Of a stretch of DNA of 17,769 nucleotides, positions 1 to 17,769 are shown piece after piece. Location of the stretch: IMG/VR virus record IMGVR_UViG_2571042372_000007. The stretch is one strand, 5' to 3'. The translations under genes were made by a program, and so were the position numbers. The notes below the pieces were generated by a model. The model was given only the letters and a program-made list of their open reading frames with translations. It was not told where the DNA came from and made no database searches. Each line of letters starts with the position of its first letter. Positions within the stretch are counted from its first letter, which is position 1. The stretch is from a virus (Duplodnaviria > Heunggongvirae > Uroviricota > Caudoviricetes).

Positions 1-1254
1 ATGCTGGAACAAATGGGCATTGCCGCGAAGCAAGCCTCGTATAAATTAGCGCAACTCTCCAGCCGCGAAAAAAATCGTGTGCTGGAAAAAATCGCCGATG
101 AACTGGAAGCACAAAGCGAAAGTATCCTCAACGCTAACGCACAGGATGTTGCAGACGCGCGTGCCAATGGCCTTAGCGAAGCGATGCTTGACCGTCTGGC
201 ACTGACGCCCGCACGGCTGAAAGGCATTGCCGACGATGTGCGCCAGGTGTGCAATCTCGCCGATCCTGTGGGGCAGGTAATCGATGGCGGCGTACTGGAC
301 AGCGGCCTGCGTCTTGAGCGTCGTCGCGTACCGCTGGGGGTGATTGGCGTGATTTATGAAGCGCGCCCGAACGTGACGGTTGATGTTGCTTCCCTGTGCC
401 TGAAAACCGGTAACGCGGTGATCCTGCGCGGCGGCAAAGAAACCTGTCGCACTAACGCTGCAACGGTAGCGGTGATTCAGGACGCCCTGAAATCCTGCGG
501 CTTACCGGCGGGTGCCGTGCAGGCAATTGATAATCCTGACCGTGCGCTGGTCAGTGAAATGCTGCGTATGGATAAATACATCGACATGCTGATCCCGCGC
601 GGTGGGGCTGGTTTGCATAAACTGTGCCGCGAGCAGTCGACAATCCCGGTGATCACAGGCGGTATAGGCGTATGCCATATTTACGTTGATGAAAGTGCAG
701 AGATCGCTGAAGCCCTGAAAGTAATTGTCAACGCGAAAACTCAGCGACCGAGCACATGTAATACGGTAGAAACGTTGCTGGTAAATAAAAACATCGCAGA
801 TAGCTTCCTGCCCGCATTAAGCAAACAAATGGCGGAAAGCGGCGTGACGTTACACGCTGATGCAGCCGCGCTGGCGCAGTTGCAGGCAGGCCCCGCGAAG
901 GTGGTGGCTGTTAAAGCCGAAGAGTATGACGATGAGTTTCTGTCATTAGATTTGAACGTCAAAATCGTTAGCGATCTGGATGACGCCATTGCCCATATTC
1001 GTGAACACGGCACGCAACACTCCGATGCGATCCTGACCCGCGATATGCGCAACGCCCAGCGTTTTGTTAACGAAGTGGATTCCTCCGCTGTTTACGTTAA
1101 CGCCTCTACGCGTTTTACCGACGGCGGCCAGTTTGGTCTGGGGGCGGAAGTTGCGGTAAGCACACAAAAACTCCACGCGCGCGGCCCAATGGGGCTGGAA
1201 GCTCTGACCACTTACAAGTGGATCGGCATTGGTGATTACACCATTCGTGCGTAA
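1..1254 (+). CDS. proA: Gamma-glutamyl phosphate reductase (glutamate-5-semialdehyde dehydrogenase), complete 417 aa
   Basis: Full-length ORF beginning [30 protein letters not shown], recognised as enterobacterial ProA (aldehyde dehydrogenase fold); lies immediately upstream of thrW, as in E. coli. Confidence 0.93.
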
Positions 1255-1368
1255 ATAAAACCGGGTGATGCAAAAGTAGCCATTTGATTCACAAGGCCAT
1301 TGACGCATCGCCCGGTTAGTTTTAACCTTGTCCACCGTGATTCACGTTCGTGAACATGTCCTTTCAGG

Positions 1369-1444
1369 GCCGATATAGCTCAGTTGGTAGAGCAGCGCAT
1401 TCGTAATGCGAAGGTCGTAGGTTCGACTCCTATTATCGGCACCA
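1369..1444 (+). tRNA. thrW: tRNA-Thr (anticodon CGT)
   Basis: 76-nt cloverleaf GCCGATATAGCTCAGTTGGTAGAGCAGCGCATTCGTAATGCGAAGGTCGTAGGTTCGACTCCTATTATCGGCACCA: 7-bp acceptor stem GCCGATA/TATCGGC, anticodon loop with CGT, T-arm GGTTCGACTCC, encoded 3' CCA. Position downstream of proA matches thrW. Confidence 0.93.
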
Positions 1445-1559
1445 TTCTAATGTCTCCCCAAGTCTACTCAAGTATTTAAAAACCTCTTATAATCCGCATG
1501 TTAGCGCCCCTTTTAGTCTTTTGACGTCTACTTAAGTACTCCAAAATCTACAGTCAATT

Positions 1560-1608
1560 GGGGGTACTTTTGGGGGTATTTGCTGTTCGGTTTAGTGGAG
1601 GTACCCCC
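1560..1608. promoter_or_regulatory. Inverted/direct GGGGGTAY repeats overlapping the int ribosome-binding site
   Basis: GGGGGTAC (1560-1567) and GGGGGTAT (1572-1579) direct, GTACCCCC (1601-1608) inverted; the int SD GGAGGT (1597-1602) sits inside the right arm. Confidence 0.4.
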
Positions 1609-1610
1609 AA

Positions 1611-2825
1611 GTGAAACTCAATGCCCGTCAAATAGACACTGCCAAGCCAAAAGAGAAGGCTTACAAGCTGGCTGATGGTGGTGGTCTGTATCTCTTGGTA
1701 AAACCTAGTGGAGGAAAATATTGGCGCTTCAAGTATCGTGTAGCTGGTAAAGAGAAGCTGTTAGCACTAGGTGTGTATCCTGAAGTTACCTTGGCTGATG
1801 CTCGTGCAAAACGTGAAGAAGCTAAAAGGGGTATCGCTGGGGGTATCGATCCGATGGAAGCGAAACGAGAGGAAAAGATTGCCCGGGAAACGCAGTTAAA
1901 CAACACCTTCAAAGATATTGCCCTTGAGTGGCACAGCAGCAAATTAAAAAAATGGTCTGCTGGTTATGCTTCAGACATCCTCGAAGCCTTCAACAAAGAT
2001 GTGTTCCCTTACATTGGCAAAAAACCAATCGCCGAAATCAAACCACTTGAACTGCTGAATGTGCTGCGGCGCATCGAGGGGCGCGGTGCTACCGAAAAAG
2101 CCAAAAAAGTGAGGCAGCGATGTGGGGAAGTTTTCCGCTATGCAATTGTCACTGGACGTGCTGAGTATAACCCTGCACCGGATCTCACCAGCGCGATGCA
2201 AGGTCATGAATCTAATCATTATCCTTTCCTCACAGCCAAAGAATTACCTGATTTTTTCAAGGCATTGTCCAGTTACTCAGGAAGTGCATTGGTTGTTATG
2301 GCGGCTCGTTTACTGATTATCACCGGTTTGCGGACTGGCGAACTGCGCGGTGCATTATGGGATGAAATCGATCTCAACAAGGCTATCTGGGAGATACCTG
2401 CTTCACGGATGAAAATGCGTCGCCCTCATGTAGTGCCTTTGTCTGAGCAGGCTCTTTCGCTTATTGGGCAGATTAAAGAACTAACTGGCAATTATCCGCT
2501 TATGTTTCCCGGCCGTAATGATCCAAGGAAAACAATGAGCGAGGCTAGCATAAACCAAGTATTTAAACGCATCGGCTATAACGGAAAGGTTACTGGTCAT
2601 GGCTTCCGGCACACTATGAGCACCATTTTGCATGAGCAGGGCTATAACACCGCGTGGATAGAGACACAGCTTGCGCACGTCGATAAAAACTCAATTCGTG
2701 GCACATACAACCATGCGCAATATCTGGATGGGCGGCGGGAAATGCTTCAGTGGTACGCTGATTATATGGATTCGCTCGAGCATGGCGGAAATGTGGTGCA
2801 TGGTGAGTTCGGAAAATGCGGGTGA
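1611..2825 (+). CDS. int: P4-family tyrosine integrase (site-specific recombinase), GTG start
   Basis: 404-aa ORF; N-terminus MKLNARQIDTAKPKEKAYKLADGGGLYLLVKPSGGKYWRFKYR is the typical P4-integrase arm-binding region; C-terminal catalytic region with HGFRHT and a downstream conserved Tyr; directly adjacent to a tRNA gene. Confidence 0.9.
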   Translation: MKLNARQIDTAKPKEKAYKLADGGGLYLLVKPSGGKYWRFKYRVAGKEKLLALGVYPEVTLADARAKREEAKRGIAGGIDPMEAKREEKIARETQLNNTFKDIALEWHSSKLKKWSAGYASDILEAFNKDVFPYIGKKPIAEIKPLELLNVLRRIEGRGATEKAKKVRQRCGEVFRYAIVTGRAEYNPAPDLTSAMQGHESNHYPFLTAKELPDFFKALSSYSGSALVVMAARLLIITGLRTGELRGALWDEIDLNKAIWEIPASRMKMRRPHVVPLSEQALSLIGQIKELTGNYPLMFPGRNDPRKTMSEASINQVFKRIGYNGKVTGHGFRHTMSTILHEQGYNTAWIETQLAHVDKNSIRGTYNHAQYLDGRREMLQWYADYMDSLEHGGNVVHGEFGKCG

Positions 2826-2953
2826 CTGGTTGAGTATACAGTAGTAGACTTTGAGCGACGAAAGAAAAGGCTGTGTCTAGGGGCGCTCCCGAAAATCCGT
2901 ACACCTCGACGGACTGGTACAGCCACTACAGTAGAGGACGCTGAGGTGTGCGT

Positions 2954-3751
2954 ATGATTGATATTCATGCCGAATTAAACGAATACAAAAAAGATTTTAT
3001 TTCTTTACGTGAATTTCTTGAGATCGTGCTTAAGGTCGCTGGTGATGATTATGATGTTTCAGATGTCATAACTTGGATACTCAGGAGAATAAGCGGAGAA
3101 CATATCCGCCTGTACACAGTAAATGAATTTAAGCTGTTGGAATCTTTTTGTAACCCGTATCGGGATGAATTTGATAATGATGTTCTTTATAGAAATCTGA
3201 ATGCGGTTCGGAAACGTGGTTGTTTACCTGGTGAGAGGGATGAAAATGGTTTTCTGGTGTCCGGTTATTGGGAAGATCCCGAATTTGAGAACATTGGATT
3301 TATAAGGGGTGAAATTTTCGCAATTTTTCCCGATGTCCTTGACGCGTTAACGAAGCTGGAAGGCGCTAACTCTTCTGAAAATGACGAGGCACAAGGACGC
3401 GATATTGAAAAGAAAGAGTTGCGTACAGAGGATGATTTATTATCCCAAATCGCAATGCTGGAAAAAGAAAACGCAGAGTTAAGGGCAAGGATAGAGCAGT
3501 TAGAGCAAGAGCGCCCGATACACTTATATAAATACTGGGATAAAGACCCATTAGCTAAGGCTATTGAGATTAGAAACAGAGAGTGGGCCAATTACGATCC
3601 AGAAAATGATTTTGCCACCAGGGGAAATCAAGAAGCGATAACCAGGGAGCTTAAGCAGTGGGGGGCAAGTAATGCACTTGCAACGCTCATAGAGAGGACT
3701 GCCTGCCCTATTAACCGAGACAACAGTCAAAAGAACGCAAAGCCGGATTAA
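2954..3751 (+). CDS. Hypothetical protein, 265 aa, AT-rich, predicted coiled-coil segment; integrase-proximal cargo
   Basis: ORF with SD GAGGTG (2943-2948) 5 nt before ATG 2954 (the track's 2948 start is a GTG two codons upstream). Contains heptad-like IAMLEKENAELRARIEQLEQE. No family recognised. Confidence 0.6.
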   Translation: MIDIHAELNEYKKDFISLREFLEIVLKVAGDDYDVSDVITWILRRISGEHIRLYTVNEFKLLESFCNPYRDEFDNDVLYRNLNAVRKRGCLPGERDENGFLVSGYWEDPEFENIGFIRGEIFAIFPDVLDALTKLEGANSSENDEAQGRDIEKKELRTEDDLLSQIAMLEKENAELRARIEQLEQERPIHLYKYWDKDPLAKAIEIRNREWANYDPENDFATRGNQEAITRELKQWGASNALATLIERTACPINRDNSQKNAKPD

Positions 3752-3765
3752 CGCACCATACCGCA

Positions 3766-3877
3766 TACCCTGAGGGTGATTTACTGTTACCCTGAGGGTA
3801 TTTTTTTATCTTCCCCGTCAATTTTACCATCACCCTTAGGGTAGATTTCCTTCCGGTAACCATTAGGCCTGAGGGTA
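3766..3877. promoter_or_regulatory. Array of four CCT(G/T)AGGGT palindromic sites upstream of alpA
   Basis: TACCCTGAGGGT (3766-3777), TACCCTGAGGGTA (3788-3800), ACCCTTAGGGTA (3832-3843), CCTGAGGGTA (3868-3877); each a dyad-symmetric candidate operator. Confidence 0.5.
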
Positions 3878-3945
3878 TGAAAATATTCGTTATTTCTGTG
3901 CCATGATTACCTCGTCAAATTGAGTAGACGTTATGAGGTAAATAT

Positions 3946-4143
3946 ATGTCAAATACGCTTATTCGTTTAACAGAAGTTCAGCGTAGAACTGGATATAGCA
4001 AGGCATGGATTTATCGCCTTATGGGGCAAGGTAAATTTCCTGCATCAGTTAAAATTGGCTCGCGAGCTATTGCTTTCGTTGAGAGTGAAATTGACGAGTG
4101 GATTAATCAGCGTATTGCGGAATCACGCGGAACAGCTACCTGA
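3946..4143 (+). CDS. alpA: AlpA-family transcriptional regulator (phage excisionase/activator-like HTH)
   Basis: 65-aa protein LIRLTEVQRRTGYSKAWIYRLMGQGKFPASVKIGSRAIAFVESEIDEWINQR matches the AlpA/Phage_AlpA pattern (HTH, then GxR...W.ESEIDEWI). Confidence 0.85.
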   Translation: MSNTLIRLTEVQRRTGYSKAWIYRLMGQGKFPASVKIGSRAIAFVESEIDEWINQRIAESRGTAT

Positions 4144-4220
4144 TTAAATGGCTACGGGGCTATTGCCCCCAGCTATCCACCAGCAAATAAAAGTAACTTA
4201 ATTCGATAGCAGGAGTTTTT

Positions 4221-5021
4221 ATGAAATTTCCAAAAACGCCCGTACAGGGGCGGGGCTTCGTTCGGCCTGAAAACCAGAATCTGCAAAATTTCGGCGAAAT
4301 TATCCCGATTATTTCCGGCGTTATTGGCGGGAGTGAAACCACTATTGTTAGCGCCAGAGCGTTACATAAGGCGTTAGGTGTAGGGCGCGTTTTCCGTTCG
4401 TGGATCAAGGGGCGCATTGAAGAATATGGGTTCACGGAAGGCGTGGATTATGAGGTTGTTGAATATTTGAGCCGACCCGATCCGGTGAGCGCAAAATCTC
4501 GCCAGCAAACCGCTCTTGAGTACATCATCACAGTGAACATGGCGAAAGAACTGGCGATGGTCGAACGTACCGAACAGGGCCGCGCCGTTCGCCAGTACTT
4601 TATCAAATGCGAGGAGGAGCTACACAAGGTTGCGCCTGTTCGTTCCGCAGCGTTACGCCGGGAACTGAAAGCCCGTATCACAGTTGCCAGCTACTTTAAG
4701 CCAATGTGTGCCGCGCTGGAGGCGTACCGGGCTGAACTGGGTAAAAACACACTCCAGCACCACTACACCACGGAAGCGAACATGCTGGCGCGTATCGTGC
4801 TGGGTGGCATGACTGCAAAACAGTGGGCACTGGCGAACGGCATTACAGGCGAACCACGCGACCACATGAGCACGTTGCAGCTTGAGCACCTTTCTTACCT
4901 TGAGCAGAGCAATATCACGCTGATTGAGTTAGGCCAGGACTACCACCAGCGGAAGGCTGAATTAATTCGTCTTTCGCAGCGTTGGTTAGCCCGTCGTATG
5001 GAGGAAAACAGCCATGTGTAA
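4221..5021 (+). CDS. Phage antirepressor-family protein (ORF6N/Ant-like N-terminal domain)
   Basis: SD CAGGAG before ATG; motif SARALHKALGVGRVFRSWIKGRIEEYGFTEGVDYEV resembles the antirepressor N-terminal domain signature (LH..LGV...F..WI..RI..YGF.EG.DY). Assigned from memory of the family pattern. Confidence 0.55.
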   Translation: MKFPKTPVQGRGFVRPENQNLQNFGEIIPIISGVIGGSETTIVSARALHKALGVGRVFRSWIKGRIEEYGFTEGVDYEVVEYLSRPDPVSAKSRQQTALEYIITVNMAKELAMVERTEQGRAVRQYFIKCEEELHKVAPVRSAALRRELKARITVASYFKPMCAALEAYRAELGKNTLQHHYTTEANMLARIVLGGMTAKQWALANGITGEPRDHMSTLQLEHLSYLEQSNITLIELGQDYHQRKAELIRLSQRWLARRMEENSHV

Positions 5022-5480
5022 CGCTCTGACCGTTACAAAAAGAGAAAGCGCCCCGTTGCCGGAGCGCCTTTGTGAACGAATAGCCTACTGCGCCATATTG
5101 CTTACTGTCTACGAGGCAGATTATAGCGTTGTGGTCGCACAGAGTGAAGGCGCTGATCACCGTTACTACAGCACGCCAGAAATGCAGAATATTTTGCTGC
5201 AAAATGTCGTTGGTCACACTGTCCGGAAAGCAAAAAATTTTGCTGGTGGCGCGACTGATGCGATTTTGTCAGGTCGCCAGGTGCTGATCAATCTGATGTC
5301 TGATTTCGTTCTGGATAAAACAAAGGCGACCGCAGAGGGCCGCCAGTGGGAAAGCTACATACTTGAACGCATCGCCAACAATGCCAGATTTGCGGCTGGT
5401 GGGCAATGTGTCAGCTTTGCACCAATGACTCTATGTTTAACTGAGGGTCATTATGGTGAATATGCTGGCTTGCTGGTGGG
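5014..5480 (+). other. ORF translationally coupled to the antirepressor gene (ATGTGTAA overlap); 3' end undefined
   Basis: Starts MCNALTVTKRES at the same CATGTGTAA junction type seen at 6593, which argues the start is real. The frame has no stop until 6600 and turns Cys/Ser-rich and junk-like from about residue 155. End coordinate is approximate. Confidence 0.3.
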
Positions 5481-5738
5481 CTATTCCTGCTCTTTAACAT
5501 TGCCATGCCGCGATGTTTTCCAGGTATGCGACCCCATTTTTGTGTGCCTGTACTCTTTAAGGAATTTCTCAAGGACAAACGCACAGGGCGCGAATCTGTC
5601 TGACTCATGCTCGTACGCTATCTTTCTGCGCTGTCTTTTCCGTGCCGGTGATGGTGTATTGGTTGATTCTTTGTTGGTCATGGCGCTGCCCTGTAAAATA
5701 ATGCACCGTAGTTCCTCACACCACGGCACCTATAGTGG

Positions 5739-6044
5739 TTATTCCTGCTCTTTAGCTTTGCGCCGCTGGAGTTCTTCACGCGCGACGGTGACGAGTTGCC
5801 CGATTTCCTCGGCAGCTTTGACTCCGATTTTTTCCACCTGCGCTAGGGCATCGAGCGAAGAAACCAGGGGATTTTCTCCGCTTCCTTCTGCCTGGCGGCG
5901 GGCGATTTCACCGCGAACGGCTGTAATCACGAAAGCGGCTATTGTTTCCCCTTCCGTTTTCGAATTTTCCATTTCCTCGATTACATCATGGGGGAAGCGG
6001 ATATTTTTCATTTGCGATCTGCTGTTGATGTTTCCTGTTGCCAT
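5739..6044 (-). CDS. Small protein, possible ribbon-helix-helix-type regulator, divergent from the replication operon
   Basis: 101-aa minus-strand ORF MATGNINSRSQMKNIRFPHDVIEEMENSKTEGETIAAFVITAVRGEIARRQ; an N-terminal beta-strand-like segment followed by helices looks RHH-like. Weak SD; start may instead be the internal MKNIRF. Confidence 0.45.
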   Translation of the reverse strand: MATGNINSRSQMKNIRFPHDVIEEMENSKTEGETIAAFVITAVRGEIARRQAEGSGENPLVSSLDALAQVEKIGVKAAEEIGQLVTVAREELQRRKAKEQE

Positions 6045-6135
6045 CAGAATGTCCGGTTATTTTGAGGTGTGTACACATTACACCAAAAGGTGTGTTGATA
6101 AAACACTTGACACTGTAGCACACTTAAATTTAATT

Positions 6136-6168
6136 TGTATATACACCAATTGTTGTGGTGTATATACA
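6136..6168. promoter_or_regulatory. 13-bp perfect inverted repeat (TGTATATACACCA N7 TGGTGTATATACA) in the divergent intergenic region
   Basis: Arms at 6136-6148 and 6156-6168 are exact reverse complements; located between the minus-strand gene (ends 6044) and the plus-strand operon start (6235). Additional GTGT/ACAC dyads at 6065-6090. Confidence 0.6.
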
Positions 6169-6234
6169 GCAACGCCCCGCAGTGGTGGCACACATGCAGG
6201 GCGTCTAACCAAACCGTTAAACGAGGTAACGATT

Positions 6235-6600
6235 ATGGCTGGAACACAGCATACCCAAACTCACCCTAAATTTATATACACCTTCCTGGCGGTGCACCGT
6301 GATTGCATTGCTGACGGTAAAAACACTGTACACGTAGCCGCCGATACGCTGGTTGATGCCTGCGAGATGCTCAATGACATGGGCTATATCTCGGCAACAT
6401 GGAAAGGGCGCGAAGAAAACACGCTGTTTATTCAGAAATGCGAAAACAATTTTATCTGGCGTTTTATCGCCCTGAGTACGGCACAACCGCGCGTGATTCA
6501 CATCGAGGCCACCAGCGAACAGGAAGCACGCCAGCAATCTCCTGATGGCTGCGTGATGGTATTCGCTGCCCGTATTCGCCAGGAGGTGGAGCATGTGTAA
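6235..6600 (+). CDS. Hypothetical protein, 121 aa (first gene of the replication operon)
   Basis: ATG 6235 preceded by SD-like GAGGTAACG; the protein-like tail of the 528-aa track ORF (MAGTQHTQTHPKFIYTFLAVHRDC...); stop overlaps the next gene start (ATGTGTAA). Confidence 0.55.
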   Translation: MAGTQHTQTHPKFIYTFLAVHRDCIADGKNTVHVAADTLVDACEMLNDMGYISATWKGREENTLFIQKCENNFIWRFIALSTAQPRVIHIEATSEQEARQQSPDGCVMVFAARIRQEVEHV

Positions 6601-6817
6601 TGCAACATGGCCTGATGCAGCGGTAGACGCTATCAAAACGCTGATGGATTCACTTATTGAGATTTCTGCTATCGCTGGTGTGGCGCATAAACACGCAGCC
6701 AGAGAATCAGAATGCATCTCCCATTATTTAGCATTTGTGCAGCTAAAAGCCGATCAGGCACTGGATAAGGCCGGAAAAATTATCATGGCTGATGTGCAGG
6801 AGGTGCACCATGCATAA
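6593..6817 (+). CDS. Hypothetical protein, 74 aa
   Basis: Start coupled to the upstream stop; ends ...QEVHHA with stop overlapping the next start (CCATGCATAA). Confidence 0.5.
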   Translation: MCNATWPDAAVDAIKTLMDSLIEISAIAGVAHKHAARESECISHYLAFVQLKADQALDKAGKIIMADVQEVHHA

Positions 6818-7175
6818 CCTGTCAATTTCTGACCTTAACAGCATTCAGTTTGACGAGAAATTTACCGGGCAGTTGCTGGTCAATGTGGAGAACGGGCGCA
6901 TAGTGCGTAATTACCACCTGCCGGATGGTGCAATTGCCGGAAGCGTTGAAGCATTGCTGGAGCTGGCGGAACGTGCGCGACTGATTAAGCCGTCAACGTG
7001 CCATCACGATGATGATCTGCATTTTACCGGGTGTATGGTGAGTCACTACGAAAACGGCGTTGAAGTATCCTGCGAACGTCTGCGTGATGATTGCTGTTTC
7101 GGCACACTGCCGGAATTTATCGAATTGCTGACCAGTTGCGGTTATCAGGTCATTCAGGGGGGTAAACATGCGTGA
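6810..7175 (+). CDS. Hypothetical protein, 121 aa, paralogue of the 7394..7594 product
   Basis: Preferred start ATG 6810 (MHNLSISDL) overlapping the upstream stop, rather than the track's 6792; shares an FTG(Q/R)(L/V)LV...G motif with the 66-aa protein at 7394. Confidence 0.5.
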   Translation: MHNLSISDLNSIQFDEKFTGQLLVNVENGRIVRNYHLPDGAIAGSVEALLELAERARLIKPSTCHHDDDLHFTGCMVSHYENGVEVSCERLRDDCCFGTLPEFIELLTSCGYQVIQGGKHA

Positions 7176-7401
7176 TGATCGTTTTAATTCCCTGAAACAG
7201 GAGTTTGATGGCGCACCGGAAGATACATCGGGCGCATTGTTGAGCATTGCTGACATGATGAAAGCTGCATATTTTCTTATCAATACCAGTGGCTACAAGT
7301 CAGAGGGTGAAATGATTCTTAGTATTGCGTCGGACTATGCTGAATATGTGGCAGAGACGCGTTACAGAAGAAAATCTCTGGAGGATGTAAGCCATGCATA
7401 A
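7168..7401 (+). CDS. Hypothetical protein, 77 aa
   Basis: ATG overlaps upstream stop (ATGCGTGA); ends ...EDVSHA with stop overlapping the next start (CCATGCATAA), mirroring the 6593..6817 gene. Confidence 0.5.
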   Translation: MRDDRFNSLKQEFDGAPEDTSGALLSIADMMKAAYFLINTSGYKSEGEMILSIASDYAEYVAETRYRRKSLEDVSHA

Positions 7402-7594
7402 TCATGAAGCGCATGTACCCGTAGTGCTTAATGTGCCAGATGATTTCACCGGACGCGTGCTGGTTTACCTGGATAAAGGGAAAGTGAAATCACAATGCCG
7501 ACTGAAAAGTAATGAGATTGTTGGTTCTCCTGAATTTTTTTCTGAACTTTGTATTCGTGCGGAAATAAAACCGGAACTGCTGACAGGAAAATAA
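7394..7594 (+). CDS. Hypothetical protein, 66 aa, paralogue of the 6810..7175 product
   Basis: Begins MHNHEA; motif PDDFTGRVLVYLDKGKVK parallels DEKFTGQLLVNVENGRIV in the 6810 gene. Confidence 0.5.
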   Translation: MHNHEAHVPVVLNVPDDFTGRVLVYLDKGKVKSQCRLKSNEIVGSPEFFSELCIRAEIKPELLTGK

Positions 7595-7598
7595 AACC

Positions 7599-7889
7599 AT
7601 GAAAAAGAAATATTCTGGCTTTACTGCCAGCGGCCTCTCTCGGCCTGAAATCCGCCCCGGTGATATTTTCCGGGACACCAGACGCGGGGGACGGGTGGTT
7701 ATTCGTCACGTTACGCCAGGCAATATCACCTACCGCCGTGAGGCTTACGAATATGACTGCGTAATGCCGCGCCGTCAGTTTGAGCGTGATTTTATTCTGG
7801 TGGAAAACAAACAACAGGCAGTGGCGAGACGTGCAGCCACGAATATTAAAAAAATCCGGGCAATGTTGGTTGCGGGAGGTAAGAAGTGA
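7599..7889 (+). CDS. Hypothetical basic protein, 96 aa
   Basis: ORF immediately upstream of, and overlapping (GTGA), the primase/helicase gene start; Arg/Lys-rich. Confidence 0.5.
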   Translation: MKKKYSGFTASGLSRPEIRPGDIFRDTRRGGRVVIRHVTPGNITYRREAYEYDCVMPRRQFERDFILVENKQQAVARRAATNIKKIRAMLVAGGKK

Positions 7890-9691
7890 AAAACGCACCG
7901 AATTTAAAATATCAGCCGAAGGATAAATTCACCGAGGTAATCATTTTTGCCGGGACGGATGCTTACGCCCATGCTCAACACTGGATTGAAAGCGAAGGAC
8001 GAAAACACGGCGATAACGTGCCTCCTGTTTACCTGGGGCCAAAGCAACTGGCAGACCTGGCGAATATCCGCATTGTCGACGATGAACGCCGCTTTGCGCG
8101 TGTCTATCTCGCGGGGGAGATAGAGCCAATCCAGATCAATGCTATTGCTGAAAAGCTGGCGCTGGCTGGTGTACAGGACGCGAAATTATACAAAGGTATC
8201 ACCGACCGGGAGCCGGAAAACTGGCGCGACTACCTGCAACGGATCCGCGAACAGGCAGAGAGTGGGGAAGTTTCAGCGATGAAATTAGCCACAAAAAATA
8301 TTGACCTATCCAGGCCAGCACTAAATCAGATGGGAGCCAGCCAGAGAGGGGAAGTGTTACTTGAATATTATGGAAGAGCACTGGCTATAAATGATGATTC
8401 TGATGTAGTTCACCATTACAACGGAATTGTCTGGGTGCCTGTATCTGATAAGGAACTCCAGCGGTCTATGGCGAAGATTTTTATTGATGCTGGAATCAGT
8501 TATTCGCAAAACGCCATTAAATTTGCCGTAGACACAATGAAATTGAGCCTGCCTGTTATGGGCGGGGCAGACAGGAATCTTATTGGATTCAGTAACGGGG
8601 TATTTGATACCCGGACGGGAAATTTTCGGGAGCATAACAAAAATGACTGGTTGTTAAATGCCAGTGAATTACCGTTCAGCCCACCAGCAGAGGGGGAAAC
8701 GCTGGCAACACATGCGCCGAATTTCTGGAAGTGGCTGCGTCGTTCGGTGGCAGATAATGATCGTAAAGCTGATCGCGTACTGGCGGCATTATTCATGGTA
8801 CTGGCGAACCGGTACGACTGGCAGTTATTCCTTGAGGTAACAGGCCCAGGCGGAAGCGGTAAAAGTGTGATGGCTGAGATTTGTACCATGCTGGCGGGTA
8901 AGGCCAACACAGTATCGGCAAGCATGAAGGCTCTGGAAGACGCAAGGGAACGCGCGTTAGTAGTTGGCTTTTCGCTGATTATCATGCCGGATATGACTCG
9001 CTACGCTGGCGATGGTGCAGGAATTAAGGCAATTACTGGCGGCGACAAGGTGGCAATTGATCCGAAACATAAAGCCCCCTACTCCACACGTATTCCGGCA
9101 GTAGTGCTTGCGGTAAACAATAACGCCATGTCATTCAGTGACCGAAGCGGGGGGATCTCGCGTCGTAGGGTGATATTTAATTTCTCTGAGGTCGTACCGG
9201 AGAACGAACGCGATCCCATGCTGGCGGAAAAGATAGAAGGCGAACTGGCGGTAGTGATTCGCCATTTGCTAACACGATTTACCGACCAGGACGAAGCTAA
9301 AAGACTACTTTATGAGCAGCAAAAATCAGAAGAAGCGCTGTTGATAAAGCGCGAAGGTGATTCACTGGTGGACTTTTGCGGCTATCTGATGTCGTTGGTT
9401 AAATGTGAAGGAATGATGGTGGGCAATGCGGAAATAGTGCCATTTAGCCCGAGGCGATACCTGTATCATGCTTATTTAGCCTATATGTCAGCGCATGGCC
9501 TGGGAAAACCAGTATCACTGACACGCTTTGGTACTGATATGCCAGGAGCTATGGCGGAATACGGAAAGGAGTATAAGCGGGCTAAATGCACTAAAGGCCC
9601 GGATAAAGGGCGAGTGATAACAAATGTTCTGTTAGATGATGATGCTGATGGCTGGTTGCCAGCAGCTACAGGGATTAACGACAGAACATAA
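7886..9691 (+). CDS. Replication protein: P4-alpha-like primase/helicase C-terminal region (D5_N-like plus SF3 helicase)
   Basis: 601-aa ORF with Walker A VTGPGGSGKS and a downstream Walker-B-like acidic stretch (LIIMPD), typical of the phage/plasmid primase P4-family C-terminal domain; followed by an iteron-rich origin-like region. Confidence 0.85.
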   Translation: MKNAPNLKYQPKDKFTEVIIFAGTDAYAHAQHWIESEGRKHGDNVPPVYLGPKQLADLANIRIVDDERRFARVYLAGEIEPIQINAIAEKLALAGVQDAKLYKGITDREPENWRDYLQRIREQAESGEVSAMKLATKNIDLSRPALNQMGASQRGEVLLEYYGRALAINDDSDVVHHYNGIVWVPVSDKELQRSMAKIFIDAGISYSQNAIKFAVDTMKLSLPVMGGADRNLIGFSNGVFDTRTGNFREHNKNDWLLNASELPFSPPAEGETLATHAPNFWKWLRRSVADNDRKADRVLAALFMVLANRYDWQLFLEVTGPGGSGKSVMAEICTMLAGKANTVSASMKALEDARERALVVGFSLIIMPDMTRYAGDGAGIKAITGGDKVAIDPKHKAPYSTRIPAVVLAVNNNAMSFSDRSGGISRRRVIFNFSEVVPENERDPMLAEKIEGELAVVIRHLLTRFTDQDEAKRLLYEQQKSEEALLIKREGDSLVDFCGYLMSLVKCEGMMVGNAEIVPFSPRRYLYHAYLAYMSAHGLGKPVSLTRFGTDMPGAMAEYGKEYKRAKCTKGPDKGRVITNVLLDDDADGWLPAATGINDRT

Positions 9692-9718
9692 TACGAAATT
9701 TATAAGCTGAAACGTAAA

Positions 9719-9918
9719 GGTAGACGGTTGGTAGACAGATTCACTTAACCCTCTACCAACCATCTACCAATTAATATTTTGAATTATAAAGATATTTTCA
9801 ATGTGGTAGAGAGGTAGACAGTTATTTCTATATTCCTAAACCACGGGGGGTATATAAAAAACAGATAGTTAAGGGGGCATTTTTTAAATTTCTCTTTTAA
9901 CTGTCTACACTGTCTACC
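9719..9918. repeat. Iteron cluster (GGTAGAC/GGTAGAG, 8 copies in both orientations) flanking an AT-rich spacer: candidate replication origin
   Basis: GGTAGAC at 9719 and 9730; inverted CTCTACC 9751 and TCTACC 9763; GGTAGAG 9805 and GGTAGAC 9813; inverted GTCTAC 9903 and TGTCTACC 9911. AT-rich stretch TTAATATTTTGAATTATAAAGATATTTTCAAT between the pairs. Confidence 0.65.
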
Positions 9919-9998
9919 ATTTAGTAAAAATCATTAATTATCAATGAACCGCCCCGGGAATCCTGGAGACTAAACTTCCTGAGAAAGAGGTAAACAGG

Positions 9999-10325
9999 AT
10001 GACTAAAAATACTCGTTTTTCCCCCGAAGTCCGTCAACGGGCAGTCCGTATGGTTCTGGAAAGTCAGAGCGAATATGACTCACAATGGGCGACAATTTGT
10101 TCCATTGCTCCAAAGATTGGCTGTACGCCGGAGACTCTGCGTGTCTGGGTTCGCCAGCATGAGCGGGATACCGGGGGCGGTGATGGAGGGCTCACCACCG
10201 CTGAACGTCAGCGTCTGAAAGAGCTGGAACGTGAAAATCGTGAACTGCGCCGCAGTAACGATATCCTTCGCCAGGCTTCCGCTTATTTTGCGAAGGCGGA
10301 GTTCGACCGCCTCTGGAAAAAATGA
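9999..10325 (+). CDS. IS3-family transposase OrfA (HTH and leucine-zipper region)
   Basis: 108 aa, [55 protein letters not shown]...[30 protein letters not shown]. Confidence 0.85.
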
Positions 10326-11212
10326 TGCCACTGCTGGATAAGCTGCGTGAGCAGTACGGGGTCGGACCGCTATGCAGCGAACTGCATATTGCCCCGTCAA
10401 CGTATTACCACTGTCAGCAACAGCGACATCATCCGGATAAACGCAGTGCCCGTGCGCAGCGCGATGACTGGCTGAAGAAAGAGATACAGCGCGTATACGA
10501 TGAAAATCACAAGGTATACGGTGTGCGTAAAGTCTGGCGTCAGTTGTTACGGGAAGGTATCAGAGTGGCCAGATGCACTGTGGCACGTCTCATGGCGGTT
10601 ATGGGACTTGCCGGTGTTCTCCGGGGTAAAAAGGTCCGTACGACCATCAGCCGGAAAGCCGTTGCCGCAGGCGACCGCGTAAACCGTCAGTTCGTGGCAG
10701 AACGACCTGACCAGCTGTGGGTGGCTGATTTTACTTACGTCAGCACATGGCGGGGCTTCGTCTATGTGGCGTTCATCATTGATGTGTTTGCCGGATACAT
10801 CGTGGGGTGGCGGGTCTCATCGTCCATGGAAACGACATTCGTGCTGGATGCACTGGAGCAGGCGTTATGGGCCCGTCGACCGTCCGGCACGGTCCATCAC
10901 AGTGATAAAGGTTCTCAGTATGTATCGCTGGCCTACACACAGCGGCTTAAGGAAGCCGGATTACTGGCATCAACAGGAAGTACAGGCGACTCGTATGACA
11001 ACGCGATGGCGGAGAGCATCAATGGTCTTTACAAAGCGGAGGTAATACACCGTAAGAGCTGGAAAAACCGTGCAGAAGTGGAACTGGCCACACTCACGTG
11101 GGTGGACTGGTATAACAATCGACGATTGCTGGAAAGGCTGGGCCATACTCCTCCGGCAGAAGCAGAAAAAGCTTATTATGCTTCCATCGGAAACGATGAT
11201 CTGGCAGCCTGA
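10322..11212 (+). CDS. IS3-family transposase OrfB (DDE catalytic domain), expressed as OrfAB by -1 frameshift
   Basis: 296 aa; overlaps orfA by ATGA; DDE-type integrase core (WVADFTYV..., [10 protein letters not shown]..., YDNAMAES...) characteristic of IS3 transposases. Confidence 0.85.
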
Positions 11213-11254
11213 GTTCACAGATAAAACACTCTCCAGGAAACCCGGGGCGGTTCA

Positions 11255-12119
11255 TGTTGTATCTGGAGTAAAACCTGATCCTGAGCTTGCTGCTTCAATT
11301 AAAACTGAAATTGACAGCTTAGATGCAAAAATCAACGAAGCCAAAGCTGATGCTCGTCAGTATAGTGGTGGTCTGATAAAGGTACTAAAATTATCTACTG
11401 TTGCCACTGAAGAGCAGACTATGGCAATGTTGCAGCAAAAGTACCTCACAGCCAAGTATGGCCTCGCTGAAGTTAAGCTGGCATCAGTACAAGATAATGA
11501 CGCAAAAAACAGTACTGAAACGGAAGTAACAGCCAAAAATTCCCAAGATCAACTTCCTTTACTCCCGCCAGCGGATGGTCCGTTTGGCTTAGAAGCCGGT
11601 CTTACACAGAAAAACATCGAAGATATGATCGGTGCTAAGCTCAAGCCACTACCAGACAGTGTGAATCTGTATACTTCTGATAAATTACCGAAGCAAAACG
11701 CAGATTTTGAAATGTATGGTTTGTTGATCTCCCCGAAAGCTGGTTTATGTCAAATACGGGCTTTAGGAAAAAATATTGATACTGATAGCTATGGATTGGC
11801 TCTTAAATCCAAGTTTGAAGAATTGAGTAATTCTTTAAGTTCTCTGTATGGAAAGGCTGATACTACAGACTTTTTGCTGGCTGGTTCAATTTGGAAAGAT
11901 CCTCAGGACTGGATGAGGGGGCTAAACAAAAAAGAACGCTTCTTATCTGCCACATGGAAGGGAACAAAAGAAATACCATTAAAAAACAATATTGATACTA
12001 TCTCTATTGAGGCCAGAGCGAACAATTCCACTCAGGGATATGTCTATCTGCAGTACTCATTTACAAATGACGAAATTTGTCAGGCAGAAATTGAAGGGGC
12101 GAAAAAAAGTTCCCTTTAA
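11255..12119 (+). pseudogene. Hypothetical protein, apparently 5'-truncated at the IS629-like right end (possible internal restart at ATG 11421)
   Basis: Reading frame is continuous from inside the IS (track ORF 11070..12119) with no start codon immediately after the IS end; first in-frame ATG after the IS is 11421. Followed by a strong terminator. Confidence 0.45.
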
Positions 12120-12130
12120 ACAATCCGTGC

Positions 12131-12160
12131 AAAGCCCCTTAGTAAGGGGCTTTTATATAT
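12131..12160 (+). terminator. Rho-independent terminator
   Basis: AAAGCCCCTTAGTAAGGGGCTTTTATATATT: GC stem GCCCC/GGGGC, 7-nt loop, T-rich tail, 12 bp after the stop at 12119. Confidence 0.65.
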
Positions 12161-12182
12161 TAATGTCCAACGGGGGGATTAG

Positions 12183-12506
12183 ATGAAAGATAATCTAGAA
12201 AAACTAATTGAAAATACTTTAAAAGATATTCTATTAGCTAATGCTGCTCTAACATTCATTTTTGCAATACCAATGGCTATTATCAGTAGGCATGGGATGG
12301 GCATCACAATCTGGTTTATAACTGTGCTCATTGCACCTGCTCTGTGTGCAGTAGGTGCATGGCTTGTATCTCGAACATTCGGCCATGCTGAGGAGTTCTT
12401 TCATCGTCGGTGGGCTAAGCGAATTTATGTTTTTTATACTCTTGCGGCTGCCGAGTTTTTGCTTGTGTACTCAATCGCGCAAATAATGAAAAATCTGATG
12501 AAATAA
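12183..12506 (+). CDS. Small membrane protein, 107 aa, about three predicted transmembrane helices
   Basis: Hydrophobic stretches AALTFIFAIPMAIIS, ITIWFITVLIAPALCAVGAWLV, VFYTLAAAEFLLVYSIAQI; AT-rich. Confidence 0.5.
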   Translation: MKDNLEKLIENTLKDILLANAALTFIFAIPMAIISRHGMGITIWFITVLIAPALCAVGAWLVSRTFGHAEEFFHRRWAKRIYVFYTLAAAEFLLVYSIAQIMKNLMK

Positions 12507-12747
12507 TTAACAAGTTATTATCATGGGGTTTGTGGCTGTTAACCTGCAGTGAGGCGACAATCGTGTATTTATAAAAACTTCCCCTTTTCACTCCCCGCTG
12601 TTTCTTCTGCTATTGCCTTTATGTTTGCATGCACCAACATCTGCCATACCTTTGCAGAAAAATCAGAGCATTCAGTGCCGAAGGTTGGTTTATTGATGCT
12701 TTTCGTTTCATTTATTGCAATTGTCTCTGGTATCATTTCAATTTGTG

Positions 12748-12765
12748 CAATAATTGCAATTATTG
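12748..12765. promoter_or_regulatory. 18-bp perfect palindrome CAATAATTGCAATTATTG (candidate operator) upstream of the 12785 gene
   Basis: Exact dyad symmetry, 20 bp upstream of ATG 12785; further ATTGCAAT-like half-sites at 12712-12745. Confidence 0.6.
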
Positions 12766-12784
12766 TCATTCAGAAGGGATCATC

Positions 12785-12952
12785 ATGAAAAATCACGGAG
12801 TAAAGCCAGTTTTACTTTCCCGGAGGCAGATCGAAGCCCTGCAACGCATCCAGGACGAAGAGCGTCAGAAATCTGTGCTTGGTGTGGCACCGTCGATTCA
12901 TGTTACTGCCCGGCAACTGATGGATAAGGCACTTAAAGAGGTGAGGCTGTGA
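12785..12952 (+). CDS. Small hypothetical protein, 55 aa, possible regulator
   Basis: ATG 12785 with SD AAGGGA 5 nt upstream; MKNHGVKPVLLSRRQIEALQRIQDEERQKS...; stop overlaps the GTG start of the next gene. The track's longer 12629 start would read through the operator palindrome. Confidence 0.45.
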   Translation: MKNHGVKPVLLSRRQIEALQRIQDEERQKSVLGVAPSIHVTARQLMDKALKEVRL

Positions 12953-13221
12953 AATTAAATATCAGAGTGGATAAACGCCAGCTATGGCAGAAAAAAGAGA
13001 ACAGCGAGGCATTCAGGGCTTTGCTGGTGGAAAATCTTCGGCACCGGTTCAGTGGAGAGTTGCCAGATGCACTGGGGAAGAAACTGGAATCCCTGACAGT
13101 GGAAATTGGCGATTATGGCTTTGTTGATGTTGAAAGCACGACTGCCAACACAGAAATCGTAAAACAGGTCGTCAATGATGTAATGAAAACCACGCTTAGC
13201 CAGCCATCCTGGCGCAACTGA
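12949..13221 (+). CDS. Hypothetical protein, 90 aa
   Basis: GTG start overlapping the upstream stop (GTGA); acidic and helical in character; followed by a GGGGC-N7-GCCCC hairpin at about 13228-13248. Confidence 0.5.
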   Translation: MKLNIRVDKRQLWQKKENSEAFRALLVENLRHRFSGELPDALGKKLESLTVEIGDYGFVDVESTTANTEIVKQVVNDVMKTTLSQPSWRN

Positions 13222-13320
13222 ATCAGTAAGGGGCGGTTATTGCCCCTTTCCTCCATACCCACAACGCATTCCCTTTCCGCATGAAATTATTTTTTATCGT
13301 ATATGCATGAGGTGAGCTAC

Positions 13321-13848
13321 ATGTTGATGAGTAAAGCCGAATACGCCAAATACAAAGGCGTAAGCCGCCAGACAGTTTACGACTGGCTCGAGAAAGGCGA
13401 AGTGGTCATGTCCGGTAAAAAAATTGATGTGGAAGCGACAGAGCAGCGGAACAGCCCACCAGCACAGGGGAAAGACACCATTTCTGAAATGTGGCCAGAA
13501 AGAACGCTGGAAATGACATGGGGCGAGTTCTGGAAAGCAGTTAAGGCCAGAGACGGTAAAATTCCTGCGCCAGTAACGGACGAGGGCATACAGCAGCGTG
13601 TGCTGTATGCAGCCGGGGAATTAGGCTGGGAAGTGCACTTTCTTGATGATGGTGCTATCTGTCTTGAGGATGATGAAGGGCAGCATTACTTTGAAAAATA
13701 CAATTTGCGAGGTAATGCCAGGCTGGCAATTCGTATGCTGCGTTGCGAACTCTGCTATGTTGCCAGCGATTGTCCCGATGAACAGGACACATGGAGTGAG
13801 GCAGGACTAAACGCCTTGGCTGAATGGGAAAAATCAGGCCATCAATGA
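13321..13848 (+). CDS. HTH-domain DNA-binding protein, about 176 aa
   Basis: SD GAGGTG 6 nt before ATG 13321; N-terminus MSKAEYAKYKGVSRQTVYDWLEKGEV is a canonical helix-turn-helix; lies directly upstream of the GTGTCAA repeat array. Confidence 0.6.
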   Translation: MLMSKAEYAKYKGVSRQTVYDWLEKGEVVMSGKKIDVEATEQRNSPPAQGKDTISEMWPERTLEMTWGEFWKAVKARDGKIPAPVTDEGIQQRVLYAAGELGWEVHFLDDGAICLEDDEGQHYFEKYNLRGNARLAIRMLRCELCYVASDCPDEQDTWSEAGLNALAEWEKSGHQ

Positions 13849-13854
13849 CCTCAA

Positions 13855-14136
13855 AAAGTGTCAAGTTGAGCAGTTTGCCAGGTTGACACTTTACACTCTG
13901 AACGCGAAAAAGTGTCAACCTCGCTGGATGCCTCGCCATTACTGGCCTTGTACCATATTCACCACGTCAAAAAACCGAAAAAATAGCGAAAAGTGTCAAG
14001 TTGCCATGCTTAGAAATGCTAAGGTTTGATAAGGTTTTTCGCGAAAAAGTGTCAAGTGTGTCAACCTGCGGTATTAAGATTTATTAAGGTCTTAAGCCGG
14101 AAAGTGTCAACCAGCCCCTAAGATTTCCTAAGGTGT
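13855..14136. repeat. Array of AAAGTGTCAA(S) repeats (six direct, one inverted) with paired TAAGRTT half-sites
   Basis: AGTGTCAA cores at 13857, 13911, 13992, 14048, 14103, plus GTGTCAACC at 14058 and inverted TTGACACT at 13883; AAGGTT/AAGATT pairs at about 14020-14037, 14076-14095 and 14119-14136, giving three tandem units of about 50 bp. Confidence 0.65.
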
Positions 14137-14141
14137 AAATC

Positions 14142-14321
14142 ATGACCATCACCGAAGCCGATATGCTGGAGATGCTCCGCAGCATTGCCGAAATCAAACA
14201 ACCAGCAAGCAAAATTAACAGGTGTTCAGCGCCTGTTTCCGTTGTGCTGCAACAGGAACGCCACCAGCATGATGATGTGAGGCCGTATCAGTGGAAGAAA
14301 CCGGACAGGCTGCGGCGATAA
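14142..14321 (+). CDS. Small hypothetical ORF, 59 aa
   Basis: ATG 14142 with SD AAGGTG 5 nt upstream; below the 60-aa cutoff of the supplied track; MTITEADMLEMLRSIAEIKQ... Confidence 0.3.
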   Translation: MTITEADMLEMLRSIAEIKQPASKINRCSAPVSVVLQQERHQHDDVRPYQWKKPDRLRR

Positions 14322-14670
14322 AGGGTTGTTTAAAAGGTAGTTAAAAATTGAGTTCGCTAGCCGTCTAGCTTATCGATGCGTTAATTGGTTGATATTTTTT
14401 ATGTCGTAATATTGTGTTCTGTGGCTGGTGGGAGTTTATGTTGAAAACTGCCGATTCTGATAGGCTTTTTGCCATACGTATGCAGGAGAATTGACCATGT
14501 GAAGCAGGCAGGCATGTTGAGGAGAGCACTTACGCAGGATTGCTTAATCATTATTGAAAGACTCTGTGTTTCAAGTATCCTAATCAGTTAACTTCAGGAG
14601 CAAATTTTGAGCTTATACGGATCCCCGTATTATGAGCCTCAATTGAAAATTTTGGGTAAGTGATTTAAAG

Positions 14671-15897
14671 ATGATTGCAGGCGCGAAAAGAGGGAGAAAC
14701 GAACGCAAGGGGCTTCACTCTTGGCATCCATACTATGCGGGCTATTCAGAGTCATTTGTGGCTTCTGTTTTGCAGGCTGAAGGAGTTAAGTCGTCCGCTA
14801 CCGTTCTTGATCCTTGGATGGGAAGCGGTACCACTGGTATAGTTTGTCAAAAGCAAACCATAAAGTGTATTGGAGCAGATATTAATCCTGTAATGAGCTA
14901 TTTTGCTGCAGCCAAAAGTAGGGATAATATTTCAGCGCTGGATTATACCGGAGAGCAACTCCTGGAAAGGATACTGCTTTGCTTTAGAAAAAAAACAAAA
15001 GATATAACTGAGTCATCGAAGGGCTATCCACTTATTGAACAGTTACAAAAGTTTTATAAATGTATCTGTGATCAGTTTATGGATAAAGGACAAAATGATA
15101 TCGTAAATCCTTTAAAAGCATTTTATTGCAGTGTTTTATTTTATACTGTTCGCAATGTCCTTGATGTTAGGTCAACTTCAAATCCTACATGGATTTCTAA
15201 AAAAGTAGACTTTAATAATAAATTTGATATTTGTTTTGAATATAATAAAAATTTTAAAATTATGCGTGAGCAGTTAAGTGAATATTATGGCAGCGCTAAT
15301 GGGGGGGCATGTTACTCGATTTTAAACGTGGATAGTAAAAAATTAAATATTAAAAGTAACACAATTGATCTTGTTATTACATCGCCACCGTATTTAACAC
15401 GAATAGACTATGCCGTTTCTACTCGTCTTGAGTTGGAAATAATTTTAGGGAGTGAGGGATATAAGTCTCTTAGAAAGGAAATGATGGGCACGACGACTGT
15501 GCCTAAAGTTGCGGATGAAATTAATAAAAAATGGGGGCCATTGTGTATGGATGTTTTGTCATCGGTAACATCGCATACATCAAGAGCATCTGGAAGTTAT
15601 TACCTTAAAAATAAAATTAGATATTTTTCTGATGCGTATGAGTCATTAATGGAAATCTTTAGAGTTTTAAAGGTAGGTTGCTCTGGTTATTTTGTAATAC
15701 AAAATTCATATTATAAGGAAATAGAGATTCCGCTTTATGATATTTATTGTGAAATGGCGCTTTCTATTGGGTTTTCAGAAGCGAAATGTGTGAGAGAAGA
15801 TCAAGTTAAAGCAATATTTGGACAAATAAATACCAAGTCAAAAAATTATATTAAAGATAAAGTTTATTTTGAAAAAATCATAAGGATAACAAAATGA
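14671..15897 (+). CDS. SAM-dependent methyltransferase (putative DNA N6-adenine/N4-cytosine MTase), motif I before motif IV
   Basis: 408 aa; AdoMet-binding motif DPWMGSGTTG (about 14809-14838) and catalytic SPPY (about 15384-15395) in the ITSPPYLTRIDY context; AT-rich; stop overlaps the start of the next gene (ATGA). Confidence 0.75.
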   Translation: MIAGAKRGRNERKGLHSWHPYYAGYSESFVASVLQAEGVKSSATVLDPWMGSGTTGIVCQKQTIKCIGADINPVMSYFAAAKSRDNISALDYTGEQLLERILLCFRKKTKDITESSKGYPLIEQLQKFYKCICDQFMDKGQNDIVNPLKAFYCSVLFYTVRNVLDVRSTSNPTWISKKVDFNNKFDICFEYNKNFKIMREQLSEYYGSANGGACYSILNVDSKKLNIKSNTIDLVITSPPYLTRIDYAVSTRLELEIILGSEGYKSLRKEMMGTTTVPKVADEINKKWGPLCMDVLSSVTSHTSRASGSYYLKNKIRYFSDAYESLMEIFRVLKVGCSGYFVIQNSYYKEIEIPLYDIYCEMALSIGFSEAKCVREDQVKAIFGQINTKSKNYIKDKVYFEKIIRITK

Positions 15898-17006
15898 ATG
15901 ACGTAACTAAATTGCTATCTCAGATAGATGAAAAAAGAGATGAGGTAGTAACTGATTCTTATACCATATCATGGCGTGAAGTAATTAATCTATATAAAGA
16001 AAATGAGATAACCATTTCTCCAGACTACCAAAGGCTTTTTCGTTGGGATAACGCAAGACAAAGCCAATTTATCGAGTCATTACTTTTAAATATACCTACG
16101 CCAACACTTTTTTTCTACATTGATAATAATGGTAAGCAGGAGGTTATCGATGGATTGCAACGTGTGAGTACTATAATTAGATTTTTTTCAGAGGATATTT
16201 TTAATAAGGAAGAAATAGATAATGCAAAGAAACAAAACTCTGTAAATGATGTCCGTAATCCAACTGTTCTTGATGATGTGCCTATAATTACAGAATTAAA
16301 TGGATGGACTGCAAAAGGATTGCCGGACAAAGTTAGCCGAACTATAAAAAATGCGCGAGTAAATGTTGTTATTTTGGAGCAAGAAACAAAACCTGAAACT
16401 AAATATAATGTTTTTAAACGACTGAATAGGTCTGGTGTTCGTTTGAGTGACCAGGAAATACGTAATTGCATGGCTAGATTAGCAGGGAATGAATTTGCAG
16501 ATCGCTTACGTAAGATGGCCGAAATTGATGGTATTGTTCAAGCTCTTGGAATAAATGAAGATGGCCAAAAATCTCAAGGTGTTGAGGAAGCTTTGCTACG
16601 AGTTATGGCATCTTTGACTTATGCGGATAAATTTAGCCATAGTGTAACTGACTTTTTGGATGAATTTATGTTCTACGCGGCAGAACATAATGTTATTGAT
16701 ATTAATTTTGAATTAAAAATAAAAAGAACTTTTGATTTGATAAATATTGCTGGTTTATCTGGTAAAGCATTTAAATTTAGAAAGGATGGTGCTCCAAGTG
16801 GCCCGTTTAGTACTAATTTATTAGATGTTGTTGCTGTTGGTATTTTTAGTAATGTAGATAATTTAACACCTGCTGAGGTGGCGAAAAGATTTGATTATTT
16901 AATGGATGGTGAGATCAAAGAATTAAGAGCTTGTACTGGTTCTGGATCTAATACTAAAGCCAAATTAGAGAAAAGAATCGCTCTTGGGAAGAAGGTGTTT
17001 GGATAA
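15894..17006 (+). CDS. DUF262 (ParB/Srx-like NTPase, GmrS-type N-terminal domain) protein
   Basis: 370 aa; signature SPDYQRLFRW (about 16017-16046), IDGLQR (about 16144-16161, canonical DGQQR) and FKRLNRSGVRLS; no recognisable fused nuclease (DUF1524/HNH) domain. Confidence 0.75.
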   Translation: MNDVTKLLSQIDEKRDEVVTDSYTISWREVINLYKENEITISPDYQRLFRWDNARQSQFIESLLLNIPTPTLFFYIDNNGKQEVIDGLQRVSTIIRFFSEDIFNKEEIDNAKKQNSVNDVRNPTVLDDVPIITELNGWTAKGLPDKVSRTIKNARVNVVILEQETKPETKYNVFKRLNRSGVRLSDQEIRNCMARLAGNEFADRLRKMAEIDGIVQALGINEDGQKSQGVEEALLRVMASLTYADKFSHSVTDFLDEFMFYAAEHNVIDINFELKIKRTFDLINIAGLSGKAFKFRKDGAPSGPFSTNLLDVVAVGIFSNVDNLTPAEVAKRFDYLMDGEIKELRACTGSGSNTKAKLEKRIALGKKVFG

Positions 17007-17007
17007 A

Positions 17008-17769
17008 ATGAGAATATCAGATTTCGATGATTTCAAGGTGATGTTGGAAAAGACGAAAAATGAAAGTCTTGGATTCCTTGAGAGCATAAAGTCTATTAAT
17101 GAGTTTATGTCGAGATCAGGTGATAAAGACAAGGAGGATATGTTTAGAATAATATCGGTCCCAATGATTTATTCTTCTTGGGAGGGTTTTTTTACTGAAA
17201 CAATGTCAGTTTGCTTAAATACATTGAAACTCTCAGATAGAGAGGCATTTAGATACTCTGCAGAAATTCGAGCACTTTGGTTGCAACGAGAACCATTTTA
17301 TAGCAAGTATGTAGATATGATAAAAAATATTTATGATGCTGACTCACACCGAAGCATTGTCCATAATGGCGCCCAAATAAAAAAGAAAGTTACGAAGGGG
17401 GCGTTTAAACTAACAAGTGAGGTAATTCAACACATTGACAGGTTTAATAAATCCACATTATCAGATTGCGATGTTTCTGAATTAGTTATGACATTTTCCA
17501 ATGTGAATGAAATGGTTGTCAAGGTGAATTTCGATGCTATAGGTTTGGATTATTCATCACTTGATTTATCGCAACTAGGTGAGGTTGTTGGCCTTAGAAA
17601 TTCTTTGGGACATGGGGAGTTTAAAAGTAGTGTTAACCCTAGGAAATTTAATTCAATAATTGTGTATGTGGAAAATCTGATCATCGATTTGAATCAATGT
17701 GCTATAACGTGGTTGGATAAATTAGAAGATGAAATAACTAAGCCTGAAGATAATGAGACTATTCAGTGA
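17008..17769 (+). CDS. Hypothetical protein with HEPN-like Rx4H motif (candidate RNase effector)
   Basis: Preferred start ATG 17008, one nt after the upstream stop (the track's 16984 is a TTG); 253 aa; C-terminal LRNSLGHGEF (about 17593-17622) fits the HEPN R-x4-6-H active-site motif; complete, stop at 17767-17769. Confidence 0.55.
   Translation: MRISDFDDFKVMLEKTKNESLGFLESIKSINEFMSRSGDKDKEDMFRIISVPMIYSSWEGFFTETMSVCLNTLKLSDREAFRYSAEIRALWLQREPFYSKYVDMIKNIYDADSHRSIVHNGAQIKKKVTKGAFKLTSEVIQHIDRFNKSTLSDCDVSELVMTFSNVNEMVVKVNFDAIGLDYSSLDLSQLGEVVGLRNSLGHGEFKSSVNPRKFNSIIVYVENLIIDLNQCAITWLDKLEDEITKPEDNETIQ

What the first reader, a model, noticed from the sequence alone, without database searches (positions are those of the whole stretch)
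2954..3751. AT-rich unknown gene in the integrase-proximal slot
The position between int and alpA is a known variable cargo slot in P4-like satellites (defence/anti-defence hotspot next to int). This 265-aa protein has no family I recognise, carries a coiled-coil segment, and is AT-richer than its neighbours, consistent with horizontally acquired cargo.
Basis: inference. Interest (0 to 1): 0.5.

Follow-up and report, generated by a model that had tools for sequence, protein, structure and literature searches.

The report
Candidate regulator cassette upstream of alpA
The unknown gene between the integrase and alpA of this E. coli phage-satellite-like island is probably not defence cargo; together with the repeated DNA palindromes that follow it, it looks like a swappable control cassette for the island's master switch AlpA.

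Summary
The ORF is real: 2954-3751, 265 aa, with no hit in Pfam, NCBIfam or PADLOC and only marginal coiled-coil PHROG hits. It has a leucine zipper and 41% GC. It does not behave like cargo.

In about 25 related islands from Enterobacterales, Orbaceae and Pasteurellaceae, at several integration sites, the order is constant:
- int
- the Rfam int-alpA RNA (RF02996, here 2870-2937)
- this gene
- an array of 3-6 helically phased palindromes (TACCCTNAGGGTA, here 3766-3877)
- a hairpin that sequesters the alpA ribosome-binding site
- alpA

The protein has a variable, acidic N module, which is a separate gene in some relatives. A 4-heptad zipper follows, then a conserved 70-aa C-terminal domain.

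The palindromes follow the C-terminal domain type. They do not follow AlpA (63/65 identical where the repeats differ completely), the N module or the primase. Between two ~97% identical thrW islands, exactly the block 2874-3924 is replaced.

Best reading (about 0.55): a zipper-dimerised DNA-binding regulator that gates the alpA promoter, with the N module as signal input. The direction of control, the DNA binding itself and any helper-phage sensing are inferred, not shown. The island's recognisable defence genes lie at its 3' end.

The parts
2870..2937 (+). Rfam RF02996 'int-alpA RNA' three-stem motif. Here it forms the 5' leader of the slot gene and ends 17 nt before its ATG.
   Evidence: cmscan gives 46.8 bits against a gathering score of 35.8. 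The same motif lies 15-22 nt upstream of the first gene of the cassette in L002-4, L009-L019, L021, L022, L031 and L032 (in L014 and L019 it lies much further upstream), whatever the slot-protein type.
2954..3751 (+). Slot gene 'X', 265 aa (WP_016239183.1).
   Evidence: Found in 154 of 5426 complete E. coli genomes. 43 clusters at 90% identity. 126 representatives among 1.84 billion proteins. No homologue in 50,697 phage or 72,556 plasmid records.
2954..3373 (+). N module, residues 1-140. It is variable between homologues and strongly acidic (net charge -12), with a winged-helix-like alpha/beta prediction. The first ~100 residues are a separate gene in some relatives.
   Evidence: Alignment A1. 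pLDDT 85-90. Charge. Split two-gene versions in L010, L011 and L013. The same N module is fused to a different C-terminal domain in P0097, P0098 and P0109.
3428..3511 (+). Leucine zipper, residues 159-186: four heptads with Asn173 at an 'a' position.
   Evidence: Sequence. L169 and L183 are invariant and L176 nearly so. bZIP/DivIC/leucine-zipper matches. Single helix in both models.
3512..3727 (+). Conserved C-terminal domain, residues 187-258: four short helices plus the C-terminal motif A-I-E-x-V-A-C-P-I-x-R. This is the proposed DNA-reading domain.
3766..3778 (.). Palindrome 1, TACCCTGAGGGTG.
3788..3800 (.). Palindrome 2, TACCCTGAGGGTA (perfect), 22 bp from palindrome 1.
3831..3843 (.). Palindrome 3, CACCCTTAGGGTA, 43 bp from palindrome 2. 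It is duplicated in phase (+33 bp) in many E. coli strains.
3858..3877 (.). Promoter-proximal composite site AACCATTAGG|CCTGAGGGTA. In L002 it is the perfect 20-mer TACCCTGAGGCCTCAGGGTA.
   Evidence: It is conserved next to the alpA leader in window, L002, L003, L010 and L012, and only in degenerate form in L014.
3899..3907 (+). Putative extended -10 element of the alpA promoter (TGcCATGAT). Inference only.
   Evidence: The block TGnnATnAT is conserved at a fixed distance from the hairpin in window, L002, L010, L012, L013 and L015. The consensus scan found no canonical sigma-70 promoter in 2700-4300.
3907..3941 (+). alpA leader hairpin. The 5' arm TTACCTCGT (3907-3915) pairs with ATGAGGTAA (3933-3941), which contains the Shine-Dalgarno GAGG (3935-3938).
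   Evidence: The MFE fold pairs the SD in 17 of 20 loci, with different arm sequences that keep pairing, e.g. CTCCTGTAG/CTACAGGAG in L032 and TCTCCCGT/ACGGGAGA in L009.
3946..4143 (+). alpA, encoding a 65-aa Phage_AlpA/HTH_17 protein. It is the presumed target of the cassette.
   Evidence: Pfam PF05930, E 2.4e-19.

Best explanation
The gene encodes the protein half of a self-contained regulatory cassette at 2870-3924. The cassette comprises a leader RNA, the gene, and an array of four phased palindromes. It controls expression of alpA, the switch that triggers excision and replication in this kind of phage-satellite-like island.

Proposed mechanism:
- Two chains pair through the four-heptad leucine zipper (159-186).
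- This places two copies of the conserved C-terminal domain (187-258) side by side. Each copy reads one CCCT/AGGG half-site of the 13-bp palindrome TACCCTNAGGGTA.
- Dimers occupy the sites centred 174, 152, 109 and about 78 nt upstream of the alpA ATG, all on one face of the helix.
- The last site abuts the -35 region of a putative extended -10 promoter.
- The variable, acidic N module is the signal-input part. The most likely signal is a helper-phage protein, so that AlpA is made only when a suitable phage is active.

Shown: the anatomy, the conservation, the cassette boundaries, and the one-to-one association between C-terminal domain type and repeat type.

Inferred: direct DNA binding, the promoter position, and the nature of the signal. 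The sign of control is open. I lean about 55:45 towards repression or insulation that a phage signal relieves, over phage-dependent activation.
For: 1. Conserved order int > RF02996 RNA > X > repeat array > alpA.
- It is seen at thrW, at a tRNA-Gly next to actS, and at other tRNA sites in E. coli, Salmonella and 11 other genera.

2. The palindrome class AC[CT][CA]TNA[GT][GA]GT is concentrated in the X-alpA spacers.
- It occurs 37 times in 3.8 kb of these spacers against 2 times in 170 kb of flanking DNA.
- It is absent from six loci whose slot protein has another C-terminal domain.
- In the window, all exact-pattern matches lie in the spacer: 3 found against 0.07 expected.

3. The sites follow the C-terminal domain, not the neighbouring genes.
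- AlpA is 63/65 identical in L006 and L007, where the repeats are entirely different.
- L031 and L032 share X's N module but carry another C-terminal domain, and they have CACTTCCA(A/G)A repeats.
- L003 has the same palindromes with a different primase type.
- Metagenomic relatives with only ~25-35% identical domains still have CCCTNAGGG arrays in front of an AlpA-like gene.

4. The cassette is exchanged as a unit.
- Against L007 the window is 97.3% identical up to 2873, shows no similarity over 2874-3924, and is 96.5% identical from 3925 on.

5. The geometry fits a bound protein array.
- Site centres are conserved at ~206, 174, 152 and 109 nt from the alpA ATG in several loci.
- Spacings are 22, 43 and 32 bp.
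- Copy number changes by in-phase 33-bp or 22-bp duplications.

6. The protein features fit.
- A parallel-dimer-type zipper lies directly upstream of the conserved domain.
- The domain is confidently predicted as a small helical bundle, pLDDT 94.
- It carries a G-[LFI]-S-x3-A-x2-I-E stretch that I judge helix-turn-helix-like by eye. This was not tested against any HTH model.
- Versions with only zipper plus domain, encoded as a separate gene, keep the array.

7. Literature context.
- For Gram-negative PICIs, how alpA is kept off and then switched on by the helper phage is unresolved (PMC6092414).
- The same question is open for PICMIs (PMC10803314).
Against: - The protein is very acidic (pI 4.7, net -19). 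The conserved domain is on average neutral (+0.2 +/- 2), which is unusual for a DNA-binding domain.
- The domain-coding sequence and the repeats are physically adjacent, so linkage alone could produce part of the association. The loci are also phylogenetically related.
- EcCICFT073, whose alpA is helper-inducible, has no such gene. The cassette is therefore not required for helper-dependent alpA control in general.
- In PICMI115, deleting the positional analogue iolg abolished excision rather than causing constitutive induction. That argues against simple repression, although it is a different protein family and was complemented only together with int.
- The promoter and transcription start are predictions. 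The consensus scan found no sigma-70 promoter.
Confidence: 0.55

Rival explanations
1. Defence or anti-defence cargo. X would be an accessory gene, for example an acidic DNA-mimic-like anti-restriction protein or an abortive-infection sensor. It would have been picked up in a variable slot next to int and would be unrelated to the island's own regulation.
For: - The interval differs between near-identical islands.
- The gene is AT-rich and the protein very acidic, pI 4.7.
- The N module is hypervariable, as expected for something in an arms race with phages.
- Sensor-regulators of satellites can themselves give immunity, as Stl2 of SaPI2 does (abstract of PMC11846896, listed).
Against: - No PADLOC hit.
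- The gene is positionally fixed with a conserved leader RNA and its own repeat array across three bacterial orders.
- The replacement alleles also come with their own repeats.
- The most conserved part of the protein is not the acidic part.
- The recognised defence genes of this island are at the other end.
- There is no homologue in phages or plasmids.
Confidence: 0.1
2. Excision or integration accessory factor, like IOLG of PICMIs. X would work with Int and AlpA in the recombination complex. The palindromes would be read by something else, or serve architecture rather than transcription.
For: - In PICMI115 the gene between int and alpA is needed for helper-induced excision. Thirteen unrelated families occupy that position (PMC10803314).
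- X always sits immediately downstream of int.
Against: - The palindromes lie about 2.3 kb from the tRNA-side att core and directly in front of alpA, not at an att arm.
- X is separated from int by 128 nt and a structured RNA rather than overlapping int.
- Islands with 97% identical int carry unrelated slot proteins. That is hard to reconcile with a specific Int partner.
- Homology to IOLG could not be tested.
Confidence: 0.12
3. The palindromes are landing sites for a helper-phage or host transcription factor, in the way P2 Ogr activates P4 promoters. X would be a protein-binding modulator, for example an anti-activator or adaptor, that is merely linked to them.
For: - Satellites of the P4 type are known to use helper activators at the promoter in front of their alpA homologue vis (established P4 biology, from my own knowledge).
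- The X domain is not basic and has no recognisable DNA-binding fold.
- EcCICFT073 achieves helper-dependent alpA induction without a slot gene.
Against: - Domain type and repeat type associate perfectly across about 27 loci, including very distant ones, while the N module, AlpA, the primase and GC content all change.
- The half-site spacing suits a zipper-tethered dimer.
- The motif does not occur elsewhere in the island.
Confidence: 0.15

Closest known systems
SaPI/PICI master repressor Stl (Rpr) of Gram-positive phage-inducible chromosomal islands
   Same: Both are island-encoded and lie next to int. Both show modular, rapidly diversifying sensor parts. Under my reading, both gate the island's induction genes and couple induction to a helper phage (role of Stl: PMC6092414).
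   Different: Stl is transcribed divergently from the genes it controls. X is co-oriented with int and alpA. There is no sequence or fold similarity. X's conserved part is C-terminal, behind a leucine zipper. Repression and de-repression by a phage protein are untested for X.
iolg/icg genes of Vibrio PICMI satellites (gene between int and alpA)
   Same: Same position between int and alpA in a small int-alpA-primase satellite. Many unrelated families occupy the slot, and none has a known biochemical function (PMC10803314).
   Different: iolg overlaps int by 1-13 nt, whereas X starts 128 nt after int, behind a structured RNA. iolg is reported as needed for excision. No repeat arrays or domain architecture were described for it in the passages read. 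Homology to X could not be tested.
Immunity cassettes of lambdoid phages (repressor gene plus its operators, exchanged as a block)
   Same: A discrete block holding a regulator gene and its cognate repeated palindromes is replaced between otherwise ~97% identical elements. The sites are multiple and phased.
   Different: X has no HTH_3/S24-type repressor domains. The operators lie downstream of the regulator gene and upstream of a co-oriented target, not between divergent promoters. Many very divergent X proteins keep the same CCCTNAGGG core, so the domain does not define many immunity specificities.
Rfam RF02996 int-alpA RNA motif
   Same: A bona fide match above the gathering score, found in the named genomic context.
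   Different: Rfam files it as a gene/sRNA named after the flanking int and alpA. Here and in most relatives examined (about 17 of 22 loci with a hit) it ends 15-22 nt before the start codon of the slot gene. This points to a 5' leader of that gene rather than a free-standing sRNA.
Eukaryotic-type bZIP/bHLH-Zip dimers
   Same: Four-heptad Leu zipper with Asn at an 'a' position. The proposed target is a short palindrome with abutting half-sites.
   Different: The polarity is reversed: the proposed DNA-reading part follows the zipper and is a folded four-helix domain. The segment before the zipper is acidic, not a basic region.

Membership tests
Known anti-phage defence system proteins (PADLOC-DB 2.0) | Significant match to a defence-system HMM | tested here: not met
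   No family at E<=0.01 for X, whereas the island's 3' genes hit MTase_II and NsnA/PD-T4-2 models.
Cargo of a satellite defence hotspot | Unrelated genes, or an empty site, at the same position in otherwise similar elements, with no element-specific cis sites | tested here: not met
   The slot holds one ~240-300 aa gene or a split pair in the co-oriented relatives examined here with a called gene there. Each type has its own repeat array in front of alpA, and most also have the RF02996 leader.
Cargo of a satellite defence hotspot | Position corresponds to the documented P4 hotspots (int to psu-delta-sid, or primase to att) | tested here: inconclusive
   The hotspot definition comes from PMC13586616. 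This island has no recognisable psu, delta or sid, so the positions cannot be matched one-to-one.
PICI master repressor Stl/Rpr | Encoded divergently from the regulated xis/replication genes, next to int | tested here: not met
   X is on the same strand as int and alpA.
PICI master repressor Stl/Rpr | Binds operators in front of the induction genes and is released by a helper-phage protein | not testable with these tools
   Only the candidate operators (3766-3877) and their co-inheritance with the protein could be shown.
PICMI iolg/icg | Gene located between int and alpA of an int-alpA-primase satellite | tested here: met
PICMI iolg/icg | Overlaps or directly abuts int (1-13 nt overlap) | tested here: not met
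   There is a 128-nt gap containing RF02996.
PICMI iolg/icg | Sequence homology to one of the 13 described families; required for excision | not tested
The phenotype needs an experiment.
Rfam RF02996 int-alpA RNA (the leader, not the protein) | Covariance-model score at or above the curated gathering score | tested here: met
   46.8 bits against 35.8, full-length model match at 2870-2937.
Leucine-zipper dimerisation segment | At least 4 heptads with Leu at d, hydrophobic residues at a, predicted as a continuous helix | tested here: met
   L162, L169, L176 and L183, with I166, N173 and I180. L169 and L183 are invariant and L176 nearly so in the family. Helix 159-186.
bZIP transcription factors | Basic DNA-contacting region immediately N-terminal to the zipper | tested here: not met
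   The preceding segment (141-158) is acidic, and the Pfam bZIP scores are below threshold.
Helix-turn-helix / winged-helix DNA-binding domains | Significant sequence or fold match to a known HTH/wHTH domain | tested here: inconclusive

The most novel reading that the evidence does not exclude
The cassette is the missing helper-phage sensor of a large group of Gram-negative int-alpA-primase satellites. It would be a two-part regulator, encoded as one fused gene or as two genes. Its exchangeable N module would capture a phage protein. Its C-terminal domain would be a previously undescribed zipper-tethered DNA-binding fold that reads CCCTNAGGG palindromes to hold or release the alpA promoter. 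The RF02996 leader and the SD-sequestering alpA hairpin would add RNA-level safeguards.
Probability: 0.3. Interest if true: 0.75.

Novelty: new variant of a known kind. Interest (0 to 1): 0.55.

Why it matters
AlpA is necessary and sufficient to start excision and replication of Gram-negative PICI and PICMI satellites. Yet the papers that established this state that the factor keeping alpA silent, and the route by which a helper phage switches it on, are unknown (PMC6092414, PMC10803314).

This finding gives a concrete candidate with defined parts:
- a protein with separable input and output modules;
- a 13-bp target motif with known positions;
- natural cassette swaps between isogenic islands.

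The question therefore becomes directly testable with gel shifts, reporters and module swaps.

It also reassigns a curated Rfam 'sRNA' to a probable leader of a protein gene that the motif's name ignores. And it warns that 'variable gene next to int' in satellites need not mean defence cargo.

Tried and rejected
Searches that gave nothing useful:
- Pfam, NCBIfam, PHROGs and PADLOC on X gave nothing beyond coiled-coil noise. Pfam on 20 domain-shuffled relatives also gave nothing useful.
- A PDB sequence-profile search found only leucine zippers.
- Foldseek against viral structures found nothing at E<0.2. afdb50 was unavailable.
- tblastn against phage and plasmid collections gave no match.
I relied on per-sequence folds instead.
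- The supplement of the paper that defined the int-alpA motif is not held.

Alternative readings of the palindromes that I considered and rejected:
- Integrase arm sites: they are 2.3 kb from the att core.
- Replication iterons: the same palindromes occur with a different primase family.
- AlpA sites: AlpA is 97% identical where the repeats differ.
- Terminators or REP-like hairpins: the arms are 6 nt with a 1-nt centre, and the T-run after palindrome 2 is not conserved.

Comparisons with known loci:
- YfjH, between intA and alpA of K-12 CP4-57, is divergent and unrelated.
- EcCICFT073 has no slot gene and no RF02996. It has ACAAC direct repeats instead.

Full report
**Setting.** The window is a chromosomal island of E. 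coli inserted at thrW. The gene order is:
- proA (1-1254) and tRNA-Thr CGU (1369-1444);
- a P4-type tyrosine integrase (1611-2825);
- the gene in question (2954-3751);
- alpA (3946-4143) and an AntA-family gene (4221-5021);
- an Icd-like region and small conserved ORFs;
- a D5/P4-type primase (7886-9691) and an IS3 element (9999-11212);
- unknown genes;
- a methyltransferase, a DUF262/NsnA-like gene and a HEPN gene at 14671-17769.

This is the int-alpA-primase layout of Gram-negative PICI/P4-like satellites. No psu, delta or sid was recognisable.

**Observation.** The ORF is real and the description holds.
- It encodes 265 aa from the ATG at 2954, with GAGG at 2943-2946, and the MIDI N-terminus is conserved.
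- RefSeq calls it hypothetical.
- It is present in 154 of 5426 complete E. coli genomes, always chromosomal.
- It has 43 clusters in the 5.8-billion protein set and 126 representatives among 1.84 billion.
- There is no homologue in 50,697 phage or 72,556 plasmid records.
- No curated family matches, apart from marginal PHROG hits to the coiled coil.
- GC is 41.2%, against 47.7% for int and 53.1% for antA. The spacer and alpA are similarly AT-rich.

**Anatomy of the protein.** Alignment of divergent homologues shows three parts.
- Residues 1-140 vary strongly. They are predicted with pLDDT 85-90 as an alpha/beta unit with a strand-helix-helix-hairpin core, and they are very acidic (net -12).
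- Residues 159-186 form a textbook parallel-dimer zipper: Leu162, 169, 176 and 183 at d positions, and Ile166, Asn173 and Ile180 at a positions.
- Residues 187-258 are the conserved core. W211, A243, E247 and C251 are nearly invariant, and P252 and R255 invariant, in 59 sequences that are otherwise 21-68% identical. With that alignment, AlphaFold gives pLDDT 94.2 for a long helix followed by four short helices.

The modules are separable.
- In Kluyvera, Raoultella and Symbiopectobacterium loci, and by position probably also in the Pantoea locus, the first ~100 residues are a separate upstream gene, and the zipper plus domain is a second gene.
- Other proteins join X's N module to a different C-terminal domain.

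**Surroundings.** Three non-coding features frame the gene.

(a) Rfam RF02996 'int-alpA RNA' matches 2870-2937 (46.8 bits, gathering score 35.8). The same motif ends 15-22 nt before the start codon of the slot gene in most relatives examined (about 17 of 22 loci with a hit), including loci whose slot protein is of another type.

(b) The 194-bp spacer before alpA carries TACCCTGAGGGTG (3766-3778), TACCCTGAGGGTA (3788-3800), CACCCTTAGGGTA (3831-3843) and the composite AACCATTAGGCCTGAGGGTA (3858-3877). Three exact-pattern matches were found against 0.07 expected, and none elsewhere in the window.

(c) Just before alpA, TTACCTCGT (3907-3915) can pair with ATGAGGTAA (3933-3941), burying the Shine-Dalgarno sequence. 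An equivalent hairpin with different but still complementary arms is predicted in 17 of 20 loci.

**Comparative evidence.** The order int > X > alpA recurs at thrW, at a tRNA-Gly next to actS, at other tRNA sites, and in Kluyvera, Raoultella, Pantoea, Symbiopectobacterium, Xenorhabdus, Photorhabdus, Cedecea, Atlantibacter, Sodalis, an Orbaceae strain and several Pasteurellaceae.

In 19 such loci the palindrome class occurs 37 times in 3.8 kb of X-alpA spacer and twice in 170 kb of flanks. Site centres sit at about 206, 174, 152 and 109 nt from the alpA ATG in several loci. Spacings are multiples of a helical turn. Copy number changes by in-phase duplications of 33 bp (many E. coli strains) or 22 bp.

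The core drifts to TACTATNATAGTA in Orbaceae and Pasteurellaceae. It is again CCCTNAGGG in GC-rich metagenomic relatives whose domains are only ~25-35% identical to X.

**Which factor goes with the sites?**
- Not AlpA. L006 and L007 encode an AlpA 63/65 identical to the window's, but they have unrelated repeats and a slot protein whose C-terminal domain is only a remote homologue (hhalign 90%, E 1.5e-6) without the A-C-P-I motif.
- Not the N module. L031 and L032 share it, but have another C-terminal domain and CACTTCCA(A/G)A repeats.
- Not the primase or AntA, both of which differ among loci with the same palindromes.
- L009 and L008 carry yet other slot proteins with ACCGCAATTGCGGT and AT-rich palindromes respectively.

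Between the window and L007, both thrW islands, identity is 97.3% up to 2873, absent from 2874 to 3924, and 96.5% from 3925 on. The leader RNA, the gene and the repeats are therefore exchanged as one block.

**Interpretation.** The simplest account is a regulator-plus-operator cassette in front of alpA. A zipper dimer would present two conserved domains to abutting half-sites, and several dimers would line one face of the DNA up to the -35 region.

A conserved TGnnATnAT block (3899-3907) may be an extended -10 element. If so, transcripts would start near 3914, inside the 5' arm of the hairpin, and would have a free ribosome-binding site. Read-through transcripts from int-X would keep the hairpin and stay untranslated. 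This last part is inference only, and the consensus scan found no canonical promoter.

The exchangeable, acidic N module is the natural place for signal input. By analogy with Stl of Gram-positive PICIs, a helper-phage protein is the likeliest signal.

**Caveats.**
- DNA binding is not shown.
- The domain has no recognisable DNA-binding fold and is not basic.
- Adjacency could inflate the association.
- EcCICFT073, whose alpA is helper-inducible, lacks the cassette altogether.
- In PICMI115 the positional analogue iolg is reported as required for excision, which would fit an activator or a recombination cofactor better than a repressor.

I therefore leave the sign of control open.

**Comparison with what is known.**
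- The closest functional analogue is Stl/Rpr.
- The closest positional analogue is iolg/icg of PICMIs.
- The closest evolutionary pattern is the immunity-cassette exchange of lambdoid phages.
- X fails the defining tests for defence cargo, for Stl-type organisation and for bZIP proteins.
- Only the RNA leader is a member of a curated family (RF02996).

**Verdict.** The cargo/defence interpretation is largely replaced by a regulatory-cassette reading (confidence about 0.55). Novelty: an undescribed protein family and domain doing a familiar kind of job in a place where the responsible factor has been an open question.

Noticed in passing
window 2870-2937; also L002-L004, L009-L019, L021, L022, L028, L031, L032: Rfam RF02996 'int-alpA RNA', filed as an sRNA, ends 15-22 nt upstream of the start codon of the gene between int and alpA in most loci (about 17 of 22 with a hit; further upstream in L012, L014, L016, L019 and L028), whatever that gene's type. 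It therefore looks like a 5' leader of that gene. It is not detected in L006-L008 or in EcCICFT073.
   Followed up: partly
window 3907-3941; the equivalent position in 17 of 20 related loci: A hairpin pairs the alpA Shine-Dalgarno sequence with an upstream arm. The arm sequences differ between loci but stay complementary (e.g. L009, L016, L032). A formal covariation test failed for alignment reasons.
   Followed up: partly
window 14671-17769: A DNA methyltransferase (MTase_II models), a DUF262 protein matching the PADLOC NsnA/PD-T4-2_A models, and a MAE_28990-type HEPN nuclease form a probable defence cluster at the 3' end of the island. This is where the real cargo seems to be.
   Followed up: no
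window 9999-11212: An IS3-family element with its ALIL frameshift pseudoknot (10280-10396) is inserted just downstream of the primase gene.
   Followed up: no
window 5014-6600: The 528-aa mechanical ORF is not a gene in RefSeq. Only its last ~120 codons are annotated as an Icd-like protein, and small YlcI/YnfO-family genes lie on the opposite strand. Many relatives carry C4 and isrK RNAs (P4/P1-type immunity RNAs) in this zone, but none is detected in the window.
   Followed up: partly
L039 (E. coli E148) against window 3818-3850: Many E. coli strains carry a 33-bp in-phase duplication that adds one more CACCCTTAGGGTA site. L003 has three 22-bp tandem units instead.
   Followed up: yes
L022-L026, L029 (Pasteurellaceae bacterium Macca): One genome holds at least six loci encoding members of this protein family with near-identical C-terminal parts, which suggests many related islands in one host.
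   Followed up: no
L035 9161-9525 (EcCICFT073 in E. coli CFT073): [quoted passage not shown]
   Followed up: partly
L033 4645-5601 (E. coli K-12 CP4-57): yfjH occupies the intA-alpA interval but on the opposite strand, 43 bp from alpA. It is unrelated to X. This divergent arrangement resembles stl in SaPIs.
   Followed up: partly
window 13303-13848: A 181-aa ORF gives a weak N-terminal match to terminase small subunit phrog_57 (E 2e-6). It may be a packaging-redirection gene of the island.
   Followed up: no

Follow-up and report, generated by a model that had tools for sequence, protein, structure and literature searches.

The immI operon of phages P1 and P7 is organized as c4-icd-ant, and its Icd protein is the founding member behind the name of the Icd family. 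In P1, it is the translation of a short ORF of immI that decides whether transcription continues, under the control of the C4 antisense RNA. In satellite P4, kil is nested within eta, in the leader of the left (alpha) operon, and translation of eta from an upstream promoter prevents Rho-dependent termination (Forti et al. 1999, J Bacteriol 181:5225, through the summary given in PMC10111431). Section 20 of PMC10111431 describes eta in PICIs as a Bro-zone gene with an internal promoter, coupled to alpA, the translation of which prevents termination. Bro-network genes and, in some islands, C4 or isrK RNAs are described for PICIs in PMC10111431 and PMC6092414, and the latter regards it as unclear whether Gram-negative PICIs have a repressor. 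Finally, in the IsrK/orf45/anrP system of Gifsy-1, translation of an upstream ORF is needed for the downstream prophage regulators, IsrK being a structural homologue of P4 seqA (PMC4825925).

The locus that we describe here is, with a probability that we put at roughly 65%, a counterpart of P4 eta with its nested kil in another satellite: a frame spanning 5014..6600 that would be kept translatable, in an island where the protein YlcI would replace the CI RNA and where a direct repeat would be made of YlcI ends. It belongs to a window (the whole stretch of DNA that was analysed) of 17,769 nucleotides.

The island and its features

Judged by its sequence, the window represents a phage satellite of E. 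coli, of the P4-like/PICI kind, which has inserted at tRNA-Thr and adjoins proA. It displays the traits of Gram-negative PICI and P4-like satellites – an integrase at a tRNA, an AlpA-family regulator, a primase of the P4/D5 type and co-oriented genes – in the order int, alpA-like, antA, long-frame region and primase. Searches of the window for tRNAs and Pfam domains placed the tRNA-Thr at 1369-1441, with the integrase adjoining, and retrieved integrase, AntA and D5_N/DUF5906/Pox_D5 primase domains; a TerS-like gene appears as a weak match (phrog_57, E 2e-6). The rightward operon leading into the long frame opens with the gene at 3946..4143, which is labelled an HTH regulator in RefSeq and 'excisionase and transcriptional regulator' in PHROG. 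The features of this region are as follows.

3946..4143, plus strand: AlpA/Vis-like helix-turn-helix regulator (PHROG phrog_2790 and phrog_66, E about 1.6e-11)
4221..5021, plus strand: antirepressor-family gene antA/antB, of the Bro network (Pfam AntA, E 2.5e-23)
5000..5021, plus strand: coupling junction ATGTGTAA, with SD GGAGG at 5000-5004, ATG at 5014 and the antA stop TAA at 5019-5021
5014..6600, plus strand: long stop-free frame, eta-like, of 528 codons with an ATG start and zero internal stops
5045..5070, minus strand: terminator-like hairpin and T-run for minus-strand transcripts, under the 'SAPLPERL' motif of the plus frame
5325..5344, minus strand: terminator-like hairpin and T-run downstream of the minus-strand gene pair, under the 'KTKAT' motif
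5479..5503, no strand assigned: repeat copy 1 (core 5482-5496), predicted orphan 3' end of a YlcI-family gene
5481..5681, minus strand: 66-aa ORF (phrog_21027) with a basic RKRQRRK motif
5737..5761, no strand assigned: repeat copy 2 (core 5740-5754), 3' end of the intact YlcI gene (...RRKAKEQE-TAA)
5739..6044, minus strand: YlcI/YnfO-family gene, 101 aa (NF041551, YlcI_YnfO_N, E 8.2e-18, 64 bits, the cutoff being 30)
6045..6234, no strand assigned: divergent promoter/operator region and kil leader, stop-free in the long frame over 63 codons
6107..6134, plus strand: candidate early promoter, an analogue of PLE (TTGACA, 16 nt, TTTAAT), read by eye
6136..6168, no strand assigned: operator palindrome TGTATATACACCA-N7-TGGTGTATATACA, at the predicted transcription start
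6172..6211, plus strand: conserved kil-leader hairpin (6172-6204) followed by CTAACCA, from fold prediction
6235..6600, plus strand: nested Kil/Icd-like ORF, 121 aa (NF033153, E 2.4e-21)

Variable sites in antA distribute 5/9/26 by codon position, and the AntA protein is therefore under purifying selection. At the end of this gene the ATG at 5014 overlaps its stop codon, and the sequence reads GGAGG, 9 nt, ATG. Overlap or abutment of the start of the frame with the stop of the upstream gene, combined with a strong SD, is found in nearly all related loci and also in P4 between vis and eta; the junctions in this set are ATGA, GTGA, ATGnnTAA or an 11-nt gap after alpA.

At the other end of the frame, the Kil ORF has its own SD (GAGG, 6223-6226) before its ATG (6235), and its Icd domain makes residues 480-523 of the long frame. 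P4 Kil matches the same NCBIfam model as the Kil of the window (NF033153, E 1.6e-21), both match phrog_1743, and their N-termini align. The corresponding frame of P4 counts 217 codons; it starts at an ATG overlapping the stop of vis, and kil makes up the final 65 codons.

The initial annotation had seen a divergent promoter region and an operator-bearing intergenic region within the frame, here located between YlcI and kil. The palindrome, with related copies at 6065-6106, substantiates this, and a TTGAC motif is kept in all versions of the operator region. The divergent promoters were read by eye, none of them being reported by a scan for consensus promoters; that at 6107..6134 is missing from its list because the scan requires an A at position 2 of the -10 element. 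The kil-leader hairpin shows covariation over 15 loci, with CG/GC swaps at two pairs.

Openness and amino-acid content of the long frame

The absence of any stop for 528 codons from 5014, which had first drawn attention to this region, is confirmed by the listing of ORFs and by translation. The frame is in fact stop-free already from 4990, and it ends in the Icd-like ORF, while the two other plus-strand frames contain 24 and 29 stops over 5014..6600. Three parts are free of genes, in the sense that they are devoid of any minus-strand gene and do not belong to the Icd-like ORF (5022-5480, 5682-5738 and 6045-6234, 233 codons in all); they have 0 in-frame stops against about 10.9 expected from dinucleotide shuffling (P about 2e-5). 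Within 6045..6234 the long frame has 0 stops, the two other frames having 6 and 4 (shuffle P 0.035-0.04). The operator region exists in 12 versions with a median identity of 58%, all of them stop-free. Openness of the promoter region is not what chance would give (shuffle P 0.005-0.045 per locus, values that are not independent since the loci are related by descent).

This feature is widespread. Of 12 E. coli loci, 10 have the frame open (357-536 codons), as do 10 of the 15 that belong to other species (284-695 codons); it is also open, over at least 266 codons, in 21 of the 23 distinct versions from IMG/VR, a sample drawn from the best 80 matches to this Kil type; YlcI sits inside the frame in all 17 IMG/VR versions that have it. 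Intergenic lengths range from 178 to 208 nt, with seven different values, all equal to 1 mod 3 and all in phase, and every other indel in the frame among relatives (48, 42, 90 and 15 nt) is likewise a multiple of 3. In three loci, YlcI has a different phase relative to kil; these contain 3-10 kil-frame stops in the promoter region, and the composition of the promoter therefore permits stops. Where kil is in another phase, a plus-strand frame of 219-292 codons still spans the region. In loci L007 and L021 the plus-strand frame ends 5-9 nt before the kil ATG, and in L021 it also crosses a non-homologous minus-strand gene. The frame continues in each of the AntA-bearing relatives L002-L004, L008 and L014, and it begins directly after alpA in islands devoid of antA. 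CFT073 (L010) has a 428-codon frame of like kind, with YlcI and the small ORF inside.

Annotations of the region are uneven. RefSeq is empty in 5022-5480, while PGAP reports 'Icd-like' proteins of 470 aa and 157 aa in L011 and CFT073. In L010 and L011, a Bro-N-like remnant is visible at the N-terminus of the frame.

The amino-acid sequence behaves quite differently from the frame: upstream of 6235 it is not conserved. Over 5022-5408, variable sites distribute 4/9/3 by codon position (2 synonymous, 12 nonsynonymous), so that the third-position excess seen in antA is absent. Translations of the operator region are unrelated between versions that share about 58% of their DNA, and large in-frame deletions are tolerated. 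Homologues of the N-part of the frame (5014-5481) form 44 small clusters, restricted to Escherichia, of variable length and without domains; its first 100 codons (5014-5314) are found only in closely related Escherichia islands. Pfam returned no domain for the long frame or for its N-part, and tblastn of phage genomes gave weak partial matches only, P4 not being retrieved. The Phage_ASH domain, which P4 Eta matches with an E of 3.8e-23, has no match in the frame of the window or in 8 other long frames. The initial annotation had called the middle of the frame junk-like, but the frame is no junk: related islands keep it open. Comparison of homologues in search of a conserved long protein gave the same divided answer, the open frame being conserved and the amino-acid sequence not. 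As read from these comparisons, what selection keeps is the frame open and in phase, and not its amino-acid sequence. Over the small ORF, the plus frame shows 12 synonymous-only versus 11 nonsynonymous columns, and the minus frame 7 synonymous-only; there may be some amino-acid constraint on the plus frame there.

Could the frame nevertheless encode a genuine multi-domain, Eta-like protein of the Bro network, the sequence of which matters and which forms a true antisense pair with YlcI? We find this unlikely. Conservation of the frame, its coupled start with a strong SD, the PGAP proteins of 470 and 157 aa, the Bro-N-like remnant and the 12 synonymous-only columns over the small ORF would all suit such a protein, but the 4/9/3 pattern of 5022-5408, the unrelated translations of the operator region, the tolerated deletions and the lack of a Pfam domain do not. 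Furthermore, over YlcI it is the minus frame which appears constrained, the conserved motifs of the plus frame coincide with minus-strand terminator hairpins, and in several loci the frame is out of kil phase or stops just before kil.

There is little chance that openness is a mere by-product, resulting from the antisense of two purine-rich genes poor in Tyr, His and Gln codons, from luck in short spacers and from shared descent. The initial annotation had considered an antisense by-product, and one part of the frame is indeed compatible with chance: in 7-79% of synonymous shuffles the frame antisense to YlcI stays open (P 0.07-0.79), YlcI being without Tyr. The 18-codon spacer at 5682-5738 is likewise open in 46% of shuffles, and the loci do share ancestry. 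Chance does not fit the promoter region, however, with its 12 versions at about 58% identity and its 7 lengths, all open and in phase, nor the absence of the 10.9 stops expected in the gene-free parts. The three loci with YlcI in another phase, with their 3-10 kil-frame stops, and the non-homologous minus-strand gene spanned in L021 argue in the same direction.

Minus-strand genes and the direct repeat

The initial annotation had proposed a probable minus-strand gene at 5739..6044. The match to NF041551 establishes it as a member of the YlcI/YnfO family, and it also matches phrog_6522 (E 9e-49). The gene lies antisense inside the long frame with a fixed phase, third codon positions coinciding, and this arrangement is kept across genera. 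Because third positions of both strands coincide, counts by codon position cannot separate the strands at these sites; constraint was judged from the asymmetry between positions 1 and 2 and from the numbers of synonymous columns, an approach that gives a suggestive answer for YlcI but an ambiguous one for the small ORF. Variable sites in YlcI number 32/23/69 at minus-strand codon positions 1/2/3, which suggests that the minus strand is the constrained one over this gene. The protein contains no Tyr. Its N-terminal residues 8-18 co-vary with the operator repeats across species: YlcI probably binds version-specific operator repeats, and is a candidate operator-binding repressor. It may be a ribbon-helix-helix (RHH) repressor contacting its operator with the N-terminal strand; in Pfam its matches of the RHH type are sub-threshold only (PSK_trans_fac for 5 of the 15 members, as well as Arc, HicB_lk and NikA). 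A profile search of the PDB gave no sequence match for YlcI, and a single-sequence AlphaFold model (pLDDT 60) was too poor for a fold search.

The second minus-strand ORF had been taken as 82 aa long, from a GTG at 5729. Its KEQE-stop end is correct, but its start is more likely that of the 66-aa ORF at 5481..5681, the ATG of which (MTNKEST...) is the one conserved in relatives and annotated in RefSeq. A core ES(E/D)RFAPC.F.LE.FLKE is kept in relatives, the tail differing between variants, and counts are ambiguous as to which strand is constrained. As for the two terminator-like hairpins, the A-run and hairpin of 5045..5070 are kept in L007 and L012 with a different stem sequence; the stem of 5325..5344 has compensatory changes in L005 and L010 and sits in a widely conserved block, 5315-5414.

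An exact repeat of 15 to 17 bp, its copies 260 bp apart and unlikely by chance, had also been reported. The repeat exists, and two matches of TATTCCTGCTCTTTA were found in 0 of 200 shuffles (expected 0.01); its exact length, however, is 15 and not 17 nt (5482-5496 and 5740-5754), extended with mismatches to 25 nt (22/25, at 5479-5503 and 5737-5761), and the spacing is 258 nt, that is 86 codons. Both minus-strand ORFs end in KEQE-stop as had been noticed, the stop codon being TAG in copy 1 but TAA in copy 2; copy 1 supplies the last four codons (KEQE) and the TAG of the small ORF. Comparison of islands indicates that each copy represents the 3' end conserved among YlcI-family genes (...KAKEQE-stop), and that in copy 1 this end is an orphan, left behind when variants of the island recombined. 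Segment 5463-5503 underlies the 3' ends of annotated YlcI genes in other genomes (H95-H99). In L007 the left flank of copy 1 is joined directly to the YlcI 3' end and the 258 bp are absent, while type-B islands lack copy 1 and keep the small ORF. The earlier view of the repeat as the mark of an indel or recombination is upheld by these variants. Copy 1 may have arisen when the segment with the small ORF was inserted or recombined; alternatively, islands of the L007 type may have lost this segment by deletion between the repeats.

It is very improbable that the 15-bp repeat instead stems from a small mobile insertion, as its target-site duplication or its recombination site, or that it serves as a binding site for protein or RNA. 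The repeat is exact and improbable by chance, and the 258-bp segment between its copies is missing in L007-type islands, as this would have it; but copy 2 is a YlcI coding end that varies synonymously, so much so that L002, 97% identical overall, matches it at only 12 of 15 positions. Moreover, copy 1 is missing from type-B islands that retain the small ORF, no inverted repeats flank the 258-bp segment, and this segment carries most of the small ORF, not a transposase or MITE-like sequence. Copy 1 with its left flank is found elsewhere at real YlcI 3' ends.

Scarcely credible, finally, is that the upstream gene (5014...) was fused to downstream sequence by a recent stop loss, an option of the initial annotation, or by a frameshift, as a lineage-private pseudogene or fusion: it would suit the empty RefSeq annotation in 5022-5480 and the restriction of the N-terminal 100 codons to close relatives within Escherichia, where they form small clusters of differing length, but openness extends, across genera, to most relatives, the supposed ancestral stop is absent from relatives with or without antA (none precedes kil in those with a homologue of 5014), and P4 has the same architecture.

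Proposed mechanism and comparison with known systems

Returning to the frame as a counterpart of P4 eta, we infer by analogy that 5014-6234 is translated, that Rho has a role here, and that translation as such is the function of the frame, shielding read-through of the alpA operon from Rho. On the alpA/antA operon transcript, ribosomes would load at the strong SD and the ATG that overlaps the antA stop. They would cross the tail of the minus-strand operon without meeting a stop, proceed antisense through the 66-aa ORF and the YlcI/YnfO gene, and then traverse the divergent promoter/operator region into the Icd-like (Kil) ORF. On transcripts initiated at the internal promoter, Kil would in addition be translated by itself, its own SD serving for this. 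Read-through from the helper-activated alpA promoter would be kept in this way from Rho-dependent termination until kil and the primase operon. GC skew of the plus-strand RNA gave no marked C-over-G bias as a rut-type signature.

In this scheme the CI-RNA immunity module of P4 would be replaced by the divergently transcribed YlcI protein. Rfam searches for C4 (CI RNA) and isrK (seqA), both of which P4 encodes within its long ORF, gave no match in 3800-7300 even at E 5, and neither RNA in the whole window at gathering score; the same search detects C4 and isrK in P4, L009 and L015. This leads us to reject a P4-type CI RNA mechanism for the present island, with no C4, isrK or other RNA in 3800-7300.

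A more ambitious proposal, possible but which we hold as doubtful, is that alpA read-through, translated antisense across YlcI and its operators, constitutes a switch, YlcI being the immunity repressor of Gram-negative PICIs in the place of CI RNA. Convergent transcription protected by ribosomes would silence YlcI and, at the same time, let RNA polymerase escape Rho and reach the replication genes. Such a switch would extend to many enterobacterial PICI-type satellites, YlcI standing at the same position as the CI RNA of P4.

With reference to annotation, the eta-like reading of the frame would explain a recurrent oddity, namely RefSeq 'Icd-like' proteins of 65 to 470 aa at this place, or gaps of 460 bp. 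It would also extend the eta/kil logic of P4 to islands with a different, protein-based immunity module, and it makes YlcI/YnfO a candidate repressor of Gram-negative PICIs. More generally, this would be a natural and widely conserved case of a frame apparently selected for being translated, not for its product, while fully overlapping a gene of the opposite strand.

How does this locus stand among described systems? As in P1/P7 immI, an Icd-family ORF and an antirepressor gene share one regulatory operon, but icd comes before ant in P1 whereas antA precedes the frame here, with no match to C4. Gifsy-1 IsrK acts through RNA and in trans (PMC4825925), unlike this window, which has no isrK match. 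The complete embedding of a 101-codon gene antisense in a longer frame recalls the long antisense-overlapping gene pairs of enterobacteria; in contrast to those, the longer partner here seems, from its pattern of variation, to be selected for translatability and not for its product. In the available portions of the PICI papers (PMC10111431, PMC6092414) we found no description of an antisense YlcI cassette within the frame, or of openness without sequence conservation. The frame differs from P4 eta, of about 199 codons, by its 528 codons, by the presence of antA between alpA and the frame, by its course across a divergent operator region and antisense to two protein ORFs of the minus strand, and by a Kil with an internal partial duplication (121 aa). 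With P4 eta/kil it shares a long ORF whose start appears coupled to an operon of the vis/alpA type, and a last part that is a short Icd-like Kil ORF with its own start, upstream of the primase operon; the constitutive early promoter PLE, which P4 has inside the ORF and upstream of kil, may have its analogue in the candidate at 6107..6134. Finally, the whole follows the succession of zones of Gram-negative and helper-embedded PICIs (PMC10111431), of which EcCICFT073 is the model (PMC6092414): integration (int, alpA), Bro (antA, eta-like), replication (primase) and late (TerS-like) functions.

The island and its long open frame

E. coli chromosomes, NZ_CP070111 for example, carry the window at 100% identity: proA and a tRNA-Thr gene are followed by an island that begins with its integrase. 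The layout of the island (int / alpA / Bro zone / replication / late) matches that of Gram-negative PICIs and P4-like satellites as outlined in PMC10111431. Its relevant features are these:

1369-1441, tRNA-Thr gene
3946-4143, AlpA-like HTH gene, preceded in the island by the integrase and a hypothetical gene
4221-5021, antA, next after the AlpA-like HTH gene
5014-6600, plus strand, long frame
5481-5681, minus strand, small (66-aa) ORF
5739-6044, minus strand, YlcI/YnfO gene
6235-6600, plus strand, kil-type or 'Icd-like' ORF, the nested end of the long frame

Directly 3' of antA, 460 bp are without annotation; then come the minus-strand 66-aa ORF, the minus-strand YlcI/YnfO gene, the 'Icd-like' gene and small ORFs and, further along, DUF4222, a D5-type primase, IS3 and a TerS-like gene. 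The IS3-family element (about 9999-11212) is inserted just 3' of the primase gene, and its programmed-frameshift pseudoknot is ALIL (10280-10396). An Rfam int-alpA RNA motif (46.8 bits, 2870-2937) is located between the integrase and the gene after it; it recurs in five related island loci (L014, L016, L017, L024 and L029).

The initial annotation had described a plus-strand frame without stop from 5014 to 6600, leaving open a lost stop or an antisense by-product. The frame is indeed a 528-codon ORF, open already from 4990, with 24 and 29 stops in the other two plus frames. It is conserved, not accidental. Of 12 related islands in E. coli, 10 have the frame ending at the Icd-like stop open over 357-536 codons, and the other plus frames of the 12 have 17-31 stops. 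A cross-species scan (one genome per species, Kil/Icd alignment as query) gave 16 loci, 15 of them usable; the frame is open over 284-695 codons in ten, which include Klebsiella, Enterobacter, Intestinirhabdus, Superficieibacter and Rahnella. Among the best 80 IMG/VR matches to the window's Kil type, 21 of the 23 distinct upstream versions have the frame open over 266 codons or more, and a YlcI homologue lies inside the frame in all 17 versions that have one. Wherever it does, its phase relative to kil is constant and third codon positions coincide. Indels in the parts without a minus-strand gene measure 48 and 42 nt (90 nt combined), and the length difference between the window and L008 over 5547-6250 is 15 nt.

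The antisense of YlcI is open in 7-79% of synonymous shuffles, and is therefore unremarkable by itself. Outside the minus-strand genes and kil, 10.9 stops are expected in the window's frame and none is found (P about 2e-5). The YlcI-to-kil intergenic region exists in at least 12 versions, with a median identity of 58% in their promoter/operator parts. Its lengths (178, 187, 190, 193, 196, 199 and 208 nt) are all 1 mod 3; every version has 0 in-frame stops, with 2-10 in other frames, and dinucleotide shuffles, locus by locus, leave the region open in just 0.5-4.5% of trials. Where YlcI is in another phase (three loci), the kil frame meets 3-10 intergenic stops, so that promoter sequences per se do not exclude stops. 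These 'closed' loci still have a long plus frame that spans the region, only in a different phase. That of L007 has 255 codons and ends 5 nt before the kil ATG; that of L021 (Shigella flexneri, 2650-3662) has 267, ends 9 nt before the kil ATG and lies antisense over a different minus-strand gene. Other out-of-phase plus frames have 219 codons (L009 and L015), 292 (L016) and 267 (L017).

Several further features of these loci deserve mention. In L021 the YlcI slot is occupied by a minus-strand gene of 59 aa (3153-3332), non-homologous and clearly RHH-like. A junction CATGTGTAA(C/T)GC, in which the ATG of the next ORF overlaps the TAA of the previous one, stands at both ends of the long frame (5013-5024 and 6592-6603). 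RefSeq names the frame inconsistently: a 470-aa 'Icd-like protein' in L011 (2259-3671), where YlcI is unannotated, a protein of 157 aa that overlaps YlcI in CFT073 (L010, 3072-3545), and proteins of 65-121 aa elsewhere.

Openness rather than peptide

Selection bears on the openness of the frame, not on its peptide. Across four alleles, variable sites at codon positions 1/2/3 number 5/9/26 in antA and 4/9/3 in the long frame over 5022-5408, where two codon columns are synonymous and 12 nonsynonymous. YlcI, read in its minus frame, has 32/23/69; synonymous-only columns over the gene number 38 in the minus frame versus 27 in the plus frame, which points to protein constraint on the YlcI strand. 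Codon columns in the small ORF region are ambiguous as to the constrained strand. Plus-frame 'motifs' common to distant versions are few, and coincide with minus-strand terminator-like hairpins, the stems of which differ or are compensated in relatives:

5070-5045, minus strand, terminator-like hairpin under SAPLPERL
5344-5325, minus strand, terminator-like hairpin under KTKAT

Large in-frame deletions and mosaics occur among the database proteins (P0003, P0013, P0028 and P0034). Any match to 5000-6250 is found in 1872 E. coli genomes, most of which match just parts of it. A block of roughly 100 bp (5315-5414), with AACAATGCC(A/R)CATTTGCGGCTGGTGGGCAATG and a terminator-like hairpin at its left end, is conserved across all island types, the C4 type included.

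The repeat and the small antisense ORF

The second initial observation, a direct repeat giving identical KEQE-stop endings on the minus strand, is also borne out, at an exact length of 15 nt instead of the 17 proposed. TATTCCTGCTCTTTA occurs at 5482-5496 (copy 1, ending in TAG) and 5740-5754 (copy 2, ending in TAA), and two matches arose in 0 of 200 shuffles. With three mismatches the repeat reaches 25 nt (5479-5503 and 5737-5761), at a spacing of 258 nt, or 86 codons. The ORF ending at copy 1, put at 82 aa, has the KEQE ending; its start is most likely ATG 5681, conserved and annotated in relatives, which makes it 66 aa.

Copy 2 encodes the end of YlcI (...RRKAKEQE-TAA), which is conserved as protein and variable at synonymous sites: L002, 97% identical overall, matches just 12 positions of the 15-mer there. 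In L007 the 258-bp segment separating the copies is absent: the sequence left of copy 1 (GCTGGCTTGCTGGTGGGC) is directly joined to TATTCCTGCTCTTT-GGCCTTGCGG, where the island's own YlcI gene ends. Type-B islands (L005, L006, L008, L010 and L011) lack copy 1 and their small ORF ends in ...LERTKSD; among the variants compared, the KEQE ending of this ORF is restricted to the window type. In other E. coli genomes, 5463-5503 corresponds to the 3' ends of genes annotated as YlcI. These ends and the variant junctions identify copy 1 as an apparent orphan YlcI end, to which recombination between island variants would have joined the small ORF. This form is an established one: in 116 of 5426 genomes, 80% or more of the stretch spanning the junction (5409-5560) is present; the lower-ranked matches sampled in that search match from 5463 on only. 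The repeat is, to all appearances, ordinary mosaic debris.

A probable variant of the P4 eta/kil arrangement

The left-operon strand of phage P4 (NC_001609) contains an open frame of 217 codons, which begins with an ATG overlapping the vis (ORF88) stop and has kil as its last 65 codons. The passages on eta in PMC10111431 describe it as a Bro-network gene with a constitutive internal promoter (after Forti et al., 1999), Kil being a truncated form of it. According to the same passages, full-length eta is translated solely from the upstream late promoter and is translationally coupled to the alpA homologue, and translating it prevents termination and lets transcription proceed into downstream genes. 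Several features of the window frame correspond to this. A GGAGG Shine-Dalgarno sequence precedes ATG 5014, which overlaps the antA stop; a candidate promoter (TTGACA-16-TTTAAT, 6107-6134) is followed by an operator palindrome (6136-6168); and the kil-type ORF at 6235 has its own Shine-Dalgarno sequence. Coupled starts are found again in nearly all loci compared. A helper-activated alpA promoter would fit the part played by P4's late promoter. NCBIfam phage_ICD_like and phrog_1743 each match the C-terminal end of the window frame as well as P4 Kil, and the N-termini of P4 Kil and the window's Kil-type ORF can be aligned (MAGTQHTQTHPKFIYTFLAVHR).

The window's Icd-like ORF has 121 aa, versus about 65 aa, and in the stretch 6235-6450 a degenerate second Kil core (FIYTFLAV...VHVAADTLVDA) comes before the canonical one (FIWRFIAL...IHIEATSEQEA); this form is also present in L002-L004, L008 and L014. 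An alignment of 15 loci reveals, within 6172-6211, a conserved kil-leader hairpin, without Rfam match, followed by a nearly invariant YCTNACCA. The hairpin has CG/GC swaps at two stem pairs across loci, and is kept in islands with the long frame in or out of phase with kil.

Unlike P4, the window has a YlcI/YnfO gene on the opposite strand inside the frame, joined in E. coli by the 66-aa ORF. Rfam found neither C4 nor isrK RNA in the window, and Pfam no Phage_ASH domain in its long frame. C4 (CI RNA) and isrK (seqA) share the position of the YlcI gene, between alpA/Bro and kil, and among the loci examined RNAs and YlcI are mutually exclusive, three loci having the RNAs without YlcI:

P4 (L013), 8420-8507 and 8615-8692, C4 and isrK
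L009, 2665-2853, C4 and isrK
L015, 3286-3474, C4 and isrK

The long frame of L009, like that of L015, is out of phase with kil.

Each intergenic version (6045-6170 in the window) contains 3-5 copies of its own 9-mer at 22-23 bp spacing. Across species (loci L003-L029) these operator 9-mers co-vary with YlcI residues 8-18 (5994-6023 in the window): QISIRIP is paired with TGTGATTCA (three loci of E. coli, one of Klebsiella), QS(L/V)TARI with TGTAAGAC (E. coli, Superficieibacter). Fold matches of YlcI are sub-threshold only. Because the 9-mers are version-specific and follow residues 8-18, we infer that YlcI is an operator-binding repressor of the kil/primase promoter; it would thus be a candidate for the immunity repressor in Gram-negative PICIs.

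The most likely reading of the long frame, from sequence comparison, is an eta-like leader ORF selected for its translation, with kil nested in it. The satellite's RNA immunity module appears to have given way to a protein module embedded antisense. By analogy with eta, translation of the frame would provide ribosome cover against Rho, and might add interference with YlcI expression.

Follow-up and report, generated by a model that had tools for sequence, protein, structure and literature searches.

The window, meaning the whole 17,769-nt stretch of viral DNA analysed here, is an AlpA-type E. coli PICI (phage-satellite island) integrated at tRNA-Thr. At the integrase end of the island a tyrosine recombinase gene (1611-2825) adjoins tRNA-Thr (1369-1441); an AlpA-type HTH (3946-4143) and an int-alpA RNA are also present, in the same orientation as the pri-rep gene. 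The identification is drawn from this set (the integrase, int-alpA RNA, AlpA HTH, AntA, an Icd-like protein, and a D5 primase, beside tRNA-Thr): the integrase lies at the attachment site, alpA and pri-rep are both found, and there are genes in common with a proven PICI. The right end of the island falls beyond the window. The island also carries antA, an IS3, and defence-like cargo.

Four small genes (A1, B1, A2, and B2) form an array bounded on the left by the Icd-like gene and on the right by the DUF4222 and primase genes. The features discussed below are:

5000..5021, + strand: junction-like cassette GGAGGAAAACAGCCATGTGTAA at the end of antA (motif scan)
6235..6600, + strand: Icd-like gene, 121 aa, ending in ...QEVEHV before the stop; NCBIfam NF033153, E 6e-23; heads the chained operon
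6578..6600, + strand: junction cassette 1 (Icd/A1), GCCAGGAGGTGGAGCATGTGTAA, with Shine-Dalgarno and 8-nt overlap (D1 repeat member, motif scan)
6593..6817, + strand: A1, 74 aa, acidic (pI 5.6); cassette family A1, phrog_5146
6795..6817, + strand: junction cassette 2 (A1/B1), TGCAGGAGGTGCACCATGCATAA (D1 repeat, CCATGCATAA count, motif scan)
6810..6995, + strand: B1 domain 1, residues ~1-62, FTG motif copy 1
6996..7175, + strand: B1 domain 2, residues ~63-121, FTG motif copy 2; ends in KHA and a stop
7153..7175, + strand: junction cassette 3 (B1/A2), TTCAGGGGGGTAAACATGCGTGA (overlap geometry, junction census, motif scan)
7168..7401, + strand: A2, 77 aa, acidic (pI 4.7); cassette family A2, phrog_24341; homologue in EcCICFT073
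7379..7401, + strand: junction cassette 4 (A2/B2), TGGAGGATGTAAGCCATGCATAA (D1 repeat, CCATGCATAA count, motif scan)
7394..7594, + strand: B2, 66 aa, a single B domain, FTG motif copy 3; phrog_340, E 2e-20
7599..7889, + strand: DUF4222 gene, 96 aa, pI 11; Pfam PF13973, E 1e-19
7886..9691, + strand: D5-type primase/helicase gene (pri-rep); Pfam D5_N, DUF5906, and Pox_D5; closes the chain

The array's conserved border on the right is the DUF4222 gene, which follows B2 after a 4-nt gap and overlaps the primase gene by 4 nt. Between 6235 and 7886 there was no convincing internal promoter or terminator.

The four small ORFs are in frame where an earlier sequence-only reading had placed them (6593-6817, 6810-7175, 7168-7401, and 7394-7594, encoding 74, 121, 77, and 66 aa), and all four are annotated CDS in RefSeq. 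Substitutions among relatives, counted at first, second, and third codon positions, are 31/24/48 for A1, 41/35/65 for B1, 29/25/50 for A2, and 23/21/38 for B2. This third-position bias indicates real coding genes and, as judged by the substitution pattern, the small ORFs of the array are under purifying selection. None of the four proteins had a match in Pfam, NCBIfam, or PADLOC. That reading had left the functions of these small proteins unassigned, and here too neither the A nor the B proteins could be given a function, a partner, or a known fold.

The two B genes are clearly related. An FTG motif had been noted in both of them (B1, FTGQLLVNVENG; B2, FTGRVLVYLDKG), but a third copy inside B1, FTGCMVSHYENG, was missed. 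By BLASTP, B2 aligns with the N-terminal half of B1 at 34% identity (E 2e-7) and with its C-terminal half at E 0.005; hhalign gives probabilities of 99.5% and 95.4% for single-B proteins against the N- and C-terminal halves of the double-B (BB) proteins, and 76.9% (E 2e-5) for the two BB halves against each other. The phrog_340 profile matches B1 over two stretches (E 2e-28), as well as B2 (E 2e-20), and a precomputed PF27490 assignment exists for the close homologues P0022 and P0023. By these profile and pairwise comparisons, B1 and B2 are paralogues of one FTG domain of ~55 aa, which occurs three times in the window, with two copies fused in B1.

The B domain has a narrow, Enterobacterial distribution and no known fold. 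An AF2 model of B2 (pLDDT 83) has a beta-hairpin at residues 21-37, a helix at 46-55, and a short helix at 60-64; it had no match among solved structures, and PDB sequences searched with a B-alignment profile yielded nothing beyond a chance match (E 0.1). For B1, AF2 gave a poor model (pLDDT 48), which was set aside. A tblastn search of 50,697 phage genomes with B1 found nothing, while an exhaustive phmmer search of 1.84 billion representatives with B2 gave 16 matches, four of which, to long proteins (one DUF3127-like, one TIR-containing, and two Big_3_5 Ig-like), were weak, covered short stretches, and were judged spurious. Among genome contigs, a scan with B2 picked out a single locus, from E. 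ruysiae.

The A genes behave differently. A1 and A2 gave no BLASTP alignment at E<=100, and an hhalign probability of only 0.1-0.9%, from shallow profiles (Neff 1.4-2). In these comparisons A1 has no sequence relationship to A2, nor has either of them to X or A3, two more cassette types from related arrays, although at this profile depth A1 and A2 could still be structural homologues. One apparent link among A1, B1, and A2, phrog_2512, proved to be a family of 154-aa A1-A2 fusion proteins and was discarded.

These results bear on the proposal that the region is a tandemly duplicated two-gene module, of which the part concerning the B genes, homologous as they are, holds, while A1 and A2 have no detectable similarity; pairwise alignment of the four proteins, suggested with the proposal, thus separates the B genes (E 2e-7 and 0.005) from the A genes (none). 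An ancestral A-B pair might have been duplicated in tandem, with the A genes then diverging beyond recognition and the B genes remaining recognisable. The homology of the B genes fits this, as do the shared size and charge of the A proteins (~75 aa, acidic), the presence of CCATGCATAA at both A-to-B junctions (78% identity over 23 nt), and the fact that the alternating order A1-BB-A2-B is the commonest architecture in our sample of related arrays (19/99). However, A1 and A2 lack similarity by BLASTP or profiles where B1 and B2 retain 34% identity, and the likeness of the junctions is generic, since the Icd/A1 junction, compared with the same reference copy as the A-to-B ones, has 74% identity. 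A double domain in B1 and a single one in B2 also mean that the two A-B units are not equivalent. A-only arrays (as in EcCICFT073) and B-only arrays both occur, and we regard duplication of a pair as unlikely. As far as these alignments go, the duplication that exists is that of the B domain alone, in three copies.

The A/B junction sequence of the sequence-only reading, CCATGCATAA, occurs at exactly two sites in the window, 6808 and 7392, both on the + strand (0.04 expected; at least two copies in 0 of 200 shuffles), and it is correct that A1 and A2 end in HA and a stop and that B1 and B2 begin with MHN. B1 likewise ends in KHA and a stop and overlaps the next gene by 8 nt in the same way (ATGCGTGA at 7168), which had gone unnoticed. 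All four junctions along Icd/A1/B1/A2/B2 are 8-nt ATGnnTRA overlaps behind an in-ORF Shine-Dalgarno, with GGAGG or GGGGG 3-9 nt ahead of CATG at 6582, 6799, 7157, and 7380. The pattern GGRGG-N3-9-CATGnnTRA has five distinct sites in the window, all on the + strand (these four and 5000), against 0.05 expected, and the 23-nt junction is the top direct-repeat family (D1) of the region.

Across relatives, every internal junction is a conserved cassette of ~25 nt with the consensus TnTT-CAGGrGGTG-nnnC-ATG-CnT-AA (59 distinct junctions). The last codons of the upstream gene (Q-E/G-V/G-x-H-A, then the stop) hold the Shine-Dalgarno of the next, and stop and start overlap by 8 nt; in the junction census, overlaps were of 8 nt (n=198), 11 nt (n=60), or 4 nt (n=14). 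The HA and MHN likeness is largely forced by the C-ATG-nnT-RA overlap geometry, and junctions of this type are also found between unrelated cassettes (Icd/A1, B1/A2, A2/A3).

The remaining site, at 5000, lies in a different context. A junction with an MCN start had been proposed at both 5014 and 6593, and its sequence, CATGTGTAA, does occur only at 5013 and 6592, but the ORF that would open at 5014 is unsupported as a gene. Although stop-free over 528 codons (5014-6600), it was rejected because substitutions at its three codon positions are 48/50/50, with no periodicity; it has no family match in Pfam, NCBIfam, or phrog, and no RefSeq CDS.

Tight translational coupling had also been suggested, and its anatomical basis is present: 8-nt overlaps, and a Shine-Dalgarno within the final codons of every upstream gene. 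Taken on anatomy alone, the chain would be translationally coupled, with ribosomes that finish one gene reinitiating on the next, so that expression of the whole chain would hinge on translation of the first gene. The internal ribosome-binding sites were predicted to be less accessible (0.27-0.34) than the one of the first gene (0.62), a hint of such dependence, though these values stand without a control distribution.

Related arrays show how these cassettes are combined. The census covers 99 distinct arrays, a biased sample, being seeded through DUF4222 and mostly from Escherichia isolates. They fall into 28 architectures, to which some five main cassette families contribute (X, A1, B/BB, A2, and A3), each cassette being optional; the smallest are Icd-A3 or Icd-B alone, though some of the short variants could be assembly artefacts. 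A occurs without B (Icd-A1-A2-A3, and Icd-X-A1-A2-A3 in EcCICFT073) and B without A (Icd-BB-B). In these relatives the A-B pair, proposed as a module, does not travel as a single unit: A and B cassettes assort independently.

Several lines of evidence suggest that this variety arose by recombination. In arrays lacking A1, Icd and BB meet at an exact chimera, with the ends of Icd and of A1 fused within the CAGGAGGTG that both share. Divergence is discordant between neighbouring genes: compared with the window, array L003 is 97% identical in BB, 87% in A1, 71% in A2, and 64% in DUF4222, and array L010 is 81% identical in Icd but 100% in A1. There are also chimeric proteins (P0070, B1 N-terminus with B2; P0148, A2 with B2; P0053, AntA with B). 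The chimeric junctions and this uneven divergence suggest that recombination, using the conserved junctions and gene termini as stretches of homology, may take cassettes out or exchange them in frame, which would yield the 28 architectures. The idea that junctions are the exact breakpoints of the mosaic had to be dropped, since those between the window and L003 fall inside genes, in A1 (~6682) and A2 (~7200); the junction cassette is not, then, the sole recombination substrate. On balance it seems reasonably probable that the array is a translationally chained, recombination-shuffled set of optional accessory genes in the PICI early operon.

What such genes do may be considered in several ways. 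As one possibility, A and B might form toxin-antitoxin or effector-chaperone pairs, present twice, with the overlap enforcing stoichiometry. The genes are small, adjacent, and overlapping, an acidic A precedes each B, and the same operon encodes a toxic Icd-like protein. There is, however, no PADLOC, Pfam, or NCBIfam match to such a system, many arrays have A without B or B without A, and B cassettes also directly follow Icd or another B; we consider this very unlikely.

As a second possibility, the small proteins could be replication accessory factors (origin-binding proteins or loaders) for the primase-helicase, duplicated to match iterons or subunits. Their genes lie directly upstream of, and are chained to, DUF4222 and pri-rep, and a growth-arrest phenotype of a similar operon in ECOR61, discussed below, required all six linked genes, primase included (Silas et al., 10.1101/2023.04.06.535777). 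Against this, replicase type varies independently of the cassettes, the same ones accompanying a D5 primase, DUF927, or a RepA helicase; each cassette is dispensable in some array, down to Icd-A3 or Icd-B; and the A and B proteins range from acidic to neutral, with no DNA-binding family detected. Such a role appears rather unlikely. Because cassette content does not track replicase type, the A and B proteins probably fall outside the replication machinery itself.

If the array is instead a set of optional accessory genes, its products might perhaps be protein-binding accessory factors that tune the island once a phage has switched it on, for example in Icd-dependent growth arrest or helper exploitation. 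A more far-reaching version is doubtful but can be stated: the ~25-nt junctions would both couple translation and act as in-frame recombination sites without a dedicated recombinase, letting E. coli satellites assemble combinatorial arrays of small effectors, including the fold-orphan B domain; the make-up of an array would determine the phage signals or helpers able to trigger Icd-dependent growth arrest or induction of the island.

Several known systems resemble parts of this arrangement. In lambdoid phages (HK97, HK022, HK620), short conserved "linker" sequences mark gene borders where neighbouring genes have been exchanged, and the discordant divergence of adjacent array genes is like that of lambdoid mosaics. 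Unlike the linkers, the border here is a putative translational-coupling unit, repeated four to six times in ~1.4 kb, and several of the array breakpoints are intragenic. In the immI operon of phage P1 (c4 RNA, icd, ant), an Icd gene heads the operon and an overlapping downstream gene depends on icd translation; the window similarly has an AntA-family gene near its Icd-like gene. It differs in that no C4-type RNA was found in it at the Rfam gathering threshold, and in that a variable array and a primase gene, not ant, lie downstream. Overlapping coupled genes and mosaic cassettes are familiar in phage biology, and no general principle is altered.

The closest characterised relative is the PICI EcCICFT073, whose operon AlpA activates once a helper has been induced (Fillol-Salom et al., 2018, PMC6092414). 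Its frame is that of the window (int, alpA, Icd-like gene, small overlapping ORFs, DUF4222, pri-rep), with homologues of the Icd-like, A1, A2, and DUF4222 genes in the same order, but its array is X-A1-A2-A3, with no B domain at all, where the window has A1-BB-A2-B. The window also differs in sitting at tRNA-Thr and in carrying antA, an IS3, and defence-like cargo. For EcCICFT073 the array ORFs were drawn as uncharacterised hypothetical proteins (PMC6092414), and the small ORFs that E. coli PICIs have between alpA/icd and pri-rep appear as blank boxes in the literature; here they resolve into a few main families that are gained, lost, and swapped.

At a prophage locus of ECOR61, growth arrest triggered by a phage accessory protein was suppressed by transposon insertions, possibly with polar effects, in an Icd-like gene and the two small genes next to it, and the arrest needed the whole six-gene set (Silas et al., 10.1101/2023.04.06.535777). 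That locus has a 366-nt Icd-like gene and, after it, small genes that overlap by 8 nt and 1 nt; its 186- and 192-nt genes have the lengths found in the L138 array (Icd-F12-X'-A3-DUF4222), a correspondence of lengths and overlaps, not of sequence. Its cassette types (61 and 63 aa) differ from A1, B1, A2, and B2, but the growth-arrest operon is probably related to the array of the window. As the arrest in ECOR61 needs the small genes, the array is a testable candidate for a determinant of trigger or helper specificity in satellites.

Four small overlapping genes lie between the Icd-like gene and DUF4222-primase:

A1: 6593-6817, plus strand, in-frame ORF and RefSeq CDS
B1: 6810-7175, plus strand, in-frame ORF and RefSeq CDS
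A2: 7168-7401, plus strand, in-frame ORF and RefSeq CDS
B2: 7394-7594, plus strand, in-frame ORF and RefSeq CDS

All four ORFs of the sequence-only reading are thus in frame, and each is annotated by RefSeq in identical E. coli genomes. Among relatives, substitutions in all four are concentrated at third codon positions; they are therefore protein-coding genes under purifying selection. Three of the proteins are acidic (A1, pI 5.6; A2, pI 4.7; B1, pI 5.1); B2 is near neutral, and the DUF4222 protein is strongly basic (pI 11).

These genes had been read as a tandemly duplicated two-gene module, A1-B1 and A2-B2, with an FTG motif common to the second genes. Both B genes do carry the motif, and B1 has a third copy in its C-terminal half. 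Against B2, the N-terminal half of B1 aligns with 34% identity (E 2e-7) and the C-terminal half with E 0.005. In hhalign comparisons of family profiles built from the array census described below, single-domain B proteins (the B2 type) matched the N-terminal half of the double-domain BB proteins (the B1 type) at 99.5% probability and the C-terminal half at 95.4%, and the two BB halves matched each other at 76.9% (E 2e-5). By these alignments B1 and B2 are homologous, so that one domain of ~55 aa appears three times, B1 being an internal tandem duplication. A1 and A2 gave no BLASTP alignment at E<=100, and profile comparison assigned them a probability of 0.1-0.9%; as the A profiles are shallow, a purely structural relationship may exist. 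Profile comparison likewise found no resemblance of A1 or A2 to X and A3, other helix-sized cassettes of relatives. Catalogue entries for the B family are limited to phrog_340 and, for close homologues, PF27490. It is narrow, with 16 matches among 1.84 billion representatives and none by tblastn in 50,697 phage genomes; source names are Escherichia and Salmonella only, plus one E. ruysiae locus.

Related arrays were collected from 160 IMG/VR loci (found via two DUF4222 variants), five RefSeq loci and one E. ruysiae locus (from a genome-contig scan), by following the chained plus-strand ORFs upstream of DUF4222 as far as the Icd-like gene; this reproduced the RefSeq gene calls. The full interval was present in 127 loci, giving 99 distinct arrays with 28 architectures and 395 cassette proteins: A1, A2, A3, single B, double BB, A1-A2 fusions, X and a few rare families. 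The fusions (154 aa) are frequent and account for the phrog_2512 match, phrog_2512 being the A1-A2 fusion family.

Selected architectures among the 99 distinct arrays
Icd-A1-BB-A2-B (the window's own): 19 arrays
Icd-A1A2-A3: 10 arrays
Icd-BB-B: 9 arrays
Icd-A1-A3: 8 arrays
Icd-A1-A2-A3: 7 arrays
Icd-X-A1-A2-A3 (as in EcCICFT073): 6 arrays
Icd-A3: 3 arrays
Icd-B: 1 array

Cassette order across the 99 arrays is mostly colinear, each cassette is optional, and three replicase types (D5 primase, DUF927, RepA helicase) are found downstream of the same cassettes. A cassettes are found in arrays lacking B, and B cassettes in arrays lacking A, which argues against both an obligate A-B unit and a toxin-antitoxin-like pairing. 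What stands of the duplication is B-domain paralogy, a triplication with one fusion; duplication of a two-gene module is not supported, A1 and A2 being dissimilar and A and B separable in relatives. Cassettes are sometimes single fused ORFs (e.g., L005 3216-3680; P0004, P0007, P0026), and public assemblies include B1-A2 fusions of 181-196 aa.

The repeated junctions are as first described: the window has just two copies of CCATGCATAA, at 6808 and 7392 (0.04 expected), and two of CATGTGTAA, the MCN-start junction, at 5013 and 6592. Both A proteins close with HA*, and both B proteins open with MHN. The B1/A2 junction, ACATGCGTGA, was overlooked; it has the same geometry, with B1 ending KHA*. The pattern GGRGG-N3-9-CATGnnTRA has five distinct window sites, all on the plus strand (5000, 6582, 6799, 7157, 7380), against 0.05 expected, and among the region's direct-repeat families the 23-nt junction ranks first. 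Internal junctions in the census overlap by 8 nt (198), 11 nt (60) or 4 nt (14), while the last cassette is usually separated from DUF4222 by a 4-6-nt gap. The 8-nt consensus (59 distinct junctions) is TnTTnnnCAGGnGGTGnnnC-ATG-CnT-AA-T, with upstream proteins ending Q-(E/G)-(V/G)-x-H-(A/V/G). This geometry accounts for most of the HA/MHN signature, because C before ATG makes CAT (His) and GCA-TAA reads Ala-stop; the signature is also present between unrelated cassettes.

The Shine-Dalgarno sequence of each next gene lies within the last codons of the gene upstream, and no convincing internal promoter or terminator was found in 6235-7886. The tight translational coupling originally proposed is therefore well supported, as far as anatomy goes. 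Predicted SD-AUG accessibility (0.62 for the first gene vs. 0.27-0.34 at the four overlapped starts) may be a hint of it, suggestive only.

Several observations point to recombination. In arrays lacking A1, the Icd/BB junction (gtattcgccaggaggtgcaccATGCATAACCTG) is an exact chimera of the Icd and A1 ends, joined within their common CAGGAGGTG. Natural chimeric proteins join the B1 N-terminus to B2 at FTG (P0070), A2 to B2 (P0148) and AntA to B (P0053), and in-frame deletions between the two B1 repeats are numerous. Neighboring cassettes diverge discordantly from the window's: in L003, identity is 97% for BB, 87% for A1, 71% for A2, 78% for Icd and 64% for DUF4222; in L010, 81% for Icd and 100% for A1; and in L059, 95-100% for all cassettes and 70% for DUF4222. 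The ends of BLAST matches are concentrated at 6797, 7168, and 7397. Base by base, breakpoints between the window and L003 fall inside A1 (~6682) and A2 (~7200), with the A2 termini conserved; the likely recombination substrates are therefore conserved junction-proximal segments, rather than the junction alone.

The window is an E. coli island adjoining proA and tRNA-Thr, in the order tyrosine integrase, int-alpA RNA, AlpA-type HTH, AntA/B, two minus-strand genes (one of the YlcI/YnfO family), Icd-like gene, the four small genes, DUF4222, D5-type primase, IS3, and a methyltransferase/DUF262/HEPN cluster. Its other features include:

2870-2937: int-alpA RNA (Rfam RF02996, 46.8 bits), between the integrase and the next gene
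5481-5681 and 5739-6044, minus strand: two genes
9999-11212: IS3-family transposase, inserted just downstream of the primase
10280-10396: ALIL frameshift pseudoknot of the IS3 transposase (RF01497, 120 bits)
14671-17769: DNA methyltransferase, DUF262 protein and HEPN-like nuclease (MAE_28990 family), a defence-like cargo cluster in the distal part

The 3′ ends of the adjacent minus-strand genes match over 25 nt (5479-5503 vs. 5737-5761, 88% identity), so that KEQE* closes both proteins; this too is a local repeat at gene ends. At 6136-6168 and 6065-6106, in the interval separating the divergent YlcI/YnfO and Icd-like genes, are a perfect inverted repeat of 13 nt (TGTATATACACCA / TGGTGTATATACA, arms 7 nt apart) and nearby TACACC/GGTGTG direct repeats, which look like operators.

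At the antA end (5000-5021) there is a coupling-type junction, GGAGG-N9-CATGTGTAA, as at Icd/A1. The ORF it opens (5014) is unsupported as a gene, its substitutions having no codon periodicity; the natural AntA-B domain fusion found elsewhere suggests that antA was joined to arrays of this kind. A frame of 528 codons without a stop extends between the stop codons of antA and the Icd-like gene (5014-6600, plus strand); the other two plus frames there have 20 and 22 stops. It passes through an unannotated stretch, the antisense of both minus-strand genes, and the promoter/operator region. Among 104 distinct related loci, 52 have no stop in this frame over the 300 codons preceding the Icd domain, whereas the remaining frames contain 15-17 stops on average and always have at least one. 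Given the lack of codon periodicity in its substitutions, the frame is not a conserved protein. Its third codon positions coincide with those of the minus-strand YlcI gene, and it might stem from translation reading through from the alpA/antA operon.

EcCICFT073, the prototype Gram-negative PICI, shares the window's frame of int, alpA, YlcI/YnfO, Icd-like gene, small ORFs, DUF4222 and primase. Its operon is switched on by AlpA after helper induction and its replication requires pri-rep; the small ORFs are uncharacterised in that study (PMC6092414).

At a prophage locus of ECOR61, expression of the T7-group accessory protein orf24 triggers growth arrest (Silas et al., bioRxiv 10.1101/2023.04.06.535777). 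Suppressor insertions fell in the Icd-like gene and two small hypothetical genes; reconstitution needed all six linked genes, including the primase, and Icd removal abolished the effect (10.1101/2023.04.06.535777). By the published coordinates, a 366-nt Icd-like gene precedes two genes 186 and 192 nt long, the overlaps being 8 and 1 nt; these are exactly the lengths and overlaps of the array Icd-F12-X'-A3-DUF4222 in L138 of the census (F12 and X' being other small-gene cassettes). On this basis the ECOR61 system probably belongs to the same operon family. In that case, cassettes at this position would contribute to Icd-dependent arrest, transposon polarity on downstream genes being possible.

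The array is best described as a series of small, optional accessory genes in the early operon of a PICI, chained by translation and shuffled by recombination. Such a system is familiar in kind, coupled overlapping genes and mosaic cassettes both being well known; the new details are which cassette families are present, the recurring junction unit and the connection with an arrest system that phage triggers.

Follow-up and report, generated by a model that had tools for sequence, protein, structure and literature searches.

A probable Rep-dependent replication origin, truncated by IS629, in a Gram-negative PICI of Escherichia coli

Genes of the island and the replication protein

The window, by which we mean the whole analysed stretch of 17,769 nucleotides (IMG/VR virus record IMGVR_UViG_2571042372_000007), starts in proA and continues with a tRNA-Thr gene (1369-1444) and a tyrosine integrase gene on the plus strand (1611-2825). 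AlpA is encoded at 3946-4143 (PF05930, E = 2.4e-19) and is followed by an AntA protein, an Icd-like region, a DUF4222 protein and a protein of 601 residues, in this order and all on the plus strand. Gram-negative PICIs are defined by int, alpA and pri-rep in one orientation (PMC6092414). The window shows this arrangement, with no tail or lysis genes. No structural phage genes were found within the window, and the right end of the island lies beyond it. The genes at 14671-17769 encode a type II-like methyltransferase, an NsnA-like DUF262/GmrSD_N protein (PADLOC NsnA, E = 1.2e-55) and a RiboL-PSP HEPN protein whose gene extends past the window end; they are probably defence cargo at the 3' end of the island.

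Some further features of the island were recorded in passing. An int-alpA RNA motif (Rfam RF02996, 46.8 bits) lies at 2870-2937, between the integrase gene and the next open reading frame. An unusually long open reading frame of 528 codons spans 5014-6600, and its only match is Icd-like and C-terminal; the annotation of relatives shows here a short Icd-like gene plus YlcI/YnfO genes that are short and on the minus strand. The 181-residue protein encoded at 13303-13848 combines an N-terminal helix-turn-helix of the excisionase type with a weak match to a terminase small-subunit PHROG, and may possibly be a packaging-redirection factor.

The gene for the 601-residue protein, here called pri-rep and its product Rep, occupies 7886-9691 on the plus strand and was assigned as an initiator and SF3 helicase from the open reading frame and its domain matches. 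These comprise D5_N (residues 156-285), a DUF5906 P-loop domain (319-427) and a Pox_D5/winged-helix domain (490-567); the protein scores below the cut-off of TIGR01613. The helicase core matched SaPI5 PriRep (7OLA) with E = 8.8e-10. The initial annotation had named the gene a primase/helicase gene, and the helicase half of this name is borne out, but no primase catalytic domain was detectable: residues 1-155 yielded no primase domain at Pfam E <= 10. Residues 1-133 (7886-8284) matched just the unannotated phrog_2850 and had no Pfam match. As a separate observation, this N-terminal domain of about 130 residues is common to three unrelated types of initiator, namely D5/SF3, DUF927 and RepA-family helicases, with copies in the window (7886-8284), in locus L005 (5001-5390; 96% identical to the window copy) and in locus L007 (5000-5390).

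The C-terminus of the replication protein had been likened to that of P4 alpha, and this likeness was confirmed by homology. Codons 491-592 (9356-9661, plus strand) encode a winged-helix domain of the P4 alpha origin-binding type (phmmer against PDB 1KA8, E = 6.4e-19), and the C-terminal domains of Rep and P4 alpha are 45.5% identical (tblastn).

The iteron array and its IS629 junction

An array of short repeats occupies 9719-9918, directly downstream of pri-rep as previously noted, its first copy starting 27 bp past the stop codon (9689-9691). Pattern searches placed iterons 1 and 2 (both GGTAGAC) at 9719-9725 and 9730-9736 on the plus strand, iterons 3 (GGTAGAG) and 4 (GGTAGAT) at 9751-9757 and 9762-9768 on the minus strand, iterons 5 (GGTAGAG) and 6 (GGTAGAC) at 9805-9811 and 9813-9819 on the plus strand, and iterons 7 (TGTAGAC) and 8 (GGTAGAC) at 9903-9909 and 9912-9918 on the minus strand. 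Eight copies of GGTAGA(C/G) had been reported from inspection of the sequence. Their positions and order, two direct, two inverted, two direct and two inverted, are correct, but only six of the eight are exact, copies 4 and 7 each departing from the motif. The spacing within the four pairs is 11, 11, 8 and 9 bp. Between the divergent pairs lies a 36-bp spacer (S1, 9769-9804) with a GC content of 11%, in agreement with the AT-rich stretch claimed to be flanked by the copies. The central spacer (9820-9902, 83 bp) contains two G-runs (CCACGGGGGG and AAGGGGGC) and A/T tracts and is kept in close relatives. A remnant of a second AT-rich spacer (S2, 9919-9944) completes the region.

The possibility that the array is a chance or low-complexity repeat without function is practically negligible. 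In its favour we can cite the AT-rich context and nothing else. Exact matches to GGTAGAS number 8 across the whole window, where 1.63 are expected; none of 200 shuffles reached 8, and six of these matches sit within the 200-bp array. The hexamer GGTAGA occurs seven times in 9719-9918 and four times across the other 17.5 kb (Poisson P about 8e-14). We find a segment of 347 bp spanning the array in 36 complete E. coli genomes, and the core of the array again after a Rep that is only 44% identical (see below), which further argues against chance.

The repeat unit is not the heptamer but a sequence of 11 bp, GGTAGACAGTT. From the 12 copies present in an intact relative we derived the consensus (T)GGTAGAC(A)GTT, in which positions 2-6 and 9 are invariant and position 1 is a G in 11 of 12 copies. 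Footprinting with six close relatives (89-100% identity), sequences too similar for this purpose, showed no significant excess conservation of iteron columns (13 of 84 variable, versus 65 of 303 in the rest of the gap; p = 0.28).

The least stable 25-mer of the origin is found within S1 at 9770-9794 (dG -22.5, versus a locus mean of -33.0 with a standard deviation of 3.6), and S1 is the likely site of first melting. The core around this spacer, minus-strand iterons followed by AT-rich DNA and a plus-strand iteron, recurs in origins of the CFT073 type and the P4 type. The elements common to all origin types, which are a pair of inverted iterons, an AT-rich stretch of about 36 bp and then direct iterons, are whole in the window at 9751-9819. 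Rfam had no match within the array or the central spacer.

The right-hand border of the array is set by an insertion sequence. Comparison with locus L001 (strain 537-20, NZ_CP091534), which is identical over the array stretch, identified a copy of IS629 (IS3 family) on the plus strand at 9945-11254, with 1310 bp between inverted repeats and no target duplication. The element is complete, with perfect terminal repeats and an ALIL frameshift pseudoknot at 10280-10396. It takes the place of about 1.36 kb of L001 (approximately 10347-11702), and the missing target duplication indicates a deletion event. The lost segment comprises four distal iterons, a proQ-like gene, perC and the 5' end of the following gene. 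Seven complete E. coli genomes, one of them from an APEC O2:K1:H4 strain, carry this very junction; it occurs in the strains FDAARGOS_1300, FDAARGOS_1301, FDAARGOS_1302 and APEC E19019.

Intact versions of the origin are available in L001 and in L002, which is 93% identical. In these, the gap between pri and the next gene measures 383-384 bp (L001 10093-10475) and contains four extra iterons, arranged as two direct pairs around a 57-bp AT-rich spacer, giving 12 iterons in the orientation ++--++--++++ with three AT-rich spacers. Downstream of the array come a ProQ/FinO-family gene, whose ribosome-binding site borders directly on the last iteron pair, and then perC. Two sequences in the AT-rich spacers of the intact origin match the IHF consensus WATCAANNNNTTR (L001 10340-10352 and 10419-10431), and locus-wide the count of such matches is not significant, the same number being reached in 9 of 100 shuffles. 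Where S2 of the intact relatives runs on into an IHF-consensus match and the four further iterons, the window has the IS629 junction, which destroys the first IHF-consensus match (window approximately 9939-9951). The origin in the window is thus incomplete, its last third having been removed by the IS629 insertion.

This raises the question of whether the array is a dead relic, a former origin whose eight remaining iterons no longer replicate the island, leaving it as a fixed chromosomal carrier of cargo. The loss or disruption of four of 12 iterons, two AT-rich spacers and an IHF-consensus match is consistent with this reading, as are the deletion indicated by the missing target duplication, the fixation of the junction in 7 complete genomes and the disappearance of perC and the proQ-like gene. 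We nevertheless consider it rather unlikely. The shared core at 9751-9819 is whole and includes the origin's least stable stretch, and the int, alpA and pri open reading frames are full length. Furthermore, the conserved feature of SaPI origins, at least two iterons on each side of an AT-rich region and in opposite orientation (PMC9371898), is present in the window.

Covariation of iterons with the Rep tail

About 90 related loci were compared overall. A scan of IMG/VR gave 80 loci, and 74 of these were scored for the C-terminal tail of Rep and for the iterons. Tail class and iteron class agreed in 74 of 74 loci, bar one stray GTGAAC in one locus of the GGTAGA class. Tails of the form KGPDKGR[VT]I[TS]N were accompanied by 5-11 copies of GGTAGA per locus and, with that one exception, by no GTGAAC; tails of the form KRKTKHGLRSN were accompanied by 7-10 copies of GTGAAC and no GGTAGA. 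In the other six of the 80 loci, the tail KGPDKGRTISN occurred with GTAGACA iterons. Close relationship among many of the 74 loci reduces the number of independent covariation events to about 5-6.

Further pairings were found outside these classes. The tail RTTAGVRSN goes with AATGAACAG / AATGAACAGTT (locus L068), and KSTKG[NH]MRSN goes with GGTGGAGAG, twice independently, in L076 and in the unrelated contig L102. In Buttiauxella, Xenorhabdus and Thorsellia, a P4-like tail is present together with GGTGAAC. A contig profile search, made with an alignment of three sequences and poor N-terminal patterns, returned one locus, from E. ruysiae. On the P4-like contig L100, which carries Psu genes, a P4-like tail (RTKTGIQTN) was observed beside different repeats, GGTGAAGGA (2023-2500), a mismatch indicating that the tail motif alone does not fix every iteron position.

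The comparison of individual proteins narrows the covarying region to the end of Rep. The Pri proteins of L006, L008 and L011 are 98% identical to that of the window over residues 230-470 and 87% identical over residues 471-562, falling to about 25-26% over residues 563-601, and the iterons of these loci are of the P4 type, GGTGAACAGTT. Locus L005 encodes a DUF927-type Rep, the first 129 residues of which are 96% identical to the window protein, and its iterons are CGGGATAT. Despite these different iterons, its DUF4222, ProQ and PerC proteins are 92%, 93% and 100% identical, respectively, to those of the window type. In locus L007, a helicase of the RepA type is accompanied by AGTGGGGA repeats. 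Four iteron types occur with AlpA proteins that are 92-98% identical. Over the approximately 90 loci, the repeat sequence thus tracks the last approximately 40 residues of Rep and not its N-terminus, nor AlpA, DUF4222, ProQ or PerC.

Because the iterons adjoin the 3' end of the Rep gene, some of this covariation may be due to linkage. Linkage alone is argued against by the concerted change of all copies between the origins of L006 and L068: 9-10 of the 10 copies differ at iteron positions 1-2, compared with 0-2 at positions 3-9, in origins whose spacers are still alignable (45 of 199 columns differ).

The segment of Rep that tracks the repeat sequence by covariation corresponds to codons 564-583 (KRAKCTKGPDKGRVITNVLL; 9575-9634, plus strand), and we infer that it forms the DNA-reading wing. 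The term is used on topological grounds because the AlphaFold2 models of the origin-binding domain were poor, with a pLDDT of 38 for the single sequence and of 57 for an alignment of 38 sequences (below 50 at model residues 133-144). As Yeo and co-workers reportedly described in 2002, the P4 domain resembles RFX1, which reads DNA by its wing. An RFX1-like mode of reading agrees with the location of the specificity segment beyond the last helix.

Other candidates for the iteron-binding protein, namely AlpA, DUF4222, ProQ, PerC and the Rep N-terminus, were rejected, since near-identical copies of them occur with different iterons. A role of the repeats as integrase arm sites was also rejected, because 7 kb separate the array from the attachment site and because the repeats vary in step with Rep, not with other proteins of the island.

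Related origins and a proposed mechanism of initiation

In PICIs, the origin lies immediately 3' of pri-rep and consists of iteron sets flanking an AT-rich region (PMC6092414). The window shows the same layout, with iterons reading ++-- and ++ on the two sides of 9769-9804, followed by a -- pair. For the E. coli element EcCICFT073, a plasmid carrying pri and ori was maintained, and plasmids with pri and a deleted ori, or with a deleted pri and ori, were not (PMC6092414; Fillol-Salom et al. 2018). Rep-dependent replication in cis has been demonstrated for EcCICFT073 alone (PMC6092414), and the tested fragment has the GGTAGA core. A primer listed in the supplement of that study contains GGTAGACAGGGTAGACAG. 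In the CFT073 locus (L003), 11 copies of GGTAGA(C/T/G) lie in the 288-bp gap after pri, and 13 such hexamers occur in the 18 kb that were fetched. The reverse primer of the delta-ori construct maps to L003 9980-10000 and ends 4 bp past the pri stop codon, so that this construct lacked every one of the 11 iterons.

Rep of the window and Pri-Rep of EcCICFT073 are 44% identical over their full length (E = 1e-175), and the presence of GGTAGA repeats right after both genes, at the position expected of a PICI origin, upholds the earlier view that the locus follows the P4/PICI arrangement. The two elements also share the island family and the order int, alpA, Icd-like, DUF4222, pri-rep, origin, perC. 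Origins of both types lie 3' of rep and have 11-12 short iterons of mixed orientation around AT-rich DNA, with GGTAGA as the core. They differ in the iteron flanks (GGTAGACAGTT in the window, GGTAGA[C/T]A.. in EcCICFT073), in iteron orientation (++--++--++++ in the window type, --+---++-++ in EcCICFT073), in a 5-residue insertion (TKGPD) in the putative wing of the window Rep, in the downstream genes (proQ-like in the window type, a hypothetical gene and SSB in EcCICFT073) and in the attachment site (tRNA-Thr/proA in the window, roxA-phoQ in EcCICFT073). The IS629 truncation is a feature of the window origin and not of EcCICFT073. As to orientation more generally, the loci L003, L006, L009, L035, L040 and L068 have different iterons and a near-equal pattern, --+--(-)++(+)-++, with 11-12 copies, compared with ++--++--++++ in the window type.

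The cis requirement in EcCICFT073 also bears on the idea that the array serves chiefly as a transcriptional operator, with a regulator, or Rep itself, acting there on expression of the proQ-perC or late operon downstream. Such a role would suit the last iteron pair of the intact relatives, adjoining as it does the ribosome-binding site of the next gene, and the direct pair with which CFT073-type and P4-type origins end, about 45-50 bp before the next gene. It would also suit a weak promoter-like match that overlaps iterons 5 and 6, and the result of a terminator scan, which found none after pri. Promoter-like matches are not above chance, however (3, versus a shuffle expectation of 1.8), and the iteron type is independent of the downstream genes, of AlpA and of PerC. 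Since, in addition, the homologous CFT073 region is required in cis for Rep-dependent plasmid maintenance (PMC6092414), we regard a mainly transcriptional function as improbable; a secondary regulatory role beside origin function may exist.

The window locus also resembles satellite P4. In the P4 record, crr contains ten type I repeats in mixed orientation and begins 46 bp after the alpha stop codon, so that P4 has, like the window, a cluster just after the rep gene, related iterons and a homologous C-terminal origin-binding domain. P4 alpha (777 residues) has an N-terminal primase domain, unlike the window Rep (601 residues). The P4 type I iteron, TGTTCACC, was not found: neither GTGAAC nor GTTCAC is present in the window array. 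A specificity distinct from that of P4 had been proposed on account of the different motif. The sequences do differ, but by less than had been assumed, since GGTAGACA and GGTGAACA, the latter being the reverse complement of the P4 iteron, differ at two of eight positions.

These likenesses suggest a further reading, in which the array corresponds to P4 crr, an auxiliary element in cis that depends on a second, distant cluster as the true origin. The position after the Rep gene, the mixed-orientation iterons and the origin-binding domain homologous to that of P4 alpha would all agree with such an arrangement. A bipartite origin of this kind was not apparent, because the window holds no second cluster, only four scattered GGTAGA hexamers outside 9719-9918. 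The P4 genes sid, psu, delta and cnr were not detected among the Pfam matches in the window either, and in EcCICFT073 pri and the adjacent region alone are sufficient (PMC6092414). We therefore consider the crr reading very improbable.

The Rep proteins of SaPIs belong to the SF3 helicases and load themselves; by a C-terminal winged helix they bind iterons just downstream of rep, and their binding and melting of the origin are independent of ATP (PMC9371898). SaPIbov1, SaPI1 and SaPI5 resemble the window locus in having 6-12 iterons downstream of rep, split around an AT-rich centre, and a homologous helicase core. They differ in their iterons, which are 5-6 nt long and of unrelated sequence, as well as in host clade and transcriptional layout, and SaPI5 PriRep has a primase domain, of which none was found in the window Rep. 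Iteron plasmids such as pSC101, R6K, RK2 and P1 likewise have repeated initiator sites beside an AT-rich unwinding element, and perhaps an IHF-like site. Their WH1-WH2 Rep proteins act on direct repeats and recruit DnaA and DnaB, unlike the helicase initiator and the mixed-orientation iterons of the window. A DnaA-dependent iteron plasmid origin was rejected because the initiator is an SF3 helicase and the origin contains no exact match to the DnaA box.

We conclude, with a probability of roughly 85%, that the array is the Rep-dependent origin of a Gram-negative PICI in E. coli, integrated at tRNA-Thr beside proA and truncated by IS629. The conclusion is based on the array and its statistics, its position, the type of island, the domain homologies, the core shared with CFT073 and the covariation. 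By homology with the characterized elements and similarity of layout, Rep would most likely bind, melt and fire the window allele as follows. Induction of the island by a helper phage would lead to production of the 601-residue Pri-Rep, whose C-terminal winged helix of the P4 alpha type would bind the 11-bp iterons. Paired sites one helical turn apart on either side of the 36-bp spacer would load Rep oligomers, the spacer would melt, and the SF3 helicase part of Rep would load itself and unwind the DNA, after which host or helper enzymes would copy the island. The ancestral origin had 12 iterons; IS629 took the distal four together with the proQ-like gene and perC, leaving the proximal two-thirds including the core.

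The origin class has already been described, and the window origin is a further allele of it; the covariation of tail and iterons is a refinement and not a new mechanism. Assignment to this established class, together with the shared GGTAGA core, places the window origin in the same specificity group as the tested origin of the model element EcCICFT073. In practice, it predicts which satellites could share or compete for initiators, and natural tail-swap variants could be used for the engineering of orthogonal PICI replicons. In one E. coli lineage, the IS629 event damaged both the replication and the regulatory module of the satellite, and the island in the window may be immobilised.

More tentatively, and with somewhat less than even confidence, we suggest that a small specificity code may link the 11-bp iterons of P4-alpha-type initiators to the last approximately 40 residues of these proteins. 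In this code, GGTGAACAG, GGTAGACAG, AATGAACAG and GGTGGAGAG would each have a tail motif of their own, and enterobacterial satellites might exchange it as a cassette of Rep tail plus origin. The GGTAGA core is common to two Rep lineages, those of the window and of CFT073, that are just 44% identical, so that PICIs unrelated to each other might activate one another's origins, or compete for them, when present in the same cell. Through the distal iteron pairs lost from the window, Rep may also control proQ-perC.

A mosaic arrangement was observed in locus L014 (NZ_CP122801, 2396-3474). There, a CFT073-like pri with its own GGTAGA origin of about 12 iterons is followed by a fragment of a RepA-family gene, some 90 bp from the 3' end of a window-type pri and, as a second origin, a complete one of the window type, and the locus thus carries two origins with the same core in tandem.

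Follow-up and report, generated by a model that had tools for sequence, protein, structure and literature searches.

The window, i.e., the whole stretch of 17,769 nucleotides analyzed here (IMG/VR virus record IMGVR_UViG_2571042372_000007), carries a genomic island of ~16.7 kb, which is located at thrW beside proA and extends, in window-equivalent coordinates, from 1446 to ~18,130. The tRNA-Thr gene thrW (1369–1444) adjoins the gene of a tyrosine integrase (1611–2825, plus strand; Pfam), and a 33-bp att repeat lies at 1413–1445. The integrase gene is followed by genes for an AlpA-family regulator/excisionase (3946–4143, plus strand; Pfam Phage_AlpA, E = 2.4e-19) and an AntA/AntB antirepressor, by Icd-like and DUF4222 genes, by the gene of a primase/helicase (7886–9691, plus strand), for which D5_N, DUF5906 and P4-family primase C-terminal domains were found with Pfam, PHROGs and NCBIfam, and finally by a field of iterons. 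In intact relatives the iterons are followed by genes for a ProQ/FinO-family protein, a PerC-family protein and a protein of 380 aa. The right part of the island consists of several small ORFs and, behind them, genes for a DNA methyltransferase (14671–15897), a DUF262/GmrSD_N protein (15894–17006; PADLOC NsnA, 1.2e-55, and a match to PD-T4-2_A) and a HEPN RiboL-PSP/MAE_28990 nuclease (16984 to the end of the window). These three genes (14671–17769) probably form an anti-phage defence cassette, which none of the eight related genomes has lost, not even those with the larger deletions described below. Scans of the island with Pfam and PHROGs revealed no phage structural or lysis genes. Judged from its integrase and att repeat, the AlpA-family regulator, the primase together with a putative origin, its size and this lack of structural genes, the host element can be read as a PICI-type phage satellite. 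In PICIs, genes for packaging redirection are usually found behind the replication module. An ORF of 181 aa (13303–13848) occupies this position in the present island and gave weak HTH_17/excisionase-like and small-terminase matches (phrog_57, 2.2e-06). A mechanically delimited ORF of 528 aa at 5014–6600 has no PGAP call. Its C-terminal part corresponds to the Icd-like gene (6235–6600), and two small minus-strand genes, one of the YlcI/YnfO family and one hypothetical, are located within it.

Among known elements, EcCIMP1, a PICI of E. coli MP1 (PMC11773190), is most closely related to the host element. Both share thrW as the integration site, with proA and the MarR-vat island on either side, an integrase of 97% identity, the AlpA and AntA/AntB antirepressor genes, the DUF4222 and Icd-like genes, a primase and an accessory gene of the PerC family. 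They differ in the type of primase, which belongs to the D5_N/P4 family in the window island and is of the TOPRIM-DUF927 type in EcCIMP1, and in their downstream cargo. Moreover, identity between the PerC proteins is as low as 49%, and the window has lost perC through the deletion. EcCIMP1 has been mobilized experimentally, and helper-driven induction, replication and packaging were shown for EcCIMP1 only (PMC11773190).

Between the iteron field and the remainder of the 380-aa gene the island is interrupted by an insertion sequence of 1,310 bp on the plus strand (9945–11254). It is bounded by a left (IRL, 9945–9969) and a right (IRR, 11230–11254) terminal inverted repeat, reads TGAACCGCCCCGGG...CCCGGGGCGGTTCA at its termini, and thus begins with TG and ends with CA. 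It contains orfA (9999–10325; 108 aa, HTH_Tnp_1 by Pfam), as given in the ORF list, and orfB (10322–11212; 296 aa), both on the plus strand. OrfB exhibits HTH_21, rve (DDE catalytic core) and rve_3 domains (Pfam) and matches the NCBIfam family of IS3-family transposases (transpos_IS3) with 1e-93. The two frames overlap in a 0/−1 arrangement, and an ALIL pseudoknot, the signal for a programmed −1 frameshift between orfA and orfB, is located at 10280–10396 (plus strand; Rfam RF01497, 120 bits with a gathering score of 50, E = 4.5e-32). A programmed frameshift is also marked by PGAP in an identical locus. Many E. coli genomes contain exact (100%) copies of the element. The copies in LC567824.1 and LC567828.1, which their depositors annotated as 'IS3 family IS629', match it with 99.5% identity over its full 1,310 bp, have the same end coordinates and are flanked by flush duplications of 4 bp (CTGG) and 3 bp (TAA). 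By its length, its termini, this near-identity and the frameshifted orfA/orfB pair, the element at 9945–11254 is an intact IS629. The earlier note, made from the sequence alone, had described an apparently intact IS of 1310 bp with both ends and orfA/orfB at exactly these coordinates, and the Pfam and Rfam matches as well as the annotated IS629 copies agree with it. Slightly longer ends (9944–11255) were also considered, as the inverted-repeat arms can be extended to 26 nt (92% complementarity). According to both the IS-free homologue and the annotated IS629, however, the additional A/T pair is a chance match.

In the window the IS is directly preceded by ...ATTATCAA and directly followed by TGTTGTATC.... 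No target-site duplication is present at these flanks, as CAA on the left faces TGT on the right (TCAA and TGTT, if 4 bp are considered) and every single position differs. Shifting the IS ends by one base does not yield a direct repeat either. These are the same flanks that had already been reported as differing, and as the IS ends are fixed independently by the annotated IS629 and by the IS-free homologue, the re-inspection of the true ends left no room for an overlooked repeat. The left junction (CAA, 9942–9944) lies inside the putative replication origin of the island. At the same point the IS-free island of APEC E123 (L001) continues from ...ATCAA directly into TGTATTAATGCGGTAGACC.... The right junction (TGT, 11255–11257) lies inside codon 93/94 of the 380-aa gene, where the island of APEC E123 reads ...AAAATTGATGT followed by TGTTGTATC.... 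TGT is found at both breakpoints of the IS-free sequence; as a clue to microhomology this is uninformative, as the two sites are separated by the IS.

The two flanks were used as separate queries in a search of 5,426 complete E. coli genomes. In every genome holding both flanks, these were spaced either by 1,310 bp, i.e., by the IS, or by 1,357 bp, and none of the 5,426 genomes joined them directly without the IS. The island of APEC E123 is identical to the window at 9345–9944 (600 bp left of the IS, 100%), then contains 1,357 extra bp and resumes at window position 11255, with the first 469 bp to the right being identical again. A 1,957-bp query spanning this segment was matched over at least 80% of its length by 82 complete E. 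coli genomes, and the 60 that were listed cover the whole query. As this alignment shows, IS629 sits exactly where the IS-free relatives still have 1,357 bp, and it is near certain that these were lost from the island by an IS-associated deletion. This deletion explains why the IS629 of the window lacks a target-site duplication.

The 1,357-bp segment of the IS-free relatives contains four additional GGTAGA iterons, arranged in two pairs with 11-bp spacing, a ProQ/FinO-family gene (176 aa; Pfam ProQ, 2.8e-22), a PerC-family gene (95 aa; Pfam PerC, 3.8e-32), and the upstream (promoter) region together with the first 278 nt (93 codons) of the 380-aa gene. The earlier note had suspected a loss of additional element genes from the region between the origin and the downstream gene, and this suspicion was well placed. 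In the relatives the iteron field is AT-rich (32% G+C) and reaches from the primase gene to the next gene. Four of its approximately 11 iterons are deleted in the window, where repeat search and iteron count leave an AT-rich region with seven GGTAGA/TCTACC repeats (9716–9925), which appears to be a truncated putative origin. In analogy to other origins with iterons, the replication of the island is probably disabled or weakened by the loss of a third of its iterons and of two regulators.

The ORF downstream of the IS is open from position 11070, i.e., from inside the IS, to 12119, and no in-frame ATG, GTG or TTG is found between the junction and 11421. In the IS-free relatives the native start lies 278 nt upstream of the junction and the product comprises 380 aa (L001, 5680–6822), which bears out the previous impression that this ORF had lost its 5′ end. 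A natural start at 11421 in homologues, which would have spoken for an undamaged gene, is not what the relatives show, as they encode the 380-aa form. As the IS-free relatives keep the first 93 codons within the 1,357 bp, the ORF ending at 12119 is, by this comparison, a 5′-truncated pseudogene remnant of the 380-aa gene, of which native codons 94–380 are left at 11255–12119 (plus strand). PGAP places its start at an in-frame ATG inside the IS (11178), resulting in a 313-aa 'hypothetical protein' (WP_101408903.1). Compared with the native gene, this entry is a fusion artefact, in which the remnant is read as one frame with the IS. The N-terminus of the 380-aa protein, MNKTLIATLVGIVMLTGC, resembles, when read by eye, a lipoprotein signal with a lipobox, and any product of the downstream ORF would consequently be devoid of an export signal. 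By eye, two repeats of ~55 aa can also be recognized in the 380-aa protein (...QQFSGGLIKNL... and ...RQYSGGLIKVL...), the first of which was removed by the deletion. Apart from a meaningless coiled-coil hit, the 380-aa product had no match in Pfam, PHROGs, NCBIfam, PADLOC or the PDB sequences. A consensus scan of 11000–11600 did not reveal any sigma-70 promoter reading out of the right end of the IS or located at the junction. A terminator-like hairpin follows the truncated gene at 12131–12153 (plus strand).

Both junctions of the window were found, in exact form, in six complete genomes (FDAARGOS_1300, FDAARGOS_1301, APEC E19019, B20123, AH20K059, and AHB12). Genomes holding the whole window exhibit only 1–3 differences over its 17,769 positions, with AHB12 being the closest match (one mismatch), and FDAARGOS_1300 is 100% identical over the IS region. 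Given so few differences over the whole window, the arrangement with both junctions is one inherited event. FDAARGOS_1300 (L005, NZ_CP069996.1, 893000–928000) additionally contains an extra island of ~12 kb and a second, inverted IS629 between two 33-bp repeats of the thrW 3′ end. This second IS629 is likewise without a target duplication (AACGAT to its left, ATCTCA to its right). As the extra island is present in FDAARGOS_1300 and absent from the window, thrW hosts tandem islands in some members of this clade.

Two further genomes share only one of the two junctions. FDAARGOS_1302 keeps the left junction and the intact IS, but lacks window positions 11255–12149 (895 bp), so that the right end of the IS abuts position 12150. 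It has thereby lost the rest of the truncated gene, and its deletion ends inside the terminator-like hairpin (12149/12150). MS8345, which is described as ST95 (PMC6180223), keeps the right junction and the intact IS, while the left end of the IS abuts DNA of a different island. Compared with the arrangement of FDAARGOS_1300, MS8345 lacks 12,166 bp that directly adjoin the IS on its left side and comprise the inverted IS629, the genes of integrase and primase and what was left of the iterons. Three deletions thus start exactly at a terminus of one and the same IS copy, and two of them are one-sided extensions which leave the opposite junction untouched. The neighboring vat autotransporter gene stands out in two of the genomes with both junctions. 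In APEC E19019 (L006, 19783–21310) it is truncated, and a further copy of IS629 lies ~45 bp away from the annotated end of the gene, and in AHB12 (L009, 19783–21310) it is annotated as incomplete, the missing end being outside the compared locus.

How the IS came to replace the segment can be explained in several ways. The earlier note had preferred an IS-mediated deletion or a recombination between two IS copies over a simple insertion. The deletion itself is borne out by the IS-free homologue, whereas the two routes would leave the same sequence behind. We favor, with slightly better than even confidence, an insertion of IS629 at one breakpoint which was followed by an adjacent deletion. In this scheme, a first, simple insertion into one breakpoint would have generated the usual 3–4-bp duplication. 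The transposase, perhaps with the help of IEE, would then have brought about an adjacent deletion from one IS terminus to a nearby site, leaving the IS intact and erasing one half of the duplication, and the same process could later have extended on either side in descendant genomes. The two IS-anchored deletions of the sister genomes favor such stepwise adjacent deletion. As the inverted IS629 of the FDAARGOS_1300 arrangement lies inside the span deleted in MS8345, the event in MS8345 did not arise from these two copies recombining with each other. By contrast, relatives carry other ISs in the 1,357-bp segment as simple insertions with duplications (9 bp for IS1A, 3 bp for IS3). Precedents for the proposed order exist within the IS3 family. 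All 14 duplication-less deletions of IS150 in the LTEE were multistep, with an insertion, an adjacent deletion and sometimes an extension (PMC11708052), and adjacent deletions by IS3 keep the IS (PMC8860574). For IS629 itself, four O157 genomes contained 47 copies, of which only 21 showed a duplication (PMC3271280), and IS629-adjacent deletions can be as short as a few nucleotides or exceed 40,000 (PMC9943667). Synthetic junction queries were used to search for both conceivable simple-insertion intermediates at a threshold of 80% coverage. An intermediate with the IS at the left site and the segment intact would read CCCGGGGCGGTTCA followed by CAATGTATTAATGCGGTAGACC, and one with the IS at the right site AAAATTGATGTTGT followed by TGAACCGCCCCGGG. 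At this coverage, none of the 5,426 complete E. coli genomes combined an undeleted 1,357-bp segment with IS629 at one of the breakpoints, and such an intermediate was also absent among the 60 listed genomes matching the 1,957-bp query. The order of events is for this reason one that we infer.

The lack of an intermediate bears on the competing explanations as well. One of them assumes two IS629 copies in direct orientation, one per breakpoint and each with its own duplication (CAA and TGT, respectively). RecA-dependent recombination between them would have deleted the 1,357 bp along with one copy and left a hybrid IS with mismatched flanks. We regard this as a possible, though rather less probable, course of events. 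Its predicted product, a left flank of CAA and a right flank of TGT, is exactly what is observed, yet an adjacent deletion would give the same sequence product. Also in its favor, the genomes carrying the arrangement are rich in IS629, with 13–23 matching places per chromosome compared with a median of 4 per genome. Furthermore, four alleles of the IS (reference, 124G, 767G, and 908T) occur at this one site (L002–L009) in islands that otherwise differ at no more than 3 of 17,769 positions. The 908T allele is confined to the two genomes with secondary deletions, FDAARGOS_1302 and MS8345, and equals the second IS copy of FDAARGOS_1300. Recombination of a second copy with the resident IS would be expected to leave such a match, which therefore constitutes a counterpoint to the adjacent-deletion route. 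The allele differences could, however, reflect gene conversion, IS-by-IS recombination, shared ancestry or an error of repeat polishing, and single-base differences between the ISs of different assemblies may be artefacts of the last kind. Neither a two-copy nor a single-copy intermediate was found in the 5,426 complete genomes, and the only nearby second copy that was observed is inverted and lies within the MS8345 deletion. In addition, the three deletions would require three extra insertions in the same orientation within 0.9–12 kb, each of which would then have had to recombine.

The failure to find an intermediate in the 5,426 complete genomes would also be accounted for by a single step, in which an IS629 circle integrated aberrantly, or into a pre-existing double-strand gap, so that its ends were joined to sites 1,357 bp apart and a duplication never existed. 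Duplication-less movements of this kind have been proposed by Ngan et al. for IS5 and IS481, but in the same study all 14 cases of the IS3-family member IS150 were multistep (PMC11708052). The one-sided extensions in FDAARGOS_1302 and MS8345 also show deletions arising from a resident copy, and we consider a single step to be very unlikely. That no deletion occurred at all, with the IS having simply inserted into a naturally shorter island, its duplication having decayed by point mutation and the downstream gene starting at 11421, has practically no probability left. This idea is refuted by the comparison with the IS-free homologues, in which flanks identical to those of the window (600 bp on the left, the first 469 bp on the right) enclose 1,357 bp. 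None of the genomes with both flanks joins them without an IS, the gap always amounting to 1,310 or 1,357 bp, and all three (or four) flank positions differ.

An insertion followed by adjacent deletion has its nearest counterpart in the IS629-adjacent deletions of enterohaemorrhagic E. coli O157 (type 'd' of Kusumoto et al., 2011; Ooka et al., 2009), which are summarized in PMC9330008 and PMC9943667. They involve the same IS (99.5% identical) and, like the deletion described here, start exactly at an IS terminus, leave the IS intact and exhibit no duplication, and the size of 1,357 bp falls within the reported range. Unlike in those reports, the host of the present deletion is an extraintestinal lineage. 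The IS150 deletions of the LTEE follow the same order of insertion, adjacent deletion and extension and likewise leave no duplication, and the nested deletions of FDAARGOS_1302 and MS8345 mirror the extension step. Yet, IS150 is a different IS of a different IS3 subgroup, and its intermediates were seen in frozen time points, whereas the first one is missing here. Intramolecular replicative deletions of the IS26, IS1 and Tn3 type are likewise one-ended from a terminus, retain the element and leave no duplication. These elements use target-primed replicative transposition, however, whereas members of the IS3 family transpose by a copy-out-paste-in mechanism via a circle (PMC9330008; bioRxiv 10.1101/2023.06.07.543989). 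Because of this difference, the chemistry of the deletion is not the same.

The finding as such is an ordinary and already described consequence of IS629 activity and does not involve any new principle. Its main value lies in the annotation, as it identifies a truncated gene, an artefactual fusion ORF and a decayed PICI. The island is better described as a PICI that is missing part of its origin and two regulators than as an intact satellite. Beyond that, the three nested deletions in near-identical genomes would provide a clean natural case of stepwise adjacent deletion by an IS3-family element outside of O157 and of laboratory evolution. Collectively, the deletions take away origin iterons, the two regulators of the ProQ/FinO and PerC families and, from MS8345, the entire half with integrase and primase, whereas the defence cassette is kept. 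It is conceivable, but in our view improbable, that this pattern reflects a selected immobilization of the phage satellite rather than neutral decay. If this were true, the IS would be the agent domesticating a mobile defence island.

Independent simple IS insertions were also observed in the homologous segment of relatives (L010, NZ_CP173591.1; L011, NZ_AP027764.1). In four genomes an IS1A is located 4 bp upstream of the ProQ/FinO-family gene and is flanked by its 9-bp duplication, and an IS3 with a 3-bp duplication lies inside perC. The segment of origin and regulators appears to be a repeated target of ISs.

Follow-up and report, generated by a model that had tools for sequence, protein, structure and literature searches.

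What does a dense array of GTGTCAA repeats do in a viral element? The array lies in a stretch of DNA of 17,769 nucleotides (IMG/VR record IMGVR_UViG_2571042372_000007; hereafter the window), directly downstream of a gene for a helix-turn-helix (HTH) protein. The original prediction offered three answers, namely a packaging site bound by a terminase small subunit (TerS), a second replication origin, or an array of activator-binding sites.

The surrounding DNA places the array in a genomic island. The window starts in proA, which is followed by the tRNA-Thr gene thrW (1369-1444) and then by genes for a tyrosine integrase, an AlpA-type small HTH protein, AntA, YlcI/YnfO, an Icd-like protein, several small ORFs, DUF4222 and a D5_N/DUF5906 primase (7886-9691). 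An IS629 copy and a few small genes separate the primase from the 175-aa HTH gene, the array and a small ORF, after which comes a defence cluster of methyltransferase, DUF262 (NsnA-like) and HEPN genes. The left attachment site attL is located at 1427-1444, while attR lies at about 18133 in window coordinates, where the 3' end of the tRNA is repeated about 360 bp past the end of the window. This gene order matches that of EcCICFT073, whose primase is 44% identical and with which the island has a backbone in common (int, the AlpA-type HTH gene, YlcI/YnfO, the Icd-like gene, DUF4222, primase and the terminal small ORF). Therefore, on its gene content the element is a Gram-negative PICI-type phage satellite of the EcCICFT073 kind. 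The features found are an att-site integrase, an AlpA-type regulator, a primase with an origin and the EcCICFT073 gene order; the definition applied also covers genes in one direction, a size of about 10-18 kb and the lack of a full set of virion genes. The satellite nature that had been proposed for the element is thus supported by a backbone common to an experimentally studied PICI.

Several further features of the island were recorded. The IS629 copy (IS3 family) occupies about 9940-11260, directly after the primase-proximal iterons. Compared with the islands of O104:H4 and E. ruysiae, the window lacks ProQ/FinO, PerC (a backbone gene seen in the related islands of strain A17 and O104:H4) and the N-terminus of a 380-aa lipoprotein gene; judging from these losses and from IS629, the window's own island copy may be impaired. 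TTGGGGGTAC-TTTTGGGGGTAT repeats near both island ends (5558-5579 and 22052-22073 in L020, the former equivalent to 5558-5579 of the window) are probably integrase arm-type sites, and a truncated second integrase gene after attR points to tandem islands at thrW.

Layout of the repeat array

The region 13855-14136 is non-coding: the 175-aa ORF (13321-13848) stops before it, and a 59-aa ORF (14142-14321) starts after it. It contains six exact copies of AAAGTGTCAA, five on the plus strand (13855, 13909, 13990, 14046 and 14101) and one on the minus strand (13883-13892), a count that was reached by none of 200 dinucleotide-preserving shuffles. At least seven copies had been proposed; the seventh, at 14058, is a GTGTCAA without the AAA prefix. 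Seven of the eight copies of this heptamer in the whole window fall inside 250 bp. The three paired TAAGRTT half-sites of the original prediction correspond to three TAAGRT-N4-TAAGRT dyads (at 14020, 14075 and 14119; 0.01 expected), the exact TAAGRTT being present in four of the six half-sites and replaced by TAAGGTC and TAAGGTG in the remaining two.

The sites are arranged in two modules and lie 25-81 bp from one another. The left module (13855..13918) is an inverted-repeat arrangement of S1 (13855-13864, forward), S2 (13883-13892, reverse) and S3 (13909-13918, forward), in which S1 and S2 are convergent and S2 and S3 divergent. The right module (13990..14136) consists of direct plus-strand sites, S4 (13990-13999), S5 (14046-14055), the prefix-less S5b (14058-14064) and S6 (14101-14110). 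A dyad comes after each of S4, S5b and S6, these being TAAGGT(TTGA)TAAGGT at 14020-14035, TAAGAT(TTAT)TAAGGT at 14075-14090 and TAAGAT(TTCC)TAAGGT at 14119-14134, and a small palindrome, CTTAG-N5-CTAAG, is located at 14009-14023. Since S4, S5 and S6 are spaced by 56 and 55 bp and repeat a 36-nt unit with 75% identity, the proposed organisation in tandem units of roughly 50 bp describes the right half of the array; it does not describe the inverted repeats of the left half, and Tandem Repeats Finder called no tandem array in the region.

In mid-array a non-repeat block, CGCCATTACTGGCCTTG, occupies 13934-13950. It is near-palindromic in the window and takes the perfect form CCAGTACTGG in Serratia, and we regard it as a candidate cleavage, nick or nucleation point. 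Three A-tracts at about 10-bp spacing (13969..13992), read from the sequence, run into S4 and suggest an intrinsic DNA bend. The site architecture is polar and combines several motif classes with a conserved central block. A degenerate reversed site, TGGTTGATATTTT, is found farther right at 14386..14398, downstream of the 59-aa ORF; the same motif occurs after the small terminal ORF in both the window island and EcCICFT073, despite their different packaging modules.

The HTH175 gene and its conservation with the array

The predicted HTH gene at 13321..13848 (plus strand), which encodes a 175-aa protein here called HTH175, is real, and its start at 13321 agrees with both the RefSeq annotation and the family alignment. 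A terminator-like hairpin, GGGGC-GGTTATT-GCCCC-TTT, is located at 13229-13250 after a 90-aa ORF, and in several islands the conserved HTH module starts at 13250, just past this hairpin, so that a promoter region specific to the HTH gene may lie at 13250-13320. According to a confident AlphaFold model (pLDDT 87.7), a winged helix-turn-helix at residues 1-47 of the protein is joined by a disordered linker (45-56) to a C-terminal alpha/beta domain without a known fold. The family is confined to Enterobacterales, where all its members carry the annotation 'hypothetical'. Mean pairwise identity is 78% over residues 1-42, which are nearly invariant and have a fixed recognition helix VSRQTVYDW, and 43% over the C-terminal domain; the linker is not conserved.

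The best profile match of HTH175 is phrog_57, a terminase small subunit family (5e-6), and covers the DNA-binding domain only (residues 1-42); in two divergent HTH175 clades phrog_57 is also the best PHROG, again over the N-terminal stretch. Weak matches were obtained to excisionase and HTH_17 families; in Pfam, HTH_17 was the only match, below the cut-off, and the Pfam TerS families gave none. No match was returned by tblastn searches against phages and against plasmids, sequence and profile searches of solved structures gave nothing significant, and the C-terminal domain bears no likeness to a known terminase oligomerisation domain. A weak likeness to the TMPRSS2 SRCR domain (E about 0.3) was disregarded. 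By sequence, HTH175 is not a member of the Nu1 or Terminase_2-type phage TerS families, and its fold class also holds excisionases and regulators (Xis, Cox, BldC). No description of the HTH175 family or of the array was found in the literature searched.

The conservation of the gene together with the array was analysed in 17 genome loci from Escherichia, Pantoea, Rouxiella, Serratia, Raoultella, Buttiauxella, Erwinia, Lelliottia, Pseudocitrobacter and Enterobacter. GTGTCAA copies are present near the HTH175 gene in 16 of these loci, even at a protein identity of only 38-42%, and the sole exception (L019) shares just the N-terminal 43 aa of HTH175. The cluster lies 1.6-4 kb downstream of the gene in three loci, and the arrays of two Pantoea loci (L004 and L005) consist mostly of the variant GTGTAAA. 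Across 74 IMG/VR loci, GTGTCAA reaches a density of 9.0/kb within 450 bp downstream of the gene, compared with 0.034/kb elsewhere. Like residues 1-42 of the protein, the site is nearly invariant: the consensus of 64 sites from 18 arrays is the 12-bp sequence AAAGTGTCAA-S-Y, with GTGTAAA or GCGTCAA variants in a few clades.

The layout is conserved as well. Direct sites in the relatives are always on the strand of the HTH175 gene, and an inverted pair directly after the gene stop, either convergent or divergent, is kept in all genera examined. Spacers cannot be aligned between genera, while the sites, the central block and the GCTTAGAAATGCTAAGG/TAAGRT dyad elements persist. The central block, with the consensus CGCC(A/G)TTACTGG(N)(Y)TTG, is found mid-array between diverged spacers in E. 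coli, Raoultella, Pantoea and Serratia, and, in less strict form, at another Serratia locus and in Erwinia. In Serratia aquatilis the protein has the same N-terminus and an unrelated C-terminal domain; the array is still present, 3.6 kb away, with defence cargo inserted between it and the HTH gene. Module DNA is about 94% identical across islands with different replicases, and the module is carried by 170 of 5,426 complete E. coli genomes (about 3%) and by many other Enterobacterales. Arrays recombine with one another at GTGTCAA sites. In a group of near-identical arrays (L023-L028), an 8-bp microsatellite, GCTTGCCA, is present between S1 and S2 in 2 to 5 copies, where the window-type array has one (position equivalent 13870-13882), and the S1-S2 spacing is accordingly extended from 25 bp to 33, 41, 49 or 57 bp. 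As gene and array are conserved together, we assign the array to HTH175 as its cognate DNA target, and this sequence pattern makes it highly probable that HTH175 binds the array and that the array is under functional constraint.

Replication, excision, regulation and conjugative transfer

Could the array serve as a second replication origin, in the manner of the iteron-containing cis region crr of P4? It looks iteron-like and has A-tracts, and TTGACAC arrays adjoin primase or RepA-like genes in unrelated viral contigs (L155, L175). However, the same array accompanies four unrelated replicases, each of which has its own distinct iterons immediately downstream of its gene: GGTAGACRG after the D5_N/DUF5906 primase of the window, AAAAGTGAGG after the RepA-family helicase of strain A17, CGGGATAT after the DUF927 protein of O104:H4 and TTATCTACC after the P4-alpha-like primase of Pantoea. 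Iterons of an origin co-vary with the initiator, and the array does not; it also comes after HTH175 rather than after the replicase. P4 crr carries the same iterons as P4 ori, whereas the array and the ori iterons of the window island differ. Because the array is constant across replicases that have iterons of their own, the replication-origin function put forward in the original prediction is rejected as extremely unlikely. The region 9718..9926, directly behind the primase gene, combines GGTAGAC(A/G)G iterons with an AT-rich stretch and is likely to be the true origin of the island.

Dense TTGACAC/GTGTCAA arrays of 9-18 copies were also observed in unrelated metagenomic viral contigs (L155 11122-11500, L175 9908-10200, and L172, L110, L145 and L185), some of them immediately behind primase or RepA-like genes and others at the ends of contigs; they look like the origin iterons of other elements. 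Given such arrays beside replicases, the heptamer alone is not diagnostic of function.

As the fold class of HTH175 includes excisionases, the protein might act as a recombination directionality factor that binds the array as part of an attachment-site arm. This is barely conceivable given the distances, attR lying about 4 kb to the right of the array and attL 12 kb to its left, and attR being 0.8-3.4 kb from the array in other islands. Moreover, the integrase arm-type repeats are TTGGGGGTA, a different sequence, and a separate AlpA-type small HTH gene adjoins int.

An alternative with more in its favour is that the array is a transcriptional control region, with HTH175 acting as a Cox-, BldC- or Xis-like repressor or activator, or as an Stl-like sensor that detects a helper protein through its variable C-terminal domain. 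The array would then be a set of operators for the small ORF and the cargo hotspot, or would control read-through of the island operon. Consistent with this, HTH175 has the weak matches to excisionase and HTH_17 families, the conserved 59-aa ORF has its ribosome-binding site right next to the last repeat unit, and every site contains, on the minus strand, TTGACA, which is the sigma-70 -35 hexamer. Stl shows the same combination of a conserved DNA-binding and a variable C-terminal domain. However, a promoter scan finds nothing in the array, which is retained in loci that lack the small ORF (L003, the L013 clade and L043), with any kind of cargo behind it, and also at 1.6-3.6 kb from the gene. 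Conversely, EcCICFT073 has a homologous small ORF without such an array. Seven sites, a central block and dyads also exceed the needs of a simple operator. We therefore consider a regulatory function, including the activator array originally suggested, unlikely but worth keeping in view. A search against Rfam found nothing in the array.

The central block also raised the question of conjugative transfer. If its TTACTGG/CCTT motif were a ColE1-type nic site, the array could be an origin of transfer (oriT), with HTH175 as a relaxosome accessory protein and the relaxase supplied in trans. TACTGGCTT occurs exactly in three arrays (L011, L012 and L018) and at 1463-1471 of ColE1 on the minus strand, in the oriT region upstream of mobC; the ColE1 nic position is reportedly CTGG/CTTA. 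A conserved core with flanking accessory-protein sites and bends is, in addition, typical of an oriT. Against this, the match extends over only 8-9 nt with nothing else of the ColE1 oriT similar, and it has an appreciable chance of being spurious. The island has no relaxase and its backbone is that of a phage satellite. Neither the array nor HTH175 is present on any of 72,556 plasmids, the array giving chance matches only. We consider it very unlikely that the array is an oriT with a TTACTGG/CYTT core nicked in trans, be it instead of or besides a packaging site; if it were, a phage-satellite backbone would also move by conjugation.

Packaging and the relation to known systems

The comparison with EcCICFT073 bears most directly on packaging. 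At its 3' end, EcCICFT073 has, in order, PerC, several genes, cos1 (GGGCGGCGACCT), rppA (c1503, 144 aa), cos2 (inverted), a 93-aa ORF and attR, so that GGGCGGCGACCT flanks rppA on both sides, and cos1-rppA-cos2 selects island DNA for packaging (PMC6739421). In the window island the same slot before the terminal small ORF is taken by HTH175 and the array. The small ORF that marks the slot is the 59-aa ORF (14142..14321, plus strand; C-terminus ...PYQWKKPDRLRR), which starts 6 bp past the array end and is a homologue of the last EcCICFT073 gene. It matches phrog_7271 (5e-6) and phrog_1561 (2e-5), the latter matched at 4e-54 by the 93-aa protein of CFT073 (L221 3374-3670). The C-termini of the 59-aa and 93-aa ORFs are related by BLASTP (7e-6) and share the pattern WKKPxRLRR (HWKKPERLRR in the 93-aa and QWKKPDRLRR in the 59-aa ORF), and the N-termini are also alike (MTEAEILRLIRRVAGI and MTITEADMLEMLRSIAEI, respectively). 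The small ORF also follows the arrays of Pantoea and other loci.

The best PHROG of RppA is again phrog_57, matched over the same N-terminal stretch (4e-8), so HTH175 has, like Rpp, an N-terminal domain resembling the DNA-binding domain of lambda-type TerS. Homology over the whole protein was not found: BLASTP aligned HTH175 and Rpp over 35 residues with an E-value of 0.06, and hhalign of the two family alignments gave a probability of 57.6% over 28 HTH columns only. An adjacent cosQ/cosN with an island-specific cosB is also lacking. Because any homology is distant at most and limited to the HTH, we do not file HTH175 as an Rpp; by analogy, we propose that it may work like Rpp or like the TerS of SaPIs.

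No lambda or P2 cos sequence accompanies the array. The lambda cosN GGGCGGCGACCT is absent from the window, where the best match has three mismatches and is at chance level, and from 20 loci searched, and P2/P4 cos was not found in the loci searched. EcCICFT073, in turn, contains no GTGTCAA at all, and the HTH175/array and cos-rppA modules do not co-occur in the examples examined. A TGACAC within the proposed R3 site of EcCICFT073 cos1 was taken as a coincidence, since the part of R3 that holds it varies between PICIs (PMC9026076). When the array with its flanking DNA and the left portion of the island (1445-9990) were compared with 50,697 phage records, only the IS629 ends matched. A scan of IMG/VR for the conserved CGCCATTACTGGCCTTG block returned matches with no GTGTCAA nearby, none of them resembling a helper cos, which from their sequence pattern appear to be chance matches in coding DNA; a paired-site scan yielded mostly chance matches and unrelated iteron arrays. 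The ends of virome contigs were also considered as physical DNA ends and set aside as uninformative, as they look like assembly or prediction boundaries.

Taken together, the synteny with cos1-rppA-cos2 and the shared TerS-type DNA-binding domain make a packaging site the best-supported of the functions originally proposed. On these sequence grounds, we put the chances at about even that a TerS/Rpp-like adaptor binds the array as a pac- or cosB-like site with a role in packaging. In line with this, the other essential cis sites (iterons, attR and integrase arm sites) are accounted for elsewhere in the island, and defence cargo lies directly downstream of the array, much as SaPI accessory genes lie between pac and the element end (PMC12829572). 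The polar architecture with its several motif classes and central block also speaks for packaging. By contrast, the shifts of S1-S2 spacing in 8-bp steps do not sit well with a rigid nucleoprotein structure in the left module.

If the array is a packaging site, the following sequence of events can be envisaged. A helper phage would induce the island, upon which HTH175 would be made. Its TerS-type winged helix would bind the 12-bp AAAGTGTCAA-S-Y sites on either side of the CGCCATTACTGGCCTTG block, with help from the phased A-tracts and perhaps from the TAAGRT dyads. The faster-evolving C-terminal domain would then recruit the helper terminase, either directly or through the helper small subunit, so that cleavage occurs near the array and the DNA packaged is that of the island, not of the helper. 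Given the lack of any helper cos sequence, the helper would best be a headful (pac-type) phage, or else a cos phage with an as yet unrecognised cosN. Somewhat more tentatively, HTH175 may represent a third kind of satellite packaging adaptor, in which a fixed DNA-binding domain is combined with swappable helper-binding domains.

The position of the array next to cargo genes was examined across islands. In the window the cargo (14671-17769, continuing to about 17,770 and beyond; L020 21008-21769) comprises three genes, whose products are a type II-like DNA methyltransferase, a protein with DUF262/GmrSD_N that matches PADLOC NsnA (1e-55) and PD-T4-2_A, and a HEPN-like nuclease of the MAE_28990 family; the cluster looks Menshen-like, and the GC content falls to about 0.28-0.35 in this region. 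Next to the array, O104:H4 has an AAA ATPase and a DUF4435 protein (PARIS-like; L101 13215-15171) and strain A17 a DUF3800 pair (L002 15382-16574), while in Serratia aquatilis the genes between HTH gene and array form a three-gene cluster (L018 11121-14054). Defence cargo begins right after the array or, in two loci, lies just before it. The array marks the left edge of a defence-gene hotspot, which is Menshen-like here and PARIS-like in O104:H4. This cargo position matches the idea that genes between a satellite pac and the element end are exchanged via packaging-linked transfer (PMC12829572); if the array is where packaging starts, this would account for the exchange and spread of defence systems by these islands.

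The analysis led to no helper phage, and the 50,697 phage records showed no DNA or protein similarity except at the IS ends. Genes of related islands give hints at the kinds of helper. In A17 (L002 12682-14005) and L012 (8651-9963), two adjacent genes, one of them DUF2213, match different parts of phrog_6216, a single 545-aa phage family whose genes are located between the portal/Mu-F-like and capsid genes in the head modules of Rac-SA53-, Chronis- and PdC23-like phages; the two island genes may serve to hijack capsid assembly and offer a clue to the helper. For A17, the DUF2213 gene suggests Rac-SA53-like phages. These were rejected as the helper of the window island, which has no DUF2213 gene; the Rac-SA53 phage TerS shows no similarity to HTH175. 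In Pantoea stewartii (L004 7170-9982; similarly in L005 and L010), tail genes lie just upstream of the HTH gene, namely a tail-fibre-like gene (phrog_817), a baseplate hub gene (phrog_196) and a gene for a gpV-like spike with an Apex motif, in islands that combine a P4-alpha-like primase with the HTH/array module. A satellite with its own baseplate centre would be unusual.

Type C PICIs, which have an integrase, AlpA and a primase and no recognisable packaging genes, are described as abundant in a study of EcCIMP1, whose own packaging mechanism was hard to characterise (PMC11773190). The module described here is a concrete candidate packaging determinant for one large PICI group, and HTH175, if it is a third kind of adaptor, would explain how abundant PICIs without a recognisable packaging module are mobilised. 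A 300-bp site and one small protein might also become a tool for making transducible constructs.

Among known arrays bound by small DNA-binding proteins, those of P2 Cox, 186 Apl and BldC involve the same winged-helix fold class and cooperative binding to several repeats, but there the sites are contiguous at about 10-bp spacing, whereas those of the array are 25-81 bp apart. In SPP1 pac (pacL-pacC-pacR) and lambda cosB (R3-I1-R2-R1), several small-subunit sites, some of them inverted, lie beside or on both sides of a cut site, with bent DNA between them. The layout of the array resembles both, although the sequences are unrelated and the cut site proposed here is a candidate only.

The closest parallel in position is Rpp with the cos sites of EcCICFT073 (PMC6739421; PMC9026076), found on the same backbone and in the same place before the small terminal ORF. 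Both proteins are small, with an N-terminal winged helix whose best match is phrog_57 (lambda-type TerS) and with DNA-contact residues that are conserved across the family while the remainder varies, and in both cases the DNA target is island-specific and absent from phages. In contrast to the Rpp system, the window island has no cosQ or cosN, has 6-7 sites where EcCICFT073 has one proposed R3 site, and has these sites downstream rather than upstream of the gene; the sequence relationship is limited to the 28 HTH columns. SaPIs offer a second parallel. Their TerS is a recognisable homologue of phage TerS, whereas HTH175 shares with it only the class of DNA-binding domain and has no phage homologue. 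As in the window island, however, SaPIs encode the DNA-recognition subunit at the 3' end of the late operon and carry accessory and defence genes between the site and the element end, and both SaPI TerS and HTH175 would be suited to headful helpers without any sequence in common with the satellite.

Follow-up and report, generated by a model that had tools for sequence, protein, structure and literature searches.

A methyltransferase, DUF262 and HEPN gene trio in a satellite-like island of Escherichia coli: a candidate methylase-coupled relative of the anti-phage pair PD-T4-2

Pairs of DUF262 and HEPN genes are already known to act against phages. PD-T4-2, from E. coli ECOR65, consists of a DUF262 gene followed by a small HEPN gene and protects E. 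coli against T4, T2 and T6; the 1.8-kb fragment that was cloned carries no methylase gene and was both functional and tolerated (Vassallo et al., 2022). The same study described PD-λ-5, in which a ParB-like and an HEPN-like domain are fused in one protein of ~500 aa that is accompanied by a DNA methylase; it protected broadly against phages, required a Δmrr host and was described by its authors as a "compacted prophage RM+Abi system" (Vassallo et al., 2022). Operons of MAE_28990/RiboL-PSP HEPN proteins (with an Rx4-6H motif) with ParB-like and DNA methylase partners had been predicted by comparative genomics, the ParB-like partner being named "ParB nuclease" (Anantharaman et al., 2013; Biol Direct 8:15, Table 1). 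That entry is a computational catalogue only, without experiment, mechanism or system name, and mentions neither two methylase classes nor interchange with XhoI-type restriction enzymes. DUF262 domains are also found in Menshen (NsnABC), where the NsnA sensor combines ParB-DUF262 with a helical DNA-binding domain ("ParBDB" architecture) and works alongside an ABC-ATPase (NsnB) and an inPIN-effector (NsnC), and in GmrSD, BrxU and SspE, where a DUF262 NTPase/sensor domain reads DNA modification and is fused to a DUF1524 HNH DNase. SspE reads a mark that is produced by modification genes of the host itself.

The window analysed here, a stretch of 17,769 nt, contains in order proA, tRNA-Thr (thrW), an integrase gene, AntA/B, an Icd-like gene, a primase gene and a 3.1-kb cassette of three ORFs on the + strand, encoding a DNA methyltransferase, a DUF262 protein and an HEPN protein (Table 1). 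A preliminary description had placed this cassette at the accessory end of a satellite-like element. The order of thrW, integrase and primase bears this out, as does the recurrence of the tRNA 3′ end and the integrase 5′ region ~375 bp past the end of the window; the cassette makes up the last cargo genes of a satellite-like island that is integrated at thrW in E. coli. We found the island with the cassette in 13 of 5,426 complete E. coli genomes, with 99-100% identity among the copies in these 13 unrelated strains, and the only match in an IMG/VR scan was an identical copy of the island. The cassette is AT-rich, as had been noted, with 30-35% GC versus 40-58% in the remaining window. It occupies a variable slot: in a sister island (strain 94EC), the same position is taken by an AAA ATPase and DUF4435 pair, which we take to be PARIS-like. 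Matches to related islands end at ~14112-14535 of the window, and just beyond this point, upstream of the methylase gene, lies a weak promoter candidate, in a scan in which the number of sigma-70-like sites was not above shuffled expectation; a terminator scan was also uninformative. Each of the three ORFs has full-length homologues in other genera (E-values to 1e-100 or lower) and all three are annotated in RefSeq, so they are not chance products. The three ORFs, both junctions and all of the motifs in the preliminary description were recovered at the same coordinates.

Table 1. Positions in the window of the cassette genes, their junctions and motifs, and the upstream promoter candidate.
Feature	Position	Strand	Basis
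Weak sigma-70-like promoter candidate (L002 20554-20581)	14554..14581	+	Consensus match only, 9/12 hexamer positions
DNA methyltransferase gene, 408 aa	14671-15897	+	Pfam N6_N4_Mtase and PADLOC MTase_II profiles
Methylase motif I, DPWMGSGTTG at aa 47-56 (position given for DPWMGSGTT)	14809-14835	+	
Methylase motif IV, SPPY, aa 238-241	15382-15393	+	
ATGA stop/start overlap, methylase/DUF262 genes	15894..15897	+	Sequence
DUF262 (ParB-like GmrSD_N) gene, 370 aa	15894-17006	+	PF03235, PADLOC NsnA and PD-T4-2_A profiles
DUF262 motif QRLFRW	16029-16046	+	
DUF262 motif DGLQR	16149-16163	+	
TAA-A-ATG junction, DUF262/HEPN genes (TAA 17004-17006, ATG 17008)	17004..17010	+	Sequence
HEPN gene, 253 aa, RiboL-PSP/MAE_28990 families	17008-17769	+	Pfam PF18735, PF18737
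HEPN Rx4H motif, R197-N-S-L-G-H202 within LRNSLGHGE	17596-17613	+	

The first protein matched the Pfam family N6_N4_Mtase (PF01555; 6.6e-14, 52.8 bits, in two stretches) and the PADLOC profile for Type II methyltransferases, MTase_II (8e-28), which agrees with the methyltransferase call made earlier. The MethyltransfD12 profile stayed under its cut-off (0.015), and a PDB sequence search gave a match around motif I only. Because motif I precedes motif IV, the enzyme is circularly permuted relative to the beta-class N6_N4 methyltransferases. Both SPPY and motif I are kept in 5/5 class-1 methylase orthologues, and the SPPY motif suggests N4-methylcytosine as the probable product. No known restriction-enzyme domain was found in the window or downstream of it, nor any trace of the three families of restriction-enzyme-like partners.

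The second protein has a GmrSD_N domain (PF03235; 9.8e-27, residues 32-192), while no DUF1524/HNH domain was detected in any of the three cassette proteins in the Pfam search, so that the description of a DUF262 protein lacking the nuclease part holds. Three of its motifs (QRLFRW, DGLQR and FKRLN) are invariant in 25 sequences; here FKRLN is part of FKRLNRSG, and DYQR is also present. The complete table of PADLOC matches comprises 11 families. NsnA is the best model, covering nearly the whole protein (1.2e-55, residues 16-366 of 370); PD-T4-2_A (PDLC04027) matched residues 28-369 over model positions 41-361 of 363 (1.1e-41), and REase_II matched the N-terminal 100 residues over about 100 of 372 model positions (9e-10). 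The predicted structure (pLDDT 88) has a helical C-terminal half, and its best structural matches are BrxU and SspE (7p9k, 6jiv) and ParB-N. A PDB sequence search with this protein returned nothing.

The third protein belongs to two HEPN families at scores above the Pfam cut-offs, HEPN_RiboL-PSP (PF18735; 1.8e-15, 57.8 bits, cut-off 28.4) and HEPN_MAE_28990 (PF18737; 3.9e-7, 30.9 bits, cut-off 26.8), and RefSeq names it "MAE_28990/MAE_18760 family HEPN-like nuclease". The four-helix HEPN fold is present in its model, the confidence of which is moderate (pLDDT 72). The earlier assignment, which had started from the Rx4H motif, is thus upheld, and RNxxGH is invariant in the 35/35 HEPN proteins of related loci. 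No PADLOC profile, including PD-T4-2_B, matched this protein at E<=1 in the complete table; a PDB sequence search returned nothing, and searches of phage and plasmid collections gave no match and one match, respectively.

Taken together with the order of the two genes, these matches suggest that the trio is a methylase-coupled relative of PD-T4-2. Compared through PADLOC models and Pfam families, the cassette matches the PD-T4-2_A model but not PD-T4-2_B, and HHpred places the PD-T4-2 HEPN protein, too, in PF18735 and PF18737, although it has about 165 aa rather than 253. Another difference is that the methylase gene, missing from the PD-T4-2 DNA, here overlaps the DUF262 gene. A pair in a P2-like phage (P2_4B2, DUF262 plus a 239-aa protein) was considered as a proxy for PD-T4-2 and set aside, as its DUF262 protein also matched NsnA better than PD-T4-2_A and its partner had no match, the same as in the window. 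The cassette also has the composition of the MAE_28990-type operons, namely an HEPN protein with the Rx4-6H motif together with ParB-like and DNA methylase partners. PD-λ-5 shares this combination of domains, but there they are fused rather than encoded by separate genes, and it has ParBc instead of DUF262, a weak HEPN signal and a D12 (Dam-like) methylase where the cassette has one of the N6_N4 class. We consider the likeness one of architecture only; no PD-λ-5 model appears among the PADLOC matches listed (for the methylase, the best 25 of 43). Membership in Menshen was rejected despite NsnA being the best model, since the cassette has an adjacent HEPN gene and a methylase gene instead of NsnB and NsnC, and no ATPase is encoded in it or in the stretch of 375 bp between it and attR. 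A Type IV enzyme of the GmrSD/SspE type was ruled out by the absence of DUF1524, the partner here being a separate, RNase-type HEPN protein. Finally, the methylase has motifs I and IV as in Type II restriction-modification (R-M), but no restriction-enzyme gene was found in the window or its flanks, and the DUF262-HEPN pair takes that position.

No named or validated system composed of a methyltransferase, DUF262 and HEPN was found in the literature, including the Menshen, Vassallo and Domainator papers and the Vassallo supplements, and the PADLOC profile matches assembled no named system from the three genes. Nor does the accessible part of the DefensePredictor paper and its supplements contain such a trio, although absence there is no proof. 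This agrees with the preliminary description, which had matched the architecture to no named system.

The two gene junctions couple the cassette tightly, much as had been proposed, with a 4-nt overlap at the first and a single A between stop and start codons at the second. The comparison covered some 40 related loci in several phyla (Gamma-, Beta- and Deltaproteobacteria and Acidobacteriota), one of them on a Paraburkholderia plasmid. In all 38 loci that contain both genes, HEPN directly follows DUF262, in line with the linkage of DUF262 to one HEPN family named in the preliminary description, with a spacing of mostly -28 to +28 nt and two exceptions at +143 and +232. The same 4-nt methylase/DUF262 overlap occurs in L003, L005, L014, L017, L018 and L019 and persists among orthologues with methylase identities as low as 43%; in L013, at 37.5% identity, the trio is syntenic with a 19-nt gap. 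QRxxxW and DGxQR are kept in 31/31 DUF262 proteins, and no full-length copy has lost a catalytic motif. An SPPY-type N6_N4 methylase was found in each of the 27 related loci with enough flanking sequence, which supports the pairing of the methylase with the other two genes; the linked methylases form two circularly permuted families, both with SPPY. Starting from the methylase side, we sampled 8 distant homologues. Four were associated with DUF262, as a trio in Bacillus, Rhizobium and Peribacillus and, in Clostridioides, as a methylase adjoining DUF262 next to a 205-aa protein without a Pfam match. The other four were paired with XhoI-family (PF04555) or other restriction-enzyme-like genes. 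Because the same methylase families otherwise pair with restriction-enzyme-like genes, sometimes with DUF262-HEPN in addition, the pair stands in the position of the restriction partner and seems to be a "restriction" arm used in place of such an enzyme or in addition to it.

Synteny conserved across phyla argues for a functional link between the methylase and the DUF262-HEPN pair, and homology to PD-T4-2 and NsnA, together with the variable cargo slot, points to defence. The reading that we prefer, with confidence that is about evenly balanced, is that the trio forms a three-component, R-M-like anti-phage module carried as cargo of a satellite island. The methylase would modify a specific site in the DNA of host and island, and the DUF262 protein, with its ParB-like NTPase and helical DNA-binding domains, would sense the modification state of DNA as in GmrSD, BrxU and SspE. 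On meeting unmarked incoming DNA, taken as non-self, it would release or activate an HEPN partner with which it may form a complex. The HEPN protein, acting as an RNase, would then cut cellular or phage RNA (tRNA, mRNA or rRNA), and infection would be stopped by growth arrest or abortive infection. More tentatively, we infer that immunity may be gated by methylation in a narrower sense: DUF262 would read the mark of its own methylase (probably m4C), and unmarked DNA would unleash an RNase instead of DNA cutting. Across bacteria, the methylases would then be a common chassis on which this arm could replace XhoI-type restriction enzymes or be added to them, and the logic would be that of R-M with an abortive output aimed at RNA.

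Several observations run against this R-M-like model. PD-T4-2 works without a methylase, so self-methylation is not a necessity for a DUF262-HEPN pair, and the action of PD-T4-2 on T-even phages fits a sensor of modified DNA rather than one of unmodified DNA. In the metagenome-assembled locus L009, an in-frame stop codon directly follows SPPY in the methylase gene, although DUF262 and HEPN appear intact; barring an assembly error, this speaks against a strict need for protection by the methylase. Many related loci also have a restriction-enzyme-like gene alongside DUF262-HEPN; in these, the methylase could belong to that enzyme, and DUF262-HEPN could be a passenger. The missing match of the HEPN protein to PD-T4-2_B and the moderate confidence of its structural model count on the same side.

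In an alternative with Type IV-like logic, the DUF262 protein senses modified phage DNA, as do GmrSD, BrxU and probably PD-T4-2 and Dazbog, and triggers the HEPN protein, the methylase being a separate orphan or anti-restriction gene or the leftover of a lost restriction enzyme. The protection that PD-T4-2 gives against T-even phages without a methylase agrees with this. Orphan methylases are frequent on mobile elements, and the DUF262 enzymes of known specificity do read modified bases. However, a functionally separate methylase would hardly be expected in all informative loci across phyla and from only two SPPY-type families, nor would the ATGA overlap and the synteny in L013 be expected to persist at such low identities; moreover, to attack modified DNA while carrying a DNA methylase of its own would need extra specificity. 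We regard this explanation as unlikely.

We judge it equally unlikely that the system is a conventional R-M system, with the DUF262 protein as a DNase cutting unmethylated DNA and HEPN as an accessory or second-line effector. The "ParB nuclease" label of 2013, the REase_II match and the location of DUF262-HEPN where restriction-enzyme-like genes adjoin the same methylase families could all be read in this way. However, that match spans only about a quarter of the model, and in BrxU, SspE and GmrSD the DUF262 domain is an NTPase/sensor, cleavage needing the DUF1524 HNH domain that is absent here. The intact HEPN active-site motif in every locus suggests instead that HEPN is the effector.

Type II R-M systems can act as addiction modules, and the trio shares their architecture. 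It might thus serve mainly to stabilise the island through post-segregational killing upon dilution of methylation, and its place at the edge of a mobile island would suit this, as would its foreign, AT-rich composition and the near-identity of its copies in unrelated strains, which point to recent horizontal spread. Such a role would not be exclusive of defence, the sister island has the AAA ATPase and DUF4435 pair in the same slot, and the closest assayed relatives are anti-phage; as the main function, we find addiction slightly less probable still than the two preceding explanations. That the genes share no function and are independent or decayed neighbours, as the failure of PADLOC to assemble a named system might suggest, is highly improbable given the overlapping or abutting genes, the synteny from E. 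coli to Bacillus and Acidobacteriota and the catalytic motifs intact in all full-length copies.

The trio is a well-supported defence candidate, and in this respect the preliminary description stands; its novelty had been over-rated, as the trio was predicted in 2013 (Anantharaman et al., 2013) and PD-T4-2 has been validated, although we found no characterisation of the trio in the literature. A candidate of a kind predicted by specialists for so long is only moderately surprising. If the preferred reading is true, epigenetic self-marking would be joined to abortive RNA cleavage in a compact module moved between enterobacteria by satellites. The cassette would then provide a tractable E. coli example of how DUF262 sensors such as those of Menshen, PD-T4-2 and Dazbog read DNA, and could show why one DUF262-HEPN clade always has an SPPY-type methylase while PD-T4-2 does not.

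The three genes of the cassette abut as the preliminary description had claimed: an ATGA is present where the first and second open reading frames overlap, and the third starts one base past the TAA of the second. The motifs quoted there were all found (DPWMGSGTTG and SPPY in the first protein, DYQR, DGLQR and FKRLNRSG in the second, LRNSLGHGE in the third), as was the AT-richness, with a GC content of 30-35% in the cassette vs 40-58% in the remaining window. RefSeq has the same three genes, named 'DNA methyltransferase', 'DUF262 domain-containing protein' and 'MAE_28990/MAE_18760 family HEPN-like nuclease'. Taken as a whole, the finding is real and its initial interpretation is supported.

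Coordinates of the cassette, its island and related features (L002, longer E. coli region holding the window; other L numbers, related or sister loci)
Feature	Location	Remark
proA	window 1-1254	first gene of window
thrW (tRNA-Thr)	window 1369-1444	precedes integrated island
tRNA 3' end and integrase 5' end	window 1439-1869
Second copy of this segment	L002 24144-24562 (about window 18144-18562)	89-93% identity
IS3 copy	window 9999-11212	within island; small genes of unknown function after it
CGCGAAAAAGTGTCAA (16 nt), three copies	window 13849-13864, 13903-13918, 14040-14055	two exact, one 81%
Methylase ORF	window 14671-15897	same strand as other two; 408 aa
DUF262 ORF	window 15894-17006	same strand as other two; 370 aa
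HEPN ORF	window 17008-17769	same strand as other two; 253 aa
AAA ATPase and DUF4435 genes, strain 94EC	L044 21265-23221	same slot as window 14.1-17.8 kb
DUF262 gene and neighbor, Peduovirus P2_4B2	L046 140-2015	genome end
Methylase in-frame stop, Acidobacteriota MAG	L009 about 4320-4330
Insertion in DUF262 gene	L007 4570-6784
Shedu SduA gene	L010 4521-5675	directly beside trio
AbiJ_NTD4-domain gene	L012 2325-3260	directly beside trio
~280-aa family	L049 4145-5011, L053 3141-4004, L055 3141-4004, L052 5267-6100, L011 8805-9677, protein P0212 residues 430-709
XhoI-family (PF04555) genes adjoining the same SPPY methylase families	L006 5091-5858; L007, L021, L023, L032, L039, L050	with or without DUF262-HEPN

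The methyltransferase call was borne out by Pfam N6_N4_Mtase (6.6e-14, two stretches) and by PADLOC Type II MTase models (to 8e-28). Since motif I (residues 47-55) precedes motif IV (SPPY, residues 238-241), the enzyme is a circular permutation of the beta-class arrangement in the N6_N4 family, and the ~180 residues between the motifs are probably the target-recognition region. SPPY is the form of motif IV typical of N4-cytosine methylases and a Vibrio homologue (43% identical) is automatically named 'cytosine-N(4)-specific', which together faintly hint at N4-cytosine specificity.

Likewise, Pfam confirmed the second protein as DUF262 (GmrSD_N, 1e-26, residues 32-192, its sole Pfam match), and a Pfam profile search found no DUF1524/HNH domain in it. 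The protein is matched by the PADLOC models NsnA, the Menshen DUF262 sensor (1.2e-55, residues 16-366), and PD-T4-2_A (1.1e-41), and the literature-defined DUF262 motifs QRxxxW, DGxQR and FxxxN are all present and invariant in a 25-sequence alignment. In its AlphaFold model (pLDDT 88), an alpha/beta domain at the N terminus is followed by a C-terminal half made up wholly of helices; the closest structures are BrxU, SspE and ParB N-domains. In the P2-like phage Peduovirus P2_4B2, a 381-aa DUF262 protein (NsnA 5e-55, PD-T4-2_A 9e-35) is followed by a 239-aa protein without a PADLOC match, and these genes may represent another DUF262-effector pair in the P2 hotspot.

Searches seeded with the HEPN alignment returned 11 loci in genomes and 29 in metagenomes, from Enterobacterales, Vibrio/Shewanella, Janthinobacterium, Rhodocyclaceae, and delta-proteobacterial and Acidobacteriota MAGs; one related locus is on a Paraburkholderia plasmid. 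DUF262 was immediately 5' of HEPN in every locus with both genes, at a spacing of mostly -28 to +28 nt, and an N6_N4 methylase lay no more than ~2 kb away in 27/27 loci long enough to judge; among loci whose flanks extend 2.2 kb or more upstream and 1.3 kb or more downstream, none was methylase-free. These methylases fall into two classes, both with SPPY. Class 1, the permuted type of the window, occurs at nine HEPN-seeded loci. At each of them it immediately precedes DUF262, and at eight the two genes overlap, the remaining case being Janthinobacterium (19-nt gap; methylase identity 37.5%, HEPN identity 27%). Class 2 enzymes are of the canonical beta class, ~340-400 aa long and encoded 5' or 3' of the DUF262-HEPN pair. 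At individual loci, a methylase has an in-frame stop right after SPPY, reflecting either pseudogenization or misassembly, beside DUF262 and HEPN genes that look intact (L009); an insertion with a 347-aa opposite-strand ORF splits the DUF262 gene, and downstream of HEPN there is a gene for a DDE transposase with DUF772 and DDE_Tnp_1 domains (L007). The SduA and AbiJ_NTD4 neighbors of two further trios are a defense-island context.

An independent sample was taken from the methylase side, comprising eight distant class 1 homologues. A full DUF262-HEPN pair accompanied three of them (Bacillus siamensis, Rhizobium leguminosarum and Peribacillus), and in Clostridioides a DUF262 gene was alongside, itself next to a 205-aa protein without a Pfam match. 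Plain two-gene pairs were seen for 4/8: the Laspinema homologue is paired with an XhoI-family restriction enzyme, and those of Inquilinus, Paenibacillus and one metagenome genome with a conserved ~280-aa partner of unknown function, which in Peribacillus is fused to the methylase (P0212, 709 aa). Every member of this ~280-aa family adjoins or is fused to these methylases and none has a Pfam match; it is probably an unrecognized restriction-enzyme family. Many class 2 loci have an XhoI-family gene (PF04555, 3e-74) or one of two other conserved restriction-enzyme-like families beside DUF262-HEPN; a second such family, of ~238 aa, occurs at L038, L045, L009 and L037. The consistent picture is of DUF262-HEPN as a module on Type II-style SPPY methylases, alongside a restriction enzyme or replacing one. 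In the E. coli cassette, the module takes the enzyme's place, and no remnants of the three restriction-enzyme-like partner families were found within the window or downstream.

The window sequence is E. coli chromosome. After thrW, the island encodes a tyrosine integrase, an HTH regulator, AntA/AntB, YlcI/YnfO, an Icd-like protein, DUF4222 and a DNA primase. The IS3-family element has a programmed frameshift and occupies a site that in sister islands is filled by genes of the ProQ/FinO and PerC families; after it, a 380-aa hypothetical gene is shortened to 942 nt. The tRNA 3' end and integrase 5' end recur ~375 bp beyond the window end, followed by an integrase remnant (Arm-domain fragment), a MarR gene and the vat island, which indicates tandem islands at thrW. 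Because of this repeat, the cassette is placed as the last cargo inside the island, adjoining attR. The similarity of the window to sister islands at thrW ends at about 14,070-14,535, beyond which these have other cargo. The idea of a satellite-like element whose accessory end is variable is confirmed. In the same slot, strain 537-20 has unrelated hypothetical genes, and strain 94EC has an AAA ATPase-DUF4435 pair that we take to be PARIS-like, which suggests a hotspot for defense cargo beside attR. The CGCGAAAAAGTGTCAA copies, just 3' of the ORF at 13303-13848 in a segment common to sister islands, are a possible operator or iteron-like element. The cassette was found in only 13/5,426 complete E. 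coli genomes, every copy with at least 99% identity, and an identical copy is on an IMG/VR 'viral' contig.

The evidence best supports a restriction-modification type of logic whose output is aimed at RNA: the methylase would mark self DNA, the DUF262 protein would read the mark and the HEPN RNase would be the effector. In GmrSD, BrxU and SspE, DNA modification is sensed by the DUF262 domain, an NTPase, and the mark read by SspE is made by the host's own genes; the HEPN defense proteins so far characterized cut tRNA or mRNA. The analysis establishes the architecture of the cassette, its conserved motifs and a methylase linkage that is both universal and specific; we infer the sensing polarity, RNase activity, complex formation and phage defense. 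Alternatively, sensing may be Type IV-like and the methylase unrelated. PD-T4-2, a validated pair from ECOR65 of a DUF262 protein and a ~165-aa HEPN (HHpred PF18735, 97.8%; PF18737, 96.9%), lies on a cloned 1.8-kb fragment that has no methylase gene, protects against T4, and sensitizes its native strain when deleted (Vassallo et al., 2022). That it works without a methylase, on hypermodified T-even phages, weighs against the marking mechanism, as does the interrupted methylase of L009; the universal linkage is the observation on the other side. A third point against that mechanism is that, where a restriction-enzyme-like gene is present, the methylase may mainly serve its product. The DUF262 protein might instead be the DNase of a conventional R-M system, a reading to be set beside its position in place of a restriction enzyme and its lack of a Pfam HNH match. 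Lastly, the trio could be a selfish addiction module.

The cassette is not categorically new. Anantharaman et al. (2013) already catalogued an operon type that it fits, and Makarova et al. (2013) described fusions of DUF262/COG1479 to HNH, PD-(D/E)xK or HEPN domains. PD-λ-5, a validated ParB/HEPN fusion with a Dam-class methylase, protects broadly, depended on a Δmrr background and is characterized by its authors as a compacted RM+Abi system (Vassallo et al., 2022), and PD-T4-2, Dazbog and Menshen are DUF262 systems without DUF1524 that are largely uncharacterized (Li et al., 2025). We found no named or tested three-gene MTase-DUF262-HEPN system in the literature, and the cassette's three RefSeq accessions did not appear among the entries listed from the DefensePredictor supplements. 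Whereas PD-T4-2 is a pair without a methylase, the cassette is a methylase-coupled variant of that type. The present analysis adds that the methylase linkage of this clade is universal and confined to SPPY-type enzymes, which have two permuted topologies, and that DUF262-HEPN either alternates with XhoI-type restriction enzymes or is stacked on them. For working out the coupling of DNA modification to an RNase by DUF262 sensors, the cassette is a good candidate, being compact and from E. coli.
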